The notes below the pieces were generated by a model. It was not told where the DNA came from. It ran no database searches and saw only the letters and a list, made by a program, of their open reading frames with translations. The position numbers were made by a program, and so were the translations under genes. This document shows, in pieces, positions 1-64,000 of a stretch of DNA of 64,000 nt. Within the stretch, counting starts at the first letter, position 1; each line of letters begins with the position of its first letter. The stretch is from Salisapilia sapeloensis CBS 127946 (Eukaryota > Protista > Oomycota), in contig JAADVB010000032.1 in the NCBI GenBank assembly GCA_023334545.1, positions 1 to 64,000 of the forward strand, in the 5' to 3' direction.

Positions 1-3000
1 ACTTTTTCACGTCCTCTGTAGATGCCGTAGCAAGCGTTCCTTCCTGCACTTGCGTCATCAACTGCTGCACTGGTTTCGGACCAAGCACCTTTTCCCAGAA
101 CTGTTCGTCGTTAAAGTCGATCGTCGTATCCGACGATTCGGCCGTGAAGCTCGCTTTCGAGAACGACAGCGCGTTGCTCGGGTGTGCCGGGACGTCACCT
201 GCCTCTCGATTATCCTCCACTGTCGTCCCACCCGTCGGATCGTACCGAATGGTTCGACTAGACGACAGCAAGTGGTCGATATCGAGCTCATTAATGGCTT
301 TATTCTCCGGATCGTGCTCGTCCTCTTCGCCCATGATCGCGTAGGCACCATACCGGATCATCATCTCGACCTTATCTCGATCGAGCGACATGAGACTGAG
401 CATATCTCCCCCGCCGTCTTCTCCATCAAACTCATTTCGGACACCTCCCGTTTCAAACACGGCTTGATGCATCCCAAGCTTCTTACTCGCAATGTCAAAC
501 ATCTGCGCCTCATACGTCTTCTTCGTCACGAGACGATAGATGTTCACACTCTGTGTCTGTCCGATACGGTGGCAGCGAGCAACGGCCTGGAGATCATTCT
601 GAGGATTCCAGTCGCTATCAAACAGGATGACGACACTAGCAGACACTAAGTTGATACCGACACCACCGGCGCGAGTACTCAAGAGGAAGGCAAAGGTGCT
701 AGAAGATGGGTTATTGAACCTATCGATCGCCGCCTGCCGCGCGTTGCCACGGATACTACCGTCCATACGCTCTACGTCGTATCGTCGAAGTTGACACAAG
801 TCTTCAATGAGGTCGAGCATGATTTTGAATTGAGAAAAGATCAGGACCTTCTTTCCCTCGGCTTTGAACTTGGCCAGGATCTTGTCCAGCAAGACCGTCT
901 TGCCACTCGCTTGGATGAGACTGACACTACGTTGGACGTCGCTAAGTCCAGCACACTCCTTCTCTTCCACGCCTCGAATGAGGAACGGATGGTTACAGCA
1001 TTTACGCAGCTCCATCTCGACATTCACGAGACTCGCCATGGTCCCTGCCGAGCCCATGCTCAAGAAGCTCCGATTGCGTTCGAAGATCGCTCGGTAATAC
1101 TTTTTCTGCATCGTAGTGAGCTCCACATCGACAATCGTCTCTTCCTTGGGCGGAATGCTCTTCTCCACATCTTCCTTGACGCGTCGAAGCATATACGGAC
1201 GCAATTGTTCATGCAGCTGCGCAACTTGCTCTGCCGACGTCAAGTCGCCATATTCATCGTAAAACTGCTGCTGATTTGGGAACTTGTCTGGTTCAATAAA
1301 GTTCAAAAGACACCAGAGTTCATACACGCCATTCTGCAGTGGTGTGCCAGTCATGAGGAGACATGCATCCCACGAGAATTGGCGAAGACTTTGTAAGAGC
1401 TTGGCCTCTCGGTTCTTGAGCTTATGGGCTTCATCAATGACAACGTATCGCCAGTGGATACAATCGAGGAACTCTTGATCCGCGACGAGCGTCTGGTATG
1501 ATGTAATGAGGACATTGAACTTGAAGATATTCCGACGACGATACCCTTCATGCGCATACTCGAACTCGTGCTGACGAATGAACGCTCGAGCGTCCGCACC
1601 TCCTTCCGAGTCATGATACACGACGCAATTCATCGTCGTCCACGTCTCAATCTCTCGCTTCCAATTCCCCAACGTCACGAGTGGTGCGACCACTAGGAAC
1701 GGACCTCGAATGTGCTCTCTCGTACGCAAATGTTCCATCAATGCCGTCGCCTGGACTGTCTTCCCGAGTCCCATCTCATCCGCCAAGATACAGTTACGAC
1801 GGTTGTACCAGCAAAAGACAAGCCAGTTGAGACCTTCTAGCTGGTAGCTACGCAGCTCATTCTGATTGTAGTACGTCGGAGACTCTTGGTACTTGGCCCA
1901 AGACGTCGGGTCTGGACGCACATCTTGGAAGGTGGATGGAGGAGCGCCTTCCAGGATCGGAGGATGGTTGTTACGATGGTACGCGGCGATCTTCCGGTCG
2001 TCCGTCAGCTCATCTGCCCACTCCCACGTGCTCTCCATGTAGCTCAAGTCGCGCCACTTGACCAGGTACTTGTTTCCTCTCTTAAGCACAGGCTGGAGAC
2101 CAGGACCAGCTCCGTGGTTGTTGTACGGATTCACAACGGCAGGCTCCTCCACCTCCTTCATAGCGAGGATACGATCGACTTCGCAGTACGCTTCGTTCAC
2201 GAACGTAGTGACGTCTTCAGGACCGGAACCTTCGATGATATGGCGCTTGGCGACTTCCACCTCTCGAGACTGCTTCTGCATGTATCGACGTAGACGCATG
2301 ACCGTGTGGTGTCCGAAGCGTTCAAGCTCATGCACTGGCAGCCACGTCACGTGCAGATACGACACCTCCTTCCACTTAATGAGGAACTCCATGACAGCTT
2401 CGTCGTCGTCCTGTCCAAGTTCCTTGCGGTATCTCACGCCGAGGATCTTATCCACTTGCGGTCCCTCCTTCTTCTCCGGTTTCTTCTCTACCTTCTTCTC
2501 TTCATCCGACAAATCCAAGTCGGATGCCGGCGGATCTTCCACATAACTCTTGCGCTGCTTCCCGACGTTCCGTCCAGACCGTCGCGTCGGCTGAGCCTGT
2601 GTGTTTGGCATCCCAGGCGCAAAGTCTTCGTCACTCGAGTTATCTCCGTCATCATCATCCGAGTTCTTCCGTTTCTTCCCTCGCTTCCCCTTGCGTTTCA
2701 CAGGCTTAAGCGGCGGAGCTTCAGCGGAAAACTTCTTCCGCTTCGCTTTCTGAACGTCCGAAACACCTGGCTGGAGATTCGCTCGTGCCTGGTTCTTCAA
2801 CGCACGTGCTAGCAAGTCGTTCGGGATCATACCTCCCGTCGATGTGAATTTAAATACCATAATTTGGGCACGTAATTGTTCCTTCTGTTCGTTCGAAAAG
2901 TTTGCGCGTTGTGTACGTCGAGCAGGAGGTGTCTGAGACGGCATGCCAGCACGATTCATAAAGCGAATCGCAGCGTTGCCGTACGTTTGCATGAGAAAAC

Positions 3001-4568
3001 GATTGTACGCTACGGCTGCCTCGCGTTCCGACGAAAAGATACCGAGACGACGGATACCTCCGCCGTCGACATGCAGCTCTGCAGCCCACTTCCCCAGAGA
3101 CAAGTAGCGGACACCAGTGTTCCACATACCAGCAGTTGTCACTCGAGGGTTATCCAGCCCTGCCACCGACGTACCGTGACCGTGGCGATAGTCTCGCGCT
3201 TCGTCCGAGTTCAGCGCTTCGTCCAATCCGACTGCATTCGGACGACGAAAACGAAGGAGGACTGGACGTAATGACTTGAGTCTCGACACGACGCGCTGGA
3301 AGTCTTCCTGATTACGCACTTGGAAGCCATCGACGGCAACGAGATCGTCGCCGACACGGATTAAACGACTGGCTTCTGCCGGTCCGATGACATTTGCCTC
3401 CGGTCGTCGGAACCCAGTGACGCACACAGCGTTCTGACCTACGCTCATGTTCATGCATAGACCGATGCTACCTTTCTGAAGCAACACTTCGTACTCGTCA
3501 CCTCCGGAAGGAGAAGCACGCCAGCCCATGGCTCGACAAGGCGTCTGCATGCACGAGCGCAAGGCATCGACTGCGAGTGCAGACGCTTGGGAAGGTGATG
3601 CGACGCGTCTGGCGTACGCTTGCAGACGATTGCTCACGGTCGGATCCCACGTGTACACCTCAGAGCCCATGTGGTTCATGAGCTGAGGCGTGAGCGCTCC
3701 TGCTGGAAACGGCGGCGTCGATGCCGTTGACTGCGGACTCGGATTCTGATTCTATAAGTATAACGCATAAGTGATCAAGTCGAAACTGTAGGCATGAGGT
3801 GTAGAATACCTGCTGAGCAAGGAGCGGGTTGGAATCTTGTGGTGCCGAGATGGCAGGCGCTTCCGAGGCAGGAGGTTGGGTCCAGGATGCAGCAGAAAGT
3901 CCAGAGCCACTGCGCTCCCACTGCTTTTCAAAAGACGCGTCGATGCTCGTCGGCTGTTCGTTCACCGGATTGTAAAAGGAGGAGGATCCGGTCGGGTGCT
4001 GGAACATCCGAGACGTTGGTACTGCCATCTTCTTCCCGTCTTCGTTCTCACTCTTTTCTACACCTTTCGGTTCATCTTGCTCACTCTCTTGTTTCTCAGG
4101 CTTCATATCTTCATTGTGGAAGCGCGGATCGTCTTGCAATGGACGAATGGGCGTCGGAGATGGAGATAGAAATTGAGGCGTCTTGTACGTCAGAGGCGCT
4201 GGTTGGCCCGGGTTTTCTTCCTTCGGGCCGTCATGATCGGATCCTGGCAAGTCCATATCATCTTCTACTTCCGGGAGTTGGTCGTTGATACTGCTGTTGC
4301 TCTCCACGTCGGCGTTCGTGTCTTGCAAAGGCGATTGGCCGTCTTGGTGATCGACGTCATTGGCGGACAAGGGTGCGTCCCCCATGTCCGTTTCATTCAG
4401 GGGGTTACCTGCGTTGGAACTGCCGACATCTGAATGGCCATTTCCATTTTCCGTCGCCTCTTCCTGACCAGCAGTAGGCTTGGGCTCGTCGTCACTTGGC
4501 TCATTTTTCCCGTCGCGGGGAGATGGGTCCTGACCCGCCTCCCCAAATTGAGTCGGGTGTTCGGCCAT
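1..4568 (-). CDS. CHD7: CHD6-9/Kismet-type chromodomain-helicase-DNA-binding remodeler, 3'-truncated at the window edge; order: acidic N-terminus, PDZ, AP2, QLQ, 2 chromodomains, SNF2 ATPase, helicase C
   Basis: ATG 4568; 58-nt GT-AG intron 3809-3752; exon 2 read in one frame over long stretches and spot-checked down to position 1 (missing from the ORF track, probably because it has no stop in the window). Manual translation gives chromodomains (VDKILGVRY...MEFLIKWKEVSYLHVTW; KYLVKWRDLSYMESTWE), NCILADEMGLGKT, VVIDEAH, VLIFSQF, LLSTRAGGVGINL and FDSDWNPQNDLQAVARCHRIGQ...YRLVTKKTYEAQMFDIASKKLG, which matches the CHD6-9 pattern. Symbol marks the subfamily, not one-to-one orthology. Confidence 0.92.
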
Positions 4569-5396
4569 GATAAATTTGATGAAAATGCACCTAGCAAACT
4601 ATAGATGGGCAACTCGCCGTCTTAACGCTGCGGAGGATGATGAACCTTCCGCGTTCTGCGGCGTCCCGTTCTTTGCTTGCTCACAAAACTTGGAGGTATA
4701 CTTTATCCTTGTGTAACGAATAGGTTGCGCGAATGTTGTGCAATGCGGAAGGTTGAGAGAACACGTGGGCCAGTTTATAAGTGCCGACGATTGCATAAGG
4801 TTTTATACATAAGTGATGTAGCTTTTTAGAAACGGACGAGAACGTGGGGTTGGATGACCATGACGGTTATGATGGGTATTGATGTCGACTTGCTGCAGGC
4901 AAAAAGTGTTGCGTTGCATGAGACGGATGGTGTCTGTTTCGCTGGTATGACTAATGGGCGGAAGATTATACGGAATTTTGAATGAGACGTTTGTCAGCGG
5001 AGAGTGCCAGTTGGCCCACCCGATGCTGAAGCGATTCTGAGTGGATTATACCGCTCTTGAAGCGAACACAGGTATGTATCTGATGCCGCGTGTCACGTAC
5101 ATATCATACAAAAGATACTATTGCCTGACGTTATCCTGTTTGCCCCATATCAAGCTACGTATACCTCTCATGTTGCTACAATCATCGAGACGACGCACCT
5201 CTTCACATGACAAATCGACACGATTGTGACTGAGAAAAAGACAACAAGGACCGTCGGCTGACTATGCAACCCATCTGCACAGACCCATCTTCGTACCATC
5301 AACATATTCTCAGACAAATCCACTTCCATGACACCACTAAGGAAGAAAAATGAATCGGAAGATCGAACAAAAGAATTTGAAATTATAGAGCCCGAT

Positions 5397-6541
5397 CTAC
5401 GCTTTCGACACCGCATCCTTGTACTGTGGCTTTAACTCGTAGCAGCTCTTATTCGGGCCCTTGCGATGGTACACGCAAATCTCTTTCAGAACTTCCTTCA
5501 AGAAGGACTATACCAAGACGTTAGCACGTAGGTAGGACACCAAGTAAGACATGACGTACCTCTGGTTGGCGGCAATGGGCGTTGAGCTCCTTGAGTGGCC
5601 AGAACTCGCGCTCTTCGAAGCGCTCAAAGACCATGTTCTTCAGTTCGTCCTTGCTGATCTTGATCTTCTTATCTATACGATCCATGCTCTTCATGTCCGA
5701 TTTCTCCTGCACATTTCTTTCAGTTCATGCTGTTCTACTTGTAACAAAGCAAAGGACGAACCTCTTCAGCTTCTGGATCAGGCTTATCAATTGTAAACTG
5801 CACTTTGGCTCGTTTGACACGAGGTAAATCTTCCAGCGGCTGCGTTTCTCTATTGAATACGATTAGAAGCGATCGAATGGCTTGCATGGTAACCATGTAC
5901 CTTGGACGTGTCATAGATTTGATCAAACGCTGACGACAGTATTTGCTGTATTGGTCATTGTTCTGCGCCAGGATGGAGCAGCTGTTCTTGACGGTGCCTT
6001 CAATTGCCATGCGACCAGAGCCATCAAGACTGAAGAGCTTGAGCTTTAACGGCGTCTCAGTCATTTCGACACGATATTCCGTCGGGATCTGGTCATCATC
6101 TAGAGATGACTGGTTGACGGTGAGTATGCCCTAGAACCAGCACGTTAGATGACATAAATACATTCTTGGGAATGTATTGCCTACTTTACGCTTTCCCAAG
6201 TAGCTTTTCTTGTTGAGCTTGATGGATCCAAGCATCAATTCGCTTTCTTAAAGTACGATAGATGTAACCGTTAGAGTGGATGAACGTAGATGGAATGGTA
6301 GGAATATGTATTACCTTGAACGTTCTTCCACGCATTACCGAGTGCTTGCTAATAACCGATCGTCAGTGTTCATGTCAGAGAGTCAGGTACTCGCAACGGT
6401 ATCACAGCGAGCGAATACAAAGCGTATGTATACACATATATGCATATTAGATACGATACTTACCGGGACTTTGGCGAGATAGACTTCTCGATCTTCCAAG
6501 TCTAACTGAAGCGGCTCGACCGTGTCTTCTTCTTGCGCCAT
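5397..6541 (-). CDS. GTF2F2: Transcription factor IIF beta subunit (RAP30), multi-exon
   Basis: Spliced: MAQEEDTVEPLQLDLEDREVYLAKVP | QALGNAWKNVQ | ESELMLGSIKLNKK... | GILTVN...IPTEYRVEM...; C-terminal winged helix KDELKNMVFERFEEREFWPLKELNAHCRQPE...LKEVLKEICVYHRKGPNKSCYELKPQYK. GT-AG introns, e.g. GTAAGT at 6463; stop TAG 5399-5397. Confidence 0.88.
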
Positions 6542-6691
6542 TTTAGTTGTGAATGGTTTTGTTTTAGATGCCAAAACCTAACTTACAACAGTACTTTTCT
6601 TCCACTAACTTCATTTTTGTATACGTCGTCGTAGTTGGTACTGGAATAGTGCAAGTTTCAAGTACCTTTCAGTTCGTGATTTATCTCGATC
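6542..6691. promoter_or_regulatory. Short bidirectional promoter between GTF2F2 and UROS
   Basis: 150-bp AT-rich gap between two divergent ATGs, with initiator-like pyrimidine-rich elements (TCATTTTT, CCATTCAC). Inferred from layout only. Confidence 0.45.
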
Positions 6692-7507
6692 ATGTCGTCG
6701 CGACTGCGTGTACTATTGCTCAAGTCTCCTGATGACAAGTACCAAAAGGCATTCGATGATGCATGCAACGAGTTACAGCTACCGTGCCAAGTCGATATCT
6801 CTTTTACAGAAGTACTTGAATTCAGTTTCGTCAATCTTGACGCCTTGCAAGACAAGTTGCGCAACCTCCAGCGCTACAGCGGGGTCATGATCACTAGTCC
6901 ACGTGGCACATCTGCACTCGCACAAGCCCTCTCTTCGCTTGAGGAGTCTACAAAAGCTACGGCACTCGACCAATTGCAATCTTCTCATATCCCGATCTTT
7001 GCAGTTGGGCAAGCGACAGCATTGGAACTTACTTCCAACTGGAACATACCTTGTTTGGGCACATCGACTGGCTCTGCCGAACAGCTATCAGCGTTTTTAC
7101 ATGAACAGAATGGATTGCCGGAAGCTGCAAAGGAGAAACCAATGCTCTTTATTACTGGACAAACGCATAGTGATACCTTACCAAATAGCTTTCATAGCAG
7201 GAACTTGGAGCTAGAGGAGCTCATCGTGTACAAGACAGACGTGAAGGAAAATGTGGATGTGCCAGAAGTCGATTGGATCGGTTTCTTTAGTCCGAGTGGA
7301 TTAAAGGCAGTGCATAATAAGGAATTACAGTGGGAACTAATGAACAAAGCTGCGATTGGGAAGACGACAGAGACTGCGATGGCCAAGTTGGCACAGGAAC
7401 GTCAGGAAGAGCATTGGAAAGCTGATGTTGTCCCTGAAAAACCGACACCAACTCTACTTGCCAAAGCGATACTCTCATTCCAGTTTGACAAATCTGCTTC
7501 GCAATAA
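6692..7507 (+). CDS. UROS: Uroporphyrinogen-III synthase (HEM4 family)
   Basis: Single-exon 271-aa ORF with HemD/UROS motifs: VLLLKS, YSGVMITSPRG, IFAVGQATA, G+AEQL, LEELIVYKT, WIGFFSPSG, AAIGKTT, PEKPTP..L. Confidence 0.9.
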   Translation: MSSRLRVLLLKSPDDKYQKAFDDACNELQLPCQVDISFTEVLEFSFVNLDALQDKLRNLQRYSGVMITSPRGTSALAQALSSLEESTKATALDQLQSSHIPIFAVGQATALELTSNWNIPCLGTSTGSAEQLSAFLHEQNGLPEAAKEKPMLFITGQTHSDTLPNSFHSRNLELEELIVYKTDVKENVDVPEVDWIGFFSPSGLKAVHNKELQWELMNKAAIGKTTETAMAKLAQERQEEHWKADVVPEKPTPTLLAKAILSFQFDKSASQ

Positions 7508-7670
7508 ACAGTTTTGCTTCCCAAGGGAATTTCATGTGTCAGGAAGATTGACAACCCATTCAAATGTGGAGGAAATGAATTACATTCTTTATTGAGGATA
7601 TACTCCATCCAGCGATGTTGGCACGCTTCCAATGTTCCCGCACAAGTAGGAATGCAAAACGTAGGTATCT

Positions 7671-7891
7671 TTATTCACTCGACTCCTCCGACTTGACGCC
7701 AAAGTGCTGCAAGCGGTTCAATTCCTACATCATCACCATCAATTAGCCAGCCGAATAGTTTCGTTACGAGCACATAAACATACCGCCTTTGCGTCTCTTC
7801 GCGACAAGTAGTTCGACACGGGGCCAGAGATCACTTGGATCGTGGCGACGGCGACACCGCCGAGGAGAAAGTAGCGAGCAGGTCCGAGCAT
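7671..7891 (-). CDS. Spliced 53-aa single-pass membrane microprotein, unknown function
   Basis: Exon 1 7891-7784 (MLGPARYFLLGGVAVATIQVISGPVSNYLSRRDAKA); 59-nt intron with GTATGT donor, GCTAAT branch site and TAG acceptor; exon 2 7724-7671 (ELNRLQHFGVKSEESSE*), phase 0. Divergent from the large ORF at 8030. Confidence 0.65.
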
Positions 7892-8029
7892 CTCGACAAC
7901 GGTTATTCGATCGTTTTGAGCCGCTGCTTCTTGTGTCGCTATTCTTATAGACCAATTGTATAACGATAAATTCTTTCGAGACAGCATATCTTGAAAGGTC
8001 GTAAGCAGCATCTACCGACTCCTTTGCTC

Positions 8030-11000
8030 ATGGACTGGAAATCACCGGATAGTAGTGATCTAGACGAACACGATGTCGATGATATTGAATATATCTTTGA
8101 CTCATCTGCAATGCATCGATCTTCTCCGAGTGCTGGCAAGTTTCAAGTTGGTCAGAACTGGAAATCGGCACTTTGTGTCACGTCACTCTACGACTCATAT
8201 CTCCAAGTGATGGAAGAGAATAAGACTTTAAAGAGCAAGTTAAAGGAGGTACAGAAGAGGCCGTCAAAAGATGCTCAGATACATCCGTTGGAAAAGAAGA
8301 GTGGCCGTAAGGAATGTCGAAAACCTATTACGAATGCATCGAAGGACACGGTGGAGCAAGAGCTGATAGAGAGTGAAAAGGAACAATCGGAGCAACGTCT
8401 ACAATATCTTGAGCGTGAAGTCGCTAGGTGGAAATCACTTTATGAAAAGGAAAAGAAGAAAGCACAAGATAGGGTCGATCGAGATCCTCTGACAGCGCAA
8501 CGACAAGCCATGTCGGCTCAATCTCTTCAGCATGCTTTAGATGAACAAGTGCATACGAATCAAGAGCTGACGTTAACATGTGAAAGATTACAATTTATGA
8601 ATGAAAGAATGAAGGAAACGCATGATGAACGCATACAAGAGTTGGAGACTCAGCTCGCAAGTTTCCAGACGTCTCAAGACGAGATGAAAAAAGCAAATAT
8701 GATGGCTATCATTCAGCGAATGGCAAACGCGAACTTGTATCGTGCATTTCGAAATTGGATGAAGCATACGCACGTGGAAGTAGGTCGGAACGCACATCAA
8801 GATCAAGTACAGTTGCTACAGCAGCAATTGGAAAGTGAGAGGCACCATATGCGTGCAACGTACATTCGGAAACTGTATTTAGACCGGACAAAAAGATGTC
8901 TCCATCGATATTATACAGCTTGGCGATCTGTTTACAAAGCTCAAAGGACTAGGAAGGATGCGATTGTGTATATGCGTACCAAGTCTACGAAGCATATCCG
9001 ATTGAGTGCATTTAGCCATTGGCGGGTACAGATTGAAAACCTTGTAAATCATCGCAACAGTCTGCTGGCAATGGTATGTCGCTTGCAAAAGTACCACTTC
9101 CGTACATGCTATCGGAAATGGGCAAACGAAGTGTTTGTTCGTCAGCACATGCTTCAGTCGAATCAGCAAAGAGCGGAACATGACGAAAAGAACAAGGAGT
9201 TGACAAGTACATTGGATACTGCAAACCAAAAGCTATTACAGGCCCATGAAGACCTATGTCAATATCAAGAAGAGATCAAGCGTTTGCGTCAGATATGTAA
9301 TAAAGAGCAAGAGGAAAGAGCTCGGCATGAAACAAAGGTAAAAGAGCGTTTGGCATCTTTCTTTCGAAAGAACAATGACGCTTACCTCCTTCGTTCGACA
9401 TTCGAGAGTTGGGTTCTCTCTACTAGTCAACAAGTACAGCGTCAAGTGCAGATACGGAACGTGGCAGCGGAGCTAAATCGAAAGAAATTATGCCTGTATG
9501 TTCGACAGTGGCATAAAAGTACGTCAGAGAAAAGGATGAAGCATCAAGTGCTTTTACATGCAGTCACACGAATGCGATATGCGATTGTCATTCGATGTTT
9601 TCAAAGCTGGAAAGCAAATGTAGAGAATAAGAGAGAGAAAAAGGCACTTGTGAATCGAGTTATCTATCGCTGGAAAAAGCTTCAGATTCTCCAAGTATTC
9701 AATTCATGGAAGTCACATACGGAAGTAGTAGTGTCGACTCGCCGATCTCTTGATCGACTAGTTCTTCTATTTGTAAAGATGCAAGTAGGCATGGGATGGA
9801 AGCAGTGGGTGGATGTATCAGACGAGATGGCGAAGGAGACTAAAGATCGTTTACGTTTGGAGCAGGAGAAAGAGCGAAAACGTGAACTAGAAGAGATTAA
9901 ACGGTCTATATTGACGTTAAACTCATACTTTACGATGTGGAAGGGTGCTATACGGTTAAAAGCAACGCATATGAAGATACTCCAAAAGTGGGGTGTTCGA
10001 TGCAACAGCAACTTGCAGAAGACGTACTGGAGACTGTGGAAACAAAGCATAAGTGAGCAAAAAGAGCATCGCATAAAACTCAAAAAGTGGATTCGTCGAT
10101 GGAAAGTCGTGAAGCTTCAAAAAGCTTGGACGCAGTGGATAGTACAAGGAATGCGTCTCGAAAATGCTGATAAAGTAACTAATGTCGCAAACCAATACAA
10201 CGTTCGTTTGGAGGAGCTAGAACAAAGCTTAAAGCAACGACAGGAGAAAGAAGTCGAGCAACAGAGGGAGAGGGAGATGGCGGATAATACTTATAGTGCT
10301 GCACTGCAAGTCAAAGATCGTATCGTGTCAGAGAAGGATGCGAGTAAACGACGGTATGCCCAAGCCTTGATGAAGATCTTTACTTCCAAGCAGAACGGTC
10401 GTTTAGTAGCCACTGTATTTCGCTGTTGGAAGTGTTTTGTAGATGAGAATTTAGCACTAAAAGCCAAGGTGATGTCATTCCTACGTCAACAAGACACGAC
10501 CGTCGTTCAGCGCATTTTTACGCAATGGAGAACAAGTTACCAACGTCTTAGAGGTATGAAGAAAGCGCTTGGACTGCTGCACACGTACATTGGTGCAAGT
10601 TATGTCGATCGCTGCTTTAGTAGTTGGAAGTACTACATTCATCTCGAACAAACCATCAAGCTATTTGCAACAGCATTCGCGATGACTTGTGACCAGTACG
10701 TTTTACAAACGACATTTCGCCAGTGGCAAACTGAAGCACATGCACGTCGAGTCATGCGTTCAACCGTCCAACGTCTTCTCGTTCAATCTGCATACTTAGA
10801 TGTGCAACATGCTTTTTCAAAATGGACAAGAGTAATGATGGAAGCACAGCGGGAGGAGATGGTTCACGAAAAGGAGCAAAGGCTACGGTTAGTACAAGAA
10901 AAGATTGTATATCGATGGGGTTGTCGATCTATACGTATGGTTTTTCATGCCTGGAAAGTTTATGTGGGAGTTAAGCGTAGGATGAATCAAGGGTACATTT

Positions 11001-14000
11001 TACTTTACAACTTTTCCAGCAAACAACTGCTTGCAGCAGTGCTTATTGCTTGGAAAGAAGACCATAGCAGACGACAACAGATTAAACAAGTACTTGAGCT
11101 TCGATTTCAGATCTATGCATCGGGTGTGAAGAGTATTTGGTTCCATCAATGGAGGAATACAACTACCTTCTTACGAACATGTGAAATTACCACACTTCGT
11201 AATCGTAATGCTGAGCAACTCCTTACTCTCCAAAATAACGGAAGAGAGCTCGAGCAAATGTTGATGGAGTTGAATCATAAGCGAGCGGACCTAGAGACAC
11301 ATGAGCTACGGAAGCGATCAGATCACTTTCTTCTTAAGCGAGTCTCGGCAAGTTGTGCGTTGATTCGATCGTTTTATACTTGGCGCATCATTCATGTCCG
11401 CCTTATCTTTCATCGTAACGAAGTTAAACGCTTAATGAATATGAACATGCTCAAGCTGACTCGAAGATTATACAACGCATGGAAACGTTTTTGGTATGAC
11501 AGTACGAAAAGGTCTAGGATAGTAGAAGCTAAGTACCGTTCAGCTTGTGATCAGTGTCTGCGTTCTTGCTTTAGCAAGTGGCTAGACTTCATCGTCACGA
11601 CTGGAATCAATAGACAAAAGACAGACAAACTACAATGTCGAGCAAGGCTTCGGTGTATGCGTCAATGCTTCGACGAGTGGTGCCACAGCCTACGTCAAAT
11701 AGATCGAGCACGAGTCATTTGGACAAAGGTGACGACGAATGCGTGTCATGGAAAACTGCATGCAGCCTTTGACAAGTGGAAGGATGACGTAGAAACTATG
11801 AACAGAATGGAAAAGGATAAGGAAGACCGACAGAAAAAGCTTATGGCGTATCTGATGGACAAAGACGAAATGAGACTGAGCGATGTGATGGATCGATGGA
11901 AGTCGCATACGAATGAGCGAAGGAATCTTCGCCTTGAAGTGAATCACAGATACAAATTGCATTGTCGGACGCTTTTGCAGCGTATATGGGATGATTGGAT
12001 CGGCTATATAGAACGAGAAAAACAACAGTGCACTGGTATCAATCGCACTGTTCAAATATGGCAACGGCGTCGTGAGCGATCTGCCTGGACGCAATGGACA
12101 CGGGTAGTTGCATTCTTGAACAAGCAGGAAATGGCTCAGCAGCAGCATGATCTTTTGGCACAAGTTGACAGTTTCTCCACCTCACTAAAAGAAAAGTGTG
12201 AGCAGTACGAGCAGTCCGAAGCTCATTTGAAAGCAACAAAAGAAAGGCTGCTAGAGGTGGAACAAGAGCTGAGTCACCGAACGAAGCAGCAAGAGATACA
12301 AGATAGCTATGCAACCGATAAATTTACAAAGATGAGGATGGTAACGAAGCTTTTGTACCTTCGCCAGGACCAGCTATCGACAGCTAAAGTCCAAGCTTTT
12401 CAGAAATGGCTAAGCTTTATCCGTGATATGAGCTTTCTCGAGCGTACGTTTGGAAAGATAATCAATATCGTTCGGCATGCGACTACAAGAAGAGGCTTTC
12501 GAACATGGAAATTTCATCTACTGCAGCACGCTGGGTTGGAAGCTCTTCAACGTCGTGTAAAGCAGCGTCAGTTGAAACGTGCCGTGAAATGCTTTAGACT
12601 TGTGTGGCAAAGACACATTCGACTGAAGCGATTACTTTTATCAAGGATGATAAAGAACGGTCAAGCTTCGCTTTCACAAGTTCGTTTGCATTTTAAATTG
12701 TGGCAAACTTCAGCTGCGCTCATGTCCAAAACAATCGAGCAAGCTATTGACCATAATGCGTTGTATTCAAAGCTCGATCGCTACAAAGGTCAACTTCAGA
12801 ACTTGACATTAAATAAATGGTGCTGGCTTGCATATCGACGAAGACTGGGACAAATGAAAGTCTTCTTTGATGTATTACGAGAGAAGCAAACAGGCAAGCG
12901 TGCTGTATTGTTAGCAATGCGCCAACAAGGCGAGCGGAAGGGTACACATCGATATAGGCCAAGTCATGTGCAAGTCAATGGAAGCATGCTATCCCAAGAA
13001 GAGCAGCATTTGCTTACTACTATATCACATTCTCTTGGAACTTTCTTCACTGCCATTGGAAAAAGCAAACGACTAATTGAAGTCTTTACGTACGTCAATA
13101 GCATAGGGAGTCAGCTTTTTGATGGTTGCTCGTCGGTGCTTTTTCTATTGGACACGCAGCGTAACGAGCTCTGGGCACAGCAGACAGACGAGAGTATATT
13201 GCACTTTGCTTCTTCACTCGGAATCACCGGACATGCTGTTAGTACCAAATTTCCAATCTTTGTGGAAGATGCGATGCACGACTTTCGGTATAATCCGATT
13301 GTTGACTATTTAGTCCTCTCGCAGTTTATGAAAAAGGGGATGAGCATGTCTGGAGGCTTGAACCATCATACAACCAGCTTGTGCTCTCAGGACACGGTGG
13401 CTTGTATATTTGCAGTACCTTTACTTTCTGTAAATGGTAACCCTGTCGGAGTAGTCGAGCTTGCCTTCGAAGTCAAGGATAAGAACACCAATATGAGTGA
13501 CAGACTACAAGCACGATGTGTCCAACTTGTTGGTACGATCACTGCAAAGTATTTGGAATCGCTCTTTGATGGCATGACTCGACATGCTAACGACTCGAAG
13601 CTAGCTTTGGAGAGAAATAGGTTCACAAAACTCTTTTATCAATGTAAGAATTGGCGAAAATATTATTCTGCCATGGATCGCAAAGTCGCTCGTACGGAGG
13701 ATCAATTGCAAATTCTCGCGAGAAGTGAAGAAGAATTATCGTCAAGTAACCAAAAGCTCGAGAAGGCTTTAAAAGACCTAGAAAAGAAATATCAACAGGC
13801 TCATGACCAAAAGCAAGAAGCATTTGGACGAGCAGCTACTTGTGAGCAAGAGATATCGACTCTACATGACAAAATATCGGAGCTCCAACAGAGCATTCGC
13901 AAGCATCGCAAAGAGCTGAAGAGGAGGGAAGTGGAACTCACGAATGCTGTGAGTCAGAATGAAAATACTGACCTCACCCGTTTGCTATGGAGAGCCACGG

Positions 14001-14269
14001 ATGGACACACCAACGATGCAGATAACGACAGGTTGTCGAGAAAGAGCCACGACGGAGAGAAGGAAAACAGTTTAGAAGCATACAGACTACTAAAAGCTGA
14101 TCAAGCAAGTTTAAAGAATAAACTCGCTCGGGTTGAATCCGACTCCAAAGTGCTTGTGAACGCCGTTCACGTCGCCTGCACTCACCAAGGAGAGCTTCCA
14201 GTGTCTCTGCAGCAGGAAGTTGACCGAATTACGAAGAGAATGACGAAGGTATCGCAGAATAGTCGATGA
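8030..14269 (+). CDS. Giant Sfi1-like (centrin-binding) repeat coiled-coil protein with a C-terminal GAF domain
   Basis: Uninterrupted ORF of about 2,080 aa; first ATG 8030. About 30 L-x3-F-x2-W-K/R motifs spaced 33 aa. GAF-like segment at about 13010-13560 (VLFLLDTQRNELW...GITGHAVSTKFPIFVEDAMHDFRYNPIVD...IFAVPLLSVNGNPVGVVEL), then coiled coil. Confidence 0.8.
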   Translation: MDWKSPDSSDLDEHDVDDIEYIFDSSAMHRSSPSAGKFQVGQNWKSALCVTSLYDSYLQVMEENKTLKSKLKEVQKRPSKDAQIHPLEKKSGRKECRKPITNASKDTVEQELIESEKEQSEQRLQYLEREVARWKSLYEKEKKKAQDRVDRDPLTAQRQAMSAQSLQHALDEQVHTNQELTLTCERLQFMNERMKETHDERIQELETQLASFQTSQDEMKKANMMAIIQRMANANLYRAFRNWMKHTHVEVGRNAHQDQVQLLQQQLESERHHMRATYIRKLYLDRTKRCLHRYYTAWRSVYKAQRTRKDAIVYMRTKSTKHIRLSAFSHWRVQIENLVNHRNSLLAMVCRLQKYHFRTCYRKWANEVFVRQHMLQSNQQRAEHDEKNKELTSTLDTANQKLLQAHEDLCQYQEEIKRLRQICNKEQEERARHETKVKERLASFFRKNNDAYLLRSTFESWVLSTSQQVQRQVQIRNVAAELNRKKLCLYVRQWHKSTSEKRMKHQVLLHAVTRMRYAIVIRCFQSWKANVENKREKKALVNRVIYRWKKLQILQVFNSWKSHTEVVVSTRRSLDRLVLLFVKMQVGMGWKQWVDVSDEMAKETKDRLRLEQEKERKRELEEIKRSILTLNSYFTMWKGAIRLKATHMKILQKWGVRCNSNLQKTYWRLWKQSISEQKEHRIKLKKWIRRWKVVKLQKAWTQWIVQGMRLENADKVTNVANQYNVRLEELEQSLKQRQEKEVEQQREREMADNTYSAALQVKDRIVSEKDASKRRYAQALMKIFTSKQNGRLVATVFRCWKCFVDENLALKAKVMSFLRQQDTTVVQRIFTQWRTSYQRLRGMKKALGLLHTYIGASYVDRCFSSWKYYIHLEQTIKLFATAFAMTCDQYVLQTTFRQWQTEAHARRVMRSTVQRLLVQSAYLDVQHAFSKWTRVMMEAQREEMVHEKEQRLRLVQEKIVYRWGCRSIRMVFHAWKVYVGVKRRMNQGYILLYNFSSKQLLAAVLIAWKEDHSRRQQIKQVLELRFQIYASGVKSIWFHQWRNTTTFLRTCEITTLRNRNAEQLLTLQNNGRELEQMLMELNHKRADLETHELRKRSDHFLLKRVSASCALIRSFYTWRIIHVRLIFHRNEVKRLMNMNMLKLTRRLYNAWKRFWYDSTKRSRIVEAKYRSACDQCLRSCFSKWLDFIVTTGINRQKTDKLQCRARLRCMRQCFDEWCHSLRQIDRARVIWTKVTTNACHGKLHAAFDKWKDDVETMNRMEKDKEDRQKKLMAYLMDKDEMRLSDVMDRWKSHTNERRNLRLEVNHRYKLHCRTLLQRIWDDWIGYIEREKQQCTGINRTVQIWQRRRERSAWTQWTRVVAFLNKQEMAQQQHDLLAQVDSFSTSLKEKCEQYEQSEAHLKATKERLLEVEQELSHRTKQQEIQDSYATDKFTKMRMVTKLLYLRQDQLSTAKVQAFQKWLSFIRDMSFLERTFGKIINIVRHATTRRGFRTWKFHLLQHAGLEALQRRVKQRQLKRAVKCFRLVWQRHIRLKRLLLSRMIKNGQASLSQVRLHFKLWQTSAALMSKTIEQAIDHNALYSKLDRYKGQLQNLTLNKWCWLAYRRRLGQMKVFFDVLREKQTGKRAVLLAMRQQGERKGTHRYRPSHVQVNGSMLSQEEQHLLTTISHSLGTFFTAIGKSKRLIEVFTYVNSIGSQLFDGCSSVLFLLDTQRNELWAQQTDESILHFASSLGITGHAVSTKFPIFVEDAMHDFRYNPIVDYLVLSQFMKKGMSMSGGLNHHTTSLCSQDTVACIFAVPLLSVNGNPVGVVELAFEVKDKNTNMSDRLQARCVQLVGTITAKYLESLFDGMTRHANDSKLALERNRFTKLFYQCKNWRKYYSAMDRKVARTEDQLQILARSEEELSSSNQKLEKALKDLEKKYQQAHDQKQEAFGRAATCEQEISTLHDKISELQQSIRKHRKELKRREVELTNAVSQNENTDLTRLLWRATDGHTNDADNDRLSRKSHDGEKENSLEAYRLLKADQASLKNKLARVESDSKVLVNAVHVACTHQGELPVSLQQEVDRITKRMTKVSQNSR

Positions 14270-14322
14270 GACTTGCCTTCGTATACATAGATAGAAGAGA
14301 AATAAAGCGATAACGTTTTCTA

Positions 14323-16308
14323 TTACGCATGCAATTGGAGCTGAATCTCACATTTTTCCTTCCTGGCCTTGTTCAACCTGTCGTTCATAATGTCCACCAA
14401 AAGCTTATGCGTTCCAAGTGGTTCCGTTACGAGCATGTTGACCTGTGGATGCTGCTTTCGTGCTTCCTCTAGTATCTCTGCGATATCTCCTCCTGGACCA
14501 GCATGACGTCCGTTGGAGAGGAAGAGTAGTGTGACAACGACAGTGCCACTAGTGATGTTGTAGTGTTCTAAAGCAGTTTCCAACAGAGGGCCGTTAAAGT
14601 CGTATTCCTCTCCGTCCCTCCTTTCCATACAGGTAGTCGCGATCATCGATACATCCTGAACAGACTGGTTCTGTGGTAGAACTTCACGTAGCTGTTGCGC
14701 CACAAACTCTCGCGTCTCATGCACACGCTGGTTGGGCGTGCCGTGGTCCAGTACAAGTACGTGTACTGGTCCAGTGGTCGACTCGTTCTGTGCCAAGCAC
14801 GAAGCAATTCGGTCCGATAGGATATGAGCGACTCTGTCATCACTTTGCAGCGTCATATCAATCAGCGGGGAAGCGCATCTAACATCAAGTGCCCCGAGAG
14901 CATCTTTCTCAACGTCCGTTTCATTCACAAAGCGATCCCAACACTTGTGAACGACGGACGGAAGAAAGTCAGTTAGTGTCGCGCTAACACCAAAGAACTC
15001 TGGAACGATGACAACATGTTTTTCATCGTGAGGATATCGCTTCACAAAGTCCGATAGGACCATCTCAAAGTTTTTCGCTGGAATGTCATGCAGTTTCGAG
15101 GAATCCACTCGATTGGAAAAGCGGAAGCTACATGGAACGACATACGAGTCTGTCTTTTCGCTGAGAGCAAACGATAGCTTACGGAGATCCAAGAATGGTT
15201 CTGGACGCAACGACCCGATGTTTGCGACGATGACGAGCTCTCTCTTCCGTCGCTTGGACTCGTTTGAAAATGCTTTTAAAGACTTCTGAACACCAGCGTA
15301 CACCATCTCAGCTTCGGTGTTGTAATACTTCTCTGTACGCCATTGATCCAATAGCCCGTGTCTGTACGTAGGATGGATCAAGTCGGCATCGAGCTCATCG
15401 TACAGCTTAGCATTGGACACGACTTTAAATTCAGCGTAAAACGTCTTTGCCATGGCACTCATACCCTTTTCTGCCTCCTCCCATGGCACTGCAGGTGGTA
15501 CGTCGTTACCCAAAAGTTCATGCGCAAAGGCAGCGACTTCATGACCTGGTGCTGGCTCATCGTCACACACGTTAAAAATAGTAGTTCCAAGAGTGGCACT
15601 TTTACGAGCTGATAGGAGAAGGACTTGAGTGATGTCGTCGACATGCGTTCGGTTGAAAGAGCGGTTGGGAAGGTATACACGAGGCTTGGAGGAGTCTTGT
15701 GCTTTGACTAGCGGACCACGGCCGGGTCCATAGATTCCGGCAAGTCGAAAGACCTGAACAGGAAGCTCTTTACCGACATCTAGCCACTGCTTTTCAGCGA
15801 TGATCCGACGTTGGTTGCGAGCTACAGTTGTGGTCGTCGGATTCGACTCATACACGACTGCTCCGTCACTATCTCCGTAGACACCAATGGTAGAGAGGTA
15901 GCCAACCCATTCTAACTTTGATTCTTCACTACTTGAAGCCTTAGATGCATCTAAAATTGTTTGCTGGAAGTGTGATAGCACGGGATCCATCGACACTTCT
16001 TCATCGTCCTTCGGTACTGCTTTACTGCGAAATGGTGGAATGGAGATGATCATGTGTGTTGCATTTTTAATGCAATCCTCCACAGGTACTGAGTTGGATG
16101 CACTCCATCCTTCATCACCATCGAACAGAAAAATATTCGATGACGTGAACTCGGCATACTTGGAAATGAGTGAGTCTGCAGCCTCTTGGCTGCGTACAGT
16201 ACCTGCAATCGAGTAGCCTAGTTGACTGAATGCTAGTGCAGCCTGCGTGGAGCTGTATCCAAGTCCGAAGACGAAGAGAGACTTGTTGTTGGTCGAAGAC
16301 GAGCTCAT
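14323..16308 (-). CDS. Fusion of an atypical SDR/NAD(P)-dependent epimerase (YeeZ/SDR_a5-like) and a CbiX/SirB-type class II chelatase
   Basis: Single-exon 661-aa ORF. N-terminal half: LFVFGLGYSS, GTVRS, YLSTIGVYGD, FRLAGIYGPGR, FNRTHVDDI, FNVCDDEP. C-terminal half from about 15240: VANIGSLRP, VLVLDHGTP, CMERRDGEEYDFNGPLLE, LFLSNGRHAGPGGDIAEI. Confidence 0.8.
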   Translation of the reverse strand: MSSSSTNNKSLFVFGLGYSSTQAALAFSQLGYSIAGTVRSQEAADSLISKYAEFTSSNIFLFDGDEGWSASNSVPVEDCIKNATHMIISIPPFRSKAVPKDDEEVSMDPVLSHFQQTILDASKASSSEESKLEWVGYLSTIGVYGDSDGAVVYESNPTTTTVARNQRRIIAEKQWLDVGKELPVQVFRLAGIYGPGRGPLVKAQDSSKPRVYLPNRSFNRTHVDDITQVLLLSARKSATLGTTIFNVCDDEPAPGHEVAAFAHELLGNDVPPAVPWEEAEKGMSAMAKTFYAEFKVVSNAKLYDELDADLIHPTYRHGLLDQWRTEKYYNTEAEMVYAGVQKSLKAFSNESKRRKRELVIVANIGSLRPEPFLDLRKLSFALSEKTDSYVVPCSFRFSNRVDSSKLHDIPAKNFEMVLSDFVKRYPHDEKHVVIVPEFFGVSATLTDFLPSVVHKCWDRFVNETDVEKDALGALDVRCASPLIDMTLQSDDRVAHILSDRIASCLAQNESTTGPVHVLVLDHGTPNQRVHETREFVAQQLREVLPQNQSVQDVSMIATTCMERRDGEEYDFNGPLLETALEHYNITSGTVVVTLLFLSNGRHAGPGGDIAEILEEARKQHPQVNMLVTEPLGTHKLLVDIMNDRLNKARKEKCEIQLQLHA

Positions 16309-16572
16309 GAGCGGCGTATGCTGGTTGTGCTAAGATGTTCTTCTTGGCAATAAAATGCTCATAAAACGTCATAATTATGTTTTATTCATTGCTACCCTAC
16401 TCCGTTGAAGAAAAGATTTATTTATTCTTTACATATTTACAAAAGTATCAGAAGTATTTACATATCTTTGTTAAGTTGCGAGGAGGTCGAGTTATAATTA
16501 GCTTTTCCTGCTGAAAATGGCCTTCGTGAGTTTCCTTTTTGCTGCTGGAGGAAAGGCTGACAAGTTACTTGT

Positions 16573-18963
16573 TTGTTCTGGATACAGGGACTTGAAGCGC
16601 TCTTTTGCATGATGTGGATGTTAGATAAAGCCAAGCAATGTTCATGCAAAGATTACCCGAAGAGGTTTTGCGTCATTGTGCCGTTTATCGCAGTGTTATT
16701 GCTATTTGCGACTGATGTCTTGGATCTTTGGTTTAAAACTGTATGGATCGGGCCCATAGACTCGTTTTCTTTCCGAACGACAGAGGTTATTGTTATCGAT
16801 GATACCAGGTCCATTACGAGTGAGTCATGGAAGAGCAAAACGGGTGTGATTATGTCTTCGTGGGAAGCATATTCTCAGCTATGCAGTGAAATTTATCCAG
16901 ATCAAAAGGAGAGAATACATTCGTTCCTAGGCAAAGATTGCCACACCGAGAAACTTGCCAGTCAAGATCTTGGTACAAGGAACTATGAAGCAGATTCAGG
17001 ACAAGTCGTTGAGCAAATGGTATTCTCTGCGAGTATTCGAGCTGATTCGGTCGCTTGGGCTAGCTGCATGCTGCTTCCCCCTAATTTGAGGCCGCCACTT
17101 TGCTATGAAGATATCGTGAGCGAATACGCTGAACGATATGCTCTTGGACCTGTTCACGACCAACCAGCTATACCAGACGATCCTATATCTCAAAAGGAAC
17201 TGCTATCGATGATTCAGCTTTTAAGCAGCACACCACGACTTCATAGTTTCGTCTGCTCAGTTGCAGTGAATTTGAATGAGCCAGAGATTGACAACAGAAT
17301 TTATTATGTTTGCGCGCTTGGTGGTACCCCGCGCCGAATTGCACTGATTGGGCACTATGCTCACGGTGTCAGGCATTTACTGAAGCAGCATGCATGGATG
17401 GCAAAAGATGCTTTATCTGCGCTAGGCATGCAAATATCGTTAAGACAAATGGGAGAGTCTACATACAACATAATATCGCAAAAGAACCATTCCATCCTCA
17501 TTGAAGAATCGTTAGCCGTAGATATATCAGCATTTGGAGGTCTGTATGCGTTATCGATCGCAATCGACACCTGCTTGCTTGTTCTGCACATATTCAGCGC
17601 GATAAAAACTTACAAGCAAAACTTAATCACATCTGAGTACATTACCTCTATCTCTAACAGTGCCGATGTTAAATGGACTGAGCAGTGGACTAATGTTTAT
17701 CGCTCATTGTATCGAAGTCCGATCATCATGTGTATGACGATCGTGTCTGGAATAGTGGCATGGTTTGATGTTACTTCAGTGGCTGCAATTTCTCCGGATA
17801 AGTATGGTGTGTATGGAAATGGGCTTGTGCTGCTCGCACTTGTTCGACTGTGGATGGTGATCGTGTGTATTTTCAATATGATTTGGGATGTAATAGTTAT
17901 TGTCATTAGTGAGACAAGAGCTTACTACGTAACACAGAAAACCTTTGTAAAATCCAGCGAGATTGCTTTTACATGCGGTCTTGTTGCCTTGTTGGATGCA
18001 TCTCACATGCAAGGACGTATCCTGCAAAAGCGTGATGTGGAGGTTCAGCGAATGTGGAATTACCACTCATTTCCGAATTCACATGCATATGCAAATGTGT
18101 TCACTGAGGATGATTGGGAACAGAATCCAACATTGCAATGGAGATGTGTATTTGGTCCCTTCCTCAATTACATTGCAAAATGCGTCATCGCTATCATCAT
18201 TATCGCATTTGTTCGCGGTCTATATTATGGCATATATCTCGCACGCCGACACAGTGCTGCAAACGAATCGGTTAGTGATTCTATAGACTCGGGCCAGTCG
18301 GAAGGAAAAGTAATTCCACTTGACTTGGATAATCTCGATGATCTCACGAATGTACTGGAAGCTCCATCACTGGGCGCAACCTGGGATGGAGCTAGAACGA
18401 GTGAATCGTACTCCCGATTGCCGATAGAAGTGTTGATGCGAAGTCCGATTCGAGCACGATCTCTTGTTCGAAATTCAGTTCATCTCGAGTTTGAAGACGA
18501 TAGCAGCCAAATGATTGTACTACCGAGCATTGTGTACGACTTTGGTATCGCGGTCCAAGGAGACCAGCTTACGAAGCGCTTTGGATTCATTGGTACTGTC
18601 TTCCATTCACGCTTGAATATCGAAAACTTGCTTTTAGATATTGAACCACAAGAAGTCAAAGTTCAAGAGAATGTGTTTACGGCGTACTCTGCGCCACCGA
18701 AATCCATCCACCGAACCACTTCCTTCTATCAGAGCTCTCCTCGATCACCAAAAGTTGTACCAAAGTTCACAAGCCCGAAGTCCAGCTTGGAAAGCTCTCA
18801 CAAAATCAAAAGTGCTACGGAAGTAGACTTTGCAAATGCACTTCAACGGCGGCTCGAAGAAGAATCGAAACAACCGAAATTAACCAAAGCTAAATCTGTT
18901 CGTCGAAGAAAGAGCATGGCAGATTTTTCTGCCGAAGCTCTAGAGATACATAAAGAGCTATAG
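16573..18963 (+). CDS. Multi-pass transmembrane protein resembling an oomycete-specific family; unknown function
   Basis: 796-aa ORF with an N-terminal TM helix, a large extracellular/luminal region with conserved-looking cysteines, 5-6 further hydrophobic helices and a Ser/Lys-rich cytosolic tail. True start may be the ATG near 16609. Confidence 0.75.
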   Translation: MFWIQGLEALFCMMWMLDKAKQCSCKDYPKRFCVIVPFIAVLLLFATDVLDLWFKTVWIGPIDSFSFRTTEVIVIDDTRSITSESWKSKTGVIMSSWEAYSQLCSEIYPDQKERIHSFLGKDCHTEKLASQDLGTRNYEADSGQVVEQMVFSASIRADSVAWASCMLLPPNLRPPLCYEDIVSEYAERYALGPVHDQPAIPDDPISQKELLSMIQLLSSTPRLHSFVCSVAVNLNEPEIDNRIYYVCALGGTPRRIALIGHYAHGVRHLLKQHAWMAKDALSALGMQISLRQMGESTYNIISQKNHSILIEESLAVDISAFGGLYALSIAIDTCLLVLHIFSAIKTYKQNLITSEYITSISNSADVKWTEQWTNVYRSLYRSPIIMCMTIVSGIVAWFDVTSVAAISPDKYGVYGNGLVLLALVRLWMVIVCIFNMIWDVIVIVISETRAYYVTQKTFVKSSEIAFTCGLVALLDASHMQGRILQKRDVEVQRMWNYHSFPNSHAYANVFTEDDWEQNPTLQWRCVFGPFLNYIAKCVIAIIIIAFVRGLYYGIYLARRHSAANESVSDSIDSGQSEGKVIPLDLDNLDDLTNVLEAPSLGATWDGARTSESYSRLPIEVLMRSPIRARSLVRNSVHLEFEDDSSQMIVLPSIVYDFGIAVQGDQLTKRFGFIGTVFHSRLNIENLLLDIEPQEVKVQENVFTAYSAPPKSIHRTTSFYQSSPRSPKVVPKFTSPKSSLESSHKIKSATEVDFANALQRRLEEESKQPKLTKAKSVRRRKSMADFSAEALEIHKEL

Positions 18964-19163
18964 GACCACTCTTGAAGGCACAGCTAACCACACCCATTAT
19001 ACCATGAAATGAAAAAAATAAAATCGTTGGGTGCCTTGCACAACTATATTATCCCTCCTGTTACTTCACTGCGTTGTCGCATGTTGATTTGAACAAAACT
19101 CCTTGTAGCTGTAAACTTTATCTTTACAGATACATCGAAATAACGATACCACGCCCGAAACCT

Positions 19164-20210
19164 CTATCCTCCGAGTGGGGCTTCATCAGCCAAGTATGTC
19201 TGTCGATACCACTCCCACGTCTTTGCAAGACCTTCATCTAAGGAAGTCGTAGGTTGATATCCGACTAACTTATTCGCTTTGGACACGTCTGCACAAGTGC
19301 GCGGGACATCACCAGGTTGGTCCGGAAGAACTCGGACCGATGCTTCCTTCCCGACAAGACCTTCGATCGTCTTAATGAAGTCTGTTAGCACGACCGGCGT
19401 TCCGTTACCAAGGTTAAATACTTCACAACCAGAGGCTTTGTCGTGACATAATAATACACCTTGGATGATGTCGTCAATGTACGTGTAGTCGCGGGACGAC
19501 GTACCGTCTCCGTACCGGTCGATCGTCTCGCCCTTGACGATTCGATCCATAAACTTGAACGGAGCCATGTCTGGACGCCCTCTCGGTCCGTACACTGTGA
19601 AGAAACGTAGACCGGTGCAGGTCATGTTGTACAAGTGGTGGTATGTGTGTGCCATGAGCTCACAGCTCTTTTTTGTTGCAGCGTACGGACTCACTGGCCA
19701 GTCGACAGCATCGGTCTCACGGAAAACTTCATTCTTCGAGCCACCGTACACAGAGCTGCTGGATGCGTACACGAATTTCGTGATGTTGGCACTTCGGCAA
19801 GCTTCCAATAGCACCGCCGTGGCTTGGACGTTGGAGTGGATGTAGAGCATCGGGTCTTCGATGCTCGGACGCACACCTGCACGCGCAGCCAAGTGGATCA
19901 TCGAGCCTGGCTGGGTATCCTTGACGACGCGACGCACGAGCTCTTCGTCACACAAGTCACCCGTGTAGAATTGGAAGCGTGCTCCGAACGTGTCTTGCAG
20001 CGTCTGAATGTTCTGTTTCTTGAGCTCGACGTCGTAATAGTCGTTCATCTCGTCAATACCGACGACATCATCCCCGCGTTCGAGCAGTGCGTAGCTCGTG
20101 TGGAAGCCGATGAAGCCCGCAGCGCCCGTGACGAAGACGGTCTGCTTGTCACGCGCAGTCGGCTCGTTCACGGTTGATACGTCGAGTGCATTCGGAGGCA
20201 TGGGAGACAT
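19164..20210 (-). CDS. GAE: UDP-glucuronate 4-epimerase (extended SDR; soluble, no TM anchor)
   Basis: TGAAGFIG, GIDEMNDYYDVELK, HLAARAGVRPS, YASSSSVYG, SPYAATKK (YxxxK), LRFFTVYGPRGRPDMA, RDYTYIDDI, FNLGNG, QPGDV. Confidence 0.88.
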   Translation of the reverse strand: MSPMPPNALDVSTVNEPTARDKQTVFVTGAAGFIGFHTSYALLERGDDVVGIDEMNDYYDVELKKQNIQTLQDTFGARFQFYTGDLCDEELVRRVVKDTQPGSMIHLAARAGVRPSIEDPMLYIHSNVQATAVLLEACRSANITKFVYASSSSVYGGSKNEVFRETDAVDWPVSPYAATKKSCELMAHTYHHLYNMTCTGLRFFTVYGPRGRPDMAPFKFMDRIVKGETIDRYGDGTSSRDYTYIDDIIQGVLLCHDKASGCEVFNLGNGTPVVLTDFIKTIEGLVGKEASVRVLPDQPGDVPRTCADVSKANKLVGYQPTTSLDEGLAKTWEWYRQTYLADEAPLGG

Positions 20211-20689
20211 TTCTTGCTTTCAGTTTAATAACACAAAGAGGATGGTTTTTCGCCAAGAAGAAGATTCGAAAGTGCGATGTAAGGTGGTGAGCTGTCGGAG
20301 TCGGGCGTTCGAAGCGGTTGCTTCCTGCCACTAATCGCTCTGCTTCGACGGTGACGCAATCACACGTGTAGCCATCTACGCTCGCTGGAACCAATCAGCA
20401 AGCAGGATATAGACAGCCCTGGTCGCGTGAAGTTTATGTGAGTGAAAAACGGTCCATCGTGGACTTCGACGTGTTCGCTAAAGATGAGTGACCAAGGGAA
20501 TGCTTGTCTATCGACTGCTCAAAGGCTTTGCCAACATGCTGAATGACTGTGGCTACCATGGCTACTACTCACTGTCTCCTCTGAAACGCCTTTGCCGACT
20601 GCAAGCATACTAAAGTGCACTTGGAATGGAACGCATCCATGTGATGTGTGTACACAGTCCAAGGTTATCTAAAAAGAGGAAGCGTATAT

Positions 20690-23425
20690 TTATAGTAACT
20701 CGTACTCGCGCATGGCTCGCTCCATTTGCGAGTCAAAGTGGTTCAACCAGGCCGTATCGAGAAACCGGTTCGGTCGTTTCGCCCACTCGAGATCATCCAA
20801 AACTTTGATCAGCTGAAAGAACGTCACTTCACTATCGCTCGAATATTGTTTCGCATCTTTGTTTTTCACTGCCTTCGGTGCTGGTGGCGCCATGGCAAGT
20901 AGTTGCTCGGACTTTTCGGCGGCAATGCACTTTTGTAAAAAACGATCCACAAGTGGCTCATCGACACCTGGAAGCTGCATCCGGAGTAGTAGGCCTTTCA
21001 AATGAGCGACAGATATCGTAGCATTACTGACACTTTCCGTTGAATCGGTTTCCAACTCCTCTTCTAACGGATCCTCTTCTGCTACCCCTTCTGCAATAAT
21101 CCGTTTGCACTCGTCGGAAATGCGCTGACGATGCTTTACAAGTAGCTTGAGTCGTCTTTCATTCTTTTCGTCAATCTCGTGTTGCAATGCAGCTTTCTTG
21201 GCGCTCGAAAATTCTTTCTTTAATTGCTCACGCTGAGCTTCATTTCGACGGGCAACGCGCACGAGTTCCTCGAATTCGTCAATGTCGATACTGCCATTGC
21301 CATCGCGATCAATATAACCGATAAATTCTTCTGCTTGTGTTGGCGATAGATGAATTTCCATTTGAGCTAACGTATCCAACATCTCTTGAGGAGAGATACT
21401 GCCATTACCGTCTGCATCACAGAACCTGAAGAGGTCGATCACTCGTAGATGCTTTCGTTTCATGTACCCATCGATTCGTCCAACTATGTCTCGAAACAGT
21501 GCCATTTTCTCCTGTGCTTTTTGGTCAATAGCTTGATACATGGTTGTGAAACCTGGAGAATCGACCATGGGCGTTGGAGGAGACTTTAAGAGTCGATGTC
21601 GGATTTCATCGCTTGCTCCATCGATATGAGCAGGTTCAGTAACGCCGGACGATTCTCGAGATGTAGAATCACGAGTTCCAATTTCCCTTCTCAATGTATC
21701 TTCATTCCGCTCTATATCTTCATCTGCTTTGTTACACTTGTTGTTTCTTAAAGTGGCTACTGTTCGCTTGGGCACCGCTTTAGACAGCTCCGAGAGTGAT
21801 CGAGTACCTGGAATCTCAATCTTCGGAAATGCTAGAAATGGAGAAAGCGCAGGACTGCAGAAGCTTGCATAAGCGATATATACTGCGAACAAATAATATG
21901 CTACGTACTTGTTTCGAATGTCTGGAACACTTGAATTGAGTTTCTTTTCCTTATCAGCATCATCATCCGCGACTGTGTTCAGCTGTCTTTCTGATCCCGG
22001 GAATCCTGACTGTGATGTGATGCTATCTAAAGATGCTGGTGTCTGCCCCTCTGCCAACTTTTGTCGCAGCGAAATCTGCCATTCCGGTATCGAAGATAAA
22101 AGAGTACTTTTATCTTTTTCTGGAACCTTCTCACCATCACCATCTGCATGTCTTCCTTCATCAGCACTGGAAAAGATATCATGCATGCTATTTGCTTGAC
22201 CGCGACTTTTATTTATTTCCAAGTCTTCTTGGCCGACAGATAGTCTTCTGTCAAGTTTCGACGAGCTCGGTCGATCCACTGATGCGCTATTATCAAATTT
22301 TATATCAGCAATGGTTATGCGCTGCGATTGAGAACGCTTAAGATTCCCCCTGCTTTTGCTCTTTACACCGTTCATGTAGATAGCCGCTGTATCTAAGCGT
22401 GTGTAGGAACGATAGAGCGACCTCTTTTTTAATGGTAATCCAGACGAATCCCGCTGTAATTGGTTTGAAAGATCTGGCAAGTCAGTGAGCACAGGATCGG
22501 CTTCCTTTGCTGCATCTCGCATACGAGTCAGCCGAGACGATTCTTCCAAGAGTATGACCATCTCAATTTCATCTACTCAGCACAAAGCATTAGCGCGGGT
22601 AGTATCGACTATATACGCCTTAGTATCTCTCTTCTTACCTATTTGCTCTTTCATTTCATTCAGCGCATCGTAGGTTATTTCGTACGTCTTGTTACGAATC
22701 CCACTAATCCTTCCTTGATGAATCTGTCCGTCGTGAAATTCCTTCAGAAACCGTGTTCCTATATCCATCTGCAAAGAACCGGACTTCAATGAGTCATCGT
22801 AAGGAAGTGTTTCCAAGGACTTGCGGTTCTTCATACGGCGCCGGACGAACAAGCGTACGACGCCTTGTAGCACTGATAATCCTTTTCGGAAGGTAACCCC
22901 TGACGTATACAGTCTTGCATCTCCTTTTTCTAGAACTTGGGAAGCTGCATTCTCTTTCACTTCCTGATCTCGACACTGACACACTTCTACAAGCTGCTGG
23001 AGAAACTCAAGTGTGTCTGTGACAGCAACACCGGCCAGTACCTTGATCGGACTGACAAGAAGCAGGCAAGAAGTCTTGGTGAATCCCAGGTCTTGTAAAG
23101 AAAACGCGACGAATGCAAGTGCTCGGGTAATGAAGGCAGCCTACTCCATTATTTGATATTAGAAGAGATGTGAATCCAAATAATACAGAATGACCTTGTC
23201 TTCTTTGGTAACCAATTGAGAAAATATAAGTTGTTCATCGCTAAAGATGCCGTAAGGAGACAGTGTTTCCACGAGAAGCTTATGTAAGAATGTAAACGGA
23301 GGCCGATAAAGCACTTTTTTGTTCAAGGCAGTTGACTGCACGATAGATAACAAAGCCTGGTATGTCTTCTCGACCGTCCGATGTAGCTCCTTTTCATTCA
23401 TCGCCGCCAGAATAGTTGCACTCAT
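20690..23425 (-). CDS. Three-exon protein (about 871 aa): TRAF3IP1/IFT54-like N-terminal CH domain, Tudor-like segment, paired EF-hands
   Basis: Introns 23194-23141 (54 nt, phase 0) and 22638-22573 (66 nt, GTAAGA donor, GCTAAT branch, phase 1) join three ORF-track fragments in frame. CH-like: LYRPPFTFLHKLL...IFSDEQL...KEDKAAFITRAL...VSPIKVLAG...TLEFLQQL. EF-hands: DADGNGSISPQE, DRDGNGSIDIDE. Confidence 0.75.
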
Positions 23426-23514
23426 AGTTGCTAGTAGTTAAAAGCGACAAGTCTACGAGTCACGAAGATCAAAGGTTTCATGTTGAGATTAAAATAGGCT
23501 TCGTCTGTTTCGTG

Positions 23515-24986
23515 CTATGGAACGAAGGGAGGACGCTGGGCTGCCTGCCGTTGTTGTGTGGCTTGGTTGCGTTGCATGCTAGCTTGAGTGGGTGCAAACA
23601 AGGTGCTTTTCGGTCGCCTCGACCTTGTTGATCGGGCTTTGGAGGAAGCGACAGACTGATCGACAGGTCGAGTGGTGCTCGGTGCTGTCTTAGATGAAGC
23701 AGTCCCCAACCGACCAATAGTCTTTTTCTTTACCGCTTTCTTAGCTTTACGCTTTGTCGGCTGATGGGAGGCCAAGTGATCAGGAGAAGTGCTCTGTAGC
23801 ATCTTATCAAAGCTGACTTGCAAAGAGCTTCGACGGCGAGGAGGATCGTACGAGATAGACGGTCCATTGGATCTATCCAAACCCAGATCCTCTTTCTGAT
23901 AATAAGAATTCCCGTCCACCTTCTCGATCGATTTTTCAGAACGACGATTGCTACTGTATGTGTCCCCTTTACCTTCATCGGACCCAACCGCTTCGTCATC
24001 TGAGAACTGTCTACTCTGTCCTCGACTACGTAGATTTGGCTTTGCGAACGCCATGCCCTCCGTCTTGAGCTTTTCAATGTACTTCTTCTGTTTGATGCGA
24101 ACTTTTTCAGACAATTCGAGGGATTTTTCGAGCGTTTGACATTGGTTTTGCGATTCCTCCAACTGCACTTCCACACGCTTCGACCTGTTATATTTGCGTT
24201 CCAATTCAGCATTGGCCGAAGCAACCTCATGATATTTTCGTTGTAGATCTGATAGCTTCTTCTTTGTCTGAACATAGAGTAAGATGGTCAGTGGTCTCTG
24301 CACTCTCATACGCAAGAAGGTATGTAGTGCACCTCGTCCAATTCGTATCGAAGTCGATCACGCTCGACCGTCACGTTTTGTAGCTGTCTATCAGTTCGAG
24401 TTTTCTCGTTTGAATTGGACCAATTGGAATAACGCGAGGTATTTCCTTCATCCACAGAGTCTGATGACATTGAATTAGTTTTGTCGTTCTTGCACAATTT
24501 GAATATCTGAAAACGCTAAAGCAATAAGGTACCTTGAGCATGTTGCTTGTTGCCATTCGTATGCGATGATGTGGAATCTAAGGCTCTCTGACTCTTTTTA
24601 GGCTTGGTTGCGGCTTTGTTCGCCTGACGATAGGCCTGGTAATCACGATAGCCAACGTCCAAGTTGTCCGAACCTGTCTCCTTCCTTGACTTGACTCGTT
24701 CCTCTCCTTTCTCCTGTCCAGAAAGTTGCTTATCACCTTTCTTGTGATATATTCGTTCCCGAAGCTTTAATAAATCGCCCTGTAGCCTGTTGATATGTGA
24801 TTCCAATGCATCTCGTCGAGTGCCATCACCCGTATGTCTCTCATCTGACGTCCTTTCGTGTTCTTTTTGCACATGCGTGCGTTCAGAGGTGTCACCATCA
24901 TATACAGAGGCTTTTTTAGACGCAAACGATAGCTGGCGATGCACAGGAGGAGCGTCTATCTCGTCCGTCGTACTCTGTCGATTCAT
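23515..24986 (-). CDS. Three-exon coiled-coil protein, unknown function
   Basis: ATG 24986. A 72-nt intron (GTACCT...ACTAAT...CAG) removes the in-frame TAG at 24518-24516; a second intron joins ELDE to TKKKLSDLQ. Heptad-rich middle, basic disordered tail. Confidence 0.7.
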
Positions 24987-25102
24987 CGCGTGAGGTTGTG
25001 TTTTGAAAAGTATCAACAGCAAATCGTACCATTTAAATTCATACGACATCATCCGAGGCGTCTACCTCCATTCGCAAGTCTCTCGTTCTCTCTTGACGGC
25101 AT
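24987..25102. promoter_or_regulatory. Very short (116 bp) bidirectional promoter
   Basis: Gap between divergent ATGs at 24986 (-) and 25103 (+); contains CCATTTAAATTC and CCATTCGC initiator-like elements. Inferred from layout. Confidence 0.4.
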
Positions 25103-26164
25103 ATGAGCGGTTCAAACAATTCCATGGTTATTCAGAATGCTCGAGATAAATTGACAGATTCAGGAGTGCTGATGCGTTATGATTATGCTTGGTAGAAATG
25201 CGTTAAAGAGAATAAGATATATTCGAGTACTAATTTTTGATCAACTAGGCGTGCTTCGGAATTTAAAAAGGCTTCTGATCGGTTAACTGGCATTGCATGT
25301 CGCTTCTTGTATCTACATGCTGTATGGAAGGCGAAATTGTCGAGTGACAGGCAGCAGTATAAGCTCTACGCCATCTCGAACGGTTATCCAGACTTTAGTT
25401 CTTCGTTCACACAAGCAGCAGAAATATTGAATTACAGTGTCATTCCAGAGCAAGATGAAGAAGAGCAAAATTGCAACGTAAATGTCCATCCTGCCTTGGA
25501 CGCTGACGTTATTGCTATCTTCGTCCCTCCTCCAGGTGAAGAGAAAGCGCACACTGATAGAGAATCTCCTGCGTACCATGAACTACAGTCCATTCTTCGA
25601 TTGCACAAAGATAACGACACTCCGACGGAGCGTCTACCAGTTGTTATCATGCTACTCGGTGACTCGGCCTTGCTACCGCCTCCCGATTCAGCAGAAACGG
25701 AACGAATCCGAGGACTCAGTAGTTTTGCCATCTCCCAGCAGCTCTCACCATTCGTCCAGTCCGTCGCATACACGAGTATAGCTCACTACTCCATTGAGTT
25801 TGGTGTACCGGATGAAGACGATGGGCAGCGACAAAAAGCAATGGAAAGCATGATGAGTGACTTTGGCTATACAGATCCGCACATGTTCCAAGAATCTGAA
25901 AAGTGGGAAGTGTACGCGCCGGAAAGCAGTGCGTTAGCAAAAGAGGAAACAACACAACCGGATGATGAAGAGACTCGCTATTGGCTCGAGTATGCGCAAG
26001 GCAAAGTATGTGATCAGTGTTTTACACCGAATGATAAGCTGGCGGCTTGCTCTCGATGTCGACAAGCCAGATACTGTTCTCGCGCTTGTCAAAAGGCAGG
26101 ATGGAAACTTCACAAGCGCATATGTGGCAAGACAGCAGAGGAAATAAATGCACAAGCAAAGTAG
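25103..26164 (+). CDS. MYND-type zinc finger protein (two exons)
   Basis: Exon 1 25103-25191; intron 25192-25248 (branch ACTAAT); exon 2 runs in frame into the 25307 ORF. C-terminal CDQC...CSRCRQARYCSRACQKAGWKLHKRIC is a zf-MYND motif. Confidence 0.85.
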
Positions 26165-26208
26165 AGAATAACCAAAACGCTTTGAGCAGGATGTGATGAT
26201 ACTAGCAT

Positions 26209-29200
26209 CTATTTCACACGCTTTTCAGCGACTTGAAGAGCGAATCGTAAGGACCAATTCTCTCGCTTGAGACTATTCACCTGTCCCAGGAACTCTTCCA
26301 ATCGATCTCGTACTTCCTTTTCTGCTTTTTTTGTCCTTGTATGTTCATCATTTACACGCGCTAACGCTAGTGTCAAATCTTCATTCTCCCGACGCAGACT
26401 CGTTAATTCCTTTTCTAACTTTGTTCCACGTGAAGAGGACCATTGGTCCTGTTGAACGCACGACGCTAGTTTATCTAGACTCTGTTGGGTAAAGTTATTT
26501 TCGTCGTCTTCCATGACATTGTGCTCGACCTGGTTCGAGACGCCCATGTCACGCTTGAGGAGTTCGCGACTATGTTTTCGCATTAAACGCTGTGTTTTTC
26601 GTTCAAATTCAGCCACCATCTTGGCTTCTTTCTCCACGGATTGTCGTCCGAATCGCTTATGTAGTTCATGTATTTCACGCTGTAACGTCTCCTCCGTCTC
26701 CTTTGCGTCCTCTTGACACGTCTCATAGGAAGACTGGAGATCTTTCAGCTCGTGCTCTTTCTTGTGAAGCAATCGACGTAGACGATGTACTTCGTTATCC
26801 TGTACATCCACTGTGCGATGCAGATTGGCATGGCACTCTTGTACAGAAGGCGGATTTGTCTCAATCCGATTGCACACAACATACAGTTCCGTCGACTGGT
26901 CTGTTAATCCGTCCGCAGTTTGCTTTAGACGCGCACTCTCCTGCCAGCTATGTGCGCGCTGGACTGCTTCCAAGAGCACCTGCAGCCAAGCTTTTTCCTG
27001 TTCGAGTGCACTTAATTCCAAGTCTCTCTCGCATATCTTTCGCTTCAGATCAAACACCGACTTGCGCGTCTCTTGTCGACGCTGTTGTTTAATTTTTTCG
27101 ATCTGTTCTTCCCTTTCTTCGACCTCTGCCTGCAATTGCTGTACTTTGCTCATCAAAGTCATTTTATGTGTTTCTAGTCTCTTTCTATGACTGTCCGCTT
27201 CCTTCTTCATATCTGCCATTTCTTTCTTCCACATCCTGTCCTTGTCTTGTAGATCACCCAACTGCTGTTGAAGATTTTGAACGCTTGTACGTGACTGCGC
27301 GAGCTGATTTTCCAATTGAACAATATGACTGTCCTTCATCTCCACGACACGCTTTGCTTCATCCATCGCTACTTCCAATCGCCGAGAAAATGTCTGTAGC
27401 ATCTCCTTCTCTTTGTGTTCATTCGACACGACATTCGAGGATCCACCACGCATCATCAGCATCTGTTGCTGCATGTCTAGTATTTGACTCCCGATAGTTT
27501 CATAGCTCTTCTCTTGCTCCATGACCTTTTCTTCCAAAGCTTCTTTCTCACGCTGTACACGTTCCAACGCTTGTTCATGTTCAGACGTTTGGAAGCTTAG
27601 AGAATGAGATAATCGAGCGATTCGCTCGACACATTTATCCTTGACAGATCGCTCGTAGGATAACGTGTCTTGCGTGTGTTTCAATTGAGAAATGAGTAGC
27701 TCGATTTTACGAGGAAGTGGTAAGGAACTCGTCTCGATCGATATGTCTGCAAAGTACAGACCGTCATCAGCTATGGCATGTGCTTCCTCGAGTTCTGTCG
27801 TCAAGTGTGTTTGACCAGGTGCTGGCGCATGGGCAATTGGAGAGATGTGAGATGCTTTCACGTCTTGATAGAATTGATGCAGACGATCGGCATAACTCTT
27901 CTTTTCTGTTACTTGAGATGATGAAGTGGGATTTGAATAGGAATTGAGGGTCGTGGAAGTAAGTTTCTGGTGACTGTTCTCAGGAGAGTCAGTCATGACT
28001 TCACTGTATGCATTCGACCTAGTACTTGTCGTTAGAACCACACTACGCATGCTTTTAAACTTGGTAATGTACCGGGGAGAAGCTGGAAGTGTTGGCTTCG
28101 AGTATGGTTGCCACGAATGCATGCTTTGGAAGATAGAGTGCAAGTCTTTGACAATCGGTTTATCAGAGTAATGATCTGCTGGAGTGGTAAGCTTTGGTAT
28201 ATAGCACACACGCTGATGATTTTTCCATTCGCTTACTCTGTAAGCATACAAGAGCGACTGGATAGCCTGCAAGCTCATCCAGACGATTAGTTTAAAGGTG
28301 ATGATAAGTACAGACTATCCTAATTCTACCTGCTGTTGAGAAGATGCCACTCTATGGATTGGAATGACGACGTATGTGGCGCTTTCACCACCAAGAAAAG
28401 AACCAAAGTATGTGCTCAAGGTTCGGTCAATCAGTCGTTCATCACTGCTCACTCCTTGTCGTTCTTGGGTTGTATTTGTAGGTTCCACCACAGCACTAGA
28501 AGGTAGGCTATCCTTTAACACCTCTTGACACGAATGGAGTATATATAAGCTACCTTGTCCGCAGATCGAGAGATAAGAATCGACCCTGTCGAGGCTTCTG
28601 CTCGCCTTCATGCCGGCTTTCGACATGAATGGAGGTAACAAAATGCTTCTGATCAGTTGCAGTATGTCGACATTGAGAGAGTTGCTGGATGGCGTCGTCT
28701 ACGCTATCGATTCGAATCGAATGTTCCACCATAACGGAAGCGATGTCATCCGTCGGGTATAGAGGTATGTTACCACCACGAATCAAGTCCTGCATGGACT
28801 TAAAGTCTTGTACTTGACCGCAGAATAGCAAGACTTGTACATCATCCAATGTTCCTGCTCCTATGTATCATAACCAATACATTTATCAGTGCATCGACTG
28901 GATGTGGTAACTTGCAAGTTCTTACGTTTCCGTCGATCGATCTCATGGAATATGTGATGAAGTGTAAGCGTCAATAAGCCTATGTACCATACACATGAAT
29001 CTGTTAGTCCTATGATTCTTGTCGTATCACGAAAGCAGACTCCTCTACCAGACGCTCCATCGCGGTCTTCACACATGGAAGTATCTGACGTATCCGTCGA
29101 AGCAGTAGTAACTAGCGTCATAGCTTTTCCTAATACCAAGTTGGCAACTCCATTCTCGAGTCCTTGATTAAATACATCAAGCATTCCATGCGTCTCGTCA

Positions 29201-29373
29201 TCGAAAACCCGGTCAAAGGAGATGGAGGCGACACCTGGAGAGACCGCACTATCCTCCAATCGCAAGCTCGTGGCACTTGTCCTTGTGACACCACAAACTT
29301 CATCTTTTTGCAACTTTCCATGGACAAACACGAGCACTCGACCAGCTTCTTGTACCTCTTGCAAGTACGCCAT
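26209..29373 (-). CDS. Degenerate kinesin-like protein: motor-fold N-terminus lacking the P-loop and switch motifs, plus a long coiled coil (about 5 exons)
   Basis: Four predicted GT-AG introns join segments in kinesin order: RVLVFVHG; SFDRVF; GLLTLTLHHIFHEI; VQVLLFCGQVQDFKSMQDLI; HFVTSIHVES; GRFLSLDL; STYFGSFLGGESATYVVIPI; AIQSLLYAYRVSEWKN. Then a 600-aa coiled coil. Confidence 0.65.
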
Positions 29374-29562
29374 AGGCCAACAGTCACCTGGCAGCAGTAG
29401 TTTCGCGGTTTTTTCGAATACAAGTGCGTGGCGGGATTATGTGGACCACATGATCGCGAGAGAGGGCCTGAGGCCACCTCGCGACATGACAACGACATCT
29501 CATTTTGTACCTCTCGAAGGGATTTCGTGGTCACTCGACAAATTCCTCGATAAGAAAGCAAG

Positions 29563-29792
29563 ATGCTCAAGGCCGTGCAACAGAACTACTACTGGTACAA
29601 GATGGAGTTTGGCCTCACCATGCTCAGCCCATGGGAGGTGGCTCTCTTCAGTACGTTTCTATCCTTTGATAGCACGGCTTGATGAGAGACTTATGTGATG
29701 ATACAGACTGCTTCGCTCTCTTGGTCGTGACTGTGTCCACCTACTACATCTACGGCGTTGTGCAAGCGACTACTGGCCTGCTTTCCAACTAG
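29563..29792 (+). CDS. SPTSS: Serine palmitoyltransferase small subunit (ssSPT/SPTSSA-B-like), 57 aa, two exons
   Basis: Exon 1 29563-29650, intron 29651-29706 (GTACGT...CAG), exon 2 29707-29792. Product MLKAVQQNYYWYKMEFGLTMLSPWEVALFNCFALLVVTVSTYYIYGVVQATTGLLSN matches the Y..Y....G..ML.PWE...FN + TM pattern of SPT small subunits. Confidence 0.8.
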
Positions 29793-29966
29793 CTATGCCA
29801 GCAAATCTTTCAACGATCTAGTGAATAACTCGCTGGACTGTCTTAGTAGCGCGACATAAAGTCCTTCGTTTCAATTTCAATGCACGTCAATCTTCATCCT
29901 TTTAATTCACTTTTCCTTCCTAATTATAGCACTCACCACTTTTCGCCACTTGGTATCATTTCCAAG

Positions 29967-32501
29967 ATGACGACAATAGCTGAGCGACTGGAGCGTATGC
30001 GTACGAATCCGCATCGCCGCCAGGTAGGGCAGGTTCCAATGGAGGAAGTCGAACAAGTACTCCAATATCAGCGTGCATTTGTTGCGGAGAAGATCGAATT
30101 TCAAACTGAAGCGATTGATGACTGCGAACACGGTCTGTCAACGCTTCAACATGAAAGAGCGGAGGCGCGGGAGATGCGTCAAATGGCATGGGAAGACCAC
30201 CACTCGCACGAAGTTTTTGGTGAAATAGACAGAATAGCAAAAGCAAAGCAAAAGCGACTGGAATATGAGAGTTCGATGGTAGAAGATCGTCCAACGATAA
30301 CGGATAAACTGAATCTGGCTATTGAGATGAAGTACCTTGAATTCCTTTCTCACGAGCTATCGCTTATGAAGGCAAGGGGTCGCAGCGAATATTTCTGGAC
30401 GAGCTCCAAGTCATCGATGCCTCCATTGCATCGAGCTTGCAAAGGGCGAGAGCGGAGTGTCATAAAATTGCTGCTACAATTCCAAGCTCCATATGAAGCA
30501 TTTGATGCAGATAATCAAGTACAGCATATCAATATCTCTGCCAGTAATTGTTTGCTCACAAGTGAATCTAGAACATATTTCAATTCGTTGCCAGTATGAT
30601 CGACTCCAGTGCAGTCTTTGGCTGGCTGCTAGAGGAACTTCCGGAGAATAAGAACTATCTACTACTCGACTTGGACCGAGACGATCGATCTCTCCTTCAC
30701 TTGGCCGCTTTATCTGGAAATGCAGAAATACTTTCGATCTTGATAGGCCGATGGCTTCCGGACATCGCACTGTCCTTGACTAGTTTAAAGTCAAAAGCGT
30801 CAGGTGATACGGCCCTACATCTTGCAGCACTCTTTGGGCAGAAACAATGCATCCGTCGTCTGTTAGATATTGACACTAGTACGTCCATCGCAGAGAATAA
30901 CGATGGTACAAACCCACTACAATTAGCTCTGAAGCAAACTTTCAACATTAACAGTATCATACAAACCTTTCTCGACCAACTTCAGCACCACCCAAATGAG
31001 CTATCTGACTCCATCTCGGTACTACATCCGATTGAAGGCACGAATTGCCTTCACATGTCCATCGCTAAAGGCTTTCAAGAAGTGACCATACAACTTATCA
31101 GTGCAGTTCAAAGCGAGACATTAGATGTCGGTACATCGATTGGAGACTGGAAACCCATACATCTCGCTCTTCTGACTCAAAGTCGTCTTGTTATCAAAGA
31201 ACTTCTTCGAGTCCAGGCTAATGTAGATGCTGTCAATGAAAATGGCCAAACACCTCTTCTTCAAGCTTGTATTAGTGCCCACTACGATATTGTTCGGCTT
31301 TTATTAGATGCTGGAGCAAATGCCGCTCACCAGAATCATCAGTTACATTCAGCTCTGCACTACCTCGCGTCCTTTTGCCAAGATGAGTCACTGTTTGAAG
31401 ATATCATAGCTGCCGGTGGTGATGTGAACGCGCAGACAGTAAAATTGAACACCCCACTTCACTTTGCTGCAATGGTTGGCAATCAAGTAGCTGTCAGAAT
31501 ACTTTTGGCGCATGGTGCTAATCCAAGAACAACGAATGCTGATAAGAAGAGCATTGTCTATCTTGCAAAGAAATGGAGGTAAGTTCTTACTTTCGAGGAT
31601 TAGTCATCAATTGGTTACTCATTCGGTTTACCACGTCCTTAGACATCGTGAGGTCGAAGCAATGATAAGAGCACAAGCTGATGATGAATATGATAGTTGC
31701 TTTAACGATGACAATGCTCAAAGTACTGGACGTCGATCACCCGGCCAACTATCAAAAGCAGGCCTGATCGGTAATCAGGTAGACCGAATGCCCTCTCGTT
31801 CTGCCGGTTTTACTCGTAGCCGAATTGAACCGAGACCACAAACGGCATTCTCGGATAGCTGTACACCAGCGCCATCAAGTGAACTAATCGTTAAAAATGA
31901 TACTACAGAATCACAGCAGGCCATTAAAGACGAAGACGATGAGTTGATAATTGAAACTCCGCTCCCAGAAACTATAGCTACAGACATCGCTAACAGTAAA
32001 GGTTCAAGTGGAAGTGATTCAGCCTCGCCAATTATCATCCGACCTCCAACTTGTACATTTCGACGTCTAGCTAAACTACACAACGAAGACAATAATTCAA
32101 CCGGACCATCCCCATTCCAGGTGTTTCAATGCTCATCAGCAAACAGCACATCCCCTTTGCGGCCTGTGACACCAGTACGTGACCCTGCTCATCATGCAAA
32201 GGAAAAAGGGGATCTAGAACACTTGATACAACCTCTTGAGAAGTATGCGTTACGAATACCAAAGAAATATATTGATCATCGGCTACAGAAGGACCCTGTG
32301 CATGTTCCATGGGAACTCACAGAACCCATTCCAGCTGCTGAATGCCAGTATCCGACGTTGGAAAGACGCCTAGCTCCAACACTCGCGAATGTAAAAATCA
32401 GTCGCATTCGAAGTCACTTTGCCAACTTTAAACCGCTCTACTGGCCGAGTCAAGCAAATGTCGATTCCTCCGCACGGAAGCTTTCTTCGTCCACAACATA
32501 G
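29967..32501 (+). CDS. Ankyrin-repeat protein (three exons; N-terminal coiled coil, about 9 ankyrin repeats, disordered tail)
   Basis: Repeats PPLHRAC, SLLHLAA, TALHLAA, NPLQLAL, NCLHMSI, KPIHLAL, TPLLQAC, SALHYLA, TPLHFAA. Introns after ADNQ (GTACAG...CTAG) and after KKW (GTAAGT...TTAG) restore the frame. Confidence 0.85.
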
Positions 32502-33213
32502 ATTCATTCCGATTGTCAAAAGATACTTGATTTGTATGATTGGTGAAAGATATGCTGTGTATGCAGTTGATACGAACGTGTAGTCGTCCAACTTCTTTCG
32601 GCCTAGTTTGTAAACCTGCAACATCCTTTGTGTTGATGGCTCGTTGGTTGTCACCGTAAAGCATTGGCTTTGGAGTATAGTCTACCATTCCAAGCTGCAA
32701 AGCAAGACGCTGTAAATACCCCATCGGCTCCAGCTGCATGATTGGTAACTCAACTACCTGCTCTTTAGTAGACGTAAGGGGAATAGCAAAATTAGCGGTC
32801 CCGTGGAGGTGTTGCTCATTAAAAAAGTCCAGCCTCCAAACTTGAATTTCAAGTCCTGGCCAAGATCGAGGATAGTGTGCAGACGCGATAGCAAGATGGA
32901 ATTCGACAGGTTGCGTCCACACAACATCGAGATTTGTCTTTTTATCATTGCTGATGAAACTCGAGGACTGTTGAGTTGAGTGAAATGCACAAACGTGAGT
33001 CCAACCACATTCTTCGCCTTGGATAACTTGCCAACGATGATTCGCATTGGAGCGGCTATCAATATCGACAACTCTCCATCTGCAAAAGAAACTCTGATCT
33101 TGGCTCGGATGAAGACTTAGTCGATCAAAGCAGCTTTGCAAATAAGATTTATGAGCCCAAAGAAGTTGAGATGCACCAATAAGTTCGCCTTGTACAACAA
33201 CATCCAAGGACAT
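32428..33213 (-). CDS. B9 (C2-like) domain ciliary transition-zone protein, B9D2-like
   Basis: LDVVVQGELIGA; FFCRWRVV; WQVIQGEECGWTH; VVWTQPVEFH; WPGLEIQVWRLD; G.ANFAIP; LQTRPKEVGRLHVRINCI. Likely start MSLDVV at 33213. Confidence 0.75.
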   Translation of the reverse strand: MSLDVVVQGELIGASQLLWAHKSYLQSCFDRLSLHPSQDQSFFCRWRVVDIDSRSNANHRWQVIQGEECGWTHVCAFHSTQQSSSFISNDKKTNLDVVWTQPVEFHLAIASAHYPRSWPGLEIQVWRLDFFNEQHLHGTANFAIPLTSTKEQVVELPIMQLEPMGYLQRLALQLGMVDYTPKPMLYGDNQRAINTKDVAGLQTRPKEVGRLHVRINCIHSISFTNHTNQVSFDNRNESMLWTKKASVRRNRHLLDSASRAV

Positions 33214-33334
33214 GTTTCTACCAAGTGTCGCTTCAGCATAAAGTAACTTGAAACTCTCAAAGTGCATGTATTTGATTAGAAATTGAATCGAACTGTATAG
33301 AGTCTTTCGATGTAATCCACTGCATTATTTTTTC

Positions 33335-35374
33335 TTATCTTGCTGTGGAAGGCGCTAGCAACGGTGCTTCGTCCGGATCATCTACCCGGCCCTCATTATC
33401 TGTCCTAGCTAAACCTTTCTCCATGTCATCTACGTCTTCCATATCGACACCGTCCCACATCAACCGCAAATCTCCAGGGTTCTGCCATGCAGTCATAGTC
33501 AGCGTACCTAATGTCAAAGGCACGAGGTACATCAACGCTGGCTGTCCAGTTTGCGTCAACGCTACTGCCACATTGGCCATAGCCAGACCAACTGCATACG
33601 CGATGCCAACTACAGTGTAGTATCCACTTCCGCCATAAACTTCCGAGTAATCAGCTCTGAGCGCAAACGAAAGCAACATTCCTGGCAAGATAATATCTCC
33701 GAGACCTAGCAGACTACTTCCACCAAGCCAGCTAAAGAAACGAGGGATTTGCAGCAGCATCGGCATTAACTCTGGATCGACACAAGCAGGGTAGTCTGGA
33801 TATCTCTCACAAAAGTCTACACCAGGATACCCTTTCCTGCTGGAAGCAGGAGGACCCCCAGTTGCCACATCTTGCATGACACTACTACCGAAAAGCAGTG
33901 GCGAGATGAAGACGAAAAAGACGTCATAGGCAAAAGCTAGAGAAAGAAGGATTAAACCAACTTTAAGACTAGGCAGACGGACATTCCGAAGGAACACAAA
34001 GCACAAGCATACGCCAAAAGTATCCTGGATGGCCCACCATGTACGACGGTGGACATACCACAAGGCAGCGATGGTGAGACTTGTAGCGTATCCTGCGATT
34101 TCAGCCACAGACACCATGTTGTCAGTGATGAAAGACGGAGATTTAAACTGTTTCGACGCGAGGGTAGATGGAAGAACAAACTGCCATGCCGGGACGGCAA
34201 CAAGGTGACCAAAGGCATCAAAGGATGCTATGCAGAAGAGGAGAGGGAGGACGACGCCAATGTTGACATAGTACAATAAGGTCAGGAACAATCCGGCACA
34301 GATGATGAAAGCAACAGCGTGCTTGGCTTCAATCTCCCATATGCCATTGTCCTCCTGTGATCCAGATTGACGTCGGATAACGGGTCCAGTCGGTGCAGGT
34401 GCCGTAATTCGATGTGTACGAAGTTTCCACTGATACCGCTCATAGGCCGCAGAGTAGTAGGCTGCAGCAAGTGCTGTTGCAACGCCCAATGCCCATATTG
34501 TGATGGATGAAAAGTCTAGCAAAGGGAATGGACGTTCTGACATTTTCATGAGCAAGTCCGGGTACTTTGCTAGTGCATTATGCAGCATGAGTCCTTCGGC
34601 GATTGTAATGTACCCGACTGGAATGGACACTTGTCGAGTAGCACTCGTGTTCTGTGCACCCATGATGATAAACTTATCCCACATACAGCAGAGCTGATGT
34701 CCTCCTTTGCCACTATCAAAGACTCCTGTCGCTACGCATAGGTCAGACTCGCACAAATTGTTCGTATAACACGTCGGATGGTCTGTCTCCCACGCCGGTG
34801 TTTCCAGTGTAGGTACATAGGCTTCTCCATGACTACAATCGTATTCAAATGGTGGCTTTACCACTGAAGTGTCCTTTCCTCTTGGCACAGTTGCCACAAG
34901 GGACGTCGTATCGTTGCGTTCTGCACCGTGGATAGCATTATAAATAGCTTCTTTCGTGCTCCGAATAACAATGGCAGATGCACCGGCATTTTGTGCATTC
35001 GCTGCTTTCTCTGAGAATGAGCAATTGCCTCGATCAACAATGACCGTCGCGTGGTTCACAGACGCATGGTCGAAATCGCTCGCATTGCAGCCTAGTGCTG
35101 TACGAGGATGTAGCTCATACAAAGGGTTCCATCTAGCATAAGAATGCCGTGGAAATTTTCCTCCCCATCCACCATTTCGACTCGGAGCTGCTAGAAATTC
35201 GCCAAATTTAGGTTGATCGAGGTGCTTATGAGGCACTTGTTCCAAAGTGAGGAGTCCTGTTGGTACCACAGCAAGACAGAAGTTTGTGTGATAGATATGA
35301 AACAATCCTATCAAAGTCCACGTCGTATATAAGACAGACAGAAGCCTTGACATCGAAGCGAAGGATCTGCCCAT
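33335..35374 (-). CDS. SPPL2: Signal peptide peptidase-like (SPPL2-type) GxGD aspartyl intramembrane protease with a PA domain
   Basis: Signal/TM at the N-terminus, PA domain (VIVDRGNCSFSEKAANAQNAGASAIVI), catalytic YDVFFVF and LGLGD, QPALMYLVP motif. Confidence 0.9.
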   Translation of the reverse strand: MGRSFASMSRLLSVLYTTWTLIGLFHIYHTNFCLAVVPTGLLTLEQVPHKHLDQPKFGEFLAAPSRNGGWGGKFPRHSYARWNPLYELHPRTALGCNASDFDHASVNHATVIVDRGNCSFSEKAANAQNAGASAIVIRSTKEAIYNAIHGAERNDTTSLVATVPRGKDTSVVKPPFEYDCSHGEAYVPTLETPAWETDHPTCYTNNLCESDLCVATGVFDSGKGGHQLCCMWDKFIIMGAQNTSATRQVSIPVGYITIAEGLMLHNALAKYPDLLMKMSERPFPLLDFSSITIWALGVATALAAAYYSAAYERYQWKLRTHRITAPAPTGPVIRRQSGSQEDNGIWEIEAKHAVAFIICAGLFLTLLYYVNIGVVLPLLFCIASFDAFGHLVAVPAWQFVLPSTLASKQFKSPSFITDNMVSVAEIAGYATSLTIAALWYVHRRTWWAIQDTFGVCLCFVFLRNVRLPSLKVGLILLSLAFAYDVFFVFISPLLFGSSVMQDVATGGPPASSRKGYPGVDFCERYPDYPACVDPELMPMLLQIPRFFSWLGGSSLLGLGDIILPGMLLSFALRADYSEVYGGSGYYTVVGIAYAVGLAMANVAVALTQTGQPALMYLVPLTLGTLTMTAWQNPGDLRLMWDGVDMEDVDDMEKGLARTDNEGRVDDPDEAPLLAPSTAR

Positions 35375-35964
35375 CTTTTTGCTCTTCGACGTCGAAACGG
35401 ATAAATTATGCTTGATGTTGCACGAAGGTAACATGTAGCCATTCAGTCATTAACATCAAGATGCATCCACGAAAAGGTAGGAAGGAAGAGGAGACTTTGC
35501 AAGACTAAGTGACAAGCCAATTCGAAAGAGCTACTACCAACCTCAGCAGAGCATAATTATCATTTAGATGGAACTGTGTCTAGGGTAGAAAAGAATTTTA
35601 TTTCGTTTTACAGCATTGCTGCCTTTGAAGGCTTCTCGAAGCAGATCCATTGGACAGTTGGAGAGGAATGACTAGCCCAATGTACAAAAAGTCGATGTCG
35701 ATTTCCACACTCTCGTCGGTCGACCGCGAAAGCTTTATTGCCACCCTTACAAAGTGAAAGCTCTGATGGCAATAGCCTGAGATAGCTAGAGGTCAAATAT
35801 ATGACTATGCTTTCCACCTCCCGCACCTTGCACCACTTCAAGAGACAGAGAATCCTTCTTTATTTGCATATTCGACTACCCTTCTCCCTTTTATAACAGG
35901 GCGTTGTTTGCACAACTCAATTAATTTGAAGGTTTCTTGACATGATCAGTCTTTTGGTCTTTCC

Positions 35965-36246
35965 ATGCCCTCTTTGTCAGTGTGCTATGAGCATGGATTA
36001 GTTAGTTTAATTTCAGCTGACGAGCTACGGGATCCAATCGCCAAAAGTTCTGATCGGCGCAATGCTGTTGGAGGAAGGAACGTTGACACTACAGCTTTAG
36101 TTCGAAATGATATTGAGATCCAAGGGGATGTAGAAGATTTCGATAGGATCCCAGAAGTTTTGCCGCTTCTTGAAACACTATTTAGTAAACGAGAGGAAGA
36201 AGAGCATTTAAAAGAAGAGAAATATGTCGGTGAAGAAACATTGTGA
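35965..36246 (+). CDS. Small hypothetical acidic protein (93 aa)
   Basis: ORF with protein-like composition (Glu-rich end); the opposite-strand ORF has a Ser-rich antisense character; fits the divergent/convergent gene layout. No family recognised. Confidence 0.35.
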   Translation: MPSLSVCYEHGLVSLISADELRDPIAKSSDRRNAVGGRNVDTTALVRNDIEIQGDVEDFDRIPEVLPLLETLFSKREEEEHLKEEKYVGEETL

Positions 36247-36274
36247 AAGCGGTAAAGACCGCCGTATAAAACTA

Positions 36275-36856
36275 TCATTTGGTTGTATCATTCGTTTTCT
36301 CCTCATCTACCAACTCGTTTTCTTGGTTTATGGGCAAGACAACATCCTTTGGTGGTGAGCTTGTGGTCCCTCCTGCCACCGTCGAGTCTGCTTGCCATAC
36401 TTTGTAAAGGCATACTCCTGCCACGACTTTCGACAAGTCACACACAACCATGGCAATGACTGCAAAGCGATGTGTATTACATCCTGGAAAGTAGTCTGTT
36501 GCGCCACCACAACTTAGTATAGATACGCCTGTGGTGCCACAGAACTGGTCATAGAAGACGCTTCCAGTAGCCCATAAGCCGATCCAAATGAGATTGGTAA
36601 CGACCGAAGTACCGGCGACCCCAAGAGGTAGTAGGAGCTCATTCCATGAATGGGACTGGATGTACTCAGGACAAAACCAGGCTAATGCCCATAAAGCAAG
36701 AGCAAAATTATACGCTGGAAATGCAACATACGAGAGCTGCATGAGCAAACTACTCACGAGTTGCACCCATATCGATCTTTGTATCATTTTCCATCGCTTC
36801 TTCTGCCGATGCTCAAGCGTAGATGTGCGTGGTAGACTCAATGTCCCGTCTGACAT
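36275..36856 (-). CDS. Small 3-4 TM membrane protein, AGTRAP-like
   Basis: Hydrophobic helices; FPAYNFALALWAL, SVVTNLIWIGLW and HRFAVIAMVVCDLSK resemble the AGTRAP family pattern. Likely start MSDGTL at 36856. Confidence 0.55.
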   Translation of the reverse strand: MSDGTLSLPRTSTLEHRQKKRWKMIQRSIWVQLVSSLLMQLSYVAFPAYNFALALWALAWFCPEYIQSHSWNELLLPLGVAGTSVVTNLIWIGLWATGSVFYDQFCGTTGVSILSCGGATDYFPGCNTHRFAVIAMVVCDLSKVVAGVCLYKVWQADSTVAGGTTSSPPKDVVLPINQENELVDEEKTNDTTK

Positions 36857-36944
36857 GGTGCGTACCTCTTTATTTAAATGTAAACATAGCAACCGTTTCG
36901 TTGGTACAAATCGACTCGCGTAAAGGTTTCGTCCGTTCATTAGC

Positions 36945-38975
36945 TCAATTATCAGATCTGACATCCGCAAGAGTTTTCGTGAATCCTACTGACCTCTCCT
37001 CCCTACGTCTACGGAGTTGCTGACCTAAATGACGAAGAATTAAAATATCTAGGTCTTGCAGACATCGTTCTGGAATAACGCCTTGATCGGACTGCTCCAG
37101 CACATGACTGCGTACAGTAACGGAGGTTTGTCGATGTTGCTGGGAGGCCTTGCGCTCGAGACTATCTATCTTTCGTAATGCATTTTGCTCTGCTTCGTCG
37201 TTCTGCTTGTCTATCTGGCCTAGGTTAAGAGCTTGCTTCCATCCCCTCGCCTCCAGCCACAAGTCACCTGCAGCATCCACCTCACCCTTCCGCCAGAGCA
37301 GGAGGGTAAGATTGTATTTAATAGCGATTGAAGATGAAAATAACTGCAGTCCTTTGTGCAGCACCGATATGCCTACATCGGCGCCTTGAACACATGTAGC
37401 AGCAGATGATAGGTTCACGAGCGTGGCTTCATACGCGAGTAGAAGTTCATTCATGACACCATCCATCTCTAAATCATCCTTTCTCGATACGAGACTGGAA
37501 AGGAACGGTTCTACCATCTCGTTCAGGTGATGTTGACAATCTTGAATACGCTCTAGGCAGAGTAGAGCATCGGCCTTGTATAACTGCAAGTATGAGATTG
37601 CTTGCATCTCTTGGGCAGTAGTGGGAGGTCCGAGAGAGGAGAGATAGCCTTCACATTTGCGAAGGGCAAGCGTTGGACGATTGCTCTGTTTAACAGGTTT
37701 TCGAACTTGTTAGCAATCGTAGCTACTCGTCGTATGTATGACATATTGAAGATTGTACTTGAAGGTTGGCATATATGTAGTCTTGGATAGCTTCCAGCCA
37801 TTCCTCTTGAGCGGATGTGTATCTCTTCAATGTAAAGTACTCTTCAAAGTATCCTATTGCTTGATCCCAGTTCCCTAATATTCGTCACTAAGCCACCGTA
37901 GTTAGAATAGCGAAGGTTACATTTTACCGTTATTCATAGCCGCACTTGCTAGTCGTCTCTGTAGCTCAGATGCAGGAAGTGTAGAGCCCCAAGATACCGG
38001 AAGCACCTGATCTAAAATATCCTTTTGAAAGACATTAAGCATTCCTTCTTTGCATCCACTCTCGCTGTCGTGAAGTTCCAATGCTTTTGTGTAATGCTTT
38101 AGCATCTGTATCTGAGCAACATAGTTTTCCCATGAATCCAATAGGACGGCGTAGTTGGCAATACTACTCGGAAGATTTGGTCTAATTTCTAAAGACCTCT
38201 TTAAATCTGCAGCAGCTTGCTTCGTATCTTGAATATGTTTCTTTGCTTGGACCCAGGCACTTAAGTTTAAACATGATGTCACTTCATAGTCACTTTGTAA
38301 ACATGTTCGTAGTTCGTCTGCTGCAGCGTCAATGTCTCCGCATCGGTACATCGCGACGGCACGCCAGTAAGCTACTAGGCCATACCATGGACTCGGATTG
38401 GGCTCATTATTGAAACGGTGCTTTTGGATGTGATCAAGATGATCGAGCGCTTGCTTCGGGTTATTCTCTAAAAGTAAAGAGATTATGGAGAGTAAGAAGC
38501 GAGCATGCACACAAAGAAGAGGGCTGTCGGATTGGCGGTCGATTATAATAGTAAGCCATTCGACTATTGTGAATGTAGGATGTTGATGGCGAAGCCAAAA
38601 GATAGCGAGGGTGATTGCCAGTCGGACGATTGGCAGAGCAGGACATTGTCTATTGGCAAGCAACATACGCAAATTTCTTTTTGCATATAGTTCTTCCATC
38701 TGCAATGTCTTTTGGCTGTCTAGATCATTCGATTGATCGTCTTCTGGCTCTACAATCGATTCAGCTTGCCGATAGTACCCACCCAGCTTTGCTATTGCCC
38801 TCATTAATTGGCTATCAGTCATGGAGGATGAATCCGAAAGAGATTCTTTTGCATCACTTATGACTTCGTCCACATATGCATTCACTAGCAAAAGTTTTTG
38901 CTCTCTAGATGTAGAGCTATTGACAGCTAAAGCAGCTCGTAGCTCCTCTTCGAGGCGTCCAACTTTCGTGTCCAT
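36945..38975 (-). CDS. TPR-like alpha-solenoid protein (at least three exons)
   Basis: Helical repeats (YGLVAYWRAVAMYRCGDIDAAADELRTCL; SIANYAVLL; IKYNLTLLLWRKGEVDAAGDLW). Introns near 37926-37874 and about 37772-37700; exact boundaries uncertain. Confidence 0.65.
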
Positions 38976-39645
38976 GTTTGTTGTTTGCTGGCATACAAAA
39001 GTTAGATGAGAAGTATAAGAAAACATGTACACAACGCGGAACAACTTCAAATCAAAATGTCATTTTAGCTGTCGTCTGGTATTTAGCAAAGGATTGTAGC
39101 TTGTATTCTCTTCTCGATTTACTTCCTTCTCAAGAAAGACATTTATAGCAGATTAAGTAAAAACAGCCAAAACCCATATTGTGATTTACATCGACGGCTC
39201 TGACTTTTTCATCTGTATATGAAAAGCATTGGTTTGGACAGTATAAACCAAAATGTTGAAACATTGAACGATCGTATTTATCTCGGAAGATGCTCGTTTC
39301 ATTTCAGTTGGCAATGGTGTAAAGTTTGATATGCTTAGTAGTATTGCAGGATGATCAAACTGATCTAACATTAATAAGACGTAAAGATATTCTTGCGAAA
39401 ACTACGAGCTTTACCTTGGTATGATGACCATCAAGTCGATTGTGAGTATATATCAGATTTGACGACGGAGATACCATCAGACTGCAAAAGAAAAGGCAAT
39501 CGTGTAGCAGATAAGGACTACAGCCATACGTAGCGAAGAAATACAATATTGCGAATAGAAATAATTACAATTTGAAAAGAATAGAAAACGAAATGACTTG
39601 AGTCCATTTTTAAAGACATAAATCAAGCTACTGTCTGTAATACTA

Positions 39646-39665
39646 CTCGAAAGCATGCTTTCGAG
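39646..39665. repeat. Perfect 20-bp palindrome CTCGAAAGCATGCTTTCGAG
   Basis: Self-reverse-complementary; read directly from the sequence, 35 bp past the stop of the 39700 gene. Confidence 0.9.
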
Positions 39666-39699
39666 CACTCCTATCTCTCCATGCTAGTATTCGTTTAAC

Positions 39700-41139
39700 C
39701 TACGGAAATGGATCTTTTGGAGGTGAGGTTGGCGATGGCACAAGATAGAGTTTTTCCAAGGCTGGCAAATGCGTCACTAGATACTGCAGTAGATCATGCG
39801 TCACGTTCTTCACACCCTTCACCTCGTGCTGCACCATACTAACAATTTCCACCAAAGTCGTGTCATCATTGGACTTTGTAATACGCAGCGCGATCAAAAA
39901 GTCACTGATCCAATTGACTACTTTTTCAGAGGAGCCATCTGAGCGGGATTGAGACGGTAATAAAGTAGTCGCTTTGTTCCTGGAGCTAGAAGCTGAGCTG
40001 CTACTGCTAGAGGCCGATGACTTGGTCCCTTTCGTATGAGCAACTAGCGATGTGTAATCATCTTGCACCAATCGGGCAACCACGACGCATCCTTCTTTAT
40101 GGGTGAATTTAGACAGGATTACAGGAAGTCGCTGAGATGGCATCGATGCATTTATTTGAACCTCGTAAAGCGACAAGCAGGCGGAAAGCATGGAATAGAC
40201 CGCACCCGACTCGCGAATAATTGGAATTAGTCCATTAACCACGTGCTCCTCTTGTAAGACTTTCCATATCTCATCCGCTAATTCATCGACCGATAGACAA
40301 TCTGACAGTTGTCGAGTGCAGCGTGACGCAAATACATTGTCGCTTTTTTTGCTTACTCCGATATACCATCCACGAGATTGGCACTTTTGCTGGAAATTGA
40401 CGGATGAAATAGCAAACGATTCCAAAACATCGAGAGCTTTCTCGGCGTTGACTTGAGCAATACGATCCAGCTGACTTTCAATCTTCTCTTCTGAAAACAC
40501 AAGATGATCTGCTCTGCCTTCGCATTGAGCTTTCCATTCATCTAAAACCTTCATTCGCTGCTCGTACGAAGCATTACTTTGCTCACCACTTTCACTTTGT
40601 CCGCTTAGTTGCGTCTCCTTCCGACGGATATTGGCGTATTCAAACAAAGGAGCCGACGCCACCATTATCCGCAGGTCTTCTTCCCACTTCTGGTGCTTCC
40701 GAAGCTTCTCTCTTAGAAAATTGGATCGATCGGAATGCTGGAGCAACATCTCCGCGAGCTTCCGCTTGTCTCTCCCTTCATGCAATTCTACTTCCTCCTT
40801 GTCCAATTCTTGATGAAGAGCGTTGACTTCAATTTCCGCTTGACGTAGCTGACTCGAAATGTCGGCCAAGGTACCTAGAGTACCTTTTCGACTTTTCTGA
40901 GCAGACTCATTAAAATCAATCTGACGAGAGCTCCTCCTCCTAGATTCCTGGTCGGAACCGCGAAGCGTAATTGGGGCACTTGCACTCACCGTCGATGATG
41001 TCATGGTGGATGTCGACTTGCTCGATCCGTTCGAGTTGTTTCCTTCCGTCTCCATCAAGTCCGCTACATTCTCTCCATCGCCACAAGTTACCACTGGTGG
41101 TGGCTTTATCTCCAACTCTTCCTCTTCTCCTTTCTTCAT
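39700..41139 (-). CDS. Coiled-coil/bZIP-like plus START-like C-terminal protein (oomycete M96-like family)
   Basis: Disordered N-terminus, basic/heptad segment (LRQAEIEVNALHQEL...RSNFLREKLRK), then an alpha/beta C-terminal domain. First ATG at 41139. Confidence 0.6.
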   Translation of the reverse strand: MKKGEEEELEIKPPPVVTCGDGENVADLMETEGNNSNGSSKSTSTMTSSTVSASAPITLRGSDQESRRRSSRQIDFNESAQKSRKGTLGTLADISSQLRQAEIEVNALHQELDKEEVELHEGRDKRKLAEMLLQHSDRSNFLREKLRKHQKWEEDLRIMVASAPLFEYANIRRKETQLSGQSESGEQSNASYEQRMKVLDEWKAQCEGRADHLVFSEEKIESQLDRIAQVNAEKALDVLESFAISSVNFQQKCQSRGWYIGVSKKSDNVFASRCTRQLSDCLSVDELADEIWKVLQEEHVVNGLIPIIRESGAVYSMLSACLSLYEVQINASMPSQRLPVILSKFTHKEGCVVVARLVQDDYTSLVAHTKGTKSSASSSSSSASSSRNKATTLLPSQSRSDGSSEKVVNWISDFLIALRITKSNDDTTLVEIVSMVQHEVKGVKNVTHDLLQYLVTHLPALEKLYLVPSPTSPPKDPFP

Positions 41140-41346
41140 ATGCACTGCTTTCAACCGTCCAAGATGCTTTTGCTTCTAGATGCGATGTTCGAGAGTAGTC
41201 GACGATTGTTCTTTATGTCTGGGACCAGGCTCCACGCGGTAGAATTTAGATCAGTTTACTGACCAACTGGACGCTTCTAAAGAAGTGGACGAAATAAAAA
41301 CTAAATAACACCGAATAGACTTGTCATCTTGTTCTTTCGCATACAC

Positions 41347-42957
41347 TTACAACGCTTTCTCTGTACTGCTCTGCTCTTCCAAAGAAGAGGCCAATTCATG
41401 TACTTGCTGATTCGCAAGACTTTGCAGTCGATGTATCTCCGCTTGCGTTGGTACTAGATTTAGATCCCCTTTCCTTTTCGCTTTCATCTCCGAGAGCCTG
41501 TTGAATGCATCAGCTACGTTTCGAGCTCGTTGAGCAACAGCAATCTCTTTCGGCTCGACGCTACTTCTAGATCGAGCTCGTTTGCATCCGACCCAAGGTT
41601 TCCTCTCAGTCAGCTTTGCCACCGAACTGCCTGCCTGCTGCTCACTTGCTGTCTCCCCCTGCTTTACGAGAACAGCTTGATCACCTTCAAGAGCCCCATC
41701 TTTTCGCCGACGTCGCTGTCGCTCACGTATTAAAGATAAAATATAGTTCGGTTTGTTATCCAACGGTGTCCCTCGCACCGTATGACCTGTCAAAACTTCA
41801 AAGGCGGTCTGGAGCTCTGCCAGACTAAAACCATTGAGCAAGATTTTGAGCTGGTGATCCCGAATAATGCTCGATGAAACCATGTTAATTACTTCCCTCG
41901 CACGTTTCTGAATGCGAACTGGTTTGCTCCGTGGAGGTGTCCCTCGCCCTGCATGACTGCTTCCAGCAGGCAACTTGGCTGTGTATATTAGAGAACATTG
42001 GACATGATCTTTCGACATGGGATGGTTGTGGTTTGCATCGATAGTATGAATGATCCACCACCCGTTCTGTTGCAGCTCCAATCGCTGAGCGAATGGACAG
42101 AGCTGTTGGGCGCGAGGAGGCGCTTCAAGCGTGTTGTCAGGCACAGAAAACTCACAGGCCATAGTAACACCCACGAGACGTTTGCTGTCATCAAACGTTC
42201 GTTCTCGCACAACGACTTGATGACCGGCAGACCGAGCCCAGCTTTCTAAATTTCGGAAAGCATCGACATATTGTGGGTACGTGACAATTCTCCCAGTCGC
42301 GTCTCGGACTCTTTTCGGCTTGGAAGGAGACTGTTGTCCTGGTTTGGTGCCAGATCCATCGCGACCAGCTGCAGAACGTACAATGCCCATAGCAGCACAT
42401 CCACGAGGGCGAGCATGGCTTTTACCAGTACTTCGAAACACGGGTAGGTTCTGATCACGAGACATCACACCAGGCGTTTGGTGAGAGAAATCATAATGAT
42501 CTCCAGTCTTGGGCATAAATCCCTCGGTCGAGTATGATGTGACTGGTGTTCGTCCAGCTCGTGCACTCGGTGCATTAGACTGGTTTAAGATGGATTCGCT
42601 GGGGATAGAAACGGGTGCAGATACACCTGACGTAGTTAGGAAAGGATTTGTTTGAAGGTTAAACGCCCGGAAGGGTGTCTGGTAGTTTTTCGAGCTTTTC
42701 GACTCGATTGATACCGACGACTTTCCACTCGAATATGACTTATCTGTCGAAGCTGCCATGGAATGAACATTTTCCTGAGCGCTTTGATCCTGTTCCATGC
42801 TCTTCAGTATAGTATTCCGAGAATAGAGTAGGGAGGGATGCGCTTTTAACTCCATTACTGACTGGTCATCTCGATGAGCTCGATCCGAGTAAAATGGACT
42901 TTCAGACGGATTGTTCATTCCATCAGACGTAGATGTCTTCCCCACTTGATTCTGCAT
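41347..42957 (-). CDS. Putative transcription factor with a FAR1/WRKY-GCM1-like Zn-binding DNA-binding domain
   Basis: AFRNLESWARSAGHQVVV...MACEFS...CPFAQRL...WWII...NHNHPM at about 42280-42010. No downstream transposase DDE or SWIM domain. Start uncertain: 42957 preferred, because the 43164 ATG lies 5 bp from the XPOT ATG. Confidence 0.6.
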   Translation of the reverse strand: MQNQVGKTSTSDGMNNPSESPFYSDRAHRDDQSVMELKAHPSLLYSRNTILKSMEQDQSAQENVHSMAASTDKSYSSGKSSVSIESKSSKNYQTPFRAFNLQTNPFLTTSGVSAPVSIPSESILNQSNAPSARAGRTPVTSYSTEGFMPKTGDHYDFSHQTPGVMSRDQNLPVFRSTGKSHARPRGCAAMGIVRSAAGRDGSGTKPGQQSPSKPKRVRDATGRIVTYPQYVDAFRNLESWARSAGHQVVVRERTFDDSKRLVGVTMACEFSVPDNTLEAPPRAQQLCPFAQRLELQQNGWWIIHTIDANHNHPMSKDHVQCSLIYTAKLPAGSSHAGRGTPPRSKPVRIQKRAREVINMVSSSIIRDHQLKILLNGFSLAELQTAFEVLTGHTVRGTPLDNKPNYILSLIRERQRRRRKDGALEGDQAVLVKQGETASEQQAGSSVAKLTERKPWVGCKRARSRSSVEPKEIAVAQRARNVADAFNRLSEMKAKRKGDLNLVPTQAEIHRLQSLANQQVHELASSLEEQSSTEKAL

Positions 42958-43169
42958 CGCGACACACAACCTTATCGTACGTAGTTTGACAGTAGAGACG
43001 AAGGAGAGAGGCACCAGTCGCTGCGTAATTGAGTCGAGAAATGGTCGAGCGGACGTAATCTTCGTATCACAAAATTGCATTGACTTGAGCGCTTTACCAT
43101 AGTATTCCGAAATAAACATCCTGACAACATCTTTGGACAAAACGCATCGAGTCGAAATACCCATAGAGC

Positions 43170-46100
43170 ATGAAGGAGGACGTTTCGCAGCTGGAGCAGG
43201 CAGTGCTGTGTGCATTCCAGTACGCTGGTGCGCAGGAAGCCTCCCAACAGGCAGTTGGCCGAGATGCCGAACAGTTCTGTCGTAACGTCCAGCAGCAGCC
43301 GAATGGAGCCCAGCTTGCGCTCACCTTACTCGAGACCTCGACCTACGATCAGGCCAAGTTCTTCGCGTTGCAGACACTGCAAGAGCGTCTAATGTACAAC
43401 TCTCCATATGCAACTAGTGATGCTGCAGTCAACATCCGGTCTAGAGTCATGGAATGGCTCCAAAAGCAGCTTCCTACACTGGATGCTCAGCCCTCCTTTC
43501 TAAAGACGAAAGAAGCGGTCGTGCTCACTCGACTCATTCGTCGAGACTACCCTCAAGCATGGCCACAAGCATTCTCAGACCTGCTTTCACTCATACCTGC
43601 AGGTGGTAGCTCCATGGTCGAGCTCTACTTCCGAGTACTCATCGCCATTCATGAAGAAATCGTCGAGTACAATGAACAGCGAGGCCAAGACCAGGCAGCA
43701 CGTAACATGCAGATCAAGGACGCTATGCGTGAATCTACCTGCATGCAAGAGACCTTTGACACCATTTACAATGTCCTTTGCAATTGGAAATCGAGTGACA
43801 CGATGGCCGAACTGAGCTCCAGTGCTCTTGAAACGCTGAAGTGTTACATTAGTTGGGTGGACCTCGGTCTTGTCGTCAATGATAAATTGCTACCACTTCT
43901 CTTTGACATTCTGAAACAGGACGACGGCCAATTACGCTGTCTAGCTGCTAATTGCATGTTTGAGATCGTGGATAAAGGCATGAGTGCGGAGAAAAAAGTA
44001 TTATTAATTCGAGACCTGCAGATATTGCCGCTCTTACCTTCGCTCCTAGCACAGGACGATGATGATTTTTCTGAAGAGTTAGGTGAAATCGTCAATGCCA
44101 TTGGGCTGGAGCTCGTTCAAGCGATCGATCACTTCCGTAACACCAACCAGCCAGAGCTTTTGGACGCTTCGAGGGATATGCTGACAGTCTTGATGCCTCT
44201 TGTCTGGCGCATCTTTTCTCACGAGAACAAGGATGTGTCGGAAGAAGTGTTTGAGATTGTGGATGCCATTGGCACATTAATCCGATCGGAGAACAGCATG
44301 TCTCCGGATGACCCTTCTTTAGCTAGATTCAGTGCAATGCAGTACCTACCTCAGATCCTTCACGGCATCTACCGACAAACACGATATCCGGAGGAAGATG
44401 CTGGATCAGACGAAGCTGAGTTCGAGTCCTATCGGCGTAGTCTGTACAAGATTTTCGTCAACTTGTCACGTGTTCGGCCAAACGATCTGCTTACATTCCT
44501 CACAAACCTCGGTCAGGAGGTCCTGTCGAACTTTGATCAGTGGAGCGCGAGGGACTTGGAGTCGTACCTTTCTCTCGTCTTTAAATTTAAAGAAGGTCTA
44601 TCCGCTCTCAAGGGTAATGCCAACGTGTATGAAGAACCGAATGGCGAGTTGTACCGAATGGTCGCAAGCATTCACACGAAGATGATCGAGACATGCGCGT
44701 CTAAGGTCCTCCATTCGTCTGTACTGCTCACCTACTATGACCTGGCTGTCCGCTACGCTCGCGTCTTGCAGCATAACACAGAGCTAGTACCTGGTTTACT
44801 GAATCTGATGTTTGGCAACAACGGACTAGTACATTCAGACGCTCACGTACGATCAAGAGTGTGCTACTTGTGCCTCCGGCTCGTAAAGACAGTCGGTAGT
44901 AGTGCCATTCATCCGCACGTGAACATCCTTCTTCAGTCATTACAGCCACGATTGAGTATCCCGGAAGACATGTCTGTCGCAGGCATCGCCGAGCGTCGAG
45001 CCCAAGACCCGTACTTCCTCCCATTTGACGACCAGCTCTATCTCTTTGAACTAGCTGGTCAAGTCGTCACGTCCGTCGTTCCGAATAACAATATCGAAGG
45101 ACAGTCCACGTCGGAGATGATGGAGCTCAAGTACCACTATACGAAAGCAGTGCTAGAACCTTTGTTACATGCTCTCGAGACGAGTGTGACGGCAGTGAAC
45201 AATGGCAACGCTTCCATGGACATTGTTGTCGCGCGTGTCACTTGTATCCTGAGCGCTACTGCCCACGTGATGAAAGCGTTTAAAACGACCACGACGATAA
45301 ATCATCAACAGGAGCTGTTCACACAAGTACTCACCGCCACGAGCTTTGTGACACGCGTGTTTGCAGCCTACGCGAGTGTACGCTCCAAGGCGGTTTTCAT
45401 GCTCCATAGGCTGATCCCAGTTTTGGAGAATGATCAGCTACTGGCCAATGTCCCCGACACGCTGCGTCATCTCATGGTGCAATGCGAGAGTGGAGACGTC
45501 GTGGAAGTTGTCCAGCTTCTCGATCAACTTATCCTCAAGCACAAGCAAGATCTCTTTCCTTTCTTTGATGAAGTCGCGGTGCCGTTCATCCAACGACTGT
45601 ATGCTCTTCTTCCGTCTTCCACTGTCTCGACGCAGAGTGAAACGAAGGACGCAGCGTTGCTCGAACGAGAGAGTATTCAAAAGTACATGTTTGCCTTCCT
45701 CCATCATCTCGTGACACATCAATTGGATCGAGTGCTCGTGAGTGAACGCAACGGAGGGCAGTTGGAAAGTCTACTGCGATTGACGTTGGACGGATGCACG
45801 AACGTCGCGGAGCCAACGGTCAATCGAGGCTGCTTCTCCATTGCCCACGAACTCGTTGCGAGGTGGGTGCTTGGAGCAAATGACGGATCGACACAGGTGC
45901 TAAGTGGTATTGCTGGTGGCGAGAGTCCACTCCCGGAAGCTTCACGTCAACAGTTTTTGCAAATGGTCGTCCAAGACTTTACTGCCGCAGCCTTCACCTT
46001 GTCCAAGTGTCGCCACTTCCAGACATACGACGCACAGTGTGGGCAAACGATCAAGGACATTGCCATTATGATGCTCGTGCTTACGCAAGCCATGGGAGAC

Positions 46101-46244
46101 GAGTATCTTCGCTATGTCCAGCAAGGCGTCTTGCCTAGCGTAGGCTGCAGTCCCGAAGCGGCGACGACCTTTGCCGATAGCTTGCGATCGGGAGACCGGA
46201 AGATCGTGATGGACGCGTACAAGTGGGTCGTCCAACAGTTCTGA
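43170..46244 (+). CDS. XPOT: Exportin-T (tRNA exportin, Los1/PAUSED)
   Basis: 1,024-aa HEAT-repeat karyopherin: AEQFC, QAKFFALQTL, FLKTKEAVVLTRLIRRDYPQAWP.AF, FRVLIAIHEEI, IKDAMRE, YISWVDLGLVVN, HVRSRVCYL..RLVK. Confidence 0.85.
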   Translation: MKEDVSQLEQAVLCAFQYAGAQEASQQAVGRDAEQFCRNVQQQPNGAQLALTLLETSTYDQAKFFALQTLQERLMYNSPYATSDAAVNIRSRVMEWLQKQLPTLDAQPSFLKTKEAVVLTRLIRRDYPQAWPQAFSDLLSLIPAGGSSMVELYFRVLIAIHEEIVEYNEQRGQDQAARNMQIKDAMRESTCMQETFDTIYNVLCNWKSSDTMAELSSSALETLKCYISWVDLGLVVNDKLLPLLFDILKQDDGQLRCLAANCMFEIVDKGMSAEKKVLLIRDLQILPLLPSLLAQDDDDFSEELGEIVNAIGLELVQAIDHFRNTNQPELLDASRDMLTVLMPLVWRIFSHENKDVSEEVFEIVDAIGTLIRSENSMSPDDPSLARFSAMQYLPQILHGIYRQTRYPEEDAGSDEAEFESYRRSLYKIFVNLSRVRPNDLLTFLTNLGQEVLSNFDQWSARDLESYLSLVFKFKEGLSALKGNANVYEEPNGELYRMVASIHTKMIETCASKVLHSSVLLTYYDLAVRYARVLQHNTELVPGLLNLMFGNNGLVHSDAHVRSRVCYLCLRLVKTVGSSAIHPHVNILLQSLQPRLSIPEDMSVAGIAERRAQDPYFLPFDDQLYLFELAGQVVTSVVPNNNIEGQSTSEMMELKYHYTKAVLEPLLHALETSVTAVNNGNASMDIVVARVTCILSATAHVMKAFKTTTTINHQQELFTQVLTATSFVTRVFAAYASVRSKAVFMLHRLIPVLENDQLLANVPDTLRHLMVQCESGDVVEVVQLLDQLILKHKQDLFPFFDEVAVPFIQRLYALLPSSTVSTQSETKDAALLERESIQKYMFAFLHHLVTHQLDRVLVSERNGGQLESLLRLTLDGCTNVAEPTVNRGCFSIAHELVARWVLGANDGSTQVLSGIAGGESPLPEASRQQFLQMVVQDFTAAAFTLSKCRHFQTYDAQCGQTIKDIAIMMLVLTQAMGDEYLRYVQQGVLPSVGCSPEAATTFADSLRSGDRKIVMDAYKWVVQQF

Positions 46245-46481
46245 CTGGATTAGGTAGTATCGTAGGAAAGAGATGGGTTTAGTTAAATGCGAACAAGTTT
46301 TTGGAGCAGTACATGCAAGCAAGTTCCTTGGCTGTAGACGTGTACGCTAGATATAAGGAATCAAAGGAAGAGATGGAACACTTACTGTATAGAATTTTAA
46401 GTCGTATGCTACTTTATTCTTAAACGCATAATTGTCTTTGATGAGACGTCTTGCGGATGGCGTCGATCGAAAAGAAGTTTG

Positions 46482-47966
46482 CTACGGACTACATTGACTC
46501 TGCACTGCCGCCATGACGCCACCTAGACAATTGCAGTAAGACTGTTCATAAATCGACATGGCCATCTCTGGAGTAAATTGCTTGTCGGAAGGTATGGATT
46601 CGTCTTGAGCCCATTCCGACGTCTCTGGCTCGATACGGACACATGATTGGATTAACAACTTGTTGGCCGGGTCTTCGGGAGAAGGCTCCAAGCAGATTCT
46701 ATCAACACATTGTTATTCACGTAGGTGCATTACGGATACAGATTGTACGTACAATGTGCGATCACGAACGGGAATCGGCGTTGGGTCATGCTCAGATGTA
46801 AAGTATTTTGATAACGTTTCCATGGCAACCCAGGCACGTCCTTCATCCGCAACGCAGCGAACGACAAGATAACCCGTCAGCTTGTCTCTGTGTCTGCCCT
46901 GTCCGAACATGTCCGTGCCACAAAGCGTCATTGGATCCTCCATTTCGCGCAAGTCCTACCACCAAGTCGTTCAAGACGATTCCGTCAATAGAAAATATGA
47001 GCAACGTACTCTGTGGTACCCATGCTCTTCTTCATAGATATCCACCGCCTGCAGTTGCTTCCACCCCAAATGCACGAACTGCTGCAATGAACAATTTAGT
47101 TCGCAGCTTTCGATGACTTGTGCCTGCTCAGCGTGCCTAATACCATCTCGACTCATCTGAGATGTCAGCGTCCGATTAATTCGACCATCAGTAGCGCTAA
47201 ACTGCTGAAACACTTGCCAAATGTTGTCTTTGCAATGGATTAAGTCCGATAGTCGAGACTGCAGAAGCGTGAACGTGTCTTTTGGCATCGGCATGCGGTA
47301 GGAAGAAGGACTCACAGGTGGCGTCGAGACAAGCGAGTTTCGGAGTGAAGCGATGTTGTCTTGTGTTTGCGCAACTAAACGCCGGAGTTTCGTGTTCTCT
47401 TCCACTGCTCGAAGTCGTAGCTGACGTTCGTAGGTTGCAGCACGTTTCCATGGAGAAATTTCCGAGGTCGCATGGCGACGATAGAGGATCTGAAGGTCAC
47501 GCTTCAAAGCAGTGTGCTCCAGTTCGAGCTTTCGCAATTCATCCTTTTCACGAAGCTTTCGTTTGGGAGAATTCGACTCCTGGACTTGGGAATGGTCCGT
47601 AGTCTTGTGCTTAAATGAAACCTCCGGCAAGTCTCCTGTAAGTCCCGTTGTCTTGTCTGTTTGATGATTGTACGCATCACCATTCAATGTGAACGATGGC
47701 ACGGACGCCACTGACGCACGTACAGGGACCTAGTATTGGATGTTCATCAGTATCAATCTTTCATCCATTCGTGTTGACGCATACGGTGCGACTAGATTGT
47801 CGATATGTAAGAGACGACGCACCAGTGGATTGGGGATACTTTGTAGCTCACTTTGCGAACAGGCTTGACTAGTAGCGACCGCGGATAGTAGGCTGGAGAT
47901 TTCATCATCCGAAAGCTCCGGCATACCGCTTGTTTCCATGTCACTTTCATATGCAGTAGAAGTCAT
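46482..47966 (-). CDS. M96 mating-specific-like (bZIP-like + START-like) protein, paralog A, multi-exon
   Basis: Exon 1 MTSTAYESDMET... splices in phase 0 into the 47711 ORF; KRKLREKDELRKLELE...WKRAATYERQLRLRAVEENTKLR. Downstream exons (VAMETLSKYF; CLEPSPEDPANKLLIQSCVRIEP) align by eye with paralog B. 3' end approximate. Confidence 0.65.
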
Positions 47967-49347
47967 CTGTCGATCGTTCTCAGGAGAACTGTGTAGGAAT
48001 TAGGAGCAAGTTGATCTGCAGGTACGAAACTCGCTGCTCCTCTGACACCATGATGCGTGGATTGGTTCATGTAGACAGTGTACGATACTCTTGTAGACAG
48101 GATATCCGGCTGTTTTTGCTTGAACGATCGGCACGTGCAGCGATTCCTCGTGTCAGTTCTACCCATCAGACCACTACCTTCCGGATTTGCGGATGGGCAA
48201 TGATAACGTTAGAAGTGGAGGACCAAATGTCAAAAAGTGCGCCTCCATTCCTGCAGCGAAAGCGCCACTGACAAGGTTCTGCTTTCAGTTCAGCATGCGT
48301 TTTGGCTTTCGCAAGTACTTGAGACAAACAAGGATTTCGAACTATAGTCTAGCTAAATGTTGTTTTTGGCAAAATTGATTTGCTCGAAGCGACCATCAAA
48401 GTATTTAAAGCAAATACTTTTTATTTGATCTTCAATTTAGACATACATTTATTAGTTTCTCGCTGTCAGAAGTGCAATCGGGTGGATCCAAACGAGCTTA
48501 CATCAACGATCTAGTCGAGAAGCAGTAACAATGCGATTCAAAGCGTGACTTGAAAGAAGTGCGTTTATCTCTCTACTCTAGCAACGACTGCACGACATTT
48601 TCATGAGCCGAGTGCCGTGCAGTCACACTGGACGTTAAACCGAATCGTAGCCTCCCACTTTCACATGACTTGGTAGCGTTGGTCATACATATCAGGTTAC
48701 CAAACAATTACATGGAACTTCAAGGTGTGGAACTGGCGACATCGTCGATAGATACATGCAATATCTGGTCTGCTCTCGATCGTACTGGAAAATATGGAGA
48801 ACACCACATGAGTCACCTGCCATTAAACCAAATGAATTGATTAACGCCTTGCTTCCCTGCATCGGCAAGTGTACCTTCATAGAAATAAAAACATTGCGCA
48901 TATCCTTCTGTCTTTTGAATTTTATTGAGAGGCAATACGTGCGAAAAGGTCTTGCCATGCGATGGCTCCTATACCGACATCTCTGAAACTTTTGACCCAC
49001 CTCAAGAGTCGACGGTACAGAGCAAGATTATTTGAGATATACTACCTTTTAACGTAAGCATGCATAGAGTACTTCAGCTATAAAACGTTTCCTAGCGCCA
49101 TATAAACATTTGCCTGCTCTCGGTATAAAAGCCAGCTACACTGATCGTGAGCGATTTGTAGCTGTCAATCGAAAAGATACCTACTCATCGCGTCCTCGCT
49201 GCTCGCCCTTGTCCCAATTGCTACAAGTATCACGAAGTGTCAGATACAGAATAAAAAAGGAGCGAATGGGGAAGTCGAAAGGGAATTACTTTGGATCAGC
49301 TATTACGAGCTCGCTCCCAATCTTACCCATTTACGAATTTACCGACG

Positions 49348-50695
49348 ATGAACGTCCAAGCATATAATTCCCATTCGTCCGGACAAAATGAAAATGTGTT
49401 CCTCTTGTCCGAAGATGAAACGCACTACCTCATGTACCAATTCGACGAAGAGCCATGCGTGACACCACCATCAAGTATATTCAAGGTACGTTCTTGTACA
49501 TTTTCCAAGCATGCCCACTAGCATACTCACCGACTATTCCCGCCTGTAGAACTTTGAATTTACTTCCGAGCCGGTTTGGGAACGGTCTCCATCTACGACA
49601 TACACTTCATCGCCAGCATCCAGTGATACGGCGTTGAGCACTTCAAAGAAGAAAAAGGTTCGCACACAGTCCAAGAAGAGCGGTACACAATTGCAACGAG
49701 CAGAAATCATTCGCTTGCGTCAGACTGCGAGTGAACTCGAAACCCAACTTTCGTCGCTTCAGTCTCGCCAGACCATTGAGGTAAGCACACAGGACGGATG
49801 GAAGCGAGTGGCAAATAAGCTCAGTCTCGAGCGAAGTCAATCAATTTTACAGAACAAGAAGCTGCGCGAGCAAGTTCGCGAGAACCGACAAGCGCTCGCC
49901 CAGCTCCAGGCATCGATTGAAAAGTCGTCCACTAAAGCCAAGGCTGCGGCGATGGCGAATCGGCCGCGAGCTGCCATACCAGTCGTCTCTTCTGTCGATG
50001 TTTCGTATCGGGAGCTCATGGTGGGTGTGGACGCCAACTGTCGACGAGTGCAAATGATTTACGGCCAAGCCAAGAATATTTTGCAGTCTCAACCATTCGT
50101 ATTGACACAAGAGCGAGATGCATCCCGAGCGCTGAAGAGCGTGACGGTGTCTGATTCCTTTGAGCTTCCGCGAAATATGAACCATGTGAGGAACAGTCTA
50201 CTGACGTTTATGCGTGACATGTTGCATGCGTGGGAAGAGAGCACTGGTTACCATCGAAACGTATGCCAGCAAATTTCCCAAGACTCTGTCTTCTGGAGTG
50301 CAAAGATGCAACTGGAACGGTCACCTTGTCAACTCAAGTCCGACGTCGCATACCGCGTGTTGCCTCTTAAAGATGACGTCGTGGCACTTGTGCTCGACAC
50401 GGCAACTGAATTCTACATTGAAGGCGAGGACCGGACTCTGATGATTCGATCCCAAGCTTACATCTTCTACGAGCCTTTGCCAAGTGACCCAGACAACAAG
50501 ATTCGAGTCAGCGTCCACATTCGCATGCGTCCAGATCCGAATATGCCGGCAGAAGCGCAGCAGGTGATCAAGAACGGATTCACTACCGACCTCGTCCTTT
50601 TCAAGTTTGACAACATGTATGTACCGCGGCTCAAGGGCTTTGGAGATGGGTCCTATCTACGTACTGATACGACTCCAGCCCAAGTTTCCGTATGA
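49348..50695 (+). CDS. M96 mating-specific-like (bZIP-like + START-like) protein, paralog B, two exons
   Basis: Exon 1 49348-49485, intron 49486-49549, exon 2 in frame. QRAEIIRLRQTASELETQL...WKRVANKLSLERSQSILQNKKLREQV, followed by an alpha/beta domain. Confidence 0.75.
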
Positions 50696-50803
50696 AGCAA
50701 GTAGTTGTTTTATTTCAGAAAAAAATTCAATGCGTGTAAGCTCTTTTGCTTGGAGCCCGTCTTAACGTTAGGCTATCCTACGATGTGTTCGACTAGGTTC
50801 TAG

Positions 50804-52969
50804 TCACTTGCGTCGAGCTTTGTCTAAAAGCGAGAGAATGTGCTCTTTGTCTGTGTCTGAGTACCCGAGCTCTCCGAGCCGTCGATGGAAACTCTTGAGC
50901 TTAAGCGTACCATACGACATACTGCTCATACCCAGCATGACGTCCATCAGCAGCTTCGGGTCTTCCAGTTTAAGCAGCTCTTCTCTCTCCACGGCGCATA
51001 GATTTGGGAAGGAGAGTCGCCACAATTCTCCAAACTTTTTATTCGCCTTCTCTCGAGCCGCCTCCGTCTCCAACAGTTTCTCTTTTCCATTCGAACCGAC
51101 TTCTGGTAACTCGACTTCCGTGATCGAATGCCGGTGTCGAATCGTCCGTTCCGTTGCCGCACTTCCATTCTTGAGCAAAGCATATCGGAACCCATCCGGC
51201 TCCATAATCGGCTTCGGAATACCCTCTTGTATGTATCCATCTTTCCCGACGGAAACAGTGACACTCGCATCATCCGGGAGATCCGTTACGTCTGAAACAG
51301 GCTCTCCATGGTCCGTCGACAAGTCAATGATCTCTCGATCCTTCACTTGAAACCGTGTCCGGATGACGTTTAATAACGTCTCGAGCTCTGTGCCTTCAAA
51401 GAAAGAGATGGTAACAGGTTTGCCGAACGTCGAAAGTCCATTCACTTTCAATGACTTGAGACGAGCATGTGCTGGTTCCATCCCGTATAGGCCATTCGAG
51501 TAGGAGGTATGGACAGAGTTCGTAGAGGCTGTTGCAGTCCTCAATTGTGTCGGGGCAGACCGTCGAGGTCGAGGAAGGTTGATTTGCCACAACCTGCCGA
51601 CGCATATATCGCACACTCTTCGGCCTTGATTCTCTCCGGCCGTGTCTGGCGTGTCCATCGCTCTCTCCGGTGCTGCTAGTCGAGTGCTCGTGCACTTTGC
51701 ACAGTAGCTCTTTGTACAGTACTTGCACCGGTGTTTCCACTCGAGGATGCCAAAGAGCTTTCGACAGTGCGCACATCGATCTGTACGTCTCGCATTCTTC
51801 TGTTGAATCGGCACCGGTCGATCTGGAAGTTGTTGCTGTAATAACAAATCGAACTCTTCTTCTGCTAGACTAGAACCCTTGTACAACCGCAGTTCTTCCA
51901 TCTGCAGAGCTCGTAAGAAACCTGTGTTCGGGTAAACGACGCCTCTGGACGACAGCGCGTAGTTGACGGCCGTCACGAGCGACCATCGGTGGGCTCGCAT
52001 CAGGTACATGATGACGAGTGTGCCGGATCGAGAGATGCCTTGTGTGCAGTGGATGAGCACTCGTCCGTGCTGCGTGCGTTTCGCGGACTCGATGAACGTA
52101 AAAACCTGGTTAAAGTAGGCACTGATGTCTGCGTCTGGATGGTCTTTAATCTTCACTTCACAGTACTTGACGCCCTTGCCTTCAAACGCGTTATCTGTAT
52201 CTAAACTTGCATTGACGACGTGTGTGATGCCTAAGTGTTTCCGAACTTCCTCGCTCTGTGCGTGCCACATATTACCCAAAAACAAAAAGCCTTCTAGTAT
52301 CTCATTCGGGTAGTTCACGTTATGTGTCCCACTGTGCGTTCGTGTGATGCCTGCCGTGGCAGATGCGAATTGTTCCAACCGAGATGCTGTCGTGAAGAAC
52401 GGGTATCTGTATTTGAACGCTAGAAAGCCGTCGGACAGCGTTTTCACGCTCATGACGGATCCTTCCTCGATCAAGAGCTGACGCAATCTGTCCTGATGAG
52501 CGTTTGACAGCGCCTGCTGAATCCTTGACTGCGGACTGATGTCGACAGTGGGCTGTTTGTCTCCTTGGTCGAATGGAGCGGTTCCGCTGCGTCGAACGAG
52601 GTCGCCGAAAAGCACAATTTCACGCAAATGACGCTTTTTCGAGGTAAATAAGAATCGTTGCTCTGGAAGCATGGACGCCTCTGCCTGTTCTAATGAGTAT
52701 TCCTGGGTATCACCATTCTCCGGTGGCGGAATGTTCACTGCTGACGGAATCGAGTCCTGCTCATACTGTTCTCTTGGTCGTGTGTCAACTAGAATCAGTC
52801 CGCGGGAAGCCTGTGCCTGGTTGAACATCCAGCGGCAATCGACCGTAGCCGTGGCGACGCGGCGCTTTCGTCGTACACAAGCATCGATGCCAGCATTTTC
52901 ACGTCCGCTTTCTCCGGACAGTCCATCCGGCGTGGTGTTCACTGATTCTTGCGTCGCAACGGGCTGCAT
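50804..52969 (-). CDS. MKP-like dual-specificity phosphatase: rhodanese + DSP + FYVE-type finger + ubiquitin-like beta-grasp segment
   Basis: LILVDTRPREQYEQDSIPSAVNIP (rhodanese); YPNEILEGFLFLGN...VLIHCTQGISRSG (HCxxGxSRS); CAHC...HRCKYC..SYC..C...VCDIC (FYVE-like, 8 Cys). Start uncertain (52969 or an upstream exon). Confidence 0.85.
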   Translation of the reverse strand: MQPVATQESVNTTPDGLSGESGRENAGIDACVRRKRRVATATVDCRWMFNQAQASRGLILVDTRPREQYEQDSIPSAVNIPPPENGDTQEYSLEQAEASMLPEQRFLFTSKKRHLREIVLFGDLVRRSGTAPFDQGDKQPTVDISPQSRIQQALSNAHQDRLRQLLIEEGSVMSVKTLSDGFLAFKYRYPFFTTASRLEQFASATAGITRTHSGTHNVNYPNEILEGFLFLGNMWHAQSEEVRKHLGITHVVNASLDTDNAFEGKGVKYCEVKIKDHPDADISAYFNQVFTFIESAKRTQHGRVLIHCTQGISRSGTLVIMYLMRAHRWSLVTAVNYALSSRGVVYPNTGFLRALQMEELRLYKGSSLAEEEFDLLLQQQLPDRPVPIQQKNARRTDRCAHCRKLFGILEWKHRCKYCTKSYCAKCTSTRLAAPERAMDTPDTAGENQGRRVCDICVGRLWQINLPRPRRSAPTQLRTATASTNSVHTSYSNGLYGMEPAHARLKSLKVNGLSTFGKPVTISFFEGTELETLLNVIRTRFQVKDREIIDLSTDHGEPVSDVTDLPDDASVTVSVGKDGYIQEGIPKPIMEPDGFRYALLKNGSAATERTIRHRHSITEVELPEVGSNGKEKLLETEAAREKANKKFGELWRLSFPNLCAVEREELLKLEDPKLLMDVMLGMSSMSYGTLKLKSFHRRLGELGYSDTDKEHILSLLDKARRK

Positions 52970-53437
52970 ACTCAACAATATGCCCAAAAACGATGCACCG
53001 GTTGGAGAATTCGGGCGCGCAAAGTTCTGCCCGTCGGCGTCGCAGGAGGCCGAAAGAGCCGATTCCTCGTAGCTATCAGTACGAAACGTACGGAGCCATC
53101 GACTTTGGGTAGAAAAAGGGCCGTTGCATACTTGGTTTCAGTCAGTTCCAGTGCATGGCACCCACGGTCCTTGCTCAGGTCGTGATTAAACCAGCTGGAG
53201 ACGTCCGGATCTCGGCCGCCTTGTGCTTCTCCCGGACCGTCCAATCAAGCGATTGGCCTCTAATAGAAATCATTGAAGCTTGCTTGCTTCGTCCAGCGCT
53301 ACATTCTGAGAAGCTTGCCCAAGATAGCTTTTACATGTCCATCTCCGTGTTTCGACTTGGCAATTGACAACGAGGATTGAGGTACTTCAAATGCATTATT
53401 TACAAGCTCTATTCTAAATCTAACCCGGATAGCCATC

Positions 53438-54688
53438 CTACATGATTGCACATCGTGAAGTGGCGTACTCGTTCGTGCCTGTAGTCGGCCGAGCGTCCAA
53501 CGGCCGACAGGACTTGATCTGGCCTTGTGCGAGCAAATCCAGACTCTGGTCGTTCAAAGGCTTTCGCTGGCCCAATACTCGCTGTTCTTCTTCCTGCAGC
53601 GTACGCAAGAAGCCTGGGTTCGGGTAGATCACACCTCGGCTCTGCAATACGTGGTTGTACGCCTGAATCAGCGGACTCCGATGCGCTCGAAGGAGGTACA
53701 TGATCACCAGTGTCGCTGATCGTGAAATGCCGTGTGTACAGTGCACGAGTACTCGGCACGGTCGAGTCTGGTCGATCACGATGTTACTGTCGCGATCCGG
53801 CACGGACGTGCTCAAATTCGCCAATCGAGCGCTCTCGATAAAGTCGAACGCGCCATCAAATTTGTCGTGAATCTGGGCGCTCGGTTCATCTTTAATACAT
53901 ACATTATGGTACAGGACGTCTTGGAAGACATTGTCTGCATCTAAAGACGCATTCACAATGTGCGTGATACCAAGGTCAGTAATGACAGAACGGCATTGCG
54001 CTTGCCACATATTCCCGAGGTATAGAAATCCTTCGAGCACTTCATTCGGATAAGTAACTCGTAATGAACCTTGCTTTTCCAAGAACGATGCATCGTTACT
54101 AGAAGCTTCGAATTGGGTTGTGTAGAACGGATATCGGTCTTCAAAGACCTTGAAGCCGTCTTGAAGTACCTGAACACTTGCCACCAGTCCATCCGCGACA
54201 AAGAACCGCTGTAACTTGTATAGCCAAGATCGTTTGTCACTGCATTGATACGCGTCGCCGATGAGTACAATGTCCTTGAGCGAGCGTTTGTGTGGAGGTA
54301 GTGGAAAGGCTGTGATGTCGACACCGGCAGACGACCGGATTTCGAGGTCGCTGAGTTGGCGTGCGTTTTGCGAGGGAGGAATGGAAACCGCTCCAATTAC
54401 CGAGTTGAGACGATAGAGGTCGACTCGTCGCACGTCCACTAGTACGACGCCGATACGAAAGTTATTGTAGAGCCAACGGGCGTCGACCTCACCTTTGCGC
54501 GTGCGAGTACGCTTCGCCGGCATGGGCGCCGTAGACGTTTGCATGTGCGCTGCGTGCGACTTGATCGTCCGTGAAGCGACGTGTCGCTGGGTTCGGAGCT
54601 CTGCTCGTGCAGCCATCGTCGTGTTTAATTTTAGACAAATTGGCTCGTGGTAGTGCACTCGGTCGCTATTTTGAAGTGAGCTGGACAC
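53438..54688 (-). CDS. MKP-like dual-specificity phosphatase: rhodanese + DSP (tandem paralog without FYVE)
   Basis: VVLVDVRRVDLY...IGAVSIP; YPNEVLEGFLYLGNMWQA...VLVHCTHGISRSATLVIMYL...RGVIYPNPGFLRTLQ, closely parallel to the downstream gene. Confidence 0.88.
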   Translation of the reverse strand: MSSSLQNSDRVHYHEPICLKLNTTMAARAELRTQRHVASRTIKSHAAHMQTSTAPMPAKRTRTRKGEVDARWLYNNFRIGVVLVDVRRVDLYRLNSVIGAVSIPPSQNARQLSDLEIRSSAGVDITAFPLPPHKRSLKDIVLIGDAYQCSDKRSWLYKLQRFFVADGLVASVQVLQDGFKVFEDRYPFYTTQFEASSNDASFLEKQGSLRVTYPNEVLEGFLYLGNMWQAQCRSVITDLGITHIVNASLDADNVFQDVLYHNVCIKDEPSAQIHDKFDGAFDFIESARLANLSTSVPDRDSNIVIDQTRPCRVLVHCTHGISRSATLVIMYLLRAHRSPLIQAYNHVLQSRGVIYPNPGFLRTLQEEEQRVLGQRKPLNDQSLDLLAQGQIKSCRPLDARPTTGTNEYATSRCAIM

Positions 54689-55272
54689 GACTGGATGCCT
54701 CTTCTTGACCGAAAGACACGGGTTGGCGCTGACGCATGGGCAGTAGCCAGCGCTGCCGGCTCTTTACAGATGGTTTCAGTGGGTGGTTTCATCGGTTCAC
54801 GTAGTCCTTCTCGACTCGTGTCTATGCCTCCTACAACCCCATGGAAGGGAGTTTCACTTGCGTACGTTCGAAATCGATATAGCGATAATTTTCCTCGCAG
54901 CGGATGGAGCTCCGATCTTCACCCTTCGCTTCTGCAGGAAGTTGCAGACCAGATCTGGGTGTCGATAAGATCGGCAGGCCTGGCTTCTGTGCATGCACAT
55001 GCACACGGAGACAATTTTCAATGCCAACGTGGCAGTAACGGGTAGAAATGGTGACGAATAAGATTTCAGATTGACAGGCGTGGGATGTGCTTTACAGTAG
55101 CTTCAGCTCGTCTTCATATCTTTTGTATCATATGTCGCGTCCCGTCGACGGTGCTTAGTTGCTGCGGGATAAAGATCGCTGCAAGAGCTGAACGATGGAG
55201 GGAGAGGTACGGTAGAGCCAACACGGGGCTCGTACAGCAACGATGCTTCCAATTAGAATAGCGTGAGGATTC

Positions 55273-58116
55273 TTATGAACCGCATAGGACACAACTGGAA
55301 AGCGAGTGCGTCTTGCATCTCGTCGACGATGCATCGTACGTTGTACTTTTGATAGTTTCGGTACTCGATCCTCCAGTCCGTGTGCACAGGAAACAAGACG
55401 GCAGTTTATGCTTGGGGCATACGCCAGCCACGGAAAGCATCGAAACTGGTGACGACTTAACATCGTTTGATATTTTCCTGTCTAGCTCGAAACACGACTT
55501 GGTGTCTAGTCCGGAACACGGCTTCATGTCGCTGCTTGCGAATAAAGGTTGCGAATAACTTTTCGAGATAGTGGGTGCAGATGACAAAGAGCAGAGGACG
55601 CACGCGTGTAAATTGTGCTTTTCACAACTACCTTGTAGACTTTTCATTCTTGTCGACGATTGAAGTGCTTCAAAAGATAGATTGGGTGGTCGAGCTGGTG
55701 TCTTTACCAATGACGCTACCGAGTCATGCCTTGCGAAAGCTTCCTTTTGCAAATGTTCAGAACTGCCATGCTCTGCCATAAATATCTGAGACTGGTGATG
55801 GATACTATTAACATGCAGTGATTGTTTAGATGTGGGATATGTTTGCTGGCGACCAATACTTTCCAAGGACATTGCACGCGTCGAGCACGCCTTTGGTAGG
55901 TAAGGGCTTTCATAATTGCATGACTCCCCCCAGCTGCTATCAGTCCCTTCATTTGATTTCTTCACCCAGAATTTAAAAGATGCCTGGACAACATCTTGTG
56001 AGTCCGTATCTAGTACGCGGGATTTGTCAGGTAGTTCTGGTAGATGTGTAGCTCTATTGAGATCAGCTGGTACACAGTCCTCGGTGTGATATGCTTCTTG
56101 CTTTCCAAGAGGTAACTCGGTGGAACACGCTTCTCGATGAGTCCCGACAAATTCAGGCAACGATGCAGAGTTTCCAAGATGTCTCCTTCCATCATCTTCG
56201 TTCTGATTATTCAAGCCGGTAGTTTCATGATGGAAAGAGCCATCCACTAACTTTTGCACAGGTGGTAACTGAGAAATAGTCGCTTCAAGCTCCTTTACCT
56301 TCTTTTCTAGCTTCCGAATTGTTTTCGTATCATCCTCTCTCCACTTTTGGAAGACAGCAATGTCTTTTCGCAACCTGTTTGCTTCATCTTCCTTGGCTCT
56401 CAGCTCGGCTTCATAGCGCTTACTCAGATCTGACTTTTCCTTCGAGTGAAATGCTCGCAACTTTCGCTGATCTACTGTAACTCTCTCCTTTAATCTCCGA
56501 ATCTGAAGTCGAGCCAACGCCAATTCAGAAACACCACCATCGACTGTGTCGTTGACCCGAGTCGTCTGCATCACGGACTTGGCTCTATCCGCAAATTGTA
56601 GTGTTCTTAATGTTTCCTCACTAGCTCGAACCTGGGGGCTAATTGTCGCGATTAGAGTCGTCTGCGTGTTACCACCAAGTGAGTCTTGAAGCAATCGAGT
56701 TAATGTTGAATCCCGGAAAGGAATGTGTGTTCTTCCTTCACTTAGTGCAGCAATCGTATTGCCCAACGCAGAGAGGGAAGTATTTATCTTTTTCATCTCC
56801 TCGATATGCATCTCCTCCATGTTACCACTTGTACTCCATTTTTCCGACCCTGCCAAATCGACCAGATTAAGTCGAGACTTTCTGCTGGAAAGATTACCTT
56901 CTTCAGTACGTTTTTCGACACTTATTCCTATCTGTACAATGGCATGACTGCGACTACTACCAGCGTTCATTTCAGTCGCTCGAACCGATCGATTGTTCAT
57001 TGCTTTTTGAAGTAGAGCCATGCCCTCCCGACAAGAAGTCACACGCACCATTATAGCATCCTGGACGGTAACATCCGTTCTACCGTCACCGTTCGGTAGC
57101 TCTCGCATTACCAGTGGTGTCAATTTCTTAGGGTCAGAAAGCAAATCAAATAGACGGTCATTGTAAATCTGTAGTACACTAATATCGATGTGGAGGTGAA
57201 TGCCTTCTGAAAATAGTAGCGTTGCTTGATCGAGGAGGTAAGCCAACGCACGAGGTATGATACCATATCCATTTGCTGCATATGCTATATCAGACAAATC
57301 ATCACAAGAAACTTGATCAAAATCCGACCCGAAAATCGTATAAGTCTTTCCCGTAGATGTCTGACCGTACCCAAAGATAGTACAGTTGTATCCTGCAATA
57401 CAAGCATCCATGCTCGATCGTATAGCGTCAAAAATGTCTGTTTGTTGAGCCTCAGGAGCAAAGACTTTGTCGAATTGGCATTCTGTGAGTGCTCTGGTAA
57501 AACCATTTAACGAAGAGGACCTCACAAGGATACTGTTTGGTGTGTCTCCTCTCGTCACCGCAGTATCGTTATTATCGCTTGTAGATGCGGAAACAGGACG
57601 AATGCGGATAAACACTTGTATTCGACGACTCTTTTCAGCGCTAGCGTTCGTTTCAGTCACCTCGGTTCTAGCTGTTGGTTTTATTGATCTGGCACTACTC
57701 GCATGCCGGACAGATCGACTAGTCTCAATGACATTGTTTAAAGGCGAGCGGGATACTCTGCTTGATTCTTCGACTATTATCCTGCTTGTACTTTTAAAAC
57801 AAGAATCATCTTCATCTTCCTTCTGACACCGGTCACTTGCACAAAAGGACTCGATCTTTACTTTTTCATCCTGTACTTGTGCTTCTTCTGTTTGTTGTTC
57901 AGCTATATTTCCGATCTGGTTGCACTCTGCACTATTTTCACCGAGTTCCCATTCCTCCAGTACATGCACATCCTCCGAGTAAGCAGTACTCCAGGAACCT
58001 GCAGTTGATGGAGTCTTGACACTTCGACCGGATGACTTCTCTTTCAAGTTGTCCATTACTTTCGGTGCTTTCACTAGAGCAAGTGCACGACTACACGAAC
58101 TGTTTCTCATTACCAT
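55273..58116 (-). CDS. Kinesin with an intact central motor, coiled coil and three C-terminal CxxH-x4-CxxC repeats
   Basis: IQVFIRIRP, FDKVF, FGYGQTSTGKTYT (P-loop), NAGSSRSH (switch I), DLAGSE (switch II), HIPFRDSTLTRLLQDSLGGN. Confidence 0.92.
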   Translation of the reverse strand: MVMRNSSCSRALALVKAPKVMDNLKEKSSGRSVKTPSTAGSWSTAYSEDVHVLEEWELGENSAECNQIGNIAEQQTEEAQVQDEKVKIESFCASDRCQKEDEDDSCFKSTSRIIVEESSRVSRSPLNNVIETSRSVRHASSARSIKPTARTEVTETNASAEKSRRIQVFIRIRPVSASTSDNNDTAVTRGDTPNSILVRSSSLNGFTRALTECQFDKVFAPEAQQTDIFDAIRSSMDACIAGYNCTIFGYGQTSTGKTYTIFGSDFDQVSCDDLSDIAYAANGYGIIPRALAYLLDQATLLFSEGIHLHIDISVLQIYNDRLFDLLSDPKKLTPLVMRELPNGDGRTDVTVQDAIMVRVTSCREGMALLQKAMNNRSVRATEMNAGSSRSHAIVQIGISVEKRTEEGNLSSRKSRLNLVDLAGSEKWSTSGNMEEMHIEEMKKINTSLSALGNTIAALSEGRTHIPFRDSTLTRLLQDSLGGNTQTTLIATISPQVRASEETLRTLQFADRAKSVMQTTRVNDTVDGGVSELALARLQIRRLKERVTVDQRKLRAFHSKEKSDLSKRYEAELRAKEDEANRLRKDIAVFQKWREDDTKTIRKLEKKVKELEATISQLPPVQKLVDGSFHHETTGLNNQNEDDGRRHLGNSASLPEFVGTHREACSTELPLGKQEAYHTEDCVPADLNRATHLPELPDKSRVLDTDSQDVVQASFKFWVKKSNEGTDSSWGESCNYESPYLPKACSTRAMSLESIGRQQTYPTSKQSLHVNSIHHQSQIFMAEHGSSEHLQKEAFARHDSVASLVKTPARPPNLSFEALQSSTRMKSLQGSCEKHNLHACVLCSLSSAPTISKSYSQPLFASSDMKPCSGLDTKSCFELDRKISNDVKSSPVSMLSVAGVCPKHKLPSCFLCTRTGGSSTETIKSTTYDASSTRCKTHSLSSCVLCGS

Positions 58117-58254
58117 CCTTCATCAAGTATCTGGAAATAGATACGAAGCTGTTGCCACTGACACGAAAACAAACCATAAAACGAATTGACGGATACTAAG
58201 TCGATCTTTATTGCTCGTATAGCTCGAACAAAACACTGCTACTCAAACGCCTTC

Positions 58255-61200
58255 CTACTCGTCCACAAGTTCTGGAAAGACCTTCGGGATGACATCATCG
58301 AAGGATTCATCTACTGGCAGCTTTTCCAAATATCCAATAAATCGCTCTTTTAGTCCCTCCTCGCCATCTTCCATCTCCGTCTCATCCGTCGAGGCAAGGC
58401 GAGAGCTACGTCGCACACCTTCCGGATGCTCTTCATCCTCCACCACCCACAGCGACGATTCTTTCACAGACTTTGTCTTGGGCGCCTCCTCCATCATGAG
58501 CATCGTAGCTTGCCTCTTGGCTGCTCGACTCGGTGGCTTCCGATCCACATCCTCTTCCTTCTTCACTCGCTTTAGCGGTGGACCCTTTGCTGCATTCTTT
58601 TTTATCGGCCGCTTGTTCCGATTGCGAATGTCAATCATCTGCTCTCCTGTCAGGCTTTGATACACCTTCTTAGCATTCGGCAGTGGTCTCTTCTTGAGCA
58701 CCACCTCCGTCGACATCTCGTACAGAGGGATCTCCTGAAACGTGAACATCCGCTTAAGGTGTCGGTCTCGTTGTCGTGCCATCTCCAAAAGCATACGTCC
58801 TCGTTCCAAGGATCGTCTCAAGTCTTGTAGATGCGTCAACGTCTCTCGCGTGAACCAAGTCAGACGCTTGTGATCATAAACAGCATCTCGAGGAGGATGT
58901 TGCTTGCAGAAGAAGCGCCAGTTATTTCTTGTCGACCTGGCAATGAAGAACTGTTCATGTGCAGCACAGATCGCATGGAATCGAGTCGTGCACCCGTCAC
59001 ACGAGGCCAAGTACTTGCTCTTATCCCCGCACAAGTCACACTTTTGTCTCGAAGCATCCGCATCGTTCATATCAGACGGCACAATCGCACTCAACACGTT
59101 CTTCCGTCGCGTCATCTTCCCCTTGACATACTTGCAGCACAAGACGTGAATCCACTTGTCAAATGTCGCTTTCTGCTGACTACCGCTACTCTTATCCTGC
59201 ACACTGCAAGACATGAGGTACCCGACCTCCTTCTCACACACGATGCACGACTGGAGCTGACGTCGACTCCCTGCCGCGACGCATCGTTCACAAATCCAGT
59301 TGCTCTGCGCGACATCAGACACGTCTCCCAGATCACTGATACAACACTCTGGATGGACAAAACAGTTGCAGTACTGACACCGCACTTGTAGCTGTCTCTT
59401 CGTCAAGTCCGCTGCATCCTTCCATCCGCTCTCACCTGGAGGTGACATGTACTCGAAGCACGCAGAGCACAACTGTCGGTCATCTGCTCTGATCGTATCT
59501 TTCGACGTGACATTCTCTTCCGATAACAAGGTACTTGCACTAGATCCACCAGCGCTCTGAAGTTTACGTGGCGACTCGACAGACTCGTCGTGGACGATAC
59601 TAGAGTACGCATCGATACGAACGCGACGTCGACGTCGTATCTGCTGGTCCTGTACGTCAGACGTGTACTCTTCAGGAAAGTGGCTATCACATAGCAATTG
59701 GAACGACAGACCAGCGCCTCCACCTGCATATATAAAACGACGAGAAGGAGGCAGTTCATTCGACGCAGTCATGGATAGTCCGGCAAACCAAGCGCAAAGA
59801 GCGTGGTACGACACGCTGCAGTCGTCAGCACAGCACTGGATCGTGCGTCCACATGCGACACGACAGTATCGGCACAACCCACCTTGCTCCAGCACTCGAG
59901 TCTCGACGTGTTCACTCTCGAGTGTCTCCTGCGCAGCGAGCTTCTCTGCTTCTTTGATCGGATCCAAGAAGCGCATCTGACCACTTGTTTGGCACAACGA
60001 GATGCTCGTGAGTTGATGCAGATCTCCGATCCAGACTTTCGGACACCAGAGCGCACACACGACGTGGATCCATTTCCCGTCCATCGTCTTCTTAAACGCA
60101 CCATCCTTGATCGGACACAACTGGCAGAAGACGTCACGAGCTGGATCCATGCCGTCTCCATGAGACCGACATCGGTCGCAGAAAAACTCATTGGCTGGGA
60201 CCTGGGGCAAGCCGTAGCATCGCTGGTGGACAGCCAAGTTGCACTTATCACAAAAGACGATTGGATTATGCTCCGGCGACTGTCCGTCAAAGCAGACGAC
60301 GCACGTGCCATCATCAAGATGTTCATCGACCATTTCATCCGTCACTTCTTCCTGTGGTTCTGCCTGCAGCATCGGTTGCTGGAAGTGGCGGTACCCCGTC
60401 ACAAGACTGTGACTCAGCCTCTTCCACGCTTCATAGTCTCGATAGTACGCTTCGAAATGATGCGAAGCTTTCTGCATCGCTGTGTGTCGCTGTGTATCAC
60501 CTTCCAAGGCATGTGCGAGCTGGCGTACATTCACGCGGTTCCGCCGCATCTGTTCCTGATACTGGTCGAGTAGAAGGTTAATTTGTGGTGTCAACTCCTC
60601 CGTACAGAGCTTTGGATCTTTTACTACATCTGCACTAGTTGCTTCAGAAGACTCAATTGCTGTATACAAGTGCTGCGTGTCGGAAGGTAGCTCTACCTTT
60701 TCTAATTCAGCACCAACTAGCTCGCCTACTTGGTTCGGTACAAATGGACTCCATTCCAACTCCTTCGCACTTGTCGATGGTACATCCGATGACATAGCAA
60801 AGGAAAAGACCACCTGAATGGACGTTTGCGAAGATTCGTTCATGAAAAGCACACGCAACTGAGTCGCATTCCCCGCGGACTTTGTTTTTGCTGTGCCATT
60901 CGCGACGGCACGATCAATCTCCAGCTTTAATTCTGCTTTCACGTCCGTAGAGCACTTGGTCTTGCTCTGACGCATCGCTGTCTCACATGCATGGAGGACT
61001 GTCTGCAGAGCTAGACCTTGCGACCCATCGTCCTTTCGATACAAAACGTATGAATCTGTACAAGACTGCTTGCCTACACTACTTGCCTTATCGGACACAC
61101 TAATTAGATCCTCCAGACGAGCACCACACGCTGCTTTTAGTAGCTGATCCGTACGTCGCTTTGTGAGTGGCTTCATCGAGAAGCAATTCGCATTCACCAC

Positions 61201-62538
61201 ACGCCAAAAGTGTGTCGTACTCATACGTGCGCCAGCATGCTGATTCGGCCACGACGCAAAGAGGACGTCGATTGAATCCGCAGTCGGCGTCACATCCTCC
61301 ACGTCCTCTGCCGCCTGCTTCACACCACTAGTTCGTCTCTTCATCTTGCTCTTACTCGCCTTTTTCGATCCACCTTGACTCTTTCCATGCGTCGTCTTTC
61401 GCTCTGGACACTGGTCCTTTAGATGTCTTGCCATCATCGACTCTCGAATCGACTCGCCGCAGTTCGGACAAGGCTTAACACTCGCATGTTTGCGTTTACC
61501 TTTGGCTCGTCGACCGTCCTCACTCTCTGTCCCTTTATTTGTATGAAACTGGATGCGAGGAGGTTCGACACCAAACGCTGTGAAACGCTGCTTTCGATCC
61601 TCCAGGTCCCGCTGGACTAATTTCGACTGTAAACAAACGAGTTCATGCTCACTTAAGTCTTCCAGTGTGTACGAGACGCTTTCTAACGTCTCTGCTTCCT
61701 TCATCTCTTGCTCCATATCTTTGCGCTTGATATACTGGTTGCTCGCCTTGCGCTTTGGATTCATACGATTGACCGACGACAGTTTTCGATAGCAAAAGGG
61801 ACAAAAACCTTTCTTCTTCGGATGACTTTCTATCGTTTCGTCGACACGAGGTGACTTGAGCCATCGATCGTCCAGTAGCTCCGAGCCGTACGTTCGCATG
61901 TCCTTGAGGTGGGCACTGCAGTGGTACGTCTGCTGGTTCTCTGGCGTGTACCCGGTGAACACGTACGAGGACGGTGCTCGGATGCCACACATTGGATGGA
62001 AAGGGAAGGAACATCGACCGGTCCTACACTGGATGATCGGACCGCGTTGACTACAGACGCGACAGGATAGTTGCAGTCGACCTGGATCGAGCTCTCCGAT
62101 ACGAACGCGATCGTCCGGGTCTTCGTAAATAAGATTGGCTAGTTCTGGCAACCAGTTCACACACAAGATGTGCGCCCAAACGTTCGGCTGATCCGTCAGT
62201 CTTAACGCGCCACCTTCGACAGGGCACAAGGCACAGGATGGTCGAGGACGCTTGTTTGGAGGTAGTACGTCGAAACTGCTATCACCAGACTGCATGTGGC
62301 CGGCCTGGTATGCGCACGGCTCACATACCCAATCTTCTGGGGCTTCGACTTCCGCGTCCGGTACCATGGACCCGTGGCACTTAGTATGAATGTGCAAACC
62401 GCAGTCGCTGCATCGCATCATAGGCGATACGAACTCATCTACAAGTTCAAAGCAGACACAGCACGGCTCATCGCTATCGACATCGGGTACGATAGTCGCG
62501 TCTACTGGCGGCATGGTCAAATGGGAAAAATAACGCAA
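58255..62538 (-). CDS. BRPF/JADE/Nto1-like chromatin reader with three PHD + extended-PHD (PZP) modules
   Basis: Three PHD fingers (CCVC...HTKCHG..WVCEPC; CVVC...NPIVFCDKCNLAVHQRCYG..FFCDRC; CSAC...VHPEC..WICERC), each followed by a Zn-knuckle/ePHD (WAHILC, WIHVVCALW, WIHVLC). C-terminal LQDLRRSLERGRMLLEMARQRDR resembles the JADE/BRPF post-PZP helix. Confidence 0.85.
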   Translation of the reverse strand: MRYFSHLTMPPVDATIVPDVDSDEPCCVCFELVDEFVSPMMRCSDCGLHIHTKCHGSMVPDAEVEAPEDWVCEPCAYQAGHMQSGDSSFDVLPPNKRPRPSCALCPVEGGALRLTDQPNVWAHILCVNWLPELANLIYEDPDDRVRIGELDPGRLQLSCRVCSQRGPIIQCRTGRCSFPFHPMCGIRAPSSYVFTGYTPENQQTYHCSAHLKDMRTYGSELLDDRWLKSPRVDETIESHPKKKGFCPFCYRKLSSVNRMNPKRKASNQYIKRKDMEQEMKEAETLESVSYTLEDLSEHELVCLQSKLVQRDLEDRKQRFTAFGVEPPRIQFHTNKGTESEDGRRAKGKRKHASVKPCPNCGESIRESMMARHLKDQCPERKTTHGKSQGGSKKASKSKMKRRTSGVKQAAEDVEDVTPTADSIDVLFASWPNQHAGARMSTTHFWRVVNANCFSMKPLTKRRTDQLLKAACGARLEDLISVSDKASSVGKQSCTDSYVLYRKDDGSQGLALQTVLHACETAMRQSKTKCSTDVKAELKLEIDRAVANGTAKTKSAGNATQLRVLFMNESSQTSIQVVFSFAMSSDVPSTSAKELEWSPFVPNQVGELVGAELEKVELPSDTQHLYTAIESSEATSADVVKDPKLCTEELTPQINLLLDQYQEQMRRNRVNVRQLAHALEGDTQRHTAMQKASHHFEAYYRDYEAWKRLSHSLVTGYRHFQQPMLQAEPQEEVTDEMVDEHLDDGTCVVCFDGQSPEHNPIVFCDKCNLAVHQRCYGLPQVPANEFFCDRCRSHGDGMDPARDVFCQLCPIKDGAFKKTMDGKWIHVVCALWCPKVWIGDLHQLTSISLCQTSGQMRFLDPIKEAEKLAAQETLESEHVETRVLEQGGLCRYCRVACGRTIQCCADDCSVSYHALCAWFAGLSMTASNELPPSRRFIYAGGGAGLSFQLLCDSHFPEEYTSDVQDQQIRRRRRVRIDAYSSIVHDESVESPRKLQSAGGSSASTLLSEENVTSKDTIRADDRQLCSACFEYMSPPGESGWKDAADLTKRQLQVRCQYCNCFVHPECCISDLGDVSDVAQSNWICERCVAAGSRRQLQSCIVCEKEVGYLMSCSVQDKSSGSQQKATFDKWIHVLCCKYVKGKMTRRKNVLSAIVPSDMNDADASRQKCDLCGDKSKYLASCDGCTTRFHAICAAHEQFFIARSTRNNWRFFCKQHPPRDAVYDHKRLTWFTRETLTHLQDLRRSLERGRMLLEMARQRDRHLKRMFTFQEIPLYEMSTEVVLKKRPLPNAKKVYQSLTGEQMIDIRNRNKRPIKKNAAKGPPLKRVKKEEDVDRKPPSRAAKRQATMLMMEEAPKTKSVKESSLWVVEDEEHPEGVRRSSRLASTDETEMEDGEEGLKERFIGYLEKLPVDESFDDVIPKVFPELVDE

Positions 62539-63102
62539 GACGAATCCTCCAAGAACGTGGCGATTTCTTAATGACTAGTGATTTCCACTCGAATGTTACA
62601 ACGTATGGAGGTGCGGGTAGACTCGGGAAGGAGGAAGGTAGAAACTTGTGTCGTAGAACACAATGAAGACGTCCGTAGTAGCGACCGACGCGTGAATGAA
62701 GCGCCTTCGCGGTCTTTTTCGCTTTCTTGGTTTCTGTCGAGGCGAAGGTTTTTACTTGGATAATGTATGGTCTGCTCCAAATGTCGTTTTGGAGCGCGCA
62801 GATGGTTGCAAAAGTGACTATTTATATCGAGCAAGAATTGCGATTCTAGCCTAGTCCGGTCCCTTCACTTCAAGCTGAGGTGTCCACAACGATGTCAGCA
62901 AGATGTCCACATCAAGCCATGTCAGGACACATTAGACGATCGTTCTGGAGCTTGTTGGCGAAACTTCCCACTGGCTGGGTACTTTAGATGCTTTTAGACA
63001 TGAGAAACCCTCGGGCTACATCTCTTCATTTCTCTTCTTGCTTCTGAGCGGGAGGACACGTAGACAAGAACAACCACGGCGACCAGACGTACGACGGAAG
63101 CG

Positions 63103-64000
63103 ATGAAGCAAGTGAGAAATACAAACCACGACAAAATTGGAAACAAAGATCGATCTATGAGAGCTCATATAGAGCTCCAGAGCTATCGACTAACTGGCTT
63201 CTCAAGATCACCCGCATGCCTACTAGCACTCGCTGGAGCTTTCGTCTTTCTCATCTTTCAAATCATTCTTTGGAACGGAACCCCTACCCAATCTTCAGTT
63301 AAGACCACTGAATACAGTCTACAGGACTTTAAGTGGCCGGCGGCGGTCGTGCTGAATGGAAACCCATCGAAAAGCAAGGCAACCTTGCCTCGCGAATATC
63401 CGAACAATGCCACGAACTTGTTCACATGTGACCTACCTTCGTTGCGATATGGATGCGACATGAACAGCAAAGTTGGTTGTCAGGCATATCCGCAACTCTT
63501 TGCAATTGGGGATTTAATCAACAACTGGTCACCCGAAGAGCCATCGCCTCCGTCGACAACCTTTGCAAGTATTTGTCGGTTTAATATCTCTTCACCAGTG
63601 AGTACTTTCATTGAAATCTTGTGATCATCTACTGATTGATTTATGAGATAGTATGAATTCGAGCTGGCTAAAGTCTTCCGACAAATGGAAGTCCCATTTG
63701 TCGCTTACGGTATTCCGGAGCTCGATCGAGCGTCGAAAACGTGGACGCACGAATATCTCACTGAAAAGCTCACTAGTGACGAAGCGTACGTTGTCCATGT
63801 CACCAAGACTAGCCACTACATGTATCACGATCAGATGGGGAGTTTTGAGGAGGATTCCCTTCCATACAAAGAGCAGATGCTGACCTACCCAGCTTTCTTG
63901 GATCTCATCTCTAAGGCCGCGAGCACGACAGGTTCTCCGTTTTACTACCTGTTGCTGCACAACAGTGATATCAGCAACTTTTCGAGTTTCATTCACGAAG
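63103..64000 (+). CDS. Type II membrane-anchored JmjC/cupin-8-like protein, 3'-truncated
   Basis: TM helix LLALAGAFVFLIFQIILW; intron 63598-63651 (GTGAGT...ATAG); exon 2 YEFELAKVFRQMEVPFVAYGIPELDRASKTWTHEYL...LTYPAFLD resembles the cupin-8 N-terminal P-x-x-x-x-...W..YL pattern. The catalytic HxD...H residues would lie beyond the window. Confidence 0.55.

What the first reader, a model, noticed from the sequence alone, without database searches (positions are those of the whole stretch)
2340..3500. CHD chromatin remodeler carrying PDZ, AP2/ERF and QLQ domains upstream of its chromodomains
Seen: hand translation of the exon missing from the ORF track gives three domains in one frame. PDZ-like, about 3496-3242 (EYEVLLQKGSIGLCMNM...VCVTGFRR...GPAEASRLIRVGDDLVAVDGFQV...FQRVVSRLKSLRPVLLRFRR). 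AP2/ERF-like, about 3118-2965 (TGVRYLSLGKWAAELHVDGGGIRRLGIFSSEREAAVAYNRFLMQTYGNAAIRFMN). QLQ, about 2899-2810 (FSNEQKEQLRAQIMVFKFTSTGGMIPNDLL). A basic NLS-like linker, two chromodomains and a CHD6-9-type ATPase follow. Established: AP2 is the sequence-specific DNA-binding domain of plant and apicomplexan transcription factors; QLQ is typical of SNF2/BRM remodelers and GRFs rather than CHDs; PDZ binds peptide C-termini. Inference: a remodeler that may target itself to DNA motifs and dock a signalling partner through PDZ. I do not know this combination from characterised CHD proteins.
Basis: partly seen in the sequence, partly recalled or inferred. Interest (0 to 1): 0.8.

Follow-up and report, generated by a model that had tools for sequence, protein, structure and literature searches.

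The report
CHD remodeler with hidden AP2 domain
An expressed oomycete chromatin-remodelling enzyme does carry a PDZ domain, a divergent plant-type AP2 DNA-binding fold and a QLQ motif ahead of its motor; PDZ and QLQ were already tabulated for this gene family, the AP2 domain was not, and the PDZ-AP2 pair is shared with brown-algal and chrysophyte remodelers.

Summary
The minus strand holds one open frame from 3751 past the window start. RNA contigs from three runs splice a 58-nt GT..AG intron (3752-3809). This joins the frame to an upstream exon (ATG 4568) in one continuous transcript assembly that runs through the ATPase.

All three N-terminal domains are real but divergent:
- PDZ: fold match to PSD-95/Dlg PDZ domains, TM 0.7-0.8.
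- AP2/ERF: family profile against AtERF1, ERF096 and WRI1 gives E 1e-12 to 3e-18. The model has three strands plus a helix, and the top structural hits are all AP2.
- QLQ: exact QX3LX2Q motif; 18 of 18 orthologs hit Pfam QLQ.

Orthologs occur across oomycetes.

Novelty is limited. A 2014 paper already lists [PDZ, QLQ]-2xChromo-SNF2-PHD for this ortholog group (PITG_10083). AP2 is not listed there, and a 2024 transcription-factor census counts only one other AP2 gene per oomycete.

New here: the same PDZ-AP2 pair sits upstream of the ATPase in Bromo-PHD-Chromo-PDZ-AP2-SNF2 proteins of Ectocarpus, Chromulina and many environmental eukaryotes.

DNA binding by the AP2 domain is inferred. Four of the seven classical ERF contact residues are changed or lost. 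The "CHD6-9 type" label is not supported by accessory domains.

The parts
4569..4722 (-). 5' untranslated region; the transcript assemblies end at 4677-4722
   Evidence: RNA contigs of X1, X2 and X4 reach 4722, 4683 and 4677
3810..4568 (-). Coding exon 1 (ATG at 4568, 253 codons): acidic, Ser/Pro-rich, low-complexity N-terminus with no Pfam hit
   Evidence: ORF 3660..4568; no Pfam family; splice junction at 3810; translation
3752..3809 (-). 58-nt GT..AG intron that joins exon 1 in frame to exon 2
   Evidence: Read from the sequence. A joint skipping 58 nt between 3751 and 3810, CT..AC on the + strand, appears in contigs of three RNA runs and in a related organism's run
1..3751 (-). Coding exon 2: an open frame of 1250 codons that runs off the window; the transcripts continue 875-1640 nt further
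3542..3634 (-). Conserved helical segment before the PDZ domain, function unknown
   Evidence: Alignment A1; helices at 2-9 and 14-27 of the model, low pLDDT; 46% mean identity
3242..3502 (-). PDZ-fold domain; the carboxylate-loop position reads K-GSI-GLCM
   Evidence: Pfam PDZ_2 at 24 bits; 18 of 18 orthologs hit it; PDB profile hits at 4e-4; Foldseek matches to PSD-95, Dlg and MAGI PDZ domains with TMt 0.7-0.8 and rmsd 2.3-2.9
2951..3127 (-). Divergent AP2/ERF-fold domain (three-stranded sheet plus a helix)
   Evidence: phmmer hits to multi-AP2 proteins, including a plant AP2/ERF protein; A2 profile against WRI1, ERF096, AtERF1 and TEM1 at E 3e-18 to 1.5e-12; AF2 model pLDDT 79.6; top 8 Foldseek hits and top 4 VIA hits are all AP2
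2810..2899 (-). QLQ motif (Q-KEQ-L-RA-Q, i.e. QX3LX2Q)
   Evidence: Pfam QLQ 23.6 against 23.8 bits in the window; 18 of 18 orthologs hit it, best 3.8e-8; PDB hits to the SMARCA4/BRG1 QLQ
2666..2749 (-). Lys/Arg-rich, NLS-like linker
   Evidence: Read from the translation; nuclear-import function is inferred
2315..2455 (-). Chromodomain 1
   Evidence: Pfam Chromo, 2 stretches, E 3.8e-16; motif positions
2003..2182 (-). Chromodomain 2
   Evidence: Pfam Chromo, best stretch residues 557-593
983..1846 (-). SNF2-family ATPase N-lobe with intact motif I (GLGKT) and motif II (DEAH)
   Evidence: Pfam SNF2-rel_dom E 1.4e-79; motifs read
560..895 (-). Helicase C-terminal lobe
   Evidence: Pfam Helicase_C E 8.3e-25

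Best explanation
This is the oomycete ortholog of the CHD-family nucleosome remodeler that the oomycete literature lists as 'chromodomain-containing protein (B)' (PITG_10083 group).

Shown:
- It is a single expressed gene with two coding exons in the window.
- The protein order is: acidic N-terminus, PDZ fold, AP2/ERF fold, QLQ, basic linker, tandem chromodomains, then an SNF2 ATPase with intact motor motifs.
- Full-length orthologs end in PHD plus extended-PHD fingers.
- The PDZ-AP2 pair is a conserved two-domain module. It also sits upstream of the ATPase in the paralogous Bromo-PHD-Chromo-PDZ-AP2-SNF2 remodelers of brown algae, a chrysophyte and many uncultured eukaryotes.

Inferred mechanism:
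- The ATPase slides or evicts nucleosomes, as in other CHD enzymes.
- The AP2 fold gives the enzyme its own DNA contact. No SANT-SLIDE or BRK hit was seen in a full-length ortholog, so AP2 may act as the DNA-binding arm. Its specificity must differ from the GCC box, because several ERF contact residues are replaced.
- QLQ recruits an SS18/GIF-type (SNH-domain) cofactor, as it does in BRG1 and the GRFs.
- The PDZ domain docks a peptide of a partner or of a histone or chromatin protein.
- The chromodomains and C-terminal PHD fingers read histone marks.
For: Gene model: continuous frame. A 58-nt GT..AG intron is spliced out in contigs of three RNA runs, and each contig spans from about 4700 to beyond position 1. 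Of 35 listed differences in a 95-99% similar organism's RNA, 33 fall on third codon positions (positions taken from the table).

Orthologs with all three blocks conserved occur in Phytophthora, Bremia, Plasmopara, Pythium, Lagenidium, Thraustotheca and Aphanomyces. Block identity is 71-82%, linker identity 40-46%.

PDZ. AP2. QLQ.

ATPase and chromodomains. C-terminal PHD and zf-HC5HC2H in the P. infestans ortholog, with no SANT, SLIDE or BRK hit.

PDZ-AP2 module upstream of SNF2 elsewhere: single co-linear phmmer alignments spanning both domains. Architectures and taxa: (Ectocarpus fasciculatus, Chromulina nebulosa).

Literature: Table 2 of PMC4030286 lists the same architecture minus AP2.
Against: - No biochemical data exist for any of the three N-terminal domains.
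- Of the seven AtERF1 DNA-contact residues (named from memory of Allen et al. 1998: R150, R152, W154, E160, R162, R170, W172), only the GVR arginine and the AAE glutamate are clearly kept. R152 and W154 are aliphatic here, R162 is His, and no Trp matches W172. The hairpin alignment differs.
- The window's AP2 block gets no Pfam hit at all, and no ortholog reaches the Pfam AP2 gathering score.
- Structural Z-scores are modest, 5.2-6.7.
- The PDZ loop is GLCM in this family, GLGM in the oomycete paralog and GLFM or GLLM in ochrophytes, so canonical C-terminal peptide binding is uncertain.
- Absence of SANT-SLIDE rests on Pfam only.
Confidence: 0.8

Rival explanations
1. The AP2 fold is real but no longer binds specific DNA sequences. 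It would act as a non-specific DNA or nucleosome anchor, or as a protein-interaction or autoregulatory surface packed against the PDZ domain. In that case the enzyme is targeted only by its histone readers and partners.
For: Four of the seven classical ERF contact residues are changed or lost (alignments). The block falls below Pfam AP2 thresholds. AP2 was dropped without replacement at that position in the oomycete and diatom paralogs, which keep the PDZ domain. The PDZ-AP2 spacing is constant, as expected for a co-folding pair.
Against: The beta-sheet face keeps Arg, Lys and His residues (GVR, GKW, H, RR). Several of these are invariant across oomycetes. ApiAP2 and other non-plant AP2 domains also bind specific DNA with different contact residues (general knowledge).
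Confidence: 0.3
2. The PDZ-AP2 module was not inherited vertically from a common stramenopile remodeler. It was acquired separately, for example by capture of an AP2 (plus NUMOD) DNA-binding cassette from a homing endonuclease or other mobile element, or by exon shuffling between the two paralogs.
For: AP2 domains occur in homing endonucleases (general knowledge). Two ochrophyte-type proteins carry a weak I-HmuI NUMOD-like hit downstream of AP2. The ATPase tree could not be rooted, so the order of events is open.
Against: Same domain order, same PDZ subfamily signature (E-x-E-V, GFR, GPAEA, LRF) and similar spacing in both paralog families. The ATPases of the two families are 50-58% identical, against 47% to a vertebrate CHD1.
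Confidence: 0.15
3. Artefact: the similarities are chance, or the N-terminal region belongs to a separate upstream gene that was fused by reading through.
For: All three Pfam scores are below threshold on the window sequence alone.
Against: There is no stop codon between the QLQ motif and the chromodomains. Spliced RNA contigs span everything. The same order occurs in more than 20 orthologs. Profile E-values reach 3e-18, and the fold matches agree.
Confidence: 0.02

Closest known systems
Oomycete 'chromodomain-containing protein (B)', reference PITG_10083 (Matari & Blair 2014, PMC4030286, Table 2)
   Same: Same ortholog group by architecture: [PDZ, QLQ], 2x Chromo, SNF2_N, Helicase_C, PHD, zf-HC5HC2H_2. 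The P. infestans ortholog P0014/P0313 shows exactly these Pfam hits.
   Different: The paper lists no AP2 and uses the gene only as a dating marker. I could not verify the locus tag directly; the match is by domain set and species.
Stramenopile Bromo-PHD-Chromo-PDZ-(AP2)-SNF2 remodelers ('chromodomain-containing protein (D)', PITG_03401; Ectocarpus fasciculatus CAN0169884.1; Chromulina nebulosa EP01035_P019284)
   Same: Same PDZ subfamily upstream of a CHD-type ATPase that is 50-58% identical. The brown-algal, chrysophyte and environmental members also have the AP2 block right after the PDZ domain.
   Different: They have Bromo-PHD and one chromodomain N-terminal to the PDZ domain, and no QLQ. 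Oomycete and diatom members lack a detectable AP2, and diatoms add an N-terminal HMG box.
Plant AP2/ERF DNA-binding domain (AtERF1 1GCC/2GCC, ERF096 5WX9, WRI1 7WQ5, TEM1 7ET4)
   Same: Same fold (three-stranded sheet plus helix), 28-34% identity, and shared G-V-R, W-x-A-E, L-G-x-F and E-x-A-A-x-A-Y-[ND] elements.
   Different: It is embedded in a remodeler, not a transcription factor. The positions of R152, W154, R162 and W172 are not conserved, and it scores below the Pfam gathering threshold.
QLQ of SWI/SNF ATPases (BRG1/SMARCA4, Snf2) and plant GRFs
   Same: QX3LX2Q motif, and a profile hit to the SMARCA4 QLQ, including the SMARCA4-SSXT chain 7VRB.
   Different: The host is a CHD-type ATPase, not a Snf2/Brm-type one. 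There is no HSA or BRK context, and the partner is unknown.
CHD1 SANT-SLIDE DNA-binding domain (a functional analogy only)
   Same: A DNA-binding module attached to a chromodomain-ATPase core, which in CHD1 senses linker DNA (general knowledge).
   Different: Different fold and a different position (N-terminal here, C-terminal in CHD1). The function here is untested.
PITG_23160 'AP2/PHD', the only AP2 gene counted in oomycete transcription-factor censuses (PMC11267843)
   Same: An oomycete protein with an AP2 domain next to a chromatin-reader domain. It bound AT-rich 8-mers on a protein-binding microarray.
   Different: A different gene with a canonical AP2 sequence and no ATPase. The CHD AP2 domain was not included in that census.

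Membership tests
CHD (chromodomain-helicase-DNA-binding) remodelers | Tandem chromodomains immediately N-terminal to an SNF2-family ATPase | tested here: met
   Pfam Chromo x2 (E 3.8e-16), SNF2-rel_dom 1.4e-79, Helicase_C 8.3e-25. The best PDB relatives are CHD1 at 9e-146 and CHD4 at 7e-144, aligned from the chromodomains through the ATPase.
CHD (chromodomain-helicase-DNA-binding) remodelers | Intact ATPase motifs (motif I GxGKT, motif II DEAH, motif VI) | tested here: met
   DEMGLGKT, VIDEAH and QAVARCHRIGQ read in the translation.
CHD6-9 subfamily | BRK domains and a SANT-SLIDE-like region C-terminal to the ATPase | tested here: not met
   No BRK, SANT or SLIDE hit in the full-length P. infestans ortholog; PHD plus zf-HC5HC2H instead. 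The 'CHD7' and 'CHD9' names are automatic. A subfamily phylogeny was not possible, because no CHD6-9 sequences were available.
AP2/ERF domain (PF00847) | Significant sequence-profile relationship to known AP2 domains | tested here: met
   Profile A2 against PDB: WRI1 3.3e-18, ERF096 1.5e-13, AtERF1 2.9e-13, TEM1 3.3e-13, with no other family below E 0.1. The window segment alone, by phmmer, hits multi-AP2 proteins whose Pfam AP2 E-values reach 1.8e-63. Caveat: Pfam's own gathering score is not reached by the window (no hit) or by any ortholog (best 2e-5).
AP2/ERF domain (PF00847) | Three-stranded antiparallel sheet packed on one helix | tested here: met
   AF2 model: strands at 17-21, 24-31 and 35-42, helix at 45-67, pLDDT 79.6. 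Foldseek ranks 1-8 are all AP2, with 1GCC at TMt 0.69 and rmsd 2.9. VIA Z is 5.2-6.7 for the top four, all AP2.
AP2/ERF domain (PF00847) | Conserved DNA-contact Arg/Trp residues and sequence-specific DNA binding | tested here: inconclusive
   The GVR arginine and the AAE glutamate are invariant. The R152, W154, R162 and W172 equivalents are replaced or absent (residue list from memory). DNA binding itself cannot be tested with these tools.
PDZ domain | PDZ fold (about 85 aa, beta-sandwich with two helices) | tested here: met
   Model segment 45-131 has pLDDT 70-89. There are 136 PDB matches at E<=1e-3, and all 50 listed are PDZ-domain entries. PSD-95 PDZ3 TMt reaches 0.80, Dlg PDZ1 TMt 0.75. 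Profile hits to PDZ chains at 4e-4. Pfam PDZ_2 hits 18 of 18 orthologs, below threshold in the window.
PDZ domain | Carboxylate-binding loop R/K-xxx-G-L-G-F and C-terminal peptide binding | tested here: inconclusive
   The loop reads K-GSI-G-L-C-M and is invariant in orthologs. The second Gly varies across paralogs: C, G, F or L. Ligand binding cannot be tested. Conserved ortholog C-termini (...HRKRS) do not look like a PDZ ligand.
QLQ domain (PF08880) | QX3LX2Q motif in a profile-matching segment of about 35 aa | tested here: met
   Q-KEQ-L-RA-Q at 2864-2887. Pfam gives 23.6 against 23.8 bits in the window; 18 of 18 orthologs hit it, best 3.8e-8. QLQ is precomputed in many orthologs. SMARCA4 QLQ hit at 7.6e-3.
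QLQ domain (PF08880) | Binding of an SNH/SSXT (SS18, GIF) partner | not testable with these tools
   No partner search was possible. A lookup in the scan's earlier notes found nothing.

The most novel reading that the evidence does not exclude
PDZ-AP2 is an ancient stramenopile self-targeting module that predates the oomycete-ochrophyte split. Its AP2 fold would give CHD-type remodelers their own sequence-specific DNA recognition, combining transcription factor and remodeler in one polypeptide and replacing the SANT-SLIDE arm of other CHDs. The invariant PDZ domain would couple that recognition to a partner peptide or a histone tail. Oomycetes would then have a second, uncounted AP2 DNA-binding protein that is a core chromatin enzyme.
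Probability: 0.3. Interest if true: 0.75.

Novelty: new variant of a known kind. Interest (0 to 1): 0.55.

Why it matters
CHD remodelers are usually brought to their sites by histone marks or by separate transcription factors. A conserved, single-copy CHD with a built-in AP2 fold would be a simple, testable case of a remodeler that can find DNA by itself.

This occurs in a group that includes major crop and animal pathogens, whose transcription-factor repertoire is small. Censuses count one AP2 gene per oomycete genome, so this domain is an overlooked addition.

The PDZ-AP2 pair recurs in brown-algal and chrysophyte remodelers. It is replaced or lost in the diatom and oomycete paralogs. This makes it a stramenopile-wide chromatin module whose function nobody has examined.

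The practical gain is modest. The protein, its PDZ domain and its QLQ motif were already tabulated, and no function has yet been shown.

Tried and rejected
- Pfam on the window sequence alone gave no AP2 hit and sub-threshold PDZ and QLQ scores, so family alignments were needed.
- Fold search with the whole N-terminal model returned only PDZ matches. The AP2 block had to be modelled separately.
- Rooting the ATPase tree failed. The only outgroup available, a turtle CHD1, sat on a very long branch and left a three-way polytomy. Whether the window's family is an oomycete-specific duplicate of the Bromo-type family is therefore unresolved.
- The CHD6-9 assignment could not be tested by phylogeny, because no CHD6-9 sequences could be obtained. 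The accessory-domain test was negative.
- Self-ligand idea (the PDZ domain binding the protein's own C-terminus): the conserved C-termini end in ...HRKRS, with no hydrophobic last residue, so the idea has no support.
- Relaxed HMM searches found no AP2 remnant in the oomycete or diatom Bromo-type paralogs.
- Literature: Iyer et al. 2008 was not held. The chromatin-evolution and brown-alga genomics preprints mention neither PDZ nor AP2 in CHDs. A search for AP2-SNF2 fusions found only cases of recruitment in trans in Plasmodium.
- The protein atlas search gave only generic CHD clusters.
- Earlier scan notes held nothing on this gene.


Full report
GENE MODEL

The minus strand translates without a stop from 3751 to the window edge, 1250 codons. 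This frame is absent from the ORF list only because ORFs that run off the source are not listed.

Upstream, an ORF starting at ATG 4568 ends its coding part at 3810. It is followed by GT...AG over 3809-3752, and splicing puts 3751 in frame.

Logan contigs from three RNA runs of one study (X1, X2, X4) each lie on 1-3751 and 3810-~4700 with exactly these 58 nt removed. They extend 875-1640 nt beyond position 1. The spliced joint shows the contigs derive from RNA. With no stop codon in between, the PDZ/AP2/QLQ region and the ATPase are on one message.

A run from a 95-99% similar organism (X5) covers the same region in shorter contigs. Of its 35 listed differences between 80 and 2504, 33 fall on third codon positions. 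This indicates purifying selection.

THE THREE N-TERMINAL DOMAINS

Pfam on the window protein gives strong hits for SNF2_N, Helicase_C and two chromodomains. It gives only sub-threshold PDZ_2 (24.0 bits against 27) and QLQ (23.6 against 23.8), and no AP2.

A word-indexed search returned 27 relatives: Phytophthora spp., Bremia, Plasmopara, Pythium, Lagenidium, Thraustotheca, Aphanomyces and some uncultured ones. In an 18-sequence alignment the three blocks stand out. Mean identity to the window is as follows:

| Segment | Peronosporalean/pythialean orthologs | Saprolegnialean orthologs |
|---|---|---|
| PDZ | 75% | 55% |
| AP2 | 71% | 43% |
| QLQ | 82% | 73% |
| Linkers between the blocks | 40-42% | 6-25% |

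Scanning each member against Pfam: QLQ 18 of 18 (best 3.8e-8), PDZ_2 18 of 18, PDZ_6 13 of 18, AP2 7 of 18 (best 2e-5).

The alignment profile against PDB sequences finds three kinds of chain, each on the expected segment:
- PDZ chains, from 4e-4.
- ERF096 (5e-4), WRI1 and AtERF1 (1e-3).
- The SMARCA4/BRG1 QLQ (7.6e-3).

An AlphaFold model of the region (pLDDT 65 overall, 70-89 in the PDZ part) matches PSD-95, Dlg, MAGI and other PDZ domains. TM is 0.7-0.8 normalised on the target and rmsd is 2.3-2.9 Å.

AP2 IN DETAIL

An exhaustive phmmer search with the 332-residue N-terminal piece against 1.8 billion cluster representatives gave 242 hits. Many are proteins with 3-8 repeats matching residues about 212-280. 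Pfam calls these AP2 with E down to 1.8e-63. One is a plant AP2/ERF-domain protein.

A 23-sequence alignment of the AP2 block includes oomycete orthologs and non-oomycete PDZ-AP2 proteins. Its profile hits only AP2/ERF chains in the PDB: WRI1 3.3e-18, ERF096 1.5e-13, AtERF1 2.9e-13, TEM1 3.3e-13, 1GCC 1.5e-12.

The model has pLDDT 79.6 and shows three strands followed by a long helix. Foldseek ranks 1-8 are all AP2 domains, with 1GCC at TMt 0.69, rmsd 2.9 and 33% identity. The top four VIA-align hits are also AP2, with Z 5.2-6.7. These Z values are modest on their own, so the sequence profile is the decisive evidence.

Shared elements are G-V-R, W-A-A-E, L-G-x-F and E-x-A-A-x-A-Y-N. I compared against the AtERF1 contact residues, which I recall from Allen et al. 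1998 and did not check here:
- The first Arg and the Glu are invariant.
- The R152 and W154 positions are aliphatic.
- R162 is His, or Lys in Saprolegniales.
- There is no Trp at W172.
- The hairpin alignment differs.

If the domain binds DNA, it will not recognise a GCC box.

QLQ AND PDZ DETAILS

The QLQ segment has the exact QX3LX2Q signature (Q-KEQ-L-RA-Q).

The PDZ carboxylate-loop position reads K-GSI-GLCM and is invariant in orthologs. In paralogs the third residue is G, F or L. Canonical C-terminal peptide binding is therefore plausible but not assured.

The conserved C-termini of orthologs (...HRKRS) do not look like a ligand for the protein's own PDZ domain.

WIDER FAMILY

Several phmmer hits align in one stretch across the PDZ domain, the linker and AP2. 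They belong to genes with the order Bromodomain, PHD, Chromo, PDZ, AP2, SNF2, Helicase_C. Prokaryote-style gene calling often splits these at introns.

A search with one such ATPase found named members:
- Ectocarpus fasciculatus (brown alga): PDZ plus AP2.
- Chromulina nebulosa (chrysophyte): PDZ plus AP2.
- Diatoms (Thalassiosira exigua, Entomoneis and others): PDZ and an N-terminal HMG box, with no detectable AP2.
- A second oomycete paralog (Pythium oligandrum, Nothophytophthora, Globisporangium): Bromo-PHD-Chromo-PDZ-SNF2 plus PHD fingers, with no AP2.

The PDZ domains of all these proteins share one signature: E-x-E-V, GFR, GPAEA, LRF.

The window's ATPase is 80-87% identical to its orthologs. 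It is 50-58% identical to the Bromo-type family and 47% to a vertebrate CHD1.

In an unrooted maximum-likelihood tree the window's family groups with the oomycete Bromo-type paralog, with support 100/98. With the single available outgroup this collapses to a polytomy. An oomycete-specific duplication and an older duplication both remain possible.

In that tree the window's sequence branches outside Phytophthora, Pythium and Lagenidium, and inside relative to Aphanomyces.

WHAT WAS ALREADY KNOWN

Matari & Blair 2014 (PMC4030286), Table 2, list two relevant rows:
[quoted passage not shown] Brackets there mean missing or non-significant in some species. The P. infestans ortholog found here has exactly the (B) set of Pfam hits. 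So PDZ and QLQ in this CHD are on record, as a table entry without discussion.

AP2 is not listed. The 2024 P. infestans protein-binding-microarray study counts one AP2 gene in most of the oomycete genomes it tabulates and tested only PITG_23160, an 'AP2/PHD' protein (PMC11267843). The chromerid genome paper reports apiAP2 genes as absent from stramenopiles (PMC4501334). I found no paper describing an AP2 domain inside a CHD or SNF2 enzyme. The library is incomplete, and Iyer et al. 2008 was not available.

MECHANISM: SHOWN AND INFERRED

Shown:
- An expressed, conserved CHD-type ATPase with intact motor motifs and tandem chromodomains.
- N-terminal PDZ, AP2 and QLQ domains.
- In orthologs, C-terminal PHD and extended-PHD fingers and no Pfam SANT, SLIDE or BRK.

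Inferred:
- The AP2 fold provides DNA contact, either sequence-specific or as a linker-DNA sensor.
- QLQ recruits an SNH/SS18-like cofactor, by analogy with BRG1-SS18 and GRF-GIF.
- The PDZ domain docks a partner peptide.
- The basic stretch acts as a nuclear localisation signal.

The main rival is that the AP2 fold has lost specific DNA binding and serves structurally together with the PDZ domain.

VERDICT

The claim that the combination is unknown is too strong for PDZ and QLQ, but it holds for AP2 as far as I could search. The 'CHD6-9' label is unsupported.

The added finding is that PDZ-AP2 is a recurring stramenopile remodeler module. This raises the interest somewhat above that of a single odd architecture.

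Noticed in passing
P0177 residues 886-921; P0215: Two ochrophyte-type or environmental Bromo-PHD-Chromo-PDZ-AP2 remodelers carry a weak Pfam I-HmuI NUMOD-like hit downstream of the AP2 block. AP2 plus NUMOD is a DNA-binding pairing typical of homing endonucleases, which hints at a mobile-element origin for the cassette.
   Followed up: no
P0241 (Thalassiosira exigua), P0302 (Pythium oligandrum); Around a constant PDZ domain the DNA-binding domain turns over. Brown-algal and chrysophyte members have AP2. Diatom members have no AP2 but an N-terminal HMG box. The oomycete Bromo-type paralog has neither.
   Followed up: partly
P0035, P0037, P0051 (Aphanomyces spp.); Saprolegnialean genomes encode separate proteins of 450-640 aa that end in a PDZ domain 41-50% identical to the CHD PDZ, closer than any other PDZ outside the orthologs. 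They have no other Pfam domain.
   Followed up: partly
window 4799-5600: RNA contigs of the neighbouring locus carry two introns with opposite strand signals in one contig: 5070-5152 (GT..AG on +) and 5508-5559 (GT..AG on -). This suggests two overlapping or convergent transcripts merged by the assembler.
   Followed up: no
window 3542-3634 (-): A helical segment of about 30 residues just before the PDZ domain (A-x-A-S-A-L-A-V-D-x-L-R) is conserved among peronosporalean and pythialean orthologs but not in Saprolegniales. It has no family match.
   Followed up: no
P0031 (Liquidambar formosana KAK9283219.1); The best named AP2 hit is a plant protein with five tandem AP2 domains. This is unusual for plants, where one or two is the norm. 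It may be a gene-model fusion or a contaminant.
   Followed up: no

What the first reader, a model, noticed from the sequence alone, without database searches (positions are those of the whole stretch)
14323..16308. Atypical SDR fused to a bacterial-type CbiX/SirB tetrapyrrole chelatase in a eukaryote
Seen: one intronless ORF joins a YeeZ/SDR_a5-like Rossmann domain (GLGYS; R-x3-R-x2-AE where YxxxK would be) to a two-lobed class II chelatase (NIGSLRP, DHGTP, MERRDGEEYDFN.PLLE, LFLSNGRHAGPGGDI) that keeps candidate metal-binding His residues. Established: CbiX/SirB/CfbA insert Co, Fe or Ni into sirohydrochlorin; eukaryotes do not make cobalamin, and fungi use Met8 as a bifunctional dehydrogenase/chelatase for siroheme. 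Inference: this may be an independently built Met8/CysG analogue, in which the SDR oxidises precorrin-2 and the chelatase inserts iron. It could also act in another tetrapyrrole pathway, and may derive from horizontal transfer.
Basis: partly seen in the sequence, partly recalled or inferred. Interest (0 to 1): 0.75.

Follow-up and report, generated by a model that had tools for sequence, protein, structure and literature searches.

The report
Siroheme iron chelatase fused to SDR
This oomycete gene joins an unusual NAD(P)-binding enzyme to a bacterial-type enzyme that very probably puts iron into siroheme, the cofactor of sulfite reductase; the fusion is old and widespread rather than a recent transfer, and the role of the first half is still open.

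Summary
An intronless 661-aa ORF (14323-16308, minus strand) joins a 3ius-type atypical SDR, with Arg164/Arg168 in place of Tyr/Lys, to a two-lobed class II chelatase. RNA-like contigs from four runs each cover the whole ORF as one unit.

The fusion is not a recent transfer. It occurs in all oomycete orders sampled, a thraustochytrid and Euglena, and it sits in conserved oomycete synteny.

The chelatase half is very probably the terminal siroheme enzyme (sirohydrochlorin ferrochelatase):
- It has a high-confidence chelatase fold, with B. subtilis SirB as the best match.
- Both metal-site histidines (His522, His602) lie in the C-terminal lobe.
- A free-standing bacterial homologue lies directly after a uroporphyrinogen methyltransferase gene and next to sulfite reductase.
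- The histidine motifs have decayed in Hyaloperonospora, Plasmopara and the Saprolegniales, whose relatives are documented to lack sulfite reductase, and in Albugo, Bremia and Peronosclerospora. They are intact in Peronospora farinosa, whose relative P. effusa keeps it.

The "Met8 analogue" reading is only partly supported:
- The SDR half stays conserved where the chelatase half decays.
- Its cofactor motif looks NADP-type.
- In alphaproteobacteria it is linked to queG, never to cbiX.

A precorrin-2 dehydrogenase role is therefore possible but unproven, and it cannot be the SDR's only job.

The parts
14323..16308 (-). Complete intronless ORF, 661 aa plus stop: atypical SDR fused to a class II chelatase
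14252..16334 (-). Extent of the longest transcript-like contig (about 26 nt of 5' leader and about 70 nt of 3' trailer)
   Evidence: record 2 of run X1. Records 8, 11 and 16 of the other runs end within 3 nt at the 5' side.
15325..16284 (-). N-terminal extended-SDR domain (aa 9-328), 3ius family
   Evidence: phmmer to 3ius E 7e-50; Foldseek TM 0.88-0.92 by target, 36-38% identity; alignment A3 with alphaproteobacterial SDRs, 54% mean column identity
16249..16266 (-). Dinucleotide-binding motif GLGYSS (G15 and G17 invariant)
16192..16212 (-). End of strand beta-2, SIAGTVR, with invariant Arg39 and no acidic residue: NADP(H)-type signature (inference)
   Evidence: R39 is invariant in A1, A3 and A4; coordinates; cofactor preference inferred from general SDR knowledge
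15793..15819 (-). RNQRRIIAE: Arg164 and Arg168 replace the SDR catalytic Tyr and Lys; Glu172 is invariant
   Evidence: alignment to MoeE5; invariance
15250..15324 (-). Helical linker (aa 329-353) between the halves
   Evidence: helix 332-348 in the full-length model, block pLDDT 79-90
14869..15249 (-). Chelatase N-terminal lobe (aa 354-480). The position of the CbiX histidine is Ile (NIGSLRP), so this lobe has no metal site.
14344..14868 (-). Chelatase C-terminal lobe (aa 481-655) carrying the putative active site
   Evidence: Pfam CbiX at 569-642; model pLDDT 94; Foldseek SirB/CbiK/HemH hits
14734..14748 (-). DHGTP with His522, first metal/catalytic histidine
   Evidence: invariant in the free-standing subfamily (H170 of A2); aligned to the GHGS motif of B. 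subtilis SirB; lost in obligate biotrophs
14593..14628 (-). MERRDGEEYDFN, signature of this CbiX subfamily, on a flexible loop or lid
   Evidence: M, E, R, R, Y, D, F, N invariant in A2; local pLDDT dip to 63
14497..14511 (-). GRHAG with His602, second histidine
   Evidence: invariant in A2 and A4; aligned to GRH of the CbiX protein 3lyh

Best explanation
The gene encodes a cytosolic two-enzyme protein that is ancestral to oomycetes and shared with thraustochytrids and euglenids.

Chelatase half. The C-terminal half is a SirB/CbiX-type class II chelatase. Its active site, His522 and His602, lies in the C-terminal lobe, as in CbiK and Paracoccus CbiX. It most likely inserts Fe2+ into sirohydrochlorin, making siroheme for the organism's assimilatory sulfite reductase.

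SDR half. The N-terminal half is a 3ius-family atypical SDR. It probably binds NADP(H) and has two arginines where SDRs carry Tyr and Lys. It is packed against the chelatase in a compact arrangement. It may carry out the preceding oxidation of precorrin-2 to sirohydrochlorin, the arginines holding the carboxylates of the macrocycle. It must also have a function that does not depend on siroheme.

Shown here: domain identities, fold, motif conservation, a single transcript, an ancient fusion, and co-decay of the chelatase motifs with loss of sulfite reductase. Inferred: substrate, metal, and any dehydrogenase activity.
For: Fold:
- The AF2 model of the C-terminal half has pLDDT 94.2 and pTM 0.91.
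- Its best PDB matches are B. subtilis SirB (E 5e-9, TM 0.74-0.80 by target), then DR2241, CbiK, HemH and Paracoccus CbiX 4ccs.

Active site:
- H522 and H602 are invariant in 27 subfamily members and align to the histidine motifs of SirB and CbiX.
- Paracoccus CbiX, a proven siroheme ferrochelatase, also uses two C-lobe histidines (PMC4063343).

Bacterial context: in Cephaloticoccus primus the free-standing homologue P0174 directly follows a TP_methylase (SUMT) gene. That pair is divergent from a NIR_SIR sulfite reductase gene and two PAPS-reductase genes.

Natural experiment:
- The motifs are intact in the window, in all Phytophthora, Pythium and Globisporangium, in Euglena and in Hondaea.
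- They are destroyed in Hyaloperonospora (both species), Plasmopara halstedii, Bremia, Peronosclerospora and Albugo, and damaged in Achlya and Aphanomyces.
- The literature reports sulfite reductase absent in H. arabidopsidis, Pl. halstedii and Saprolegnia, but present in Peronospora effusa (PMC6264045; PMC3681718; PMC10234565). Peronospora farinosa and P. destructor keep intact motifs.
- Identity to P. sojae, C-half minus N-half, averages +0.4 points in 16 intact species and -14.2 in five degenerate downy mildews.

Fusion:
- One transcript-like contig covers both halves.
- The full-length model has pTM 0.84.
- 17 of 18 fusion C-halves form one clade in species-tree order.
- Synteny with the giant neighbouring gene is kept in P. 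sojae and Pythium.

Unverified first-stage notes say the same genome encodes sulfite reductase and a siroheme methyltransferase.
Against: - No enzymology was done.
- Only one of seven bacterial contexts of the free-standing chelatase subfamily is informative.
- The sulfite reductase data and the motif data come from related but not always identical species (P. effusa versus P. farinosa; Saprolegnia versus Achlya and Aphanomyces).
- The decay events in downy mildews are not fully independent phylogenetically.
- Sequence similarity to solved chelatases is weak (profile E 5e-5 to 1e-3).
- Against a dehydrogenase role for the SDR: the catalytic Tyr and Lys are absent; Arg39 suggests NADP(H), whereas known precorrin-2 dehydrogenases use NAD+; no cbiX lies within 8 kb of the SDR in any of 80 alphaproteobacterial loci; the SDR half is fully conserved in Albugo, Hyaloperonospora and Plasmopara, where the chelatase is dead.
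Confidence: 0.68

Rival explanations
1. Full Met8/CysG-B analogue. The SDR half is a dedicated precorrin-2 dehydrogenase and the protein does nothing but make siroheme from precorrin-2.
For: - The two halves are fused in pathway order and packed compactly (pTM 0.84).
- The fusion is kept across more than three eukaryotic groups.
- Bali et al. state that Paracoccus has 'no obvious candidates' for the precorrin-2 dehydrogenase (PMC4063343), and this SDR family is abundant in alphaproteobacteria.
- The invariant arginines R164, R168, R188, R197 and R220 could bind the eight carboxylates of the substrate (inference).
Against: - The SDR half keeps all its invariant residues in Albugo, Bremia, Hyaloperonospora and Plasmopara, where the chelatase histidines are gone and sulfite reductase is reported lost. 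A siroheme-only enzyme should decay as a whole.
- The cofactor motif is NADP-type (inference).
- 0 of 80 bacterial SDR loci carry cbiX nearby, and none of the ten most frequent neighbour families scanned in Pfam is a tetrapyrrole methyltransferase.
- The Cephaloticoccus SUMT-CbiX-sulfite reductase cluster has no such SDR.
Confidence: 0.22
2. The SDR half works in a different pathway, tied in bacteria to the cobalamin-dependent tRNA enzyme QueG. Possibilities are NADPH-dependent handling of a corrinoid or tetrapyrrole cofactor, or of queuosine. The chelatase is a fused partner that shares only a cofactor class or compartment with it.
For: - queG lies upstream on the same strand in 28 of 80 alphaproteobacterial loci. 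It is directly adjacent in 18, and overlaps the SDR gene by 4 nt in Methyloligella.
- QueG-SDR fusion proteins P0062 and P0079 were confirmed by Pfam.
- The SDR is conserved in oomycetes that no longer need siroheme.
- Unverified notes say the genome has B12-handling genes.
Against: - In nine loci a TPR gene on the opposite strand separates queG from the SDR gene, so part of the linkage is synteny rather than an operon.
- Two thirds of the loci have no queG nearby.
- Fusions of overlapping genes can be assembly or frameshift artefacts.
- Eukaryotes have no QueG.
- No chemistry is proposed or tested.
Confidence: 0.3
3. The C-terminal half is not a chelatase but a tetrapyrrole-binding or carrier domain, like the CbiK-fold haem-binding protein FetB, or a corrinoid binder.
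For: FetB (9b86) appears among the profile and fold matches. The catalytically dead C-terminal halves persist as full-length ORFs in biotrophs, which hints at a structural role.
Against: - Both catalytic histidines are invariant wherever sulfite reductase is kept and are lost where it is not.
- The Cephaloticoccus homologue lies in a SUMT and sulfite reductase cluster.
- The top fold matches are true chelatases.
Confidence: 0.07
4. Recent bacterial horizontal transfer, contamination, or a gene-model artefact that joins two genes.
For: Both halves have their closest free-standing relatives in bacteria.
Against: - The flanking genes are eukaryotic, and synteny is conserved with P. sojae and Pythium oligandrum.
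- The fusion clade follows oomycete phylogeny.
- Single transcript-like contigs cover the ORF.
- Full-length fusions occur in the Euglena and other transcriptomes.
Confidence: 0.02

Closest known systems
Paracoccus pantotrophus CbiX (PDB 4ccs), the alphaproteobacterial sirohydrochlorin ferrochelatase (Bali et al. 2014, PMC4063343)
   Same: Two-lobed, single-chain class II chelatase of the CbiX family. The two essential histidines are in the C-terminal lobe. It makes siroheme although annotated as a cobalt chelatase. It has no Fe-S cluster motif.
   Different: It is only a distant fold match (Foldseek E 4e-5, 14% identity) and gives no sequence-level hit. The window protein belongs to another subfamily, marked by the invariant MERR-G-EYDFN loop, and is fused to an SDR.
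Bacillus subtilis / B. megaterium SirB (5zt7, 6jv6)
   Same: Best structural match (TM 0.74-0.80 by target). Same reaction proposed. The GHGS-type and GRH-type histidine motifs are shared.
   Different: SirB has its active site in the N-terminal lobe; here it is in the C-terminal lobe. SirB works with a separate SirC dehydrogenase. Identity is 11-13%.
Met8p / CysG-B / SirC (precorrin-2 dehydrogenase with or without ferrochelatase)
   Same: Possibly the same two consecutive reactions on one polypeptide.
   Different: There is no homology. Met8 and CysG-B use one Rossmann-type active site for both steps. Here there are two unrelated domains (extended SDR plus class II chelatase), and no Met8/CysG-B/SirC-type family appears in Pfam or NCBIfam.
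PDB 3ius, uncharacterised SDR of Silicibacter (Ruegeria) pomeroyi, and the alphaproteobacterial family around it
   Same: 36-44% identity over the whole N-terminal half. Same Arg-x3-Arg replacement of Tyr-x3-Lys, same GIYGPGR motif and same invariant residues.
   Different: The bacterial proteins are free-standing, about 290 aa, and often lie next to or are fused with queG. None is fused or adjacent to a chelatase.
Arabidopsis SirB and B. megaterium CbiX-L
   Same: CbiX-family chelatases acting on sirohydrochlorin. AtSirB is the eukaryotic precedent for a SirB-type siroheme enzyme.
   Different: Those carry Fe-S clusters bound by Cys motifs (PMC7242693 reference list; bioRxiv 2024.03.22.586315). 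The window protein has only scattered cysteines and no CxxC motif. It is cytosolic, with no targeting extension.

Membership tests
Class II chelatase, CbiX/SirB family (Pfam PF01903) | Profile match above the curated threshold | tested here: met
   46.2 bits against a cut-off of 22, aa 569-642; precomputed PF01903 on nearly all orthologues
Class II chelatase, CbiX/SirB family (Pfam PF01903) | Two alpha/beta lobes forming the chelatase fold | tested here: met
   Model pLDDT 94.2, pTM 0.91; SirB, CbiK, HemH and Paracoccus CbiX are all matched over about 300 columns
Class II chelatase, CbiX/SirB family (Pfam PF01903) | Pair of conserved histidines (GHGS-like and G-x-H motifs) in one lobe | tested here: met
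   H522 and H602 are invariant in A2 and A4 and aligned to the SirB and 3lyh motifs. The N-terminal lobe lacks them.
Sirohydrochlorin ferrochelatase (functional class EC 4.99.1.4) | Occurs together with siroheme-dependent enzymes and SUMT | tested here: met
   Motif integrity tracks sulfite reductase presence across oomycetes; SUMT, CbiX and sulfite reductase form a cluster in Cephaloticoccus; the notes on this genome's own sulfite reductase and SUMT are unverified
Sirohydrochlorin ferrochelatase (functional class EC 4.99.1.4) | Fe2+ insertion into sirohydrochlorin; complementation of cysG or met8 | not testable with these tools
   Needs a bench assay
Sirohydrochlorin nickel chelatase CfbA (NCBIfam NF033198) | Equivalog score at or above the cut-off | tested here: not met
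   26.7 bits against a cut-off of 120
Met8 / CysG-B / SirC precorrin-2 dehydrogenases | Homology to the Met8-type NAD-binding and siroheme synthase domains | tested here: not met
   No such family at E up to 1 in Pfam or NCBIfam. The N-terminal half is an extended-SDR fold.
Met8 / CysG-B / SirC precorrin-2 dehydrogenases | NAD+-dependent oxidation of precorrin-2 | not testable with these tools
   Bench assay needed. The indirect evidence is mixed (see the rival explanations).
Extended SDR (NDP-sugar epimerase/dehydratase-like) | Rossmann fold with a glycine-rich dinucleotide motif | tested here: met
   G15-x-G17 invariant; fold matches 3ius, MoeE5 and GalE-type enzymes
Extended SDR (NDP-sugar epimerase/dehydratase-like) | Catalytic Tyr-x3-Lys | tested here: not met
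   R164 and R168 occupy these positions in the alignment to MoeE5 and are invariant in the family. It is therefore an atypical SDR.
3ius-type atypical SDR family (alphaproteobacterial) | Full-length similarity with the shared invariant residues (R164, R168, E172, GIYGPGR, R220, H222, D225) | tested here: met
   E 7e-50 to 3ius; 41-46% identity and 50 invariant columns in A3
Fe-S cluster-bearing CbiX-L / plant SirB | Cys motif (MxCxxC or similar) binding an Fe-S cluster | tested here: not met
   The cysteines, at aa 79, 248, 393, 456, 478, 504, 560 and 653, form no CxxC cluster

The most novel reading that the evidence does not exclude
By Rosetta-stone logic, the 3ius-family atypical SDR is the long-missing precorrin-2 dehydrogenase of organisms that use a stand-alone CbiX/SirB chelatase and lack Met8/CysG-B/SirC. 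These include many alphaproteobacteria (Bali et al. 2014: 'no obvious candidates') and perhaps plastid-bearing eukaryotes, whose papers name no enzyme for this step. It would be a moonlighting enzyme whose second, QueG-linked role explains why it survives in obligate biotrophs.
Probability: 0.2. Interest if true: 0.75.

Novelty: new variant of a known kind. Interest (0 to 1): 0.5.

Why it matters
Siroheme is required for sulfite and nitrite assimilation. How oomycetes, thraustochytrids and euglenids make it does not appear in any paper I could find, and databases label these proteins only as "NAD-dependent epimerase/dehydratase".

Assigning the chelatase half gives the terminal siroheme enzyme for these groups, which include major crop pathogens. 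It also gives a simple sequence marker, the DHGTP and GRHAG motifs, for whether a lineage still assimilates sulfate.

The differential decay of the two halves in obligate biotrophs is a clean natural experiment. It separates the functions of the two domains and shows that the SDR has an independent, conserved role.

If the SDR turns out to be a precorrin-2 dehydrogenase, it would fill a gap noted for alphaproteobacteria. If not, its link to QueG points to an uncharacterised partner of a cobalamin enzyme.

Tried and rejected
- Direct phmmer of the C-terminal half against the PDB gave only chance hits. A profile and a fold search were needed.
- Six of seven gene contexts of free-standing bacterial homologues were uninformative.
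- The idea of a tetrapyrrole gene cluster with the UROS gene 7 kb away was rejected. UROS is real (HEM4), but no HEM4 gene lies within 10 kb of the orthologue in P. sojae or Pythium.
- CfbA nickel chelatase and AvaA7 reductase (NCBIfam) were rejected as far below their cut-offs. The Longin_2 hit in Pfam was rejected as chance.
- Literature searches for oomycete or Euglena SirB, for YeeZ, and for QueG partners found no description of this fusion or of the SDR family's function.
- I found no explicit published statement that the plant precorrin-2 dehydrogenase is unknown. The plant papers read simply name no enzyme.
- A careful maximum-likelihood tree did not finish in the time allowed, so the quick tree was used.
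- The large representative-protein search was not used, because no claim here rests on the absence of relatives.
Full report
OBSERVATION. The window carries a 661-aa ORF on the minus strand at 14323..16308. Pfam finds CbiX (PF01903) at aa 569-642, 46.2 bits against a cut-off of 22. The N-terminal half matches the uncharacterised SDR 3ius of Silicibacter pomeroyi at E 7e-50. In the HMMER alignment to the SDR MoeE5, Arg164 lies opposite the catalytic Tyr and Arg168 opposite the Lys.

TRANSCRIPT. Four public runs (two samples, one study) each contain one contig that covers the ORF from about 14252-14339 to 16331-16334, with no mismatch and no joint. Separate contigs begin at 16449-16471 for the next gene, and the giant upstream gene appears only as low-depth scraps. 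The tool calls these runs RNA only by guess. However, 15 Mb runs that hold whole genes at very different depths and lack the intergenic DNA behave like transcriptomes. The two halves are thus one intronless unit.

SURROUNDINGS AND ORIGIN. The neighbours are eukaryotic: a 2092-aa Sfi1-like ORF lies tail-to-tail with the gene, and a 796-aa membrane protein lies head-to-head. Full-length fusions of the same architecture occur in the following:
- Phytophthora, Pythium, Globisporangium, Lagenidium, Peronospora, Bremia, Hyaloperonospora, Plasmopara and Albugo;
- Aphanomyces and Achlya;
- the thraustochytrid Hondaea;
- a Euglena gracilis transcript, and several unnamed transcriptome or metagenome proteins.

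The best identity to the window protein is only about 50%, so the window comes from an oomycete lineage that is not itself in the database. In P. sojae and Pythium oligandrum the orthologue is also a single exon and also lies tail-to-tail with a giant gene. A quick ML tree of the chelatase halves puts 17 of 18 fusion proteins in one clade (SH-aLRT 91). The oomycetes branch in species-tree order, and the window is nested among Pythium, Globisporangium and Phytophthora. One metagenomic fusion (P0057) groups instead with free-standing algal proteins. The fusion is therefore ancient. It was inherited vertically within oomycetes and is not a recent transfer or an artefact.

THE CHELATASE HALF.
- Relatives. 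Searched alone, the C-terminal half finds 270-300-aa free-standing two-lobed CbiX/SirB proteins of Verrucomicrobiota and Chromatiaceae at 34-39% identity.
- Shared motifs. The 27-sequence alignment A2 shows that this subfamily shares an N-terminal lobe without histidine (DNGS or NIGS). The C-terminal lobe has invariant DHG-P, MERR-G-EYDFN and GRHAG motifs.
- Sequence matches to solved structures. A profile of A2 reaches solved chelatases only weakly: 3lyh CbiX, B. subtilis SirB, CfbA and the haem-binding FetB. The alignments still pair His522 with the GHGS histidine of SirB and His602 with the GRH histidine of 3lyh.
- Fold. The AlphaFold model built on A2 is very confident (pLDDT 94.2, pTM 0.91). 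Foldseek returns B. subtilis SirB first (E 5e-9; TM 0.74-0.80 by target). DR2241, CbiK, protoporphyrin and coproporphyrin ferrochelatases, FetB and Paracoccus CbiX 4ccs follow. The refutation test "not a chelatase fold" fails.
- Active-site lobe. An active site in the C-terminal lobe has precedent in CbiK and in Paracoccus CbiX. That protein was annotated as a cobalt chelatase but proved to be the siroheme ferrochelatase, with essential His127 and His187 (PMC4063343).
- There is no Cys cluster for an Fe-S centre.

EVIDENCE FOR SIROHEME. Two independent lines support it.

First, gene context. In Cephaloticoccus primus the free-standing homologue P0174 sits 38 nt downstream of a TP_methylase (uroporphyrinogen methyltransferase) gene. 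The pair is divergent from a NIR_SIR sulfite reductase gene and two PAPS-reductase genes. The other six contexts examined were uninformative.

Second, a natural experiment. In an alignment of 52 fusion proteins the three C-lobe motifs fall into the groups below.

| Motif state | Lineages |
|---|---|
| Intact | the window; every Phytophthora, Pythium, Globisporangium and Lagenidium; Euglena; Hondaea |
| Destroyed | Hyaloperonospora brassicae and H. arabidopsidis, Plasmopara halstedii, Bremia, Peronosclerospora, Albugo laibachii |
| Partly destroyed | Peronospora belbahrii |
| Damaged | Achlya, Aphanomyces |

- The substitutions differ between lineages, which indicates separate decay.
- Published genome analyses report sulfite reductase absent from H. 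arabidopsidis and Pl. halstedii but present in Peronospora effusa (PMC6264045; PMC10234565). They report it lost in Saprolegnia parasitica (PMC3681718).
- In agreement with this, Peronospora farinosa and P. destructor keep perfect motifs.
- Identity to P. sojae, C-half minus N-half, averages +0.4 points in 16 intact Peronosporales and -14.2 in five degenerate downy mildews (Mann-Whitney p 0.001, not corrected for phylogeny). In Albugo the figures are 22.6% for the C-half against 58.2% for the N-half.
- First-stage notes on other pieces of this genome mention sulfite reductase (both subunits) and a siroheme methyltransferase. I could not check them, but they fit the intact motifs seen here.

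THE SDR HALF.
- It is 41-46% identical to thousands of roughly 290-aa alphaproteobacterial proteins and matches 3ius structurally (TM 0.88-0.92 by target).
- The invariant residues include G15, G17, R39, S139, R164, R168, E172, the GIYGPGR motif, R220, H222 and D225.
- Arg39 at the end of strand beta-2, with no acidic residue there, suggests NADP(H). This is an inference from general SDR knowledge. Known precorrin-2 dehydrogenases use NAD+.
- All invariant SDR residues persist in the obligate biotrophs whose chelatase is dead. The SDR therefore has a function independent of siroheme.
- In 80 alphaproteobacterial loci fetched with the SDR profile, tblastn found queG upstream on the same strand in 28. 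It is directly adjacent in 18. In nine, one TPR gene on the opposite strand lies between them. No cbiX was found in any locus. The common neighbours are QueG, a GST, DXS, IspA and others.
- QueG-SDR fusion proteins exist (P0062, P0079), and in Methyloligella the two genes overlap by 4 nt.
- QueG is a cobalamin and Fe-S enzyme. What the SDR would do for it is unknown, and I found no literature on it.

MECHANISM. I commit to the following. The C-terminal half is the sirohydrochlorin ferrochelatase of this organism. Its two C-lobe histidines bind Fe2+ and deprotonate the macrocycle, and the arginine-rich MERR loop probably acts as a lid over the carboxylates. Confidence is about 0.8 for this part.

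For the N-terminal half the leading single hypothesis remains precorrin-2 oxidation feeding the chelatase. This would explain a fusion in pathway order, a compact predicted arrangement (full-length pTM 0.84), and the absence of a known dehydrogenase in alphaproteobacteria that have this SDR. I give it only about 0.2-0.3, because of the conservation pattern, the NADP-type motif and the queG linkage. If it is true, it cannot be the SDR's only activity. The catalytically dead C-terminal halves remain full-length ORFs in biotrophs, which suggests that they still serve the SDR structurally.

COMPARISON AND NOVELTY. The protein is a member of the CbiX/SirB class II chelatase family (fold, Pfam and histidine pair all met) and of the 3ius-type atypical SDR family. 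It is not a member of the Met8/CysG-B/SirC family. At most it works like Met8 through two unrelated domains. Databases already list the architecture, and JGI labels some members [quoted passage not shown]. I found no paper describing it or its function. I rate it a new variant of a known kind, of moderate interest. The differential decay of the two halves and the possible identification of a missing dehydrogenase, or of a QueG partner, are the points worth following.

LIMITS.
- No enzymology was done.
- Species used for the motif data and for the sulfite reductase data are sometimes congeners rather than identical.
- The tree is a quick search.
- The RNA status of the runs is inferred.
- The notes on other parts of the genome are unverified.

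Noticed in passing
window 6692-7507 (+): A 271-aa ORF is a uroporphyrinogen-III synthase (Pfam HEM4, E 2e-27). It lies 7 kb from the chelatase gene, but no HEM4 gene lies within 10 kb of the orthologue in P. sojae or Pythium oligandrum. The proximity looks accidental.
   Followed up: partly
L004 4886-6867; L008-L087 (28 of 80 loci): In alphaproteobacteria there is a conserved GST-queG-SDR gene order, with the 3ius-type SDR directly after queG (4-nt overlap in Methyloligella). QueG-SDR fusion proteins also exist (P0062, P0079). This suggests an uncharacterised partner of the cobalamin-dependent epoxyqueuosine reductase.
   Followed up: partly
L091 259-6014: Cephaloticoccus primus (Verrucomicrobia) has a compact cluster: two PAPS-reductase genes and a NIR_SIR sulfite reductase on one strand, and SUMT plus the CbiX homologue on the other. 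No recognisable precorrin-2 dehydrogenase is in the cluster.
   Followed up: partly
window 16573-18963 (+): A 796-aa multi-pass membrane protein lies head-to-head with the fusion gene. It has no Pfam family at E 0.001 but is covered by transcript-like contigs at depths similar to or higher than the fusion gene.
   Followed up: no
window 7991-14269 (+): The giant 2092-aa Sfi1-like ORF appears in the same runs only as short low-depth contigs, so it seems far less expressed than its neighbours. Its tail-to-tail position with the fusion gene is conserved in P. sojae (2047 aa) and Pythium oligandrum (1574 aa).
   Followed up: partly
P0026/P0043 (P. capsici, same contig); P0019/P0044/P0049 (Peronospora farinosa); P0036 (Lagenidium): Some oomycete assemblies carry two or three gene models of the fusion. 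The Lagenidium model (969 aa) also has an EamA domain, which is probably a merged gene model.
   Followed up: no
P0054 (Euglena gracilis transcript): The Euglena orthologue has an N-terminal extension of about 40 aa with a hydrophobic stretch, as expected for organelle targeting. The oomycete proteins start directly at the Rossmann fold.
   Followed up: no
Atlas clusters: Language-model neighbours of the SDR half include clusters from diatoms (448 aa), haptophytes (326 aa) and cyanobacteria. Free-standing relatives may therefore exist in plastid-bearing lineages that use SirB.
   Followed up: no
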